This document shows positions 1 to 64,000 of a DNA stretch of 64,000 nt, in pieces (within the stretch, counting starts at the first letter, position 1; each line of letters opens with the position of its first letter). Under the pieces are notes generated by a model that was not told the origin of the DNA, did no database searches, and saw only the letters and a program-made list of their open reading frames with translations. A program made the translations under genes and the position numbers. Source of the stretch: Eledone cirrhosa (lineage: Eukaryota); assembly GCA_964016885.1 (NCBI GenBank), contig OZ024740.1, positions 380,866,001-380,930,000 on the forward strand, written 5' to 3'.

Positions 1-254
1 TGAACAAAAAGGTGACGATGGTTGCCTGAACACTGTACGGCGTAATTCGGGCTGTTTGTTTACAAACAAACCGAACGTTATAATAAATGTTCGGTAAACC
101 CATACGTACATATATATATATGTGTGCATGTATGTATATATATATACATACTACTGTACGTCTGTATACATATATGTATGTACGTATACATACATACTTA
201 CATTTAAGTATCAGCCGTACTAAGAGTGAGAAATGAATTTTCGTTTCATTCTTT

Positions 255-257
<3 letters not shown>
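1..257 (+). mobile_element. 3' part of HHR-bearing non-coding element (same family as 13971-14392), ending in (TC)n/(TA)n
   Basis: 1-200 is the reverse complement of ~13971-14161; 202-237 is the reverse complement of 14357-14392. Confidence 0.8.
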
Positions 258-331
<74 letters not shown>

Positions 332-2844
332 GCGCGCACGTGTATCACTGTTGTGTTAATGTTTATTTGACCACTACTAGCATAATGTTGCAATCCTTTC
401 TTATCTTATCAAGACAAAACTAAATCCTCTCTATTCACTTGCCTTATCTCATTACCATATAGTAATACATTCCTTACAGTTTGGCTCCTTTCGAGCAGAA
501 AAAGATCAGTTTTAAAACTTTTGTTACCATATCTCTAAACAAAGTTTTTTACATAGAATCATAGAGGAAGGTTTTTACATAAATATATACACTTTAAAAT
601 AAACAACATCGTATCATATAATCAGGCACTGATTTCAGGTGATTTGGTAATAAAAATGTAAAATGTAACAGATCTCCATACTTCTTTCAATCCATTCTTA
701 CTCTAACTTCTTTATTACCACTATAATTACCCCCAGCAATATTAATATATAACAGAATTAATTATATAATATTTTTTAATAAACCAAAAGAGCCATTCAT
801 AGACTTTATTCATTGTGTGTCTGCTACTGCCGAGCATTTCTGAGCATTCCTGTGCATATACCACATCTGACGTTTGGGTTGATTGTTAGCCTGCTAAGGA
901 TACAGCTATCGTTCGATTTGCATTCACTGGTTCCGAGTTCGATCTATAGGTCAGGATTGACAAATAATTTTAATGTTAAATGTGTACATTTTTGTTTTAG
1001 GGGTAGAGTGTTCAGCCCAAGTTAGCCCAGATAAAGCAGTCTTATAAAGTAGGTAGAACGAAGCTCATACTCGATAGTATCACCTTCCTAGTTATATCTA
1101 ATGCATTTATCATAGTCAGTTAGATTAGTGTTTTCCAATCTTATTCTATCGTGAAAAGTTTATATGATGTTTCAAATGTCGCAGAACCCATACCTATATT
1201 TTACAGACAATCATCACCACCTTAATGTTAATGTGAGATTAATTGAAACATGAATTACTTTAGAAGGAGAATTTTTTATATAACAATTATATAAAATGTT
1301 TTCTTAAATTAAATTAAGTGACACCTTATCTCACGGAACTACAAATTGTGATTTTGGAAGCCATTGTGGAAAACACTGTGCTAAGATATTTAGATTAGAT
1401 GTGATACTAAAGTTGAGAAACTCCTCATTCTATATAAAGTTGATATCCCCCAGAAATGATGATATTGTTGGTCGTTTTAAAATCACCATGCTAGGAATGT
1501 AGGCATACGCCAACTAAAAATATAATGTCAATTTTGTAAACAGCAAAGAAACAATAAATAACTAAAATAAATAATTAAATAATTAAATGAATAAAATAAA
1601 TAAATAAATAAAATCGCAAGACGTTATCATCCATAACCAAAAAAGGTTATAAATATCATTTCGAAAGAAAAAAAAAACATCTAGTAGCCGAATCGCCAAA
1701 TGGTGAGACATACAATGTAAACACGTAAACAAACAGATACTTCAAGTGCGATGAGACGGTCTATAGGGGCCATATTGTCTGCCACCATCAACCTCAATCT
1801 TGAGCTAGTTTATATGGTATGTTTATCGACTCAGTTTGCATGTTTGCTTTTAGTGTTTTCTCTTGTGTATATCTCTTCGGTTCTCTTTTTCTTTTTCCAG
1901 ATGGTTTCCACTTCAGATCGTTATATTTGTTATGATACTCTCCTCTTTTCCCCAAACAATACTCATATAACCACAAAAATGCAGCAGACGAAAAACAAAA
2001 AAGACTAACAGAGATTTGGTGTTGCATAAGTATTCGAAAAGGTTTAATGTTATGCTTGTAGCAGACCTGTATTCAACTATTTCCACGAGCAAACAAATGA
2101 ATCTCTTTCTGTTCACTCGACTTAGAAATAGTAGCCTAATTTGTATACTCTTTTTTCGAAAGACCCATTTTATGATGCACTCTTGAACACATATTATGTA
2201 AATAAGCATAATGGTCATCATTAGAAGGTTTTTAATTATAAGGTAACCTGATCATGACTGGTCAGGGACTAGAGAAAAAAAAACAATTCTTAATTCCATT
2301 ACTGAACTTAACCTCAAGATATAAATCAGATTGTTCTTCAAGCGATAGGTATACACATATCGTAATAGCGTTCGCGAATTTTGTAACCTATAGCTAACGT
2401 CGTTTGCGGAAATGAAACTATTGTGGTTTAAGTTGCCTTGATAAGAATGTAAGAATACCTCAACTGAAAATAGTACATCAATTTCGTAAGAAAAAAAAGA
2501 AAGAAAAAATGAACTTTATATGCCATGACGGAAAATAGTAATAAATATCATAAAAAAAAAGAAACAAGCAGTTGGATTCGAAAACGGAATGTATCACCAT
2601 GTCGAAGTCAATTTCTTCCCTGCTAGTAGACGAATGAAACACTCAAGAAAACAATACTAAAGACATACGACTGAGGATAGTAATAAATTTTACAGTTCTG
2701 CAACGTTTATTTAAAGTCTAGTGGGTTATTCCATTAACATTTAAGTATGCTTTCCCACACACACTCGCACGCACACGCACACGCACGCACGCGCGCGCGC
2801 GCACGCACACACGCACACACACACACACACGCACACGCACACGC

Positions 2845-2892
<48 letters not shown>

Positions 2893-3273
2893 AGCTATAA
2901 GTGTGCATCTTTGGAAGAAGTGATCTGGCTATGGAAATGGTAATATGAATAGATTTTCATTCATTAAAAACTGAAACATGATTTAACTAAGTATGTGAAT
3001 CTGTATATAAGTAGCCTCACCTGGTTTTTATATATGTGGATGTTTTTCCAATGAATATCTCTGAAAGAATATGTGTGATTACTTACTGTATGTATGTGTA
3101 AGAGTGTGTGTGTGTTAATGGGTAGATGTGTGCATGCACGCACATATATATGTATGTATGTAGGACATTATGTATATATGCATTAACTCTTTACAATACT
3201 TACAATCTACGTTCCCAAGTATTGAGTACTTAGCTGAACAATGGCGTTACTTCTTTAAACTGGTAAATCCCAA

Positions 3274-3304
<31 letters not shown>

Positions 3305-3307
3305 GTT

Positions 3308-3487
3308 TTGCTGATTGAGATGGAGGGGTTGTGGTTTTCTCGCAGATGTGAGAAAAACCACAATACCTCCATATCAATTCTACTTTTGAAAAGCACAAGA
3401 ACTGCGAAACCGGTAAAGGAACCAAATAAATATATAAATAAAAATAAAAAGACTCCAGTTGCATTTTCGATTTCATCTTTTTTCCTT
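3308..3487 (+). mobile_element. Short HHR-bearing element (U3-A8 family) with 5' fold-back, between (TA)n tracts
   Basis: Inverted arms around ~3344; homologous to 3975-4135 (-) and 40071-40270 (+). Confidence 0.75.
3378..3421 (+). ncRNA. Minimal type I hammerhead, U3-A8 core variant
   Basis: ttc(ta)ctt-UUGAAAA-gca caagaac tgc-GAAAC CG GUA-aaggaa: bulged stem I, stem II gca/tgc, palindromic stem III ACCGGU. Confidence 0.65.
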
Positions 3488-3507
3488 ATATATATATATA
3501 TATATAT

Positions 3508-3706
3508 AGTGGTAGAACACTGGAAGCTAATATCCGTAGTGGTAGAGCACTCAGTCCATGGGACGAGTTAGGTAGAAGTGGTTACACAACAGTTAGTTCA
3601 CCATACCGAGAACAATTGTTTCACCTTAGCGGATCCTCATTACGAGGTGAGGATCCGCTAAGGTGAAACAATTGTTCTCGGTATGGTGAACTAACTGTTG
3701 TGTAAC
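3508..3706. mobile_element. Fold-back element containing an HHR-like motif
   Basis: Inverted arms ~3581-3639 / 3648-3706, flanked by (TA)n. Confidence 0.7.
3643..3680 (+). ncRNA. Minimal hammerhead with C3->G substitution (probably inactive)
   Basis: cgag-GUGAGGA-tcc gctaa ggt-GAAAC AAUU GUU-ctcg; perfect 4-bp stem I and palindromic stem III. Confidence 0.6.
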
Positions 3707-3709
3707 TAG

Positions 3710-3740
<31 letters not shown>

Positions 3741-3743
<3 letters not shown>

Positions 3744-3952
3744 GAAACGAGTAGGACCCCGACGGCTGAGCTCAAGCCGTTTCGACGGCTAATTCCGGAC
3801 TAAATGGACATTTAGTCCAGAATTAGCCGTCGAAACGGCTTGAGCTCAGCCGTCGGGGTCCTACTCGTTCCTATTACCCACTCTACTACCCTAAGTATTG
3901 AGTACTTTGGTGCGTTATGGTCCATCTGGTTCCTTACCACATTTCCTTCGTT
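3741..3952 (+). mobile_element. Fold-back element with the 3' half of a hammerhead (GAAACGGCU...AGCCGUC); same family as 38646-38876 and 51580-51790
   Basis: Inverted arms 3741-3806 / 3809-3875; stem III with GUC triplet at 3832-3854; 3' tail shared with the other copies. Confidence 0.75.
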
Positions 3953-4034
3953 ATATATATATATATATATATATAAGGAAAAAAGATGAAATCGAAAATG
4001 CAACTGGAGTATTTTTTTAAATATATTTATTTGG

Positions 4035-4078
4035 TTCCTTTACCGGTTTCGCAGTTCTTGTGCTTTTCAAAAGTAGAA
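4035..4078 (-). ncRNA. Minimal type I hammerhead, U3-A8 variant (second copy, within element ~3975-4135)
   Basis: Reverse complement matches 3378-3421. Confidence 0.65.
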
Positions 4079-4159
4079 TTGATATTGGGGGTTTGTTGTT
4101 TTTCTCGCATCTGCGAGAAAAACCACAAACCCTCTTTGAACATAACTTTGATTCCTGTG

Positions 4160-4297
<138 letters not shown>

Positions 4298-4350
4298 TAT
4301 ATATATATATATATATAGTTAAAAGAATAGAGGTGTAACACACAAGTTAT

Positions 4351-4754
4351 TATATATTGGTAAACGGAATAGAAAATGCTGACAAATTGTTCACAGTTGA
4401 AAAATGGTTTAATTAGGAATAAAAGAGTATTAGTGATTGTATGGGTTAGTATTCAGTTGTGGTTTTAAGTTTTTAAGTTTTTACCGGTTGCGCATTTCTA
4501 AATGCTTTTCAAAAATAATTTTGAGATAGAGTGTCCGTGCTGTTTGCTCTGATCAGAGCAAACAGCACGGACACTCTATCTCAAAATTATTTTTGAAAAG
4601 CATTTAGAAATGCGCAACCGGTAAAAACTTAAAAACTTAAAACCACAACTGAATACTAACCCATACAATCACTAATACTCTTTTATTCCTAATTAAACCA
4701 TTTTTCAACTGTGAACAATTTGTCAGCATTTTCTATTCCGTTTACCAATATATA
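4351..4754. repeat. Spacerless ~404-bp palindrome built from a diverged relative of the U3-A8 HHR element
   Basis: Arms mirror around TGA|TCA at 4552/4553; each arm has UUGAAAA-gcatttagaaatgc-GCAAC CG GUA (4593-4623 on +). Confidence 0.9.
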
Positions 4755-4770
4755 TATATATATATATATA

Positions 4771-5025
4771 TAGTAATAATAATAAATTTGAAGACTAAAA
4801 TCCAAAGAGGGCTCGATAAGGATAAATATATATGAAATATATATGAACCGTAGAGCAAATATTTATTAAAATAACAGATTAAAGTTTAGGCAAAGAATCG
4901 CTGCTTTCACCCTTAACGGGATCTTATATGCACGTATGGCCTTATGTGTGTTTCAGAAGATCCCGTTAAGGGTGAAAGCAGCGATTCTTTGCTTAAACTT
5001 TAATCTGTTATTTTAATAAATATAT
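4771..5025 (-). mobile_element. Fold-back element with degenerate HHR-like motif; second copy at ~23803-23970
   Basis: Inverted arms ~4858-4925 / 4957-5023; cagaaga-tccc gttaa gggt-gaaa; homology to 23803-23970. Confidence 0.6.
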
Positions 5026-6379
5026 ATATATATAATCTATTTAATAGTTTTGTTGTGCAGTATACCATGATTGCCTAGTGGTGTTGTCACAACATTATAA
5101 TGACTGCATGTTTTATATCATATAACCATGTTTGATGGCATTGTGAAAAACAGTATGTGAAATGTTGAAACATTAAGTTGTTTAGTCAGCGGAATTCAAA
5201 GCTCTTAAATTTCTTCTCTTACAGCTGCTCATGCTGTAACGACTCTCAAAACCATAACCACTTTAGCCCGCTTTATTTATATTATAGTGACATAACTACA
5301 CATCGTGGTCCTACGGATTTTAGAATATGTTTTAATTATATTATACATATTTTGAAAATTTTATCTAAAAAAAAAGTCATAAATAATGTAGAGATGAAGA
5401 GAGAAAATAAGAAAGAAAGTGTGAAATTTGGTTTCAGAGAGACCTAGAAAGATAGTAGGAGGGCCGAAGAACGATTGAGAGAAAGGGGGAGGTGCAGTAG
5501 GAGGAGGAAAAAAATAAGATAGAATATCATAGATTTCAGTATATCTGATTTATTCAATTATATACATATATATATATTCAATTGTGAATACATACACACA
5601 CACGCATACGTATGTATACGTATATATGTATGTATGTATGTATATATATATTGTGTCAAGTCGCTCTGAGTGCTACTGGTAACGTGTAACCCAATATAAC
5701 CTGTCGCATGGTCGGGTCGTCAGCGACTAAACCAGCAAAACCACAAAATGTCCTTGGTGAGGAGGAAAATTTTGGACACCTTGCAGTATGATAAACAAAA
5801 TCTGCCAAAGGGTGGAGTTAACGGGCATTTAGTAGTGTGTACATATGTATATGTTGTGTCAGTGGTGTGGGATTGTTTGCATGTACATGTGTGTGTACAC
5901 ATTTTATTTTTAACTTTTAAGGTTTTCAATAATTATTTCTTATTTCAGTTTCTCTTATTTATTTATTTATCCTATCTATTTATTTATCTGGAAAACCTGC
6001 AGTTGATACACATACCGATCAACCTACATTTGCTGTTGATACTTAGAGAGCAGCATGTGTGTAGCACAAAAACGTGCAACTTTGATCTCCTTGTGCAGAT
6101 ATCTCTTCACATCCTACTGCAATTTGGAAGCAGTGACGACTACGAGTTGGAGTTATACAGCTAATCTACACGCAGGCGACTTAAGGTTTAACTAACATCA
6201 TTGCCAGTTTTCGGAATAGGAACTGGCTTGAGTGCAGGCTTTTGTGAGTGAGCAGGCCAAGCGAGAACACGGTTCAGACAAATCTTGGGAGAGAGATCTG
6301 GAAAAAATGACCGAAACATTGTCTGTTCCACCATCAAGCTGGTCAGCTACCTGCTGCTGATGGCTGTTCATTCCGACGG

Positions 6380-7700
6380 TAAAAACAAGGAAAATAGTAA
6401 TTTCGAAAAGAATAGAATTACATTGAATGTTACTACATGGAATATTAAAATACTTCTCGACAAGGAATCATCCACAAATCCACATCGCAGGACTGATATT
6501 GTTGGCAGAGTATTCAGTAGGAAAAAAATATTGATATAGCTGCATTCTCTGAAATCTGTCTTAATAGTGAAGGTCATCTATCGGAGAGGGGTCCAGACTA
6601 TACCTTCTTCTGGAACGGGAAACCAAATGGTGAAAAAAAGAATGGAGGAGTAGGTTTCGCTGTCCGCACAGAGGTAACAATGTGGTTGAAGCAACCACAA
6701 GGCATTGATGATTGAATAAGTCAATTGAGAGTTCCTCTTTCAGGATGCCGAGTCATGACTCTCATTTCAGTGTATGTCCCTACCCTGGATACTAGCCAAT
6801 ATTCAGTCATGACTATCTACCTAGACTTACGAGGGTATATAACTTCGATTCCACATTCGGACAAGATATTGCTTCTTGGAGATTTCAATACACGTGTGAG
6901 ATAGGTCGACCACATCGGAAGTGTTTTGTGATGCTTCGTCATGGGAAGGTGAATGCCAATGGTATTCTTCTTTTGCAATTATGCACTGGGTATGAGCTGA
7001 TCTTGTGCAATACATTTTATCAGTGAGAGGAGATCCTGATAGCAACATGGATACACCAAAATCCCAAAATGGACATATCTTGGAGTATATCATCACTGGA
7101 AAGTCATATCTGAAGGATATCTTCTCTGTAAGAGTAATGTGTGATTCAGAATGTGGTGCCGACCACAAACCTGTACATGCAGATCAGAAGAAAGGTGAGG
7201 GCAGTAGGGGCACAAGTGCCAAAACGTATAGATGTGTCCAAATAAAAATGTTTAGAAATACGAGATACTCTTCATAATGCACATGACAACGTTGTCTTTG
7301 ATAGAACTTGGGAGCAGTTTAAAATACAGCTTTATAGTGTTGTACTCAGTCTTAATAAGAAAGAACACCGAGGCTGGTATGAGGATACTGATGCTGCAAT
7401 CAACATGCTCATTGGAAAGAAGAACAAGCTGTATAAGAAGTGTCTTGTTGCAGGGGGTCCAATGAGGACCTCTTTTGTGAACGCCTTCAAAGAAGCAAAG
7501 TCAAAACTGCAATGTAAAACACGAAAGATGACGAATAGCAAGTGGTCTGAAGTTTCAGCAGAGATGCAGAAAACTTAGAACGGCAGAGACTTGAAGGTAT
7601 TATACAGTACAATAAGGTACGTATTTGGCCCACAGTCCTCAAAAGTAGCACCATTGAAGTCAAAAGATGGGAATTTTCTCATCAAAGATGAAATTTTACT
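6380..7700 (+). mobile_element. RTE-clade LINE, decayed APE endonuclease and linker
   Basis: Frameshifted motifs TWNIKILLD, RRTDIV, YTFFWNGK, GVGFAV, ISVYVPTL, LLGDFN, ECGADH. Confidence 0.9.
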
Positions 7701-7813
7701 GCAAACCAAAAGTATCGTCTAATTTTGAGTTTACAGTGATATTTCAGGAGGAGGTAGAATTTTCGTGGTAGGTGCTGCTGAACTCTGTTTGCTATTCCCA
7801 GTTGTGTGGCAAG

Positions 7814-8230
7814 CTATTCTACTTCACCGTTGATGTCGGTGAGCACACTGTGATTGCTTTTTTTTTTTCTTTTCTGTAGTAGTGAATCATACGATAGTTT
7901 ATCTAATTCATGGGTGTTCCCGCTTTTATCGGCCGGTACAAATAGATTCCTTGAATGGTTGAAAGCTAGTAGATGTTCCTTGAGATATTGTTGGAACTTA
8001 TTTGTGTATTTGTTAAATTTTACTTTGTTATTTGGATTGATTAGGTCGGCTAAAAAGTGAAGCATTGTTTTGTTGTAAAGGGATTTTTTGTGAATTGAAT
8101 CCGAACTTATGCCCAGGAGAAGAGCAGTATATTCCTATAGAAGAAAAAGGATTTCTATTTCATATGCTTGAACTTTCCGGTTTTTCGATGAGTCGCTTGG
8201 TGAAGAAATTCCTAGGAGGTGTCTACTATT
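7814..8230 (-). mobile_element. Penelope-like element (Neptune-type) N-terminal ORF fragment
   Basis: Degenerate MK*KSFFF (cf. MRWKAFFF), FGFNSQKIP, FLADL, NKFQQYLK, LFVPADKSGN, which resemble the pre-RT region of PLEs. Confidence 0.75.
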
Positions 8231-8240
8231 AAACGTTAGT

Positions 8241-8290
8241 TCTTGTCTGATGTCACTGTGATAAACAGAGGAAACTCTAGAGTAATAAGA
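8241..8290 (+). ncRNA. Minimal hammerhead with A9->U substitution, antisense and adjacent to the PLE ORF fragment
   Basis: tcttgt-CUGAUGU-cactgt gataa acagag-GAAAC UCUAGA GUA-ataaga; 6-bp stem I, palindromic stem III. Confidence 0.7.
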
Positions 8291-8395
8291 CTCACTATTT
8301 AGCCTTAATAAAATGAATAATAAAACACTATTTCGGTATTGAGTACTCTTTTCTCTCAGCCGGCAACCACATACGGATATATAAATTAATATATG

Positions 8396-8447
<52 letters not shown>

Positions 8448-8452
8448 CGTGC

Positions 8453-8528
<76 letters not shown>

Positions 8529-8559
8529 TTGTGTTGTGTGAATGTGTGTGTATGCATAA

Positions 8560-8842
8560 TGGTGGGTGATCTAGTGGTTAGGGTGCTAGGTGTACGATCT
8601 TATTGCCATGGGTTCGATTCCTGGATCGAGTAGTGCGTTATGTTCTTGAACCAAACATCTCTATTCACGTGGTTCCAGCATACGCAGATGAAAATGAGTA
8701 CCAACAGTAGCTGGGAGTTTAACCCTACGATTGACTGACATCATATCCAGTGGGTAGTCTTGCACTCTCAGTCACATAACGCCTAGGAAACCAGGATAAG
8801 TACTTGACTAATGAGCCTCCGGGCTACTGGCAAATTTGTGAC
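8560..8842 (+). mobile_element. tRNA-derived SINE
   Basis: A-box-like ctagtggttaggg and B-box ggttcgattcc; similar copies at 18930, 49400, 63300. Confidence 0.7.
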
Positions 8843-8899
8843 TACACACACACATACATACATATATACATACATACATAATACTATAATGTTATTTGT

Positions 8900-10380
8900 A
8901 ATAAGGAACGCGTAATCCAGGGAATATTACACCCGATTATGAAACATGGTCATCGTTCATCGGAACACTCTGCGTATAATAAAACAGTGGCTCACAATGC
9001 GTTTGCTGTGCCTGTCCTAATACCAACGTTTGGAATACTCGATTGGACGATAAACGAAATTCGAATAATTGATGTTAAAACTCGAAAAATTCTAAACAAC
9101 ACCGGAAACTTCCACATCAACAGTGACATAGACCGCCTCTACTTGAAATGTAAGCAGGTAGGCAGAGAGCTAACATCAGTCCAGACAGCATTTGAATGTC
9201 GCATCATAACCTTTCGACAACATTTACGAACCTCCAAATGTAGGATTCCATCTATTGAGCAAGTCTATCTGCATGAGACAGATAAGATCATGAGAGTTGG
9301 GAAGAAACTCCTTGAAAGATACTCCCTGCATGATAATCAAAAGCTCACACCTAGGGAAATTGCCCAGCAATACTGCATGCTGCATGAAAAACTGCATGCT
9401 TATTTTCAAAAAGTCATGCATGGATATGTTGCCAGGAAGCTCTAGAGTGAGAGCAATATAGATAAAGAAAATAGTCTATCTTGGACCAACAACCGCTATA
9501 TTGGTGGTTTGAAGGATGTGTTTTTGCAATCCAAGAACAGGAAATCAACACAAAATACCTGATTCACAAAAGAAATATGTATGCAGGCGAAACACCTACA
9601 TGCGACAATAAGTGCAGACTCTGCAGAATTAACATCGAAGATGTCACCCATGTCATAAACAGCTGTCCAAAGATATCATCACGGTACTATCTACCTATGA
9701 GGCATGATGTAATGGCCAAAACACTGTACAACGCAGTCCGTAGAAAATATAGCCCCGACAATAAATACATTAAAAGTTACAGCAATGTGGAAGACATACA
9801 TAATATGAAAGAGTAGTGGTGGAATGCTCCAGTAAAAAAACCAATAAAATTCAAACATAACAGACTAGATATAATGATTTGGGACTGGAAGTTAGTTGCC
9901 CAGTAGATGCCAGTATAAGATCAGCGAAAAGGAGAATATCTATGCAGAACTAATTTGCAGATACTCCACCCTGATTACACCTTCAGATTTATACCTGTGG
10001 TTATTGGGGCACTAGGATATGTTAGTAACTGCCTCAGTACAAACCTTGAGTAGCTGGGCTTCACAGAAACAGAAAGAACACGTCTAGTTAGGAAATTACA
10101 AGTACAATCCATTAAAGGAAAGTAAAAATATGTAAAACATTCCAAAATCGCTGCATCTAATAACTGCATGTATACTTGTACAGATACAAAGCATGTGCAC
10201 ATGCACACATATAACTCAAAACATCCACATCCACACATATAAAAATCTATACCTGCTCACACATGCATACATCACTACATAGTTGATGTTGTGCGAGTCT
10301 TGTATCTATGTTAAAAATACTCTCTTTCTATTTGTAAAAATTTATAAAATTATAAAACCAGAAGAACATACATACATACA
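8900..10380 (+). mobile_element. R4/Dong-like RLE non-LTR retrotransposon, 5'-truncated, flanked by (TACA)n
   Basis: AYNKTVAHNAFAVPVL, IDVKTRKIL, SDIDRLYL, AIQEQEI, CRLC...H...C knuckle, RHD, HNRLDI (cf. NRPDI), IGALG; in-frame stops. Confidence 0.85.
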
Positions 10381-11765
10381 TCACGGTATTCGGGAGATAC
10401 GGAGTTTGATTCTCCGTAGAGGCTGCTAGACACCTTTACCTGTCAGGTATGGCGGCCTTGGCATCCGGTCCCCGATCTCACTAGCTTTGCCGGCGTATCT
10501 TTCGTCGGTAACCTCGTGCCGCGTCCTCGTCAGCAGGGTTCTTCAAAACACAACAGAACCCTCGTGAACCCTCGTGAGGCCGCCTGTAAGACGTGGGACC
10601 GGCTGGGACTTAGCCCAGTAGACGTCCCTCCTCCTTCTCCCCCGGTTGACGTCAAGTCCCCCCCCCCCCAACACACTTGGTATGCCATCCAGTGCAGCCT
10701 GGCCTCAGACAGACTCAGGCACCAGCTCAACCAGCACCGCCTTTCTTGTTTTTTCATGCGCCCTCCAAACTCCACAGTGGTGCCTGGCTCCATGCCCTGC
10801 CCTCCTTCTCCACTGGCACGCAGCTAGACAACCATAGCCTGCGAATCGGCGTTTCCCTGAGGCTCGTCCTCCGGATCTGCCAGCCACACCAATGTCGCTG
10901 CGGTTCCACCGTGGACTCTTTCGGCCTCCACCCGCTTTCCTGTCGCCACAGTGCCGGCCGCATTCCACGCCATGCTGCCCTCAACGAGGTCATTAATCAT
11001 GGCTTGGACGATGCAGGCTTCCCTTCCCAGCTCGAGCCGGTGGGGATGGATCGATGGGACGGCAAAAGGACAGATGGCATGACCATCTTCCCGTTCCGCG
11101 GTGGCAAACCCCTCGTCTGGGATGCCACTTGCACCGACACTTTCTGCAGCTGCAACCTGGTGCAGTCTGCGACTGACCCAGGTTCTGCTGCACGTCGGGC
11201 TGAGGGGGCCAAACTCCTCAAATACCGGTCGCTCTCCGACAGGTTTTCGGTCGTAACCCTGGCAAAGGAGACTTCTGGTGTCCTCGGCCCCAGGGCTACC
11301 TCCTTACTCACCGCCATAGGCGCTGAGCTGGCCAGCCGCAGGTGTGAGCCCCGCAAGTTGGAGTGGCTTTTCCAGCGCGTCTCCCTTGCCGTCCTCCGGG
11401 GAAACGCCTTCTCCATTCTGGCCGCCGGGGCTGTTGGTGGGCCCCATCGCGTACCAATACATTAGTTAAATACCATTCTTTCATCTGATACAATTAGTTC
11501 CATCACTTCTTCCATCTATTGTTTATACTGATCGACTGTTGTTGCAGTTGTTTTCTTTGTTTGGAATTCCCACATTTTTAGTTTCAGGTCACCCAACGCT
11601 TCTATAATTCATTCTCTCTCTTCTTTCATCTCCCCTACTTACCTCTATATCTATATCACTCACTTTAATTCACTATTTATCTTTTAGTTTTTATCTTCCT
11701 CGACCTTTATTATGACTACTTTCAAGAAAACATTTTCAAAATGCAATATGCTTAATATAATTTTG
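10381..11765 (+). mobile_element. CRE-like RLE non-LTR retrotransposon 3' fragment (zinc knuckle and restriction-like endonuclease in ORF 10677-11465)
   Basis: HSGAWLHALP, CRCG...HPLSC, RHAALN, DGKRTDG, LVWDATC, ETSGVLG, FQRVSLAVLRGNA; markedly GC-rich. Confidence 0.85.
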
Positions 11766-12306
11766 TATATATACATAGATCCGTGTGTGTGTGTGTGTGC
11801 TCTAAAATCCGTGAGACAGGGCGGAAATTAATGTCCCACAGCGTAAAAATAGTAAACGCAGAATACTGTAGTATAATCCTGTATTCAATTTCACTGTAAA
11901 AACAAACATAGCAAAGTAGTTCCACCAAATAATCTCATACCATTTCCTTCTGAATCAGAAGTATCTGAACATCTTCAGCAGAAACGTTTTTAAAGTTACC
12001 TACTCTGCGTGCAAGATCTATAAGAAATCAAAACGTTAAAAGGTTTGCTAATACAAACTAGAATTCAGATCATGTATGTATCTGTAACTTTATCAGCCTT
12101 TATAACGGCCCACGTGATTATAATTAACTATGAAGTATATTGTGCTAAGGTATACATAGATGAGAGCATGGTGGCGAAGTCTCGTTTTGAACACTATCTC
12201 GGCCTAAATTCAATATGAATGTTTACTAGCATAAATATTCATTTGCCAGCAGTTGAAGTCGTTTTGTGACTGCTTCAACTTTTCAAAGAAACCAAGGACT
12301 ACACAC

Positions 12307-12367
<61 letters not shown>

Positions 12368-12394
12368 CACACACACACACACACACACACAGAG

Positions 12395-12467
<73 letters not shown>

Positions 12468-12654
12468 ATATTCTTTGGCCTATGCGAACTTACGTTGCTA
12501 CATGTGTCTAACTAAGATGCTTATCTTTAATAGTATTGCAATGGTTCGGATCTGAGATTTTATAGTATTGCAATGGTTTGGATCTGAGATTAGAAGTCAT
12601 TATTCAAATCCGGTCCAACATACTTTTGGCTTATTGTCACCTGTCACAAGTCTC

Positions 12655-12775
12655 ACGAGCTGGAACGACACTTCCAGCGCGTCTCCCTCAGAATCCTCCA
12701 GGGAAACGCCTTCTCCATTCTGTCCGTCGGGGGCGCGGCGCGACCAGCGCGTGGGCTCCCATTTGCTAATAATAG
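12655..12775 (+). mobile_element. Second short CRE-like 3' fragment
   Basis: ttccagcgcgtctccct...gggaaacgccttctccattctg matches 11370-11420. Confidence 0.7.
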
Positions 12776-13933
12776 TGAGAGATGGAGAGAGCGAGAGAGG
12801 CGAAAGCAGTGACAGTGGGCATTTCGTTCTTTTGTGTTCGGACCTTGTGTGTGTATATATATGTTTCACGGGGACATATTCATGTATGATCTAAATATCC
12901 TAAGTAAAAATATATTTATAGATGCATATCATACTGCGTTTTTTGGCAGAATATTGTTTTGGGGTGACATTCAACCCTTTTTATAAGTTTCCACCCCAAC
13001 CCTACTTCCAACTTCCTTGACGTGTTCCCGTCGTATTTCGTATAATGCATATGTTTAAACATATGATAACCATATGTCTTTTAACTCTTCAACATCATGG
13101 TTAGGATGTTGCTGTTAGTGACCTGTTATAGACAATTTGTAATTTTTTAAGAATTACTATTGATTGCAAATGCAACAGATTTCGAATTTGACGTGCTGAA
13201 CAGGTTCATTCCCTAATGTCATTCATGCGTCAACAAATCCTTCAGCAGATACTTTAAAACCCATGTTTTAAACCTTTCATCAACACATTTCTAATGAAAT
13301 AGTCTCCATTTCAGATAGTTAAAAACGTATTTGGATAGTTTGATTTAGATGATAAATTATTTCATAACTAACTTAGTAGCTGGGTCTTATATTATTCAAC
13401 TGGAAAATAATTAATTTAAATAGGAACCTATTAAATGGGTGGTTTTGTATTATAGAACCGAGTCGGTTTGCCCGAGATAATATCAAAAGCCTTATACTGA
13501 TGCCTTGTATGTTTGACATTACTATATTGTTGATTAAATTCAAGGATATAACCTCTTAGATGGAAAAAACGTGGGCACAGTCACCTGAGAAACTTGAACC
13601 AGACTATTACCATATGAACATGTTACCACTAAACGAAGGGGAGTCCTGACAGTTCTTGCCTTTAATTTAATACTTATATCTTTCAGCTAGACTGCTAGGA
13701 GCGTTATAATTTTGATTCTACCCAACTATATTTTCATTAATATGCGTTGTAGTAGCCTTTACCAAAAGCAAAACATGCACTTAATCTTCAATCTTACATG
13801 TTCCTAAAGCCTTCTATTGTTTACGCACACACTCACACACACGCGCGCGTGCGCTCGCATATATATATATATGTGCATGTATATATATATTTATATAATA
13901 TGTATATGTGGGTGTCCCTGTGTGTATATGTAA

Positions 13934-13968
<35 letters not shown>

Positions 13969-13970
13969 CA

Positions 13971-14460
13971 TAAGTATGTATACGTACATACATATAAGTA
14001 TACAGACGTACAGTAATATGTATATACATACATACATGCACACATATATATGTACGTATGGGTTTACCGAACATTTATTATAATTCTCGGTTTGTTTGTA
14101 AACAAACAGCCCGAATTATTAGCCGTACAGTGTTCGGCAACCATCGTTGCCATTTTGTTCAACACTGACAAAGGAACGATGAACTAGTTTCTAGCTTATT
14201 AGCTGTCATCAGTACCTTATACCTTCCTGTCAGTTGATTGAACGTTTGAAAGTATATACTTTCCTTATGCATATTAACGGCTGAGCAGCCTAATTTGCAT
14301 ATCGAGTGAGTTAGTCTGCCGGGCGTACCGAAATCGATAAAGGGAAAAAATGAAATTTCATTTCTCACTCTTAGTACGGCTGATACTTAAATATCAGCCG
14401 TACTAAGAGTGATACTTAAGTATCAGCCGTACTAAGAGTGAGAAATGAAATTTCATTTTT
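13971..14460 (-). mobile_element. HHR-bearing non-coding element, ~422-nt unit plus inverted 5' fragments (14393-14460)
   Basis: HHR at 14176-14218; circularly permuted relative to 1-257; microsatellite flanks. Confidence 0.75.
14176..14218 (-). ncRNA. Minimal type I hammerhead, intact core with weak stem I
   Basis: aaggta-CUGAUGA-cagct aata agcta-GAAAC UA GUU-catcgt. Confidence 0.7.
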
Positions 14461-14468
14461 CTACACAC

Positions 14469-14564
<96 letters not shown>

Positions 14565-14654
14565 GTTATATTTAATTTGTTGAGATACAACAACCAGAAT
14601 GGTTGCATTTTTTCAGGGTATGTCAATATTTATTTATAAAACAAACCTATATTA

Positions 14655-14720
14655 TATTTTATCTGATGAAAGCGCACCATACTTTGCCTTGGTAGGCCTT
14701 GAAATATGTATAATGAAATA
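14655..14720 (+). ncRNA. Minimal type I hammerhead within element ~14562-14762
   Basis: tattttat-CUGAUGA-aag...ctt-GAAAU AUGU AUA-atgaaata; 8-bp stem I; same family as 52015 and 53692. Confidence 0.85.
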
Positions 14721-15577
14721 AATATGGTTTTATAAATATAGTTTCCATTTGTTAATATATTGTATATATATATATATATATATGAATTACTTGGTCGTTT
14801 CTATGGCTGTGCGGATAATGGTTTAACCATCGTCTCAGTGTGTTTGGCCTTTTAACTTATGTTGTTGCTCTAGATCGCTAGCTTCTAGTGATCTAGCTTC
14901 TAGATCACACATCTCGGAAGTTGTTTTTCGCTAATTTCCAATAGCCGAAATACGATTCTCGCTAATTTATATTTGTATTTATATATACGTGTTTTCTATG
15001 TGTCCCTTCTGCGTTTATATGTTTATATGGGAAAAGTTTGTTTTCGTTTGCATGCATCGTTGAGTTTATTGGATTGAGAGAAACAATATCGGTTTAGACT
15101 ATAAACAATTGAAATAGTCCAGCTACTTTATATGCTGTATATTTTAACCTTCTTTTCAATTATATTGTTTTTCTTTGTTTCTCTGAGGGAACATTTAGTA
15201 CACTCGCTCTAAAAGAAAATGACACTAAAATACTTCAGGTTCAGCTGTTGATGTTGAACAATAGCCAATTAATATCATGTTTTGTTGTCTAAGAGACGTA
15301 TATATATTTATATATATTTATAGTGGTTATTATCGCCTTTCCTTTCCTCCTTTGCTTTTTATTCACTTCTACAGTGTCAAGCATACGCTCGCTTTCTCTC
15401 TCTCTCTCACCCACACGCACACATACACAAACACAAATACACCCACACACAGGCATGCACACACACACACACAACACATATATACACAACACATATATAT
15501 ATATATACACACAGACATAAATACACATACATAAATACATACATACATATATATATACGTACATACATACATATATA

Positions 15578-15926
15578 TACTAGCAGATTTACCCTGCGTT
15601 GCCCGGGGTTTGAAGTGCAACAAAGAATAAACAAGAAACAAACGATAATATTAGTGATTTATCTTCAAATGAATCTGATGTTTATATTTCTGTCAATAAA
15701 GTTGGTTATCTCCCTTACATCAATTTTGCTACTGATAATTTTGATATCGATTTTTCTATTGCTCAACGTGGGTCGATTTGAAAATTGTTTGTGATGTGAT
15801 AATCTTAGCGACCTGTGCAACGTGCATAGAAAATTTGGTCAAATTCAGTTGGTAATTGTAAAAGCCTTAAGTATGCAAAGTTGTACACAGACACACACAC
15901 ATCCTCGCTTTTATATATATAAAGAT
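15578..15926 (+). mobile_element. Non-autonomous Helitron/Helentron (DINE-like) element
   Basis: Starts tactagcagatttaccctgcgttgcccggg and ends with (CA)n then cttttatatatataaagat. Confidence 0.55.
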
Positions 15927-17110
15927 ATATACATACATAAATACATACATACGTACATACATCGATACATACATACATACCTACATACATACATGATGAT
16001 GGCTGCCCCCTCGTTGTCGAGTATGGCCATTGCACGATATACCATTATTAATAATAATTAATTAATTCTATCGTGCAATGCCTGTGCGTGAAGATATTTT
16101 TTAAAGTGACGAAAGACTGTGCACTGAGCCAATACCACTCTCTGAGCGACAGTAGCTATAACCCGAAAAGAAGAAAATATCAACATCATCAAGATCATAC
16201 ATACATTCATACATATCAAGTATAACACAAGTTCACAAGAGAATATAATGGGAGTGGCCCAATCCACAAAATCAAGTGTAAGTGTTTATGTTGTGTGTGA
16301 ACGCGAGTGTGAACGTGAGTGTGTGTATATATGCGTAGCGTGTGTGAGCGCGTGTGTACACACATAATGGCATATATAGATTTCATTCATTTTTGTGATG
16401 TATAAATAAAGTTAAGCAGCTGAAAACATAATTTCATTTTTATTACACAGCACTGTGCATATATATGAAGTAAAAACCCTGTTCTATTACTGGCACGTCA
16501 GAATTTTCTCGGGGACAATTCAGTTCTACATTTAACCCTAAGATTTTAAGACTGAAATTCATCCCCCCCCCCACACACACACACACATACACACACACAG
16601 AGACAAACACGCGCATATACACTGACAAACACACGCACACAGACATAGAGGGTGTGCGTGCACATGCATACGCACAGAGAGAGAAACATACACACGCACA
16701 GGCGCCCACTTATATACACACAGACAAACAAATGGTGTATGATGTTAACGACGTGTAGGATTTTTTTGTTGAAGCGTGGGCGACATGGACCGGCTCTGAA
16801 CAAACTGTTCCCAAGATACTATGCCATACTCACGGCTTTCAAGGATACACTCTGTCAAACCTTGTGGAACTTTTGCTGGGCGTCAACTATTCTCTTCCCC
16901 GTAACAAACTTACTATGGTGGACTTGATTTAGTATACGCATATTATTTATGCGGAAGGCGGCTGATTACAATAAATGTAATCTGAGTTTTTTTAATATTA
17001 ATAATATTCGATTCGTTTGCAATTATGCAAACAGCCTCTTTAAAGCCATGTCAGCAGAATGACTTCATCATTCTTGCTCTTGTGTTGGCATGTAAACAAA
17101 ACTGCAGACA

Positions 17111-17224
17111 CTAATATTTCTGGCCCAATAGTGCAGGCCCAATAGTTCTTGGCTAATAGTGCAGACCCAATAGTTCTGGCTAATAGTGCAGGCGCAATAG
17201 CTCTGACTAATAGTGCAGGCCCAA
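17111..17224. repeat. Minisatellite, ~27-bp unit ctaatagtgcaggcccaatagttctgg, ~4 copies
   Basis: Direct reading. Confidence 0.8.
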
Positions 17225-17989
17225 GCCACGCTGTATTATACGGTGCCTATTCGGCTCCATCCGGAGTTACGTGCCTGTACATACATACATTGTTTATGCC
17301 GACAACATAACCTATCCAACTCTGGAATTCTTTTATAAATGGTATGAATTGATCAACAATTTCGCTCACTAGATCACTTCTGTGTCTGGAGAGTTGTCTT
17401 TCCTTTTAATGTAGAGCATTGGCGGAGACATGTGGCGTGAAAGTGATTCAAATGTCTGGCTTGTCTACTTGTAGACAGTCCGTGTATCGCAGACATAGGA
17501 GAGCATCGTATGATTGATTGCTATTTTAGAGTGGTGATTATGCTGATAACCATACGGACCGAAACTTGAAATTATTGTCAAACGAAAGAACATTTGGTAA
17601 AAATTATTTTGAGTTGTGTTGAGGTATTATGATTGAATTCGTTATTGTTTAGGGCAGTTACTGTCACAACATCTCTGTTTTATTATTAACAAAGTCGAAA
17701 TGAAGCTGATTCTTCAATTTTTTTTTTAAAGTGAGGAAAGACTGTGCACTAAGCCAATCCCACTCTCTGAGCGATAGTAGCTATAACACGAAAAGAAGAA
17801 AAGATCAACATTATCGGTAATTACTGAGCCGCAGGTTTTATGTCGAAGTTATCCCAGTTTCCTGAGTTGCTTTCTCCCAGAAGAATGCCCTGAACAAAGG
17901 CTAGGGGGTCCTTCACTCCCAGTGGTTTAACCACGCGATCGGGTATCCAGCCCGATTATTACTATGTCCCCGCGCATACATACATACAG

Positions 17990-18291
17990 AAACTGGCACG
18001 CCGTCGGTTGCGACGGCGAGTTTTCCAGTTGATACTATCAACGGACAGCCTACACGTGACTGAGAATTTCACAGACACAGGTACCTTTTACGTAAGGAGA
18101 TTTAGCGTGACACAGAATGTGGAAAGGCTGGTCCTCTCAATTGCAGGTACAACTCATTTTTACGAGCTGAGTGGACTGGGGCAAAGTAAAGTAAAATATC
18201 TTGCCCTGAGGACACAACGCGCCGCCGGGAATCGAAGGTACGACCTTACGATCGGGACTTGAATATTCGAACCACAAAAGCATGCACCTTC
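17990..18291 (-). mobile_element. tRNA-derived SINE
   Basis: Reverse complement gives gtggttcgaa...ttcgattcccgg...gtgtcctcagggcaagatattttact. Confidence 0.6.
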
Positions 18292-18445
18292 ATACATACA
18301 TACATACATTCTGTATGTATGTATGCGCGGGGACATAGAAATAATCGGGCTGGATACCCGATCGCGTGGTTAAACCACTGGGAGTGAAGGACCCCCTAGC
18401 CTTTGTTCAGGGCATTCTTCTGGGAGAAAGCAACTCAGGAAACTA

Positions 18446-18928
18446 GGAGAATATTTATGCAGAACTGATGAGAAATCTGCAGATACTCCACCCTGATTAC
18501 ACCTTCAGATTTATGCCTGTGATTATTGGGGCACTGGGATATGTTAGTAGCCTCAATACAAATCTTGAGAAGCTAGGCTTCACAGGAACGGAAAGAACAC
18601 AACTAGTTAGGAAACTACAATTACAATCCATTAATGGAACAGTAAAAACATGTAAAACATTCCAAAAATTTTGCATCTAATAACTGCATATACACATGTA
18701 CAGATACAAAGCATATACACATGCACACATACAACTCAAAACATCCACATCCACACATACAATAACATCCATATCTACACATGCATGCATATATATCTAT
18801 CTAGTTGATGCTGTGTAAATTCCAATGAGAGAGTCTTGTGTCTATGTTAGAAACCGACTCTCTCTCTATTGGTAAAACTTTGTGAAATTATAAAACCAGA
18901 AGAACATACTTATACACATACATACATA
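18446..18928 (+). mobile_element. R4/Dong-like 3' end with TACA tail
   Basis: High similarity to 9930-10380; ORF ...PVIIGALG...CKTFQKF. Confidence 0.85.
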
Positions 18929-18929
18929 T

Positions 18930-19162
18930 AGCTTAGTGGTTAGTGCATTGGACTTGCAATCGAAAGATTGTGAGTTCAATCCTCGGACCGGGTGATGTGT
19001 TGTTTCCTTGAGCAAGATACCTTATTTCACGTTCCTCCAGTTTACTCGGCTGTAGAAATGAGATGATAGGACTGGGGTTCCTATCAAAAAATCACCCAAG
19101 ACACCTCCAACGAGATATACCTTGGAGGAGGCCAGCTAAACCTGCATGCTAAACCTGTCACA
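18930..19162 (+). mobile_element. tRNA-derived SINE
   Basis: gcttagtggttag...gagttcaatcct...ccttgagcaagatacctt. Confidence 0.65.
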
Positions 19163-19509
19163 TACATACATACATATTTTAATGCGTCTCTAACGAAGCC
19201 GTTATTATTACCTAAGCCTCTTCTTACAATACTTCATTAGCTTTTTGTGGTCGTTGTTGTTTTTAATTAGCCCCAAGTCAGCTCTTATCCAACAGATCTA
19301 TGTTTATCAAGGACGTTTCCGACCGTAAGAATCTTGTCTTTTCTTCCCCAGAAATTGAATAGATAGGATTACATTATCTCGTGTTGTGATTTTCATTGTT
19401 TTAAAAATACTGTTGTGTGTGATTTCGGGAGGTGGGGAATTTACAGCTATTTCTAGCATATTGCACGTAGGGATTCCTTTCTTAGCTCATTATCAATGAA
19501 TATGTTGGT

Positions 19510-19690
19510 AATAATTGTTTCTACTTTTGGCACAAGGCGAACAATTTAGGGTAAGAAGAAAGTATCGACCCAGTACTTGACTGTTGCTGTATTTTATCTA
19601 CCATAAGAGGATCAAAGGGAAAGTTAACCATGGCGAGATTTCAACTTCGAATATTAAGAGAGAGAACAAATACGCTCTACCAATTCTGCC
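19510..19690 (-). mobile_element. Decayed copy of the SINE clustered at 47-50 kb
   Basis: ataattgtttctacttttggcacaaggc...aaagttaacc. Confidence 0.65.
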
Positions 19691-20149
19691 AATCCACTAT
19701 CCTTGGCTATGATGATAATGATACTAACAATGATGCTGTGGATGATGATGATATATTGATGCTGATGATGAAAATGATGATGATGGTGACGATGAGGACG
19801 ATTGACATCATAAGCATAATTAGTATCATCTTCATCATCATCATGCTAGAGGAAAATGAGGAAAAAAGTTATTTTAATAAAAACCTACGTACATAAATAA
19901 ACATACTTCTGTACGAGTGTGTGCGTGTGGGTGTGTATATTTATGTGTATCTCCTTGTAATTAAATGCAAACCAATTTCGACCAAGACATTCTCAGATAT
20001 CAATATAGCTGTATCCTTTAGTCTAGACATATGTGTGTACGAATGTGTATATATGAGTGTGTGCGGATGCGTAGGCATGTATGTGTACTTCTATATATGT
20101 CGGTGTGTATGTGTGTAAGACGTCAATGTGGGTGGGTGTAAAATAAGGA

Positions 20150-20240
<91 letters not shown>

Positions 20241-20621
20241 AAACAGTGTTACAAAGTACGTTCCTTGAATATGTGTGTGCTTACAGGATATTTGGTGCAG
20301 TTATTTGAAGGAGGGTACAAACGTGTGAATATGTTTCTGCCCTGGGCCTCTTATTTTATTTGTTTCTTTGTTTTAGTTTATATATTTGTTTTCTATACTA
20401 TTTTAATACAAGTAAAAAAATCCAAAAATATGCGCATATTCATTGGTCGAAAGAATTATAGCAGGATTATATACTTACACATCTACACACACATACATAC
20501 ATACACATACAATTGTTTATATGTGTGTGTGTGTGTGTATGCTCACAAGGAACTCTATTTTTACCTATTATTTTTGTCACTTGATTTGAGACGCTCATGT
20601 TTCAGATTTCACACACACACA

Positions 20622-20677
<56 letters not shown>

Positions 20678-20681
20678 TATA

Positions 20682-20760
20682 TACAGTAGAACATCGGTTC
20701 ACAAACTTAATTCGTTCCTGAAGGGCGTTCGTCACACGAAATGTTCGTAAACTGAAATTC
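20682..20760 (+). mobile_element. Tigger/pogo-like transposon terminus (one end only)
   Basis: ta|cagtagaacatcggttcacaaacttaattcgttcc resembles pogo-type TIRs. Confidence 0.45.
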
Positions 20761-21567
20761 AGGAGGCTGAACTAAGCATAAGAGTTTCAGGAGCTGGTTC
20801 AGTAATTCAGTAATGCACATTCGGTAGTCAGAAAAAGGGAGGTAGGTGTAAAAGCCGGATCAGTTGGAGATAGTTGCTTGTGACAGTCTCCGCTGAAAGG
20901 AGTGTTTGAGGGCCCTACCCTCACGACCCTTCGAGAAGAAGAAGAAGAAGAAGAAGAAGAAGAAGAAGAAGAAGAAGAAGAAGAAGACATATATATATAC
21001 GTCTGTGTGTGTATGAGTGTATGTGAGAAAAAGAGAGAGAGGGGGAGAGAGAGAGAAGTGACTGAGAGAGGAAGAGAGAGAGAGAATAGGTTAAAGCAGT
21101 AAAAGAATGAGATAAAGAAATATACAAACAATAAAGGACTGGATGAAAGATACATATATAATTGGAAACCTGTGATGAACTTTACTAGGTGACTAAAGTC
21201 TTTTCTTGTCTATACACATCTGTTCTTAGTATTTCAACATCGCCATGATATGCGATGATATATGGTGTTTTCCTTAATCATGCCAGGTTTTTAATCCAGT
21301 TACCCAGAGATTTTATTTCTGTTGAAAGTGAAAGCAATTTAACACTTCCATTTTCGTTATGTAAAGAATGATGAAATACATTGGTTGTGAATATTCGCGT
21401 CCAACATTGTCTCATTAAAATATTTCCCATCTGTTTTTTTGTTGTCTCATTCTCTTTATAAACATCCGTTATCATCGGATATCCTGAATTCCGACATCGT
21501 TACAATAACTATTCCAACACTTGTGACTTATATGTATATATATATGTATGTATACATATATATATAT

Positions 21568-21682
<115 letters not shown>

Positions 21683-21899
21683 CGTGTGTGTGTGCGTGTG
21701 TGTGCGTGTGTGCCAATTCATAACGTAACAGTCAAGATTTTTAATATAAATAATAAACAATATTTCCTAGCACTAATTTAATCAAACAGAACCAGGATTC
21801 CTCACGAGGCGCGTATATATCGTGCCTATCTTGTCACTATAAATGCCAGTTTTTTGGGGGGTTGGTCTGACTTTTATATACTTTCCATTTCGTTCCTTC

Positions 21900-22350
21900 C
21901 AAGTTACTTATCCAGCTGACCAAATATAGAAAATCATCAACTTCTTAATTTAGTGACATATACACTGTCTTGGTAACATTTATATGTAGACCAATATTTC
22001 TGGCAGAGAATTCAACTTTTCGAAGACGTTCTTGAGCTTGATCAATGGTAAAGAATGGAAAAGCTAATCATCAGCAAAATATGTATCACATATGACAGTT
22101 GTTGGATTTCGCTTACTTCTCTTTTGTGTCAATGTAAATCCAAGATATTTGGCTGGTCTGCACTAAACTCAAATGAGGACATCAGGGGAAACTACACATT
22201 TGAAATTAATAACAGACACCATGCTCTTCAAGACCAATTGAAAATCAACTCTGCCAATACAATGTATGAAAACATAATTGAAGCACATAAAAAGGCTGCT
22301 AAACTACATATATATTTGAAACTGCGCAACGAGAAAAGCAAGACGTAAAA
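21900..22350 (+). mobile_element. Old LINE relic (RTE-like endonuclease-RT linker)
   Basis: WSALNSNEDIRGNYTFEINNRHHALQ...YENIIEAHKKAA. Confidence 0.5.
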
Positions 22351-23274
22351 GGAAAGGGAAAGAATTAAAAAGTGCCTATTCTAAACCCATGCTTCATCGG
22401 ACTGAAAGGAACAACCCTTAAACAGTGAGATATTAACAACCTTATTCAATGAAGTGCAAATAATACTTGCTGTTTGCCTGCTTGGTTTTATTGATGTATA
22501 TATATTACACACCAAAATATTAATATTAGATTTAGATAACAGTCAAATAAATTCTAATACGTCAGCCTATTAAATGTGTCAATAAAACAAATACCTCCGC
22601 TAGTTCACCACAGATTGGGTAGAACTTTGATTAAACCATTCCTTTTATTATATTTCTTCTTGGTCCTTCCAAATCCCATTGAAAAGTGAAGCCAGAAGCA
22701 TATCATCCAATGCGTCATTTTTTTATACGGTAAGGCATAACTTGAAAGAAACTTGAATGATGATTCTAGTGGATCAATCTTTGCTCGTACACCCTTTTCT
22801 GGCGAAACTATATACACAACATAAGCTGCGTTACAAAGACTAAACTTTCTATTATGAACGGAACACTGAGCAGAGCTCAAGAGAGTCCATACAGTTGAAT
22901 ACTGCATCCACATATTATACCACACCGCTACTGTTATTCTTTTATTCTTTTACTTGTTTTAGTTAGTAGAATGCTGTCATGTTGGTGGACAGGCTTAATT
23001 TACTTGGTAGACAGGCTTAATTTACTCATATCGACAACAGTACTTATACTTTCAAGTCTGGTAATTAATTTATACATTTCTTTTTTGCGGAACATAAACA
23101 TAGATAGACTCAAACGGAATCACAGGCATGGACAAACATACACAAACATACGCAGACATACACACACACACACGGGTGTGTAAAATTGTCTCCTGCGTTT
23201 TGTTCGTTCATTTTCAACTATACACGCACACACACACACACATATATACATATATATACATATATATATATATA

Positions 23275-23325
<51 letters not shown>

Positions 23326-23388
23326 ATACTTTGGGAGGGTCATGTTGCCAATAAAGAATCTTGCTAAACATATATGTATATATATATG

Positions 23389-23432
<44 letters not shown>

Positions 23433-23967
23433 CATATATATATACATAAAATGTTGCCAATAAAGAATCTTGCGAAACAAATTCAGAAACGAAATATATA
23501 TATATATATATAAATACATTATCGGAGAAAGCTTTTAGCGATACACCGGCCAAATCCTAACTCACTCAACAAACATTAGGAAATAAGTGAGTATATTCCT
23601 AATTAAACGTTCGGGGTGATAACTAATTGTATTGTGTGGAAAATTGGCTGTATTATTTCATATGAGATATATCGAATATATCTCTTCCCAGACGGACGTC
23701 TCGTTTCATTATAAGATTCCTACAATTTGGGTGAAATTATACCAATTTATGTAGAAGCTTGTATAAGATCAACAGATACTTATTCAATATTAAAATATAT
23801 ATATTAAAATAACAGATTAAAGTTTAAGCAAAGAATCGCTGCTTTCACCCTTAAACATTAATCTGTTATTTTAATAAATATTTGCTCTAGGGTTCTTATG
23901 TATTTGATATATATTTATCCTTATCGAGCCCTCTTTGGATTTTAGTCTTCACATTTATTATTATTAC

Positions 23968-24862
<895 letters not shown>

Positions 24863-25482
24863 AAGAACATACATACATACATAAATACATACATACATAC
24901 GTACATACATACGATTGCTTCATCTTGTTAGATGATAACCGCCACAAAATGACCTCAATCATTCCAGCAATTCTACACCCTCCCTTGTGCACGGAGGTGA
25001 CTTCTCATTTCAACAACAAAAGGCAAGATCACGACCACACCCCAGGCACATAATACACATCAGTACAGATCACTAGGGAACCGTGCTTACATGTATACAA
25101 ACATGCATAAATGCATACATATATACATACGTACATACATATATACATACACACATACATACATACATATATACATTCATAAATAAATGCATACATGCAT
25201 ATGCGTGAGTTTGTGTATGTATGTATTTATGTATATTTATATCTTTTCAGAGAGAGACAGAAAGATGCATATGTGTATATGTGAATACATGTGTGTGTAT
25301 AGGTGTGTTTCAGATGTTTAATGTGTTACCAAGATGACCTAGACAGAATAGTACCTAATGTATAGAGGCATGACGGGCTCTTGGGAAATATATTTCAGTC
25401 CCTTTCCTTGTTATCGACGTCCAGATTCCACAGTTCATTCGAAATATTTACACACACAGATACAAATATTTATATATAATGT

Positions 25483-25602
<120 letters not shown>

Positions 25603-25641
25603 GAGCGGAACAAGTAAACATTAAACAATCTTTTAAATAAA

Positions 25642-25676
<35 letters not shown>

Positions 25677-25880
25677 GTATATAATATATATATATATATA
25701 CCAAAAGTTTACGGTAGTGTCCAATCCGTATGAAGAACTCAATGTAATCCGGATATCATGAAAAGAGAAGATGCATTCAAAAAGTACTTTCGGTGAAAAA
25801 TAAACGGAAAACAGAGTCAAGATAAATTATTAAAAAAATAATGAATAAACAAAGAAACAGTTCCTTATATTAAAAAAAAT

Positions 25881-26022
25881 TCATTATTTTACGATCGTTT
25901 CTAGGATATATATGTGTTAGAATTGGTATGCATATTCTATAGATCTATGTACAATATTTATACAAACTATCAGAGGGAATATACATACCTTCACATATAT
26001 ATGCTGTCTTCAGAAATAATGA
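25881..26022 (-). ncRNA. Type I hammerhead with ~105-nt extended stem II (GUA site)
   Basis: tcattattt-CUGAAGA-[long hairpin]-GAAAC GAUC GUA-aaataatga; 9-bp stem I. Confidence 0.85.
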
Positions 26023-26655
26023 TACTTGTTTATTGATGAGAACAAAGATTCAATACAATAAGTCTGTTCGGGAACAGGTTTTGAATTGACCAATCAGGAG
26101 ATAGTGAGGGTCAAGATAGTGATACAGTATTAGAAGAACGTTAAATTATGGGTAGAGGAAGGTAGATTTCAGTTTTGGATGGAAAAGAGTATTATGAATG
26201 AAGGATTACTTTAGGGAAGAAGTAGGTCATATGTTGACCTCAGAAATAATTTTATTTGTTCATTGAATAAAACCAACAAAGATCCAATATAATAATGGAT
26301 TACTTTAGGGAAGGAGTAGGTCATATGTTGACCTCAGAAATAATTTTATTTTGTTAATTGAAATTAACCAACAAAGATCAAATAAATTCTGTCTGATTGG
26401 TAAGAGGTTTAGAATTAACCAATAGAAAATTAATAATAGGCCAAATGGTAAAATAGTAGTAATTGAAACTTATTTTAGGGGTGAAACTAGGTCAGGTGGT
26501 CAGTAGAAGGTATACAAGCAGTTGCTGTTATAAAATAGTGATGCCAATACAAATATCAAAGGTGACCAGAGTCTTAAGGTTAGGATGTTAGTGAAAAAAA
26601 TACATCTATGAAAAGGATATAAAATTAATTTAATTGATGGGTATATTTATATTGA

Positions 26656-27011
26656 TAAATGTAGAGTTAACACTAAAGACTCTATTTATTCATATATAGG
26701 AGCTACCTCTAACAATTTTAAGGTAAGATTTAATACCCACAAACATAGTTTTAAAAATGCCGCACTAGCTAATACAACATCTCTAGCTGAAAAAATTAAT
26801 AGTTATAGAAAGGAGAATATAGAATATGACCTGGAGTGTGCTCAAAAGGGCCACCCCTTATCAAAATAGTAGAAATGAATGTAGATTGTGTTCCCAAGAA
26901 CTTTTCGAAATAATGAAATCTAAGGATATCCTATTAAATAAGCGACAGGAATTAATAATATCGTGTAATCATAAACTGAGAAAAACATTTAAATATTATA
27001 AACCTAATTAA
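26656..27011 (+). pseudogene. PLE GIY-YIG endonuclease C-terminal fragment, frameshifted
   Basis: KCRV...YIGATSNNFKVRFNTHKHSF...TWSVLKRATPY...CRLCSQE...LLNKRQE...CNHK. Confidence 0.9.
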
Positions 27012-27500
27012 TATACACTTTAGAAATTAATATATAAATTAATTTTAATTTAGTTAACCTATAATTAATATTCTACTACAGATGAATTACAAAATTCTGC
27101 TTTAAATACTATAAACCTAATTAATATACACTTTAGAAATTAAAATATAAACTATTTTTAATTTAGTTAACCTATAATTAATATTCTACTACTGATGAAC
27201 TACATAATTTGGCTTTCCTTCTTACAAATATCATTTGCTAAAACTGATACCATTAAGTAAACATATGTAATTATTTTTAATTTAGTTAACCTATAATTAA
27301 TATTCTACTACCGATGAACTACATAATTCTGCTTTAAATATTATAAACCTAATTATTATACACCTTAGAAATTAATACATAAACTATTTTTATTTTAGTT
27401 AACCTATAATTAATATTCTACTAATGATGAACTACATAATTTGGCTTTCCTTCTTACAAATATCATTTCCTAAAACTGATACCATTAAGTAAACATATAT
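26985..27500. repeat. AT-rich imperfect tandem repeats (~110-130 bp) in the PLE 3' region
   Basis: tttagttaacctataattaatattctactac recurs four times. Confidence 0.8.
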
Positions 27501-27711
27501 AATGCTTTAACTTCAGGTTATGTTTCTATGTTCCTTGAAACCTATATATAATTACTATTTCCCACTAATAAATTTAATCCCCCCCCCAATAATTATATGT
27601 ATATGTAAGTGTGGATGTGTGTGTATATAAGTGTGTATGTATGGATGTGTGTATGTATGTGAGTGTAATAATATATATATATATGTATGTGTATATATAT
27701 ATATGTGTATA

Positions 27712-27807
<96 letters not shown>

Positions 27808-27907
27808 TCTGTGTGTGTGTGTGTATGTATATGTACATATGTATATGCGTATGTATATATATATATATATATATATATGGGTATATGTTTGTGTGTGTAT
27901 GTGTATG

Positions 27908-27938
<31 letters not shown>

Positions 27939-28791
27939 GGGTATATGTTTGTGTGTGTATGTGTATGTATGTGTATATATATATATATATGTGTGTATGT
28001 GTGCGTGTATGTATGTATATATATGTAGGTATATATATGTATATATATATATATATATATCATTTTTATATTCTTTTAATCTCCCCGCATCCTAAACAGC
28101 ACTTTCCAACTGCATCTAACTCTTATTTATGATATCTATATGTATTAGTATAGTTTTATCAATATAAATATACCCATCAATTAAATTAATTTTATATCCT
28201 TTTCATAGATGTATTTTTTTCACTAACATCCTAACCTTAAGACTCTGGTCACCTTTGATATTTGTATTGGCATCACTATTTTATAACAGCAACTGCTTGT
28301 ATACCTTCTACTGACCACCTGACCTAGTTTCACCCCTAAAATAAGTTTCAATTACTACTATTTTACCATTTGGCCTATTATTAATTTTCTATTGGTTAAT
28401 TCTAAACCTCTTACTAATCAGACAGAATTTATTTGATCTTTGTTGGTTAATTTCAATTAACAAAATAAAATTATTTCTGAGGTCAACATATGACCTACTC
28501 CTTCCCTAAAGTAATCCATTATTATATTGGATCTTTGTTGGTTTTATTCAATGAACAAATAAAATTATTTCTGAGGTCAACATATGACCTACTTCTTCCC
28601 TAAAGTAATCCTTCATTCATAATACTCTTTTCCATCCAAAACTGAAATCTACCTTCCTCTACCCATAATTTAACGTTCTTCTAATACTGTATCACTATCT
28701 TGACCCTCACTATCTCCTGATTGGTCAATTCAAAACCTGTTCCCAAACAGACCTATTGTATTGAATCTTTGTTGTCATCAATAAACAAGTA

Positions 28792-28933
28792 TCATTATTT
28801 CTGAAGACAGCATATATATGTGAAGGTATGTATATTCCCTCTGATAGTTTGTATAAATATTGTACATAGATCTATAGAATATGCATACCAATTCTAACAC
28901 ATATTTATCCTAGAAACGATCGTTAAATAATGA
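28792..28933 (+). ncRNA. Type I hammerhead with extended stem II (GUU site), mirror of 25881-26022
   Basis: Same motif; differs at the cleavage-site nucleotide. Confidence 0.85.
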
Positions 28934-28990
28934 ATTTTTTTAAATATAAGGAACTGTTTCTTTGTTTATTCATTATTTTTTTTAATACTT

Positions 28991-29021
<31 letters not shown>

Positions 29022-29024
29022 CAT

Positions 29025-29122
<98 letters not shown>

Positions 29123-29204
29123 GTTATTCCGGGTTGAATCGGAGTTAACCACAGTAAGTAAGGTACTCAATACATAGCAGAGTATAACAGTTTTAATATA
29201 GATG

Positions 29205-29255
29205 AGATTCTACAGGACTAGAACTGTTTCATTCATTAGAAATCATCAGGAATCT
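29205..29255 (-). ncRNA. Type I hammerhead with a true stem III, within element ~29122-29265
   Basis: agattc-CUGAUGA-tttc taat gaat-GAAACAG ttctagtc CUGUA-gaatct; 6-bp stem I; truncated relative at 54673-54798. Confidence 0.85.
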
Positions 29256-29267
29256 GGGTATCAAAAA

Positions 29268-29313
<46 letters not shown>

Positions 29314-29641
29314 TTATGTGTATTTATATAGAGTAACAGCGGGAGAGATATGTATATACCCGTACGCGAGCCTGAGTGAATGTGTTCATTATTTGCGTAC
29401 ACTTACTTGATAATTGGCCGATGCCTGGGATACATATTACCCTCTAACTTCAATGTTAACCTTGACAAATATCTATTCGTGATCAAACAAATACACATAA
29501 TTCATTCTCTTTTCCATAAGATGTAGCTCCTACGTTCCGGTACTAGAATAGGTGTTAAAAATATGTTTAAAATATTATGTTGCTATCTTCCTGGAGTTTC
29601 GGGGTAAATGTCATAATAATATAAACTTCCATATATAAATG

Positions 29642-29729
<88 letters not shown>

Positions 29730-30034
29730 TTATCTATAAAAGTCAGATTGTTGTTGTTGTGTGTGTGCATTTTCCATGTTTATACATTTGCACAATTTCA
29801 AGCCGATTCTGTATTCATACAGACTCAAAGTCTGTATGAATGTTGTAAATGGTCTAACCTAGGTCAATGACTTATTTTTTCCAACTCACCCACAATTACG
29901 GAAATAATGGATAAGACTAAATACATGACACTTTACCCCTCTAATATAATCTGATTCCCTCCCTCTATACATATATGTACAATTCAGGTGAAAGACGTGT
30001 TCTCAAGTATGGTTTGTCAATTTGTTGTGGAACT

Positions 30035-30162
<128 letters not shown>

Positions 30163-31142
30163 TTATATATATATATATAGAAGGAGAGTTATATATATAT
30201 ATAGAGAGAGAGTAATATTTATATATATATATACTTGACAAACCATACTTGAGAACACGTCTTTCACCTGAATTGTACATATATGTATAGAGTATATGTA
30301 TACTCTTTCACTTATTTACTGATTTCTTTCATTTGACGGTTACTATGCTGTTATGAGGTGACAATAATCGGTGAGAATAATAGCAATACCTACATACACA
30401 TGCCTGCATGCAGACATACCTAGTTGAAGATGTCTAAATTTCATTGAAAGGGTCCTGTGTCTATGTTGGAAACCGACTCTGTCTCCATCTATTGGTAAAA
30501 ATTTATAAAATTACAAAACCAGAAGAACATACATACATACATAAATACATACATACATACGTACATACATACGATTGCTTCATCTTGTTAGATGATAACC
30601 GCCACAAAATGACCTCAATCATTCCAGCAATTCTACACCCTCCCTTGTGCACGGAGGTGACTTCTCATTTCAACAACAAAAGGCAAGATCACGACCACAC
30701 TCCAGGCACATAATACACATCAGTACAGATCACTAGGGAACCGTGCTTACATCTATACAAACATGTATAAATGCATACATATATACATACGTACATACAT
30801 ATATACATACACACATACATACATACATATATACATTCATAAATAAATGCATACATGCATATGCGTGAGTTTGTGTATGTATGTATTTATGTATATTTAT
30901 ATCTTTTCAGAGACAGACAGAGAGATGCATATGTGTATATGTGAATACATGTGTGTGTATAGGTGTGTTTCAGATGTTTAATGTGTTACCAAGATGACCT
31001 AGACAGAATAGTACCTAATGTATAGAGGCATGACGGGCTCTTGGGAAATATATTTCAGTTCCTTTCCTTGTTATCGACGTCCAGATTCCACAGTTCATTC
31101 GAAATATTTACACACACAGATACAAATATTTATATATAATGT

Positions 31143-31210
<68 letters not shown>

Positions 31211-31241
31211 GAGCGGAACAAGTAAACATTAAACAATCTTT

Positions 31242-31316
<75 letters not shown>

Positions 31317-31317
31317 C

Positions 31318-31395
<78 letters not shown>

Positions 31396-31780
31396 CTGTG
31401 TGTGTGTGTGTGTGTGTGTATTTATATAGAGTAACAGCGGGTGAGATATGTATATACCCGTACGCGAGCGTGAGTGAATGTGTTCATTATTTGCGTACAC
31501 TTACTTGATAATTGGCCGATGCCTGGGATACATATTAGCTTCTAACTTCAATGTTAGCCTTCACAAATATCTATTCGTGATCAAACAAATACACATAATT
31601 CATTCTCTTTTCCATAAGATGTAGCTCCTACGTTCCGGTACTAGAATAGGTGTTAAAAATATGTTTAAAATATTATAATAATAATGAAATTATTGTGTAC
31701 AGTGCTCAGGTGCACTATGTTGCTACCTTCCTGGAGTTTCGGGGTAAATGTCATAATAATATAAACCTCCATATATAAAT

Positions 31781-31854
<74 letters not shown>

Positions 31855-32195
31855 TTATCTATAAAAGGTAGATTGTTGTTGTTGTGTGTGTATGTGCATT
31901 TTCCATGTTTATACATTTGCACAATTTCAAGCCGATTCAACTCAAAGTCTGTATGAATGTTGTAAATGGTCTAACTTAGGTGAATGACTTATTTTTTCCA
32001 ACTCACCCACAATTACGGAAATAATGGATAAGACTAAATACATGACGCTTTACCCCTCTAATATGATCTGATTCCCTCCCTCTACATTCCTTAAAATTCG
32101 ATAAAACTACATACATGCCGCAACTTTCTCTTATATACGCTTAAACTTACAAACTTCCTTTAGGAACTCGGAAGAAAGAAGAGAGAAAGAAATGA

Positions 32196-32286
<91 letters not shown>

Positions 32287-32499
32287 TTTGTTTTTGAGTG
32301 TGGAACGGTCAAAAATTTATTTACTTCAATGACAACGAAGAGAACTTATTACATTTCATACCAAACAACAATTATTCAAAAGCAACAGATAAATTTATTC
32401 GACAACAAAAAGAAAATAGCGATAAATCTTTTTTAAAACATCTCTCAACGAACGTGGAAGAAAGAAGTATCAGTTTATTTACTATACACAATAATATCC

Positions 32500-32884
32500 T
32501 CTATGAGGTCACTAAACCTGCTAGAAACAGCAGCTAACTCTCCCCCATATCACACCCCTCCCTACTGTCTTAAATTTAGAAAACACACATTAGTCAACCA
32601 TGCAGAACAACTCCATCGCAGCTCTGTTGTTCGGCTGGCATCGTCTACGCGCGTGTTGCGCAAGTACTGTGAAACAATAAATTTCAACACTTCTTTGCAC
32701 AGAGATAATATGCATAAGCGAAACTACAATTGTCACTGCTGGCGCAGCTCCTGCTTCGGCAGTCCAGGTCTGAAATTCATTCACCCAGTGCCTGGCAGAC
32801 AAAAAAGTGCTGCCATAAAATGGGTGGTGCAACCTAACTTTGGTAACTTACTGACCCCGAGCAACGCCGGGCTTTAATGCTAGT
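32500..32884 (+). mobile_element. Helitron 3' terminus (upstream boundary uncertain)
   Basis: ccccgagcaacgccggg hairpin followed by ...gctag|t. Confidence 0.6.
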
Positions 32885-32980
32885 ATATATATATGTGTGT
32901 GTGTGTGTGTGTCTGTCTGTTTCTCTGTGTTTAAACATTTATAAACCTAAGCCAACAGCAAGTTGTTATTTCTGTTTACC

Positions 32981-33172
<192 letters not shown>

Positions 33173-35226
33173 GTAATATTCTTGTATGCTGCTTGACGTT
33201 GCTAAAACAATAAACAATTTCTACTGTTAGGAAGTACTTCTATGGGACAAAGAAAGAAGAAAAGTTATTTCTGATGTTATGTAGAGTTATCTGGAATATC
33301 GGTGAAACATTCTCATGAAAACATCTGCCAAATGCAAATACAACAGAAATGCTATTATTGTTTGGAACAGAAAACAAATATACAGTGGTGTAGCGGTCAA
33401 CTGTCCATGGGGTGAGAATATTTTATTTAAAATTAGTAAAGAAGAGAACTGTTGCCGAATCTAAAATACTTCTGTCAGTTTAAATCTGAACTCCAAATCA
33501 TTGGTTCACTTTATTAGTGTTTATATAATAGTCGTATTATTGCAAATTTTACCAATAAGTAGAAAAGGGAAAATATGCAAGACTTTTCTAAAAATATAAC
33601 AGTTAATTCACTAGAGAATAACAAAAATAAAAGAAAATCAACATATATGTTCTTATGTTTGTTAATCCATTGATGTACTGGACGATATAACAAATGATTA
33701 GTGTATAATCCTTGAAATACTGAGGCTCTGTATAGATTCCCATTTAATGGTGGCAGAATAAACATTTATAAGAGTTTTTCCATTTGTTTATGAGAAAGAT
33801 ACTCAGATATATTGATGGATACATACATATGTATGTATAATTTATGTGTATATATATACAACTGTATAATCTCATACACACATAAACAAGTGTATGGTAC
33901 TTCTTTCATTAGTGCTTGTTATTACTGTTGTATACTTAATAAGATTTTCCCTGGTTAATGGAACCGATGATCAAACATGATGCTGTTGTAACCTTCTCGT
34001 CTATTTCGAGCTATGTAGTCCTACGTTATCCAATAGTCTGGCTTCTGTATCTAGCAAGGCAATCGTTCATATAGGGGTTCCTTCGTTTCGTTAGGTCAGA
34101 CGACATAGATTAGAAAGGAGTTTGAACAGCAGTTATGCAGGTTCTAGGGAGACATTATCAAGAAATTTGTCTACTCAGTGTTTGTCAGCCGAAATGCTGT
34201 AGATGTTATAGGGGAAAATGTAGTATGATAAGTAGGTTTCTGGAGATAAGACACAATCAACTAATCCAAAGGAGAAAAAGCATTGACATTTTAGTATGGG
34301 TTAGCTAGTGAAGAAGATGCAATATATATTATCTTTGAGGGTATACCAGAAGGTTGCTTTACTGAGGATTAATGATGAGGTGGAATATTTAGTAGATGAT
34401 CTGGGAATGAAGACACGGTATGAATTGTTACAGGCGAATACAACTAGCAAATTCCGAGGTGCAAAAGTCGCTGTAGTGGCATAAAGAAGGTGCTTTACTA
34501 AGTGTGTTCTTGACAATTAGCCGAATTCCAGATTTTTGAGCAATGAAGTAATGTGAGCTATTCTTGAAATTTATTATATGATGACAACGGATTATTGCTT
34601 AAGTATTTTCTGTACCTGAATGTACGTAGTTTGGTGATGTTATATATATATGTTCATCATACAAGTTCATCAAGGAGTATGGAAACTAGAATTTGTTACA
34701 TATTTCAGGGTTTTAATTCAGGGGGTTTATAAATATAGAGAATGATGTTCAATAACAAGAGAGTTTCTTTGATATGTATGGTGATTATGCTTGGACTCTT
34801 AAAAGAGACTAACTTGTTATGTTATACTTCCCTTAAAGGCGCTGCTTATTGCAACTAAGAGTATAGCAACTTTTTTTCCTGTTAATTCTCTTTCATATAT
34901 GAAGTGAATTCCAGACACGTAATGCATACGAATGAACATTATGTAATATAGCCAGAGGGTGTAGAATGTTATGTAATTGTACAGAAACATATGTTAAAGT
35001 TAGATTACACAATAAATTCTTCTTCTGTCCATATCTTCCTGCCTAACTTTTCATTTTTTTTTTCCTAGTACCACATTTTTATTTATTAAATGTTCCGTAA
35101 ACGTATCCTTGGAAATTGCAACATAAACATTTTACGTGGATACCTATGCTACACAACTCTATGGGACATGTCGAGAAAAATATTTGGTAAGCAGTCTTTT
35201 CATATTTCGTTTGCGCTTTCGCCTCA

Positions 35227-35323
<97 letters not shown>

Positions 35324-35540
35324 ATAACAAAATATCGTTATAGTTAATCCAATTAGAGGTTGTGAATACTTCTTATTATGGATAGTTTTAGCGTACGGCG
35401 TTGCTTGACTCAACAAAAGGTTTACGTAGATGACGAGTTTATGATTTCACTTGTATTCCTATGTAAGTTTATCTTGGAGTAATAAAATTGAAAAAGGGGA
35501 GAATAACATGGTCAACAGGTCAAAAAAGGGGATTTATTTG

Positions 35541-35650
35541 CAGTCTAACAATTGTTTCATTGATTGAGTTGCCTAAAAATTGCTGAACGCTAAAAGCAGT
35601 GCCACTCAATTTTAAATACGATGTTAACTCTATTAGATCATCGGAAACTG
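35541..35650 (-). ncRNA. Degenerate hammerhead (CCGAUGA core), antisense upstream of the PLE fragment
   Basis: cagttt-CCGAUGA-[~80 nt]-GAAAC AAUU GUU-agactg; 6-bp stem I. Confidence 0.6.
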
Positions 35651-35864
35651 TTAAAAAAATATATATGTAACCGGCAAATTTACAAATTCAAATTACATCA
35701 TCAATAATAATATTAATAATAAAAATATAGAAAGAAAAGGAGGAAGAAAGGGAGATAGATACACTAAAGAAAGAAAGGAAAGGAAGGAGAAAGAAGAAGA
35801 AGGAAAAAGAAAAAGAAAAAGAAAAAGAAAAAGAAAAAGAAAAAGAAAAAGAGAAAGAAGAAGA

Positions 35865-36925
35865 ATCTCGCGCCTATCTTCTAACATAGACATTTTTAAT
35901 GAACACGCTAACTACTATAACATAGCTTTACTTAAGGCAGGCCATAAATAGAGACTCAAATACATACCAGATACAAAAAATAACAACACACTTAATATTA
36001 ATAGCACCATCCACACCTATAGAAACAACACACCTAGGACTAAACATAAAAATTGGCAACAAGCGCGTAAATCAAAAGAACAGAATATTAATACAAAGAC
36101 CACTAATAACTATAGAAGATGCAGAAATAGAAACTACTTATGGTTCAATCCAATGTTTAACTCCTCTATAAAAACTTAGCTACCTTACACTTTCTTCAAA
36201 TTAGTTGACAAACATTTCCCTAAAATTCATAAATATCATATAATCTTTAATAGAAAAACTATCAAACTTTCATACTCCACAGCCAACAACATAGAATCGG
36301 ACATACATAAAATTAACTATAAAAGAATTTATAATACAAGTGGCTCGCAAATAAGTACCATAACACCTAATACAAAACATAAGCATATAACATCATCTCA
36401 ACCAAACACACATCATCACAATACATCAACAAACCCAATTCCCAGCCCATACATAGCAACCTACAAAACCATATAGAAGAACCGGCGCATAGAAAAGCAT
36501 CTAAATGTAACTGCTATCTACCTGACAAATGCTCTTTACAAAATAGATGCCTAGAGACAAATATAGTATACCTATGTACTATAAATCCAGGTAGCTTAGC
36601 ATGGCATTACATTGGTTCCACAGCTGGGGAGTTTAAGAAAAGGTAGTACGTACATAGACACTAACAGAAATCTCTCAAGGACAACGATTCTCTCACCAAT
36701 AAAATCTGGCAACTTAAAGATGCAAAGATGGAATATAAAATCAGCTGGACAAAGCTATCAAAAGCAAAGGCCTATCAAATTGGTATGTCCCACTGTGGTC
36801 TCAGTAATATGGAGCTTTTCCAAATTTTAAATTACAACAAAATCCTTCTTAACAGTAAAATTGAAAAAAACATTTTTTGTCGACATAAATCGGCGACTAA
36901 ATTTGAGAACTTTAGACCAGCTTAA
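35865..36925 (+). mobile_element. Penelope-like element (Neptune-type) RT C-terminus, linker and GIY-YIG, decayed
   Basis: FNEHANYYNIAL, RNYLWFNPMF, LVDKHFPKIHKYHIIFNRKTIKLSYS, CNC...C...CL...IVY, YIGST...FKKR, ISWTKL, CRHK. Confidence 0.9.
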
Positions 36926-38398
36926 TTCCATCTTATCTATTCCATAACCCAGATTGTACCACTTGGATCTATCACATTATAGACATCATCATCATTATAA
37001 TTATAATTATAATTATAATTGTCATCCTCTATCAAAGAACAACATCAAAACCTCTTATATTTACATTCTTATTTTATATATCTTATTTTTCACTCTTTAT
37101 CTTTATATTTCAGTCCCTAAATTTATTTCTTCTCTGTCATTTTATATATTTTTTTATATATTTTCTCATATATTTTTTATATATCTATTTTTATTTTTAT
37201 TTACATATATTCATGTATTAACGTTTATTCATCTATTTGTTTTCAATATATGTTTTAGAAGAGTTGTTTGTGTTGACCGTGCAGGAGTAAATGATGTCTT
37301 TGATTAAGCAATTATTACCTAATGGGCAAGTTCTATTTGATCTACAATTACATTTATTTTGGATGTTATCTTGCCGGTTATTATGTTGTGTAGAAGTCTG
37401 GTTGCTATGGATATCATTAGGGTAATGATGGTTGTCGTTCCTATTGTTATTGATTTCATTAGTGTTATTACTATTATTACTATTGCTACTAGGGTTTGTA
37501 GGTATTATGTTGTTCTGTAAGTTTACCTCCTTTAGTTGGAAATAATTATTAATCTTCCTTTTATTACTACTAGCTATATGGTATGCGATGTTAGGTGTGG
37601 TAGGGTAAGATATTTTAATGGTGTTTTTATTTATAAGATTATGGTATTTGTGGCCAGATGGGCCATATATATAACATTATGTAAAAGGGATTCAATTGTC
37701 ACACTATATAATGTCTATTAGAGCAAAGATTTTAAATAGTTTAATGAGCTAGTTACCTGCCCTTACGCATTAGCTCTCCTTAATTTTTTTATCTCATATC
37801 CACTTCCGGATTTTAAACCGTTAGAAAATCTCGCTGTAGAACTACTCTAATCCATGAATATGAATACAATAAGACCAAGTTACAATCCCTTACTATAACT
37901 AACTAAAAACATTCAATACAAACGTTAACTAAAATATAATTTAACATATGTAATGGATGGGAAATCAGTAACTTTCATATTCTTCACACATACAAATTTG
38001 AAATATACAGAAACTATCATCGTTTTACATCCTCCATAATACACTAACATATTCGCTTAAAGTGCTTGTATTTTATGTATTACCTTGCCATACAGTATTC
38101 ATATATGCCTAATACCTTTGCTTGTTTCCTTCTCATATATATGACTAACGCATGTACAATCTCTACACGCTTGAATATGTACTTCTTTAATTATTAGACT
38201 ATTCTCTTGTATTATCAGTCGCATATATTCCACTCTGTGCTTTTAATTTTAATTTGAATTATTGTACAATTCTCGTATAATATATGTCGCATCCATTACA
38301 CCCTGTAAATACTAAACTGTTGTTCACAACATCAATATATATGTATCTATATGATTGTTCAGTTGAATAGGAGGTTGATTATATGTACAAACATTGAT

Positions 38399-38450
38399 AA
38401 TGCTCCGATGACTCCAAACTAAAGTTTGGAAGAAACAATTGTCAACGATT
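38399..38450 (+). ncRNA. Degenerate minimal hammerhead near the 3' end of the PLE region
   Basis: CCGAUGA-ctccaaact aa agtttggaa-GAAAC AAUU GUC; stem I poor. Confidence 0.55.
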
Positions 38451-38510
38451 AAATGATTTGAACATAACTTTGATACTTGTGTAATTTATATATATATATA
38501 ATAATATGTA

Positions 38511-38563
<53 letters not shown>

Positions 38564-38597
38564 ACGGTATCACATATTCACTGATTATATATATGTG

Positions 38598-38645
<48 letters not shown>

Positions 38646-38648
<3 letters not shown>

Positions 38649-38876
38649 AAAATGTATGACCCCGGCGTCAGAGCTCAAGCGGTTCCGACGGCTATTTCTG
38701 GACTACTATTTATACTAGTGGACTACTATTTCTATTTAGTCCAGAAATAGCCGTCGAAACGGCTTGAGCTCTGCCGTCGGGGTCATACATTTTCCTATTA
38801 CCCATTCTTCTACCCTAAGTATTGAGTACTCTGGTGCGTTATGGTCCATCAGGTTCCTTACCACAACTCCTTCGTT
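38646..38876 (+). mobile_element. Fold-back element with HHR 3' half (family of 3741-3952)
   Basis: Inverted arms 38646-38705 / 38737-38797; gaaacggcttgagctctgccgtc. Confidence 0.8.
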
Positions 38877-39244
38877 ATATATATAATCAGTGAATATGTG
38901 ATACCGTCTCTTCCTTTTCTTAATACATATGTATATATATATACACTAACGGCCTCCCGGCCTTTGCTGCGTTCTGTACTGTGCTCAAATCTATTCATAA
39001 GGCACCTGTGGCATCTATCGTAATGCCCATTTTCCTTAAAATATAAGTTGTAAAAGCTATTTAGATATTGCGTAACATAATTTTAAAATTGTATTTAGAA
39101 TATCAAAATACAAAAGTAACAAAGATAGAATAATGTATTCTCCGAAAATTATAAAACATTTACAGAACTTCAGTAACTACAATGTTTTTAGCTTTTTTTT
39201 TCTTTGGAGTATATATGAAGAGTTTGAATGACTGTGTCATTCTT

Positions 39245-39560
39245 CCATCCAAGTTTGTGTGGCAGCATACCGTGTAGTTTCAGACTGTTGAGAAATTCAA
39301 CTAGATAATGACCAGTACTTGTCGACAACTTTGACAGGCTACCTCCAGGGATTATTTGTGAGAGATTTTGTTGATGGCATTCCCTGTGATGCTTTGGGGT
39401 GCAAGGATTGCTGTTTCATACAACCACTCTTCGTTGGAATGGTGGATTTCCACATTTGGTACATTTGATTAAGTTTACAATGATTTCCACAACAGTACTA
39501 AATGTTGAAGGATCAAAACTTCCTTCGGTATCAAGAGATTGCCTTTTTAAAAGAATGAAA
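39245..39560 (-). mobile_element. Helitron RepHel PIF1-like helicase fragment
   Basis: Reverse strand reads EEWLYETAILAP...NAINK...VEFLNSLKLHGMLPHKL. Confidence 0.8.
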
Positions 39561-39810
39561 AATGTTTCCACTAAAGAAATATCCGACACTGGCAAAATCG
39601 GAGGGTCCTCCCCCTCTTCCGTTTTCAGAGAAAATGTGGATGTCGAGCATATAGGTCAGATTAGTTGAAAACACACGAAAAGCTTAAATATTTCCAATTT
39701 TATCATTAGAAATCAACGTACAAACAAACTTGCTTCATATATTATATATATATCTCCTCATCACCATTATTACCGTTTTACTTCCATTTTTCCACGCTAC
39801 CATGGGTTAG

Positions 39811-39861
<51 letters not shown>

Positions 39862-40070
39862 TTTCTTATATCAATGTTAATATCTATTATTCTTGCTTTC
39901 TTCCCATATGCGGTATCCCTGGAATGTTCTTTGACAAAGTTATCTGTGTTCTAACTTTTGATTCATATTCTAATGATTTCGGGCTTGTACTTGGATGAAA
40001 AGATCGTTAGTAATTAAATGTTATTAAACAGTCTTTGATTGTTATTTATAAAGTATATATATATATATAT

Positions 40071-40267
40071 GAAAAACCACAAACCCTCCATCTCAATTCT
40101 ACTTTTGGAAAGCACAAGAACTGTGAAACCGGTAAAGGAACCAAAATAAATATATTTAAAAAAAAAAAACTCCAGTTGCATTTTCGATTTCATCTTTTTT
40201 CCTTATACTTTCACTCGTGTAGGACACCTCGTTTTTTTTTTCATTTTGTAAAAAAGTCTCACTTTCT

Positions 40268-40270
<3 letters not shown>
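40071..40270 (+). mobile_element. Third copy of the U3-A8 HHR family, with a mutated core
   Basis: Matches 3350-3487; ttggaaa gca...tgt gaaaccggta. Confidence 0.75.
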
Positions 40271-40330
<60 letters not shown>

Positions 40331-40398
40331 CAAGGTTTAGCAAATAGAGAAAAAGTTTTAAAATAAATTTTAAAAACTTTACTGTACTTACTATATTT

Positions 40399-40483
40399 AC
40401 CCTTACCGCGCGGTTTCAAGTCTCAAAATAAATGGATAATCCATGCGGAACACCAATTGAGAAGGAGAATTTCGTCAGAGGGT
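40399..40483 (-). ncRNA. Type I hammerhead with intact core, within element ~40328-40637 between (TA)n tracts
   Basis: accct-CUGACGA-aa..tctcaa...ttgaga.tt-GAAAC CGCGCG GUA-agggt; 5-bp stem I, palindromic stem III. Confidence 0.85.
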
Positions 40484-40708
40484 TCTTCTCACTCGGCGAA
40501 TATAAAATTCTCGAGTTCAAATCACGAACTGGCGCCATACAGAACTGTTCCCGGAAGAGAGTGTATGATAAGGAAACAATCTTGTCTAGTGCCGTGTGTA
40601 AAGATAGAAGGCAAGGGCGGAAAGGTCAATGTCGTTTATATATATATATATATTTAATCACATGTAATATACTTGTTATTTTACATTGAGCTATTTTCAT
40701 ACTATATA

Positions 40709-40750
<42 letters not shown>

Positions 40751-41012
40751 GATATAGAGAAACAGCGGAGAGGGCGTGGAATAGTTATATAGTGAGACAT
40801 TAAGCGAGATATAGATAGAAAGAAATTATAGGGATTTATAAACCAGGCAAAGAGTATCTTCCTCAGAGTCACTAGAAAGAATCCCTAGAAAGAGAAGTAA
40901 AATCACCCCCACCTCCTCCCCCAATTCTATTTTCGAGGAAAAAGTCGATGGCGAGCATGTCCGAGATCAGATTAGTTGAAAACAAAGAAACTTTTTAGAA
41001 ATAACTATTATA

Positions 41013-41048
<36 letters not shown>

Positions 41049-41131
41049 TGTATGAATGTATGTATGTATGTATGTATGTATGCATGTAGTGTGGGTGTGG
41101 GTGTGGGTGTGTGGTGTGTGTGTGTGTGGTG

Positions 41132-41239
<108 letters not shown>

Positions 41240-41535
41240 ATCTGTGCATGTTTGTGACAGAGTGTGAGAGATTCAGACATATGAAAAAAGTATACTTTAG
41301 AAAAAGAAAAAAAATATTACATAAAATAAACCACTGATAATTCTATATCAATTCTCTTTCATTTTCTTCCTCACTCTCATACTCTTTCTAACTCATTCCA
41401 TATCCTCTTTGCTGTTCCTGCTAAACAATTCATATTTTCCTTTTTCTATTTAAATACTCATTCCCTAACCCCTTTTCATTTTTTCAAACACGTACACACA
41501 GGTTTGTATGTGTGAGTATATATGTCAATGCCGTT

Positions 41536-41633
<98 letters not shown>

Positions 41634-41806
41634 TACAAACACACATGCTCCATTCTTTCTTTGCTTTCTTTTTAACTTAAGGCCTCCAACGAAGACGACA
41701 TTTGTCTTACAAATTTCATACAACCTTCTGAACATATATATATTTTAAATATGGAGCGAAACAAAACAATATGACAGTCTAACATGACTATAGTAGTTTG
41801 TAGACG

Positions 41807-41882
<76 letters not shown>

Positions 41883-42831
41883 CTCACACACACATACACA
41901 CACGCGCACACACACACAAGAATGTACGTATTTACATATGTATGCATGTATGTAACTATGAATGTATTTTTTGTAGTGTTTATATGTATATATGGATGGA
42001 TGTATACACACACGCACCTATATATACATACAGATATATGTGTGTTTATGTATGTGTGTGTATGTGTGTATTATATATGTATGTATCTATGTGTATTATG
42101 TGTATGTATATGTGAGTATGTGTGTAAGTATGCATGTATGCATGTGTATGGAAGTACGTATGTATGTATGTTTTTATGCATGTATGTGTATGTATGTGTG
42201 TATATGTATGTATGCATGTGTGTAAGTATGCATGTATGTATGCATGTATGTATGTATGTAAATGTTTGTATGTGTATGTATGTATGCATGTATGTATGTG
42301 TGTGTAAGTACGTATATATGTATGTATGCATGTATGCTTGTATGTATGTGTATATATTTATGTATGTGTGTGTATGTATGTATATATGTATGTATGCATG
42401 TATGTATGTATGTATGTATGTATGTATATGTTTGTATGCACGTAACAAGCACACGAAGCTGAAGAAGACAACATAACAATATGATAATGGTTTTCTGTGA
42501 GATCTGTTGCATTGTTCGTCAACCTCGGGACCAGATGTTACCCATTCAAATATTCAACATGAACGAAAGATATGTGCCAGATATGGACTGAAGATAAGAA
42601 AGGAGCGGGAACAGAAGGATGAGAGCTGAGATGATAATATAGTAGAGAAGGGAGGATGGGTTAATGGAATGAATAAACGAACAGGAACGTTTTGATAAGG
42701 AGGAAGAAGAAAGAGGAAGATATAGAAGACACAGAATTGTTATTAAAAGAAAGAGAAAGGGGAAAATAAAGAAGAAAACAAATAAACTATAATACTGACA
42801 ATACTGTTTCTATATGATTGTTAATCTAGAG

Positions 42832-43120
42832 CAGGCATGGGCAACCTTTTTCGAGAAGCGGGCCGCCTGAGATATGGTTCATCATGAGGCGAGCCGCAAA
42901 CGCTAATTTACATTCGTGCCCACATTAAAAATAAAGGGCTTTAACTCAGGTTGTTTAGATTTGTTTCTTCAGAATTCGTACACGTTTTCCTCGATCGCAA
43001 AAATGATAGAAAAATAAATTACGACTGAAAATTTTGGGTAAAAAAATCAGAAAGATTTCACTTAGGTGACTTAGGCGAGCCATTCAGAAAGCCTCGCGGG
43101 CCGCAGGTTGCACATGACTA
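42832..43120. mobile_element. hAT (Buster/Charlie-type) MITE
   Basis: Imperfect TIRs caggcatgggcaacct / aggttgcacatgacta; exact 8-bp TSD atctagag at 42824-42831 and 43121-43128. Confidence 0.9.
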
Positions 43121-44059
43121 ATCTAGAGTAACACTGGTAAATACTATCAAGCATTTTACATTGGTTTAACTTGCTTTCAAATTTATCGTAATCAATCAAA
43201 GCAGGAATTGAACTCAGAGCATAAAGAAACTTAGCTAAACACTAGAAAACATTTAGTTTGGCACTTTGCTGTTTAGCACAAGCAGAAAAACTGGAGCATA
43301 AAAATAATCACGTAGACCACTTACTGCTTTCGTCACCGTCTATCTCAACGATGGTGACTTGAAAAACAAAATATTAATTTGACATACATTTATTAAACAT
43401 TGGTCAAAAAAAATTCTTTTATTGTTATGATGTTGATTGTGTGGTACATAAATACACTCCCACACACACATACACACCCATACACCCCCCCCCACACACA
43501 CATACACACACAGACACATAATTTCTCTTAAGCATAGGGTCGTTAAAATCTTTTCATTTAGCGAGCTCAGAGTGTTTAAGTGTTCTCTTTATTAAAATTT
43601 ACAAAATTATACAGGAAAGAAAATGTTCAATTTAAAGAAAAATGTTTTAAATGAAGAGTTTCAGAATATTTCAACTTCCTCTAGTTCAGACTAAAAATTA
43701 AAAAAAATTAATTAAACGCTTATTGTCAGCTTCCTTTTATTTTTTCTTGTTTTCTCTAATTGTTTATACTATATATGTTTTGTTTTGTTTCCATTTCTTT
43801 ATGATATATTACATTAGCTGCGACATGACGTCATTCCCTCTACGGGGGAGATCAGTGACCTGAAACTGTCTCATCAATTATATAATACCTTTGAGAACGT
43901 CATCAAGTCATGACTTCCATTTTTCTTCCCCTGAAGTAGTCAAATACAGAGGTCGGTTTAATTGAACTTCCCTTATAAAACTGCTAGCCTTGTTCCTAAA
44001 TAAAACATAATTGTTGTCATTATTTCGTGACTATATAAAATGTATTTTCATTTCTACGC

Positions 44060-45720
44060 TATCTTGCGCATTTATGTCCTAATCCTGAAATCAGCTGAAC
44101 AAGAAGGAGAAGCCAGTAATGGGCACGAAAGCGCGTTATTCACGAATAACGCGCTATGTGGTGTTCCACAGTCACAGAAATATGTCCTCTTTTTCACGTT
44201 GCCGTCACTGATTAGGTGAAATTTACAATGGTGTTGGTTAAGATATATCCACTTGTTCATTGTGGTCTCAAAATCCCTTTGACATATTTTCAGCTGGTTT
44301 CAGCTTCATATCAAGCATAGCTGGATTATTTATATCAGACTTTTTGTCCCACAATTGTATGTGGATTGATATATTATTTGTAAACGTCAACAGGCTTGCT
44401 GAATATTATCGTGAAATATTTCTTCTCAATTTTAATCATCTTCGTATTTGTTGACATATACATATAGCAGGTTTCTTTCGACAAATAGCTCATATGTTTT
44501 TCAGCTTTGTTTGCAACATTCCTCCTGTTATCGGAAGATCAATGCCCTCCAAAGGCTAAATATTATTAATGTCGGTGAGCCTGAGAGAGCCATTTACATG
44601 ACGGTATGTCTCCTTAAGAATGGTGAAGCTATAGACCATACTGTTATCCTGTTGCTTTGCTTTTTCATGGATTGCAGCCCAATGCAAAACTATTAGATTA
44701 TTTAAGTGTTTCTGAATGTTAGACTATCCAGTAGTAATATATCAAGAGTGAAGGCTTAGTAGTTAGGTTGTTTGGCTCAAGATCCTCAGTTCGATGCCCG
44801 ACGGTATGTTTTGTCACACACTGTGTTACGTTGAATGTTCCTGAGAACTGCGTTAAAGGTGTATGTATCGTGTCTATCGTGTGATTAGTCCCCCTATACG
44901 TTAATTTCATGAGCAGACTGTTTCGTTGTTCTAATAATTGAAACACTGTCACAGAACCCACAGAGTTCTAGCATGATACATCAAGATAATTGAAATATTA
45001 GAAGTTTTCCGAATTTATTCCGGGGCCATGAGATATTTAAACGTTCTGTTTGCTTCTTTTTCTTAGTTAAAATGCAGTAACCTGTTTTGATAAATTTAGC
45101 CATTAAATTATTTTTTAGAATATGAGTTAGATTGTTCAAAGCAACATTCAGTCTTGTTTCGACGTCGTTGGAATGATCCTGTGGCACACAATACATTAGA
45201 TATCGGAATGCATATATGAAACCTTTACTGTAATGTAGTCGGAAAATGTGTATTATGCCATTGAATGCAAAGGCTTTGCAATCAATGGTTCGATTGCTTT
45301 AATGTTATCTTATGGTTGATTTTAAGCAGTTGTTTAATACATATCTGTAGACTCAATTTGTTTCTCATATATATATATTGATGAAATAGAAGAAATATTG
45401 TATGTCGTTCATGAATAGCTTAAATACATCAATGGGAGAAGTGGAGTCATATGTTTGTAAACGTTAATTGGAACTGGACCATAAATACGTACAATACGTC
45501 GGCAGTTTACGTCTACTGTCTACACGAACAACTTATCTCACTTAGAACTCGGTAATCAGACTAGTTCAAGTACATTGACGAATAAATAAGTATAATGAAG
45601 TGATGAACAACTTATAAATGATAATAAACATCTAACAGCGTAGGAAGGAACGAGACAATGAAACGTATATAGCCCACTAGAAAGACGCCAGTTATTTTAG
45701 CAAGATAACCACTGAGGGAC
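44060..45720 (-). mobile_element. Ingi/Vingi-like LINE RT and C-terminal relic, heavily decayed
   Basis: VETRLNVALNNL...LNISW, NYLDVS (cf. KYLGVTLD), RNSLLMKL, MNKW, CDCG...CPLL. Confidence 0.65.
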
Positions 45721-45911
45721 AATGGGTAAGATTTTATGAAAGATTAACAAGAAAACTCGAACGTGTTATCTTCTATACTTCAAAGGAACGAGCGGGTAAG
45801 AGAAGAAAAAAATCCCACAAGATATTGATATCAAGTTATAAATAAACAAAGAGATAACGTAAAAACTGTATAATAAGACTTCTAGAAAATAAAGGTAAAA
45901 AAGGTCAATAC

Positions 45912-45959
<48 letters not shown>

Positions 45960-46320
45960 CACATGAACGAACTTATACATACTATATACACACACACACA
46001 CACATCTGTTTCGATCTCTACTGCCCCACCCCCCATGTATGAACAAGTTGATACCTATTAAACACATCTATATATATATAAAATACATACAATTATGAAA
46101 CCTCTAACCAGTCACTCAATCTGCTAGCAATAGCAGCTAAATCGCCCCCAAATCACACTCTTCCGTGTTTAAATTTAGGGAAATGATGTAATTCCAGATG
46201 CACTACAACAAATGGGACGGTCACGTCTGGTACGCCGTTGATCATTGCTCTTTTCGATCAAGACGAACTCAGGATTAAACAACAAAAACAACAACACTTG
46301 AAAAGATTTAGTTATGCATA

Positions 46321-46529
46321 TACGAAGGTCGGCTGAAAAGTTCTTATGTTGACTCTGAAGGAATGATGCTAGAGCTTGCATGCATTAATTTTAGCTCTTC
46401 CTATTAATAAATGCATTGTTTCTTTCCAAGGAATATTTTGAAAAATAAACCTCATTTGATCATTTCATGAGAGTATCTTGGTCAGCCTATGAACTTTTCT
46501 ACCTATTAACTTTTCAGCAGACACTTGTA
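46321..46529. mobile_element. Mariner-type MITE
   Basis: ta|cgaaggtcggctgaaaagtt ... aacttttcagcagacacttg|ta imperfect TIRs with TA ends. Confidence 0.65.
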
Positions 46530-46800
46530 TGTAAGGATATCGAAACACGTATCTATTTATAAAGCCACAAAAAGGAAAATACTGAGAGTTTTGGGGTTTT
46601 TTTTTAAAGAATTAATGAGTTGCATACTACTTTTTCTCCCTCGGCCTTTAGTCATGATGTTGCTGTTGCTCCGGCTTATATTTCCAAATCTACTCTAATC
46701 TTGTACACTTATTAGCAAAGACGATCCGCACATATCCCATATTTCTTCTTTTATCCGGCATAGTGTATTTAGAATAACAAATATAGAAATATACATTCGT

Positions 46801-46833
<33 letters not shown>

Positions 46834-47094
46834 CGCGCATATTCGTGCGCATGTATAAAAAATAAAATAAGGTAAATTACATATTAGCTTCTCAAACTTC
46901 CAATAGTATTTTACGAAATGAAAGTAATTATATAATGACATCAGGGAATATATTTTTATTTCTTTCGGGTTTAACCCCATTGAACTCCCCCAGGATTTTT
47001 CTTTGTTTCCTTGTTATGCTGAACTCGTTAAAAATCCTATAGGGAGTCAGAAAGAAGAAAAAATAGAAAACGCCCTTAATGATAATAATGATAT

Positions 47095-50000
47095 CTGCTA
47101 TAGATACAAGGCTAGCAATTTTGGTTAGAGGGGAAAGTCGATTAAATCGACCCCAGTGCGTTATTGGTGCTTTTTTTATCGACCCCGTAAGGATGAAAGG
47201 TAAAGCTAATCTCATAGAGATTTGAACTTAGAACGTAAAGTGCCGTAAAGCATGTTGTTTGACGTTCAAATGATACTGCTTAGAAGAAGAAGAAGAAGAA
47301 GAAGAAGAAGAAGAAGAAGAAGAAGAAGAATCCATGTTAGCCTAGACACGAGACCCTAAATTGAGTATGAAAAGTCAACTCCTAGATATAATCAGAGCAT
47401 TTCATTACCCTCACCACCTTTCCATGTACTCTGCATGCAGGTACTGAAACTGTTCAGTCCCGAAAATACTTGTTAATTACTTGTGTCAATGTGGATAAGA
47501 GATCGCCCATATCTAACTGGTTGTTGATGTATAAAAGTGTTCAAGATCGGCAAATAAAACAGAAAAGACATCTAGAGATCCATGAAAGTGCATTTCTCTA
47601 CTACAAGCATTGCAGAACTGTGAACTCTCCCGTCCAACCCGGAGATCTCCCACCCACATTGGGGTGGGTGAAAAATGTCTTCTCTTGTGAAAATGAGTAT
47701 AGTTTTCATTATGTAAAATCTCCCCCGTTTTGCCTCATTTCTCCCCGTTTTGGGGCACTTTTCTTCATGGTACTCCTCGTTTGGGTTTTTAAAGGTTAGC
47801 ATAACTGGCATTTCATATATTACAGTTACACTTGAACTCTAGAAACACATGTAACATCTTGTGAGGAAGTGTTCTAGGTTTTACATCAATGTCGAGTCCC
47901 AACAGACTGATTCATTTAAGATGAATCGAACATAAAACCAGAAATTTATTAAACATATAAAAATGAAAACAGTAAAATACAAAGAAAAAAACGAAAATAA
48001 AACAACCTGAAAAAAAAACAATAAAAACAGAAACATACAAAGAAAAAAAACGAAAATAAACAACAATGAACCCATAAACGTATTTGGGACAAAATCATGA
48101 AAACAAAATCAGCGTAAGAAAACTAAACAAGAAATTACAAAATAACACAAAATCAAATTACATTTTGCATGGTTTATATCTCAATAGTAAAGAAAATCCA
48201 GAAACAAATACAATCTAAACAAGACATATAACTAAGGTACACATAACAGTGATAGAGTGTAGTAAAAGTATCTACTAATAATTGTTTCTACTTTTGGCAC
48301 AAGGCCAGCAATTATCCAAGTGTATTACTGGTACTTTATTTTATCGACCCCGTAAGGATGAAAGGCAAAGTTAACCTCGGCAGGATTTAAACTCAGACCA
48401 TAAAGAGCCGTAACTCTTTGCTGCAAAGCATGGCGTCCGACCTCGGACGCCATGCTTTGACGTATAGAGTTACGGCCCTTGCCATTCTGAGTTCAAATCC
48501 CGCCGAGGTTAACTTTGCCTTTCATCCTTACGGGGTCGATAAAATAAAGTACCAGTAATGCACTTGGATAATTGCTGGCCTTGTGCCAAACGTAGAAACA
48601 ATTATTAGTAGATACTAATAATGGTTTCTTATATAGGCACAAGGCCAGCAATTTTGGGGGAGGAGAAAGTCAATTAAATCGACCCCAGTGCGTTACTGGT
48701 ACTTTATTTTATCGACCCAGTAAGGATGAAAGCCAAAGATAACTTCAGCGAGAGCTGAACTCAGAAGGTAAAGGGCCGCAACTCAATGCCACAAAAATAT
48801 CCTATGCTATTCCGATACTGCTAATTCACCGCCCTAGTGTCTACTAATAATTGTTTCTACTTTAAGCATACGGCCAACAATTTGAAGGGGAGGGGAAAGT
48901 CGATTATATCGACCACTGTGAATTACAGGTACTTTATTTTATCGACCCCGTAAAGATGAATTGCAAAGTTAACCTCGGCGGCATTTGAACTCAGACTACC
49001 GTTAATATCTACTAATAATAAGATAAATTAAATATATATAATTTCTAACGTTGGCAAAATGTCACAAATCTGCTGGGGAGGAGGCTAGTTAATTAAATGT
49101 TCTGGTCCATTGTTTTATCGACCCTAGAAAAATGAAAAGCAAAGTTGACTTCAGCAGGATTTAAAATCTGAACAGATAGAATCAGAACAAATACCACCAG
49201 TCATTTTGTCCGATGTTCTAACGGTTCAAGTAAATTATACTCGACAGGATTTGAACTCAGAACATAAATAAATACATTCTGCCAGGCATTCTACTGTTTC
49301 TGCCACTTCACCATTTGAAATAATTACTTGTATAGGGACATAGCTAAACATATTGGTGAATGGGTGCATATATAAGTATAACAATATATTATAGTAAATG
49401 CGTGTGGATGAGTGGTTAGACAATTGGATTCACAATCATGAGGTTGTGATTTCAATTCCCGGACTAGGCAATGCGTTATATCTTTGTGCAAGACACTTTG
49501 TTCACGTTTCTCCTTCTGCCTAGATTTGCGACCGACAGATAGAATTAGCAATTGGAAAAACAAATGGAAACATTGTTCGCTCGGTCCGTTTTGACGAGCT
49601 CCACTCCACTCGTTAACTGAACGAGGAATATGTTACAAGTATTTATTTTATCGCTACACCAGAAGGTTGGAAACAAAACCGACTAGAAAGCAAAGCAATG
49701 CAACTAAACACAGCAAAGCATTTTCTTTCTCATTTTGCTGTATGTACCACTCTTCATAATGAAAAAAAATATTATAATGAGAATATAACACAGCATGTAG
49801 TCCTTGTCACTGACATTTCTATATTGTATTAAAAGAAAATGAAATAAGATATGAATGTCTCAAAATATTCTCCAGCATTGCAGTTCAGAAAATTAGTTAT
49901 ATAAAATATTCAAATTTAAACTTTGAAATATTTTACACTTCTAATATATAATTGTTTCTACTTTTGGCACAAGGCCATCAATTACCCAGTACATTACTGA

Positions 50001-50110
50001 TACTTTATTTTATCGACCCCGTAAGGATGAAAGGCAAAGTTAACCTCGGCGGGATTTGAACTCAGACCGCAAAGGGACGTAGCTATGCTGGAAAGCATGG
50101 CATCCGATAT
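47095..50110 (-). mobile_element. Cluster of ~8 copies of one tRNA-derived SINE (sense body tttcatcctt.cggggtcgataaaataaagtaccagt, probably Nin-domain-like)
   Basis: Copies at ~47095, 48277, 48445 (+), 48617, 48843, 49040, 49238, 49950; B-box-like gagttcaaatcc; attatt tail. Confidence 0.85.
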
Positions 50111-50886
50111 AATATTTAGACATCAGGTCATATAATTTATATACTATGTAAATGCTGCTGAACAAAAAGTGAGCTATCAGAATCTACATAAAAAAATATA
50201 AGCTAACGCGGGAGCGTCTACGTAATCATTGAAATTGCCAAAAATAACAGCCAACTCACATCTAAAGATCTCACTGTTCCATCTTAAAAATTGAATAATA
50301 CTATGCGTTACCTGAAAATATAGATAGGATGATCACGACTGGAATCATTTTTTTAAATCCTAGGTCTGTTTCCTAAAAGGAATTAAATTAAAGAATTAAC
50401 CAACAACAACATACACAAGCATAAGGCAAAGAGGTATCTAAAACGTAGCTGCTTGACTTGTAAGAAACAGCAGCTAAATCTCCCTTAAATTACTCAAACG
50501 TCTTTAAAAAAAGAAAACTCACGCAAGTTAATGTCGTTTTTTTAATATGAAATAGACAAACGTTCGTAAATATGAGATTTCTTGTAATGTCCTTCTTTTG
50601 TCATATATAATGTTTTTTTTTAATGTAAAATAAAATTATTAGATTCTCTTTCTGGTGTATCAATATGAATCACTTACAATAAAATTTGGCCGGAGATAGA
50701 CTAGCAAAATTTTAAAAGCGGGTAGAGGGTGGGGTGGAACAAAAAGAGGGGCGGGGGATCTGACAAATTAATAAGTGGGTGGTGGGGTCGATTATTCAAA
50801 ACATGAGAGTACGTGAATTAATAACGGACGTAAGAATGAAAACTCAATACCTAAGTAGAGCTTGAATATTCAATTATTATGGCTAA

Positions 50887-50935
50887 CCTTGTTACTCCGG
50901 AGCCTCACTTGCATACAGAGGATCATCAGACAAGA
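50887..50935 (-). ncRNA. Hammerhead relic lacking the GAAA box
   Basis: tcttgt-CUGAUGA-tcctc...gagg-[missing]-C UCCGGA GUA-acaagg; resembles 8241-8290. Confidence 0.55.
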
Positions 50936-51004
50936 CTGGTGATCCTATCAGTGCGCAGGTGGATTTTTAGTGTAACAAAGCTCACCAATAGCCATAATAA
51001 ATGA

Positions 51005-51097
<93 letters not shown>

Positions 51098-51515
51098 TGT
51101 AGGAGATGAATAAATTAGGTATAATACCAATTTCTTACCAAATGCGAAGAAGCTCGATATATTAACCCCTTAGGAAAGGACACAGAGTATATATATATTT
51201 TCAATTATATATATATACAGTGGCGGTGGAACTGGGGGTGTGGGGCATGCGCCCCTCCAATAATTATATTTTCTCCCCAAACTATGAAAACACACATCTA
51301 TTTGGATATGCGCTACAATTTATGTACATGTGTTCATCACATATCTGAGTTTGCTTACCATTTTAGAGTGTAAAGAGCTAAACTAATCACTACAACTAAA
51401 TTGTCCAAATTTGCCCTGCCATCGAGGGAACCATTATCTTTGAACGAATAAGTAAAATCAACTATATGCATTAAGCGGATACACGGAAATAAAACACACA
51501 CACACAGTGACACAT

Positions 51516-51570
<55 letters not shown>

Positions 51571-51672
51571 CATACCTATAACAAAGAAGGTGTGGTAAGA
51601 TACCAGGTGTACCATAACGCACCAGAGTACTCGATACTTAGGGTAGTAGAGTTGGTAATATGAAAAGAGTCA

Positions 51673-51772
51673 GCACACCCGATGGCTGAGCTACGGCCGT
51701 TCGACAGCTAGATCCGAACTAAACTACCAGTATTAGAACGGCGGGAATCTAGCTGAACTTATCAAGCAGTAC
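51673..51772 (-). ncRNA. Degenerate full-length hammerhead of the 3741/38646 family (UUGAUAA core)
   Basis: UUGAUAA-g..cagctagattc...ggatctagctg.c-GAAC GGC...GCC AUC; family 3' tail at 51580-51670. Confidence 0.5.
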
Positions 51773-52014
51773 AGTCCATATATGGACATGCAGTGAAAAC
51801 AAAAAAAGCAGCAATATCAAAGCAAAAAATCCTAAAATTTGTTGTTTTTCTTGCGTCACGGGGAGTGGTCAATGATCTGGAGTCTCATGTACATAGTTTA
51901 ACTATGTACATGAAACGGCGAGAGCTCATCCGTTGGGGGTCCCTACACTTTTCATATATATATATATATATACGATATATTAACAAATGGAAACTATATT
52001 TATAAAACCATATT

Positions 52015-52079
52015 TATTTCATTATACATATTTCAAGGACACCAAGTTAAATTATGGTGTGCTTTCATCAGATAAAATA
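52015..52079 (-). ncRNA. Minimal type I hammerhead (AUA site)
   Basis: tattttat-CUGAUGA-aagcacacca...tggtgtcctt-GAAAU AUGU AUA-atgaaata. Confidence 0.85.
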
Positions 52080-53691
52080 TAATATAGAGCAGTTTTATAA
52101 ATAAATATTGACATACCCTTAAAGAATGCGACCATTTCTGTTGGAAGCTCCCGGATAGTGGGGTTATAAATTTATTTATACTATTATGCAAATTAGTTTC
52201 GGATATTTTTAAATCACAGTAGATTTAAATAAGCCGTTGGGTTATGGAGAAAGAGAAAGAGAAAAAAGAGAAAAAAGAGCAAACTCTAAGAGGAAAATAA
52301 GAAAAATAAGAAAAGGAGAAAGAGAAGAAAAAAAGAAAAGAGAAAAGAGAAAGAGAAAGCTCTAAGTGATAGGTTGTTGTATTAGCTTAACTTTTGAGAT
52401 GAAGTGAAAGAATAAATATTTAATGAATGGGTAAAGAAGTGTAAATAAGCGTGAATGGAAATACATAAATAGTAGGAGAATTTTAACCATTGTTTAAATA
52501 TGATTAAATGTTTAGTTTATCAATTAGATTATTGAGATATATACATTAAAAATTGAGATCTATATATTATTAAAAAATCTATATATTATTAAGACTATAT
52601 ATTATTAAAAAATCTATATATTATTAAAAGAATATATTCATATATATACATACGCACACACAGATATATATACATATAAATATATATACATACACCTGCA
52701 TATACATACATATACATACATACAATAAAGGACTTTTTAATTTAAGATATAGGAATTTTCATAAACTTATAGATTTTTCGGAGAAAATCGTAGAAAAAAC
52801 AGAGAAAATCATTTCTATGTAATAGCGAAACAGCGTGAAGGAAATTAAGTTATTTACTTATATTAAATGTTACAAATGTTAAGATAGTAAAGGAAATTTT
52901 AGGTTATACAAACGTTATGTTATTTACAATTTTTTTTAATAAGTTTTATATCTAATAAATCCACCTGTTATGTAGTTGTGACTGTTATTATATAAGTTTG
53001 TTTATCACGAACCTTAAGAAAATCCTTATAAACGAGTGCATTCGAATTGTATGCATATATATATATACACACAATCCCCACATAGATACACATAGACGTA
53101 CTTACACATACAGGTAGATATGCATCACATATATATATATACATACACACACATATATATATATATACACATACATATATATATACACACATACATATAG
53201 AGAGAGAAATATAAAAATACTGTACATAGTATAATTGAAGTACATAATATATATAATATAAAATAAAATAAAATAAAATAAAATAAAATAAAATAAAAAA
53301 TAAAAATGAATTATATTACGATTTGGAAATATAATTATAAGCAATGTAACTTTAAATCAATATAATTTTTTAAAATATTATAGAATATTTCAAGATATAA
53401 TTTTAAAATAAGAATATGTTTAATAGATTAAGTATAAAAATTTAAATTTTCTATATAATATCTAGTTCTCAGTATGTTTAACTTAATTTTATAGCCATAA
53501 GAAAAAGAAAGAGAAACTTTCAAAAATAGGAGAAACTTTCAAATAAAATATTTTCCCCTTTTAAGAGCTTTCAGTATGTTTCTCTAGAAGAATTTTTTTT
53601 TTTTATTTAGGGAAAAAAAATTTTTTTTTTCTTTAATGGTCGCATTCTTTAAGGGTATGTCAATATTTATTTATAAAACTGCTCTATATTA

Positions 53692-53756
53692 TATTTTATC
53701 TGATGAAAGCACACCATAATTTAACTTGGTGTCCTTGAAATATGTATTATGAAATA
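53692..53756 (+). ncRNA. Minimal type I hammerhead (AUU site)
   Basis: Mirror of 52015-52079. Confidence 0.8.
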
Positions 53757-53900
53757 AATATGGTTTTATAAATATAGTTTCCATTTGTTTATATATCGTA
53801 TTTTTACTCCAATAATTTGTTGAGTGCTTTATATCAGTTATAAAAATATTTGCTTGTATCCCAACAATTTAAATAGAACTTCTACATATATATATATATA

Positions 53901-54613
53901 TTAAGATAAGCAGAACAAGTAAAATTCAATCAATTTTTCAAAATACATTAAAAAATATAATATAAATATTTACCTCTCCTAGTGGCCCTTACTGATCAGT
54001 TTCGCTTTGTAAAACCTCATAAATCCGATGGATTTATGATGGAAAACCAAAGCTCATCATTGAACAACCTTGAATCATAGACAACCTATGTATTTCTAGG
54101 GGTACCTAGTATCCCTGGACATATTAACTTCTACCTTTTTCTCCGTCCGTTGAGAACAATCCTGTTGCTCTACTTGGCTGCTATTTTTTTAGTAGTAATT
54201 GTAGACAGCAAGTCTTTGATTTTCCCGCTTTTACTTCGGTCCAGTTTACATACGGGTCAATTTTACGACCTTTCAGACCTTTATTAGCTGGCAGGAGGTT
54301 GTATATTTTGTCGTTCCTGGGACGTTTAGCCCTAGGAAGGGAAAATGCTTCTCTGATGAGCTTTGGTTTTCCATCATAAATCCATCGGATTTATGAGGTT
54401 TTACAAAGCGAAACTGATCAGTAAGGGCCACTAGGAGAGGTAAATATTTATATTATATTTTTTAATGTATTTTGAAAAATTGATTGAATTTTACTTGTTC
54501 TGCTTATCTTAATATTAAAGTTCTGGTGTATCAAATTAACACCATTGAACAACCTTGAATCATAGACAACCTATGTATTTCTAGGGGTACCTAGTATCCC
54601 TGGACATATTAAC

Positions 54614-54618
<5 letters not shown>
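53901..54618 (+). mobile_element. Retrozyme-like element: inverted 5' segment, then a 485-nt monomer with 76-nt terminal redundancy
   Basis: 54058-54133 = 54543-54618; 53901-54059 is the reverse complement of 54354-54512; one HHR; (TA)n flanks. Confidence 0.85.
54349..54427 (+). ncRNA. Type I hammerhead, intact core
   Basis: ttct-CUGAUGA-gctttg...tcataaatcc atc ggatttatga...caaagc-GAAAC UGAUCA GUA-aggg. Confidence 0.9.
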
Positions 54619-54677
<59 letters not shown>

Positions 54678-55439
54678 GCTTCTACAGCTTCTACTTCTAG
54701 TCCTGTAGAAGCTCTTCTATATTAAAACAATTATACTCTGCTATGTATTGAGTGCCTTACTTACTTTGGTTACCTCCGATTCAACCCGGAATAACTTGTA
54801 TATATATATATATATAATGTATTTATTTGTAAGTGTAAATGTTAAGATGCCATTTCTGTAATATTCGTCTGACTCTTTCTTTATTCAATATATCATTATA
54901 CCATTTTTTAAAACGTTACTAAAGTTCTCACACTATTCCTTATCCCACGCTCAGCTCTATTCCATCTGCATACGATGTTATACTTTTACAGCTCCTCTCT
55001 TTTTCTTGTCAATACATATTATAGCGTTTTTCTCTCCCACTCTTTTTCACTCATCATTTGCATATCTATCATTTTATCTCTCCCTACCCTTTTTTCTGTC
55101 TTCCTATCAAACTAAATGATTGTTGTTTTAAACAAATTTTTCCAGCCACTTTTTCAATTCTTTTTCTTTAACTTTTTAACAGTAGACAATCCATTTTTAC
55201 TTTTTTGTTATTTTTGAACTTATCAACACTAACGTTCAACTTCAACTGAATATGTTCATTATATTTTCTAGTCATACAATCACATAAAGAAAAAATATAC
55301 GATAGAAGAACGCTGGATTGAAGCTGTACCAGCCATTAGTTCCATCCGTCTATTTTCTGAGTTCAAATCCCACATGGGTTAGTTTTTAATGTCATTCGCA
55401 TTGCAAAAGACAAAATGGCAGCAATTTATTTCATTTCAT

Positions 55440-55990
55440 TTCATCGTCGTGGGCCCTCCATCGATAGTTGACAGTGACAATCCGTATGTATGTAAAAGTC
55501 TAGAAGATATCGCTCTTATTCACTATTTTCTGTCGCGAGCCACTGATGTCTAGCTTTATGTTATAATTTGACGTATCTTCATGGTACGTTTCACCTTATC
55601 CTTATATCTTAGTCGGTTCCTAACTTCATTTCCCATACGACTAACCAACTGTAAGTATTTCCCATTCTTTCGACGACTCTAAACCAGCGAAGGGCAGATT
55701 CTACTAGCTGTGTATATTTCCCTCACTTATGAATTCCTATGAAAATATAAGGACTATTTTACATAGTTTGACAGGGCTTACAGTAGTTTAGATAAGCCCA
55801 ATTCTTCGATTCAGTTAATGGTTGACATCAACTTCATTACAAATCTAAAGGCAGCGATATTTTAAGTCGAGAGAAAATATAGAAGCTACGATAATTCTTA
55901 AATCGTGAGTTTTATATATCAAAAGAAACTTCTTTCACAAGACTATTGTAGGATGTAGTCGATTGCATACATACCAATATTTTTTTATAT
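55440..55990 (-). mobile_element. RTE LINE 3' relic
   Basis: Reverse strand reads LRWFRVVERM...RLRYKDKVKR. Confidence 0.6.
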
Positions 55991-56684
55991 AGCCTGGAAA
56001 TTTGTGAAGGAATATAGAGGTATAAAGTCCGGTAGGTTAATGATATTTATGTAATCGATTCCAAATAACAAAAAGGCCAAAATGTTTCCTAGTGTAAGGT
56101 TTTCATCTCTTTTTGTTTTAGATTACGTATCAAAGTTCGCCTCGTAATTATGTGGTTTGTGGTTTGATCCCACATTTCACTATCTTGATGGTATATATTT
56201 TGTAAAGTAGCCTCACCTAGATCAAAATATCTGAAGGAAATTTGGTCGACAGAATTGTAGAAGCTAGTCGTAGGAACTGTAAATTAATCCATCGTCCCTT
56301 TCGATACTACGACTTTTCTTTGGGTGCCTTTGGTGGAGTTCACAATGCTATAATCATTATGGCTAACTCTCCTTCTACTAGTATATGATTCGTTGAAAAG
56401 AATCATATATTGGTAGGAGGAGAGTTAAGGAATGATATGTACGCTCACAAACACAATATACATACATGCATACACACAGACACACGCGCGCGCACACGCA
56501 CACACATATATATATACATATAGTGGTAAAAAGCCAGGAGGTTGTAGCCGAGTAAGTAGAGCACACAGTCCACTGGACAAGTTCGATATAAAGCGGGTTC
56601 CACAACAAATTAGCAAACCACACTGGAGGACGCGCGTCTTCGAGTATGGTTTGTTAACTTGCCGAACTCTCTATATATATATAT

Positions 56685-56830
56685 TTGTTTCTACTTTTGG
56701 CACAATGCCAGCAATTATCCAAGTGTATTACTGGTACTTTATTTTATCGACCCCGTAAGGATGAAAGGCAAAGTTAACCTCGACGGGATTTGAACTCAGA
56801 CCGTAAAGGGATGTAACTATGCTAGAAATA
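56685..56830 (-). mobile_element. Copy of the 47-50 kb SINE family
   Basis: Near-identical to 48280-48420 and 49950-50090. Confidence 0.8.
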
Positions 56831-56888
56831 ATGAGGGACAGAGACCGCTGGAGAGAACTCGTCCATGGATCTCGGGAATTTTATCCGG

Positions 56889-57007
<119 letters not shown>

Positions 57008-57469
57008 AGGAGTTGACGGACCCAGCATATTTATCAATGCCAGGACCGGTTGCATCTCAGCGTACTCCATGGGAAATGCAAGATACATTCCCAGCGTATA
57101 CACATAGTTATTCGCTTCAATACATCACACGTAAAACGGGTGCTTATAATAGTTCCCGGACTCGAGTTTCGGCCGCAGTAATATATATATATGAGTAAGC
57201 GTCTATTGCATTGTAAAACCCCGCGTTAGAAAGACCGTATATATAACAAAAAAAATAAGTAAGCAAATGCATAAAACAAAAACATGACACACCCATGACA
57301 CACCCATTCAAACTTTAATGAGGAGAAACACACTTGTTTCTGAACTACTTTGTCTACTTTTTCGCCCCCTTGCTTATAGAGTGTCTCCTATCGTACACAC
57401 ACAAATTATACACACATATACATACGTGGACGCATAGAAGCAATATCATCAGTGCTATCCACTCCCTTT

Positions 57470-57506
<37 letters not shown>

Positions 57507-57656
57507 CATATATAGATAGATAGATAGATATGTGTATGTGTGTGTGTATGTATGTATATGTATATATATGACTCTTCTCCTCTCTCTCTTTCTATATATA
57601 TATATAGAGAGAGAGAGAGAGGAGAAAAGTCATATATATATATATATACAAATGTA

Positions 57657-57701
<45 letters not shown>

Positions 57702-57852
57702 CTTAACTATATATATATATATTTATATATATATATATATATAGTTAGGAAACAAGTTCGTGCTTATTGAAATCCAGTTTCTAGGACGGTTTCCAACGTA
57801 CGGTTAGTGGTAACTCATATACATACACATATACATGCACACACACACACAC

Positions 57853-57918
<66 letters not shown>

Positions 57919-57970
57919 CTATGTATATGTGTATATATATATGTATATATATATATGTATATGTATATAC

Positions 57971-58036
<66 letters not shown>

Positions 58037-58201
58037 TTATGTGTGTGTGCGTATACAAGTATACAGATAGAAACAGTGCAATAGGCACACTCATGTACAA
58101 ACATGTTAACATACAAGAGTTGTTCATGAAAATGTCATTGAAGCTTTCTGATACGGCCATTAAGTGTTCGGGCGTATACATACATTTGAATGTTTGTATG
58201 T

Positions 58202-58374
<173 letters not shown>

Positions 58375-58622
58375 TTAATATATGTATATTCATATATATA
58401 TATATATACACACACACACTCATATATATTTATATATATATATATATATATTGATTTGTATATATGTGTGTCGGTTGTTGTGTATGCGTCTATGTCTACA
58501 TGTATGTGCATGACGTGTGCTAATGTTAAATTTAACTCACTCCTTTACTGAAATATGAAACTCCCCTCATCTAAATGTTATATCACTAAACGTGAGATGC
58601 AGAGTACACACACGCAGGCACA

Positions 58623-58656
<34 letters not shown>

Positions 58657-58903
58657 ATATATATATATATACACATACAAATATAAATTCATCGAGAATG
58701 GCATTTCGGCGGGTAGAAAAAGCGAAACTTAACGCAAATTCCGAGTCATGCTGGCAAGCGCTCCATGGGCTAAAAAGACCAGAGCAATAAACATACGTTA
58801 TAAAGACCATACAAACTGAGAAGGAGGTCAAGAAGCCATTAACCACCTAAGCGAAAAAACAAGTCAAGCTAAACAGGTCAGACAAAATATATGACATATT
58901 CAT

Positions 58904-58955
<52 letters not shown>

Positions 58956-59327
58956 AAAACAATCCTGGACCCTTGGAATTGATGGTAAAATCCAGTACAG
59001 GGTTTCTGTGACACCTAAATCAATAATACTGTCCGCTTAAATCAATAAGCTTTTGGTATAATGATCGAAGGAGGAATATCATCACGTTATCAGCAGGTAT
59101 TTTGTTCTGCGCCAGTATTGTGGATGACACAGTGTTTTGTAAAAGCACATGCGTAACTCACAGGGGAAAACCCCAGATTTTGGACAAATGAATTCAGTAT
59201 GTGTAAATCTATGCAAAAAATTGCATAAATATCACAAATCGAATAAGCTCTCGACCGGGTAGCTTTTAAAATAAACTTATGCAATTAATCTGTCAATAGA
59301 ATTATTAACAGGTACACACTGCCATTG

Positions 59328-59441
<114 letters not shown>

Positions 59442-59468
59442 ACACGCACACACATATATGCATATATA

Positions 59469-59530
<62 letters not shown>

Positions 59531-59765
59531 TATATGTGTGTGCGTGTGTCTGTGTGTGTGTGAGTGTGACAATGCCAGCTATAAGACTAGCCTCATTTAT
59601 TTCTTTACAGAATTGTCAGTCTTAGACAAATGCTGGATAGAAAAAAGTGTGACTAGTTTTATGAAATTTGTTATCTACATTACTACTTTGTTTAGATTGA
59701 GTTATTGAGTTTTGATTGATGTTTCGATTAAAAAAAACGAACCATACGTCTATTGAAGGTATGCA

Positions 59766-59796
<31 letters not shown>

Positions 59797-60939
59797 GGGG
59801 GAGAGAGTTTGTGTGTTATTATTGAAATGAGTAGTATGACCAGTAGTATGTGGCCATCTTAACGTTCTAATTTTCAATCTCCAGGGCCCATAGCAGGTTA
59901 TAACAATAATGAACGACAGTGTGAAAAAATTGTCAAAAATAGAAACGGAATGAAGGAAAATTTGAAATGGAAAAATGTGTCCCCCTACATTAGAAGAAGA
60001 AGAAGAAGCCTAATCAACTGTATTGTAGATTAAGATTATAACTGGTGGAAATCCTCCCCCATCTCACTTTAGGCCCGCGATGCATCTCCCCAAAGATATA
60101 ATGGCCCATTTATGTCATTGTGTTTGAAACCCCTACTGTAGATATTACTTTTATATGTAATCCCGGCGCTTAGGTTTAAACCATTTTGTTTAAGCTCGAC
60201 CGCCGGGCTTACTTGTATAGTGTGTGTCTATGTCTGTGTACTCATAAATACGTGTATGGCGGCTATCGGATATTTATTGATTATGACCACCTATTCGTTT
60301 AGGATTTAGTGTCCCCTTGTCTCGAGATCTCAGGATGACGAAGAAATACTCTGGCAAGAAAAAAAACTAGCTTTCCAAACAAATGTCATACCAACAAATC
60401 AAAGTTTATAGTGACAAATGCTAATGCAAGACGAATTCCAGCCGTATCATAGGTTTCAACCATCGTTCTCCAATATCCATATATCAGAGATGTTAATTGT
60501 CAGACCGAACCAAGGAAGAAACGTTTCATTGGTCTGTTCGTTACTATCATGATCTGCCAGTCTCGTAACTCCTGACAAAAGAAGCATCTTAGAATAGAGT
60601 ATTTTATATATGATCGTAAGTGTAACACCCTAACAACTAGGTCACGCGACTTCATTTATGGGCATATATATATACACACATATAAATACACTCATATATG
60701 CACATGTATACATTCTCACTATTGGATGGCCGCAGACTCTCCTGATTTCGTGTACTCCCTTTGACAGGTTTTGCATTTCATCCTGCTGTGTGAACTAAAA
60801 TTACCCTACTCACCAAGCAGGCTTGGTGGAGTTGCCAGTTTTGTTGCCGACGATTCGACAACGCAATATGTACTGGATTACATATTGTCAGTGGGGCACA
60901 CGAGCAAACTGTCACACACATATGTACATATATATGTAC

Positions 60940-61072
<133 letters not shown>

Positions 61073-62869
61073 CCCACAAACAGACAATCACATGCATACA
61101 TGTGTGTGTGTGTTTATATGTACTTTTATGTAAATAGGAAACTAGTGATGCGTGCGTTAGTGTACAACAGAGCAGAGAGTCGTGAATGTTTGTGTTGATG
61201 TACGTATATAGTTAAACTTATCTACACACGAATATATATGATTGCATCCCTTTATATGTTTGTATATGTGTATTCAATTGACGTTCAAATGATTTTAACA
61301 GATTAAATTTCATGGGTTGGTTTGTCGCTATTCTCTTATTAATGTCTATATTTGGAAAGGATATCATGGTTTATAAGAAATGTTTCAGTTTTCAGCAACC
61401 TCGCGGAAGATTTGCTGTAACCATTCAAAAGACATAAAAAATAGTCACATTTCCGTTTCATTTATTTCGTAGGCACCACATAATAAATAACTAAAATGAC
61501 TTTTTCACGTTATCATTACTTCAGTTACGATATACGGTTTCAAATCAAGTCACATGCCAAACAAGTACTACTTCGAAATTCTAGGGTTTTGTTTTCATTT
61601 TCAAGATTACCCCTAATTGATATTAAAAGGAAAGAGAACTGGAGCTGATGGAATCATTTTATATGTTGGTGAATAGGGAGTATGATTACATCGGATAGTT
61701 TATATAAATGTTTAAATATAACGGGAGTGGACTAAATGTGAGTTACCTACGAAGGGAAACAAAGAATAATGTAACGTAAGTACGCAGTATTGAGTTATTA
61801 CAGTAGCTGGTTAATATACTTTTTAGTACAAATTCCCTCAATTTAGCTTTTATTCCTCCTTGTTTGTTAGTTGTCGTTGTAGTTGTTTTGCTCCAGTTCA
61901 GTCTTGATTAGCAGACATGATAAATCCACTTAGAACTACATTATCCACTGCATCTTCCCTTTCCCCCAATTAGTCAGTGTGATATGAGCGAGATTTGGCT
62001 AATATTTCTTGCAGGTCGAAATAAATTGTCTTGTCCTGAGAAAACAACAAGTTTGACGTTTCGAGAAAGATGCATCTTCGTATTCGTAAATTGTGCATTG
62101 CGGTATGTTAGGTTACTGTTTTTATCATATAGAGTGGTTACCAGTCAAACAAAAAACGAATTATTTAAATAAACTGCTTCTTTATCGTTTCTTTTAACTG
62201 TAATTATCCTAGAGAGAGAAAGAGCATATGCGTGCTTGTGTGTGTGTGGAGGGGGGGGGAGAAAGCAAGTCATATATTCGTAATGGTGAGAATATGGGTG
62301 GTATTATATGCAAGCTAGAAAGTCAAGTCTTTCTTGGAAATGACCAAAAAAGAAGTAGTAATGTCCATTGCTTTCTAAATGTCCTTAAATACATAAAAGA
62401 ATACTTTCAGTGTTTCATTCATACACAGAAAGAAATGTCGACCGAGGACTTAATTCACCGATGGTTTGCCGCTACCCTATAATTTTTCGACAACATCTAT
62501 AACAAAGAAGTTTCAATTTCTGCCGTAGCTAATTTAAATAAAATGTTATATATTCTCCTCAAAGTGAAAAAAGAGAAACAAAGGTTTGTTTGTTTTGGTT
62601 TGTTTTTTCTACGAAATGAATGTGTATCTGATTGACGTGTTAGCTGTGTAACCTTTGACGGCCAACATATTGTTCGTAGAATCGGTTACAAGCTTCGATT
62701 TCTATTATACTATTAGAAACAAATATTGTATTTTAAAGAAGATTCGACTTCAGAGGATGATCTCATAACCTTTAGACAACATTGTTATACGACTACTTTA
62801 AAGAGAATAATGGTTTCCGTTGTTTATTAACAGCCCATGTCTTTGTAAGGAAATTGGATGAAAAAATTT

Positions 62870-63060
62870 CAAAGTTCTCATCTACCAGCACTTTCTTACT
62901 GCATTCAGGACAACTATCTCACCCACAGGCATCTGATGTCAACAGAGTTGGCGACTTCAACGCGCAAGACTTCTCCTGGCTCTATATCTTCTCCACTGCA
63001 TGATCATTACTGATGTTTTTTGTTCTGGACTGTGATCACAAATTAGTATCTACGCCAAGC
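62870..63060 (+). mobile_element. CR1-like APE endonuclease relic
   Basis: HPQASDVNRVGDFNAQDFSWL (GDFN motif). Confidence 0.4.
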
Positions 63061-63299
63061 ATTTCCTATTTTAAGTAATTGGGAGGCTCGTGCGTAAGCC
63101 TATTTTAAAAAAAAAACTGTTTTTTTTTTAAAGATTACATTGCATATGTAATATTTCCAGAGATACATTTCAGATCCCATGAATCGCCTCGAAGAAAAAA
63201 ATATCCTGTACTGATCAGTTGCTAACCCTTTAAAAAACTCATATAGAACGGAAAATGAAAATATTTGGAACAGTGCTACTGTTAAACACTGCCCCTCTG

Positions 63300-63560
63300 G
63301 AGGCGCGTGGTCTAGTGGTAAGGGTGTTGGACTTACGATCATAATGTCGTAGATTCTATTCCTGGACTGGGTTGCTTGTTGTGTTCCAGTATACTCAGCT
63401 GAAAATGAGTACTAGCAATAGATGGGGATTTAACCTTACGATGGACTGGCGTCCTGTGCAGGGAGAAGTCTTGTACTCTCAGTCGCATCACACCATGAAA
63501 TCGGGATGAGCACCGGCGTAAGGAGCCTTCTGGCTTAGACAGACTTTAGACTCTAGACCT
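63300..63560 (+). mobile_element. tRNA-derived SINE (family of 8560-8842)
   Basis: ggcgcgtggtctagtggtaaggg...gattctattcc...gaaaatgagtac... Confidence 0.7.
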
Positions 63561-64000
63561 GTTCCCGGAAGTCATTCAACGGACTGGCAAACACTGAATA
63601 AAAAATGCTGTGACAGACATGTTGTTTCTGCGATTTACCTTTTCTACCGCCATTACAATAGTCCCTGCTTCTTTAAATCGGCTCGTTTCCCCACCATTCT
63701 TCAACCCTATCATCTTTCACTTCCAGGTTCTGCACTGAATATTTAAAAAAATCTCCTTATTCTATGAGCTGTGACCATAGGTGATTTACTCTCACTGCCT
63801 ACGATTTAGTTAAACATCAGTTGCAACGATCTCACCAATCATGGAGAGCTATGTTTATGGTACGTTCCCATTAGCTTTAATTAATAAAAATATATTGATA
63901 AGCTGGTTTTATTTTGTCGACATGAATGACTGCCACGAAGAAGGCAATTTATGACGTGAGGTTTGAACAAAACGTAAAGTGAAGTAATAACATCTCTTGA

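Follow-up and report, generated by a model that had tools for sequence, protein, structure and literature searches.

Tandem repeats of type I hammerhead ribozymes that form circular RNAs have been described from coral, mussel and axolotl (PMC7229834). A 2026 preprint concludes that retrozymes derive from Penelope pseudo-LTRs and are non-autonomous; their units measure 51–972 bp, and monomer copies are numerous (bioRxiv 10.64898/2026.07.22.740005). That circles may serve as templates for copies longer than one unit was proposed in 2014, and the hammerheads of Penelope-like elements were described as dimer-dependent in the same work (PMC4209133). Insertions of Penelope-like elements are characterized by a partial tandem, an inverted 5′ copy, a tail and a bias towards microsatellites (PMC8557442). 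For Poseidon from anole, the one Penelope-like element tested in vitro, the tail corresponds to the stretch between two internal sites at which reverse transcriptase (RT) starts, and the enzyme cleaves and extends each of the two DNA strands; it acted in vitro mainly on unprocessed RNA, and ribozyme cleavage was dispensable (PMC11167929).

The insert investigated here lies in a stretch of 64,000 nt (the window) and is flanked by (AT)8 on the left (53886–53901), which adjoins the tail end of a neighboring hammerhead element from another family, and by (TA)n on the right (54617–54673), confirming the initial annotation of an insertion into (TA)n. It begins with an inverted, 5′-truncated copy of 54354–54515 on the minus strand (53898–54059; 162 of 162 nt identical), the tail-less 3′ end of which abuts the left microsatellite. 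The inverted and direct arms are joined at a 2-nt microhomology, CA (54058–54059, from the junction comparison), and are followed on the plus strand by the end of a preceding unit (54058–54133), i.e. a tail end that makes the insert a partial tandem, and by one complete 485-nt unit (54134–54618) consisting of a body (54134–54515) and a tail. The exact repeat of 76 nt at an offset of 485 reported in the initial annotation was recovered in full (54058–54133 equals 54543–54618, 76/76 nt), as was the copy of approximately 1.16 units, the direct arm being 561 nt or 1.157 units long. The inverted 5′ copy is also real but measures 162 nt instead of the 159 nt first given, where 3 nt common to the left (AT)n had been omitted. 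None of the 238 duplicated nucleotides differ, bounding the divergence at less than approximately 1.3%, and the copy at 53898–54618 is thus likely recent, as had been suggested. Placed on a tandem of the unit, the arms together cover 750 nt (1.55 units) and leave a gap of 27 nt, a geometry that would fit one template primed twice and two separate RNAs alike.

For comparison with other copies, contigs from four public runs (X1, X2, X4 and X7) were compared with the insert from 54058 onward; 9 of 13 runs, from five studies, matched all or part of the stretch, and the contig evidence covers 26 of 677 pieces and 20 of 79 loose ends. None of the 13 runs is recorded as RNA, which speaks neither for nor against expression. 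On either side, the insert was found to terminate in a 3′ end of the element, the left one equivalent to 54515 and the right one at 54617–54618. One X4 contig has an (AT)n loose end behind 54515, and one X1 contig has such an end behind 54130, equal to 54615, so that the right end is shared with another copy to within 2–3 nt; each key loose end has one or two contigs as support. Summed contig depth, which was not taken as copy number, peaks over 54438–54513 and drops about sixfold across approximately 54514 (from 47,618 to 8,366 in X1 and from 49,103 to 7,384 in X2). The tail is thereby delimited as the approximately 102–103 nt between the two recurrent 3′ ends (54516–54618, plus strand), as marked by the loose (AT)n ends. 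Folding predicts an A+U-rich hairpin a short distance before the 3′ end at 54515 (54432–54502, plus strand) and an 11-bp hairpin inside the tail (54580–54604, plus strand).

Neither copy end coincides with the predicted ribozyme cut at 54423, and among the few copies seen they fall repeatedly on two positions (54515 and approximately 54615–54618) and are not permuted. On these positions, the copy ends do not fit random overshoot around a circle. The 5′ truncation points, on the other hand, differ among copies: in one X2 contig the letters before 54250 were read by eye as reverse-strand helix II, and this loose end is likely a second inverted join with a different truncation point. Recurrent 3′ ends joined to (TA)n and combined with variable 5′ truncation are a signature of target-primed reverse transcription. 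Judged by these ends, the focal insert has the anatomy of a Penelope-like insertion, with a tail at one end and an inverted copy. A template in which the unit is repeated, whether circle or tandem, is required as the initial annotation stated, but its reading of the 76-nt redundancy in itself as the footprint of a circle cannot be upheld, as both outer ends are recurrent 3′ ends of the family and an uncut linear tandem fits equally well.

A second hammerhead family in the window, with cores at 14663 (plus), 52071 (minus) and 53700 (plus), serves as an internal control for the pattern of tail and inverted end as read from the sequence. Its insertion at 51970–53885 comprises a tail-less inverted arm (51970–52136) and a direct arm that carries a tail of approximately 84 nt and extends to approximately 53885, while the insertion at 14561–14781 shows the mirror arrangement of tailed and tail-less ends. 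The likeness among all three core-bearing segments starts 65 nt 5′ of the core. A broken GIY-YIG-like fragment is found at 26612–27008 (Pfam E 0.0012, below the cut-off; Atlas score 0.92); it has no detected sequence in common with the unit, and weakly suggests that coding relatives exist in the genome.

Several further features of the window were observed. The GIY-YIG-like end is surrounded by an 839-nt inverted repeat (25822–28993) and followed by a 232-nt partial tandem with degenerate hammerhead-like cores (27037–27503), and the region 25822–28993 is likely a decayed coding Penelope-like insertion. Two fragments approximately 75% like 54441–54515, each in (TA)n (25593–25667 and 31201–31277), are likely copies from a related family that have undergone heavy truncation. 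A 130-nt repeat at 54695–54826 and 29091–29223 (91% alike), the former adjoining the (TA)n to the right of the insert, is possibly the 3′ end of another microsatellite-targeting element, in which case three elements would be stacked at the focal spot. On the minus strand, a frame of 147 codons with a cysteine-rich motif and no Pfam match (37233–37676) presumably resembles the linker and endonuclease start of Neptune-type elements, and two plus-strand open frames, also without a Pfam match (8882–9445, 187 codons; 10650–11465, 271 codons), resemble what we take to be fragments of non-LTR retrotransposons. Self-comparison additionally revealed long, near-perfect palindromes within 3573–5023, 14346–14460 and 48267–48795, e.g. 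one of 404 nt at 100% (4351–4754).

The 485-nt unit proved to be a genuine repeat family, other copies of which are closed head-to-tail, and this supports the initial annotation. The join at 54133–54134 is bridged by record 17 of X4 (54071–54337; 6 differences) and by record 25 of X7 (54073–54222; 3 differences and 1 gap), which originate from coded organisms B and D, respectively. In addition, a divergent X4 contig (record 20) covers 54478–54617 with 15 differences in 140 nt (approximately 89% identical) and then continues, the loose letters behind 54617 matching 54141–54146 and 54152–54159 in order; the assignment of this loose end to X4 records 20 and 24 was inferred from lengths. In an X1 contig, too, the same 12 letters are found ahead of 54152. 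As the tail is followed by the body in two subfamilies, 54134 does not represent a locus-specific truncation. No piece spanning the whole unit or two ribozymes was present among the 26 of 677 pieces seen, and the joints table of the contig comparison had no entries. With 1.16 units, the focal locus itself holds no two consecutive complete ribozymes.

The unit has a G+C content of approximately 36% and, in agreement with the initial annotation, appears non-coding, no credible protein match being found among the frames scanned. Pfam gave no credible match for all five of the unit frames scanned (of 15 listed), a vMSA match at E 0.18 being dismissed, and the longest unit frame (83 aa) had no Penelope match in a phmmer search against 1.84 billion proteins; its sole match, P0001, a bacterial-type Ig-like repeat protein, summed weak repeats and was taken as chance. 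No RT or GIY-YIG open reading frame was thus detected in the insert among the frames scanned with Pfam and phmmer, and no autonomous partner with these ends was found in the window and the contigs seen. By our own reading of the sequence, no open reading frame starts inside the ribozyme, nearby ATGs reaching stops within approximately 13 codons, and one ATG near the ribozyme is absent in a variant. A metagenome pattern scan returned three loci, all of which were short matches in unrelated coding DNA otherwise unlike the unit. A sigma-70 promoter scan, the model for which is not applicable to animal-like sequence, gave chance levels.

The hammerhead motif (54349–54427, plus strand) was identified from a motif scan and compensatory pairs. 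Scanning both strands of the 64,000-nt window gave four layouts of type I hammerheads. One begins at 54353, with CUGAUGA at 54353–54359, GAAA at 54410–54413 and UA at 54422–54423, and with the cut predicted after 54423. Helix I has 4 bp, two of which are G-U, and helix II has 6 bp plus a 10-bp hairpin, spanning 50 nt. Helix III is a 10-nt palindrome (54413–54422) with a 2-nt loop, for which self-pairing was computed at −13.6 kcal/mol. In the monomer fold, the pairing probabilities of helices I and III do not exceed 0.08 and the monomer is predicted to be unstable; the focal ribozyme is predicted to need a dimer partner. The intact core described previously holds for the sense copy but not for the inverted one, which reads AUGAUGA and is disabled by the loss of C3 together with the 5′ strand of helix I.

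Rfam gave no hammerhead match at the insert, whether the gathering score was applied or E values as high as 10 were admitted, and the ribozyme assignment accordingly stands on motif, pairing and covariation. When 24 proposed pairs were compared to the contig variants (40 of 43 variant rows), 19 were unchanged, two were compensatory (54415/54420 in helix III and 54377/54393 in helix II), two were kept as G-U and one, in helix II of the divergent subfamily, was broken; the placement of the pair variants on one X4 contig was inferred from a common depth value. These compensatory changes make it likely that the hammerhead structure is under selection. Among the variants listed, ten positions in the 71-nt motif and none of the 13 core positions vary, the latter being too weak as evidence alone. 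A separate contig, record 26 of X7, is identical over 67 nt (54398–54464, the 3′ half of the ribozyme) and then diverges, which suggests a ribozyme module common to a family with another 3′ end.

The reading we consider probable is that the insert is a copy of a closed, non-autonomous 485-nt hammerhead unit, inserted by the RT and GIY-YIG endonuclease of a Penelope-like element acting in trans. The unit is likely Penelope-derived, of the non-LTR retrozyme type, and copied in trans from RNA in which the unit is repeated. In the proposed mechanism, the GIY-YIG endonuclease would cut both strands of (TA)n, and each DNA end would prime cDNA synthesis at one of the two internal start sites on the unit-repeated RNA, which would likely stem from a tandem source locus. 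Synthesis from the tail end would extend over 561 nt (1.16 units) and across the ribozyme site, that from the body end over 162 nt, and the two cDNAs would then be joined at the CA microhomology. As the 561-nt cDNA crosses the cut site, the RNA would have been either uncut or re-ligated there; of these, we lean modestly towards an uncut tandem over a ligated circle. The focal copy itself is predicted not to give rise to circles, given its lone intact core and the burial of that core in a 162-bp hairpin of any read-through transcript.

The alternative that survives best, possible though in our view unlikely, differs only in the template, which, as in the model of the initial annotation, would be a covalently closed 485-nt circular RNA; it would be generated through cleavage and ligation by dimeric hammerheads, and a Penelope-like enzyme would read it for more than one round. 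A more specific form, to which we give somewhat less credence, has one circular 485-nt RNA primed at both Penelope start sites, each situated immediately downstream of a conserved hairpin, with copying for more than one round. The closure of the unit in two subfamilies speaks for a circle, as does the formation of circles by the retrozymes of coral, mussel and axolotl (PMC7229834). The unit folded as a circle also reaches −140.2 kcal/mol, compared to −102.6 ± 5.6 for 60 shuffles, none of which was as low (z = −6.7), but this predicted energy shows self-pairing and not circularity. Both arms furthermore carry a G at 54435, as if one stretch had been copied twice. This G is the minority letter across the contigs compared, the other letter accounting for a depth of 8844/9594 in X1 and 15.7/15.7 in X4, and the arms thus appear to derive from the same variant; two RNAs of one source locus or gene conversion would, however, fit the shared G as well as one circle. 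Against a circle stand the unpermuted ends at two fixed sites in the few copies seen, a focal helix I of just 4 bp, the use of unprocessed RNA by the anole Poseidon enzyme in vitro, where ribozyme mutants were without effect (PMC11167929), and the cleavage in vitro of only one of nine predicted Xenopus retrozyme dimers (bioRxiv 10.64898/2026.07.22.740005).

It is less probable still, and altogether doubtful, that the 485 nt instead represent no more than the pseudo-LTR, or the 3′ terminus, of a long Penelope-like element with coding capacity, with 54134 as the point of truncation or deletion in a master copy. In its anatomy, the insert does not differ from insertions of coding Penelope-like elements (PMC8557442), and a 5- to 10-fold increase in depth over the final 75 nt of the body suggests that other families have that end. 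Short contigs also break at branch points, so that a branch bearing an open reading frame could be missed, and in X4 a share of 0.3 of the compared sequence continues in letters unlike the unit, among them a stretch of 140 nt, seen over 30 letters, that lies upstream of 54325. The corresponding shares in X1 and X2 are, in contrast, 0 and 0.01, and the join from tail to body is found both in near-identical and in 89%-identical subfamilies from different coded organisms. A 1-nt insertion behind 54183 was moreover seen in three runs, and the protein searches of the unit frames likewise count against a coding element.

A hammerhead satellite spread by recombination at the DNA level, with the copy made by local duplication and inversion, appears very improbable: local tandem amplification from a Penelope terminal repeat has been proposed (bioRxiv 10.64898/2026.07.22.740005), but both outer ends here are recurrent 3′ ends joined straight to (TA)n with varying 5′ truncations, and the same pattern occurs in the neighboring family. 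That misassembly produced the inverted and direct duplicates is the remotest of these explanations, since, despite the perfect identity of both duplicates and a contig comparison that began at 54058 and left the join itself uncovered, both ends match 3′ ends found independently in other runs and the same anatomy is present in another family in the window.

The preferred reading, insertion in trans of a closed non-autonomous unit by a Penelope-like enzyme, places the focal element within an established class. The class, its Penelope origin and the idea of a circular template are already published (PMC4209133, PMC7229834 and bioRxiv 10.64898/2026.07.22.740005), and the element, going by its sequence, works like a non-autonomous Penelope-like element and is no new kind of element. 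Published support for Penelope enzymes moving animal retrozymes consists of co-occurrence and pseudo-LTR phylogeny. To this, a young, closed, non-coding unit with a tail, two start sites and an inverted join adds a modest amount of evidence from the insertion site. The main text of the preprint is silent on tails or inverted insertion ends (bioRxiv 10.64898/2026.07.22.740005), and a search of largely open-access main texts found no paper describing a tail and inverted ends for a retrozyme-type unit, a tentative indication of novelty. The focal unit is, in addition, a compact substrate with which to find out whether the RNA that is copied is circular or an uncut tandem. Should the template prove circular, the insert would provide direct sequence evidence both for the mobilization of retrozymes by Penelope and for the circle as template, two points that are only proposed in current papers.

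Compared to known systems, the focal unit shares with metazoan non-LTR retrozymes a short non-coding unit with one type I hammerhead and a G+C content below 45%, head-to-tail order, strong predicted self-pairing, dispersed monomer-like copies, and a proposed Penelope origin and mobilization. At 485 nt, it exceeds the range of approximately 150–400 nt given for invertebrate retrozymes in PMC7229834, and lies within the 51–972 bp of the preprint (bioRxiv 10.64898/2026.07.22.740005). In contrast to retrozymes, it is known here from a monomer-type DNA copy and from closure, and not from dimers or circles. Its ribozyme, with a short helix I, a palindromic helix III of the Penelope type and an unusually long helix II, is not a canonical loop-loop retrozyme ribozyme. 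The canonical helix I and II sizes and the contact between loops 1 and 2 on which the strict 2020 definition of retrozymes is based are not found in the focal motif; as the 2026 preprint admits minimal hammerheads, this counts under the stricter definition only. The unit, as judged from its motif, thus falls within the broad definition of a retrozyme and outside the strict one based on a canonical ribozyme. The non-autonomous Chlamys elements, e.g. MRC1 of Chlamydomonas, similarly have pseudo-LTRs and head-to-tail multimers, but they come from a green alga and most are without a canonical hammerhead (PMC8557442).

The endonuclease-positive Penelope/Poseidon and Neptune elements resemble the focal insert in their partial tandems, inverted 5′-truncated copies, tail at one end, microsatellite or A+T-rich targets and hammerhead with a palindromic helix III that needs a dimer. 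They differ in encoding an RT and a GIY-YIG endonuclease, for which no coding sequence was found in the focal unit, and the published tails of Penelope-like elements are 30–40 bp long compared to approximately 102 nt here. The open reading frame of anole Poseidon additionally starts in the ribozyme, and by our own reading the focal unit has none such. In L1 twin priming, an inverted 5′ segment is joined at a microhomology and is not a duplicate of the direct part. The focal insert shares with L1 the inverted 5′ segment and the microhomology join, but its inverted part, unlike that of L1, duplicates the direct part, which would follow from a template that repeats or from the use of two RNAs.
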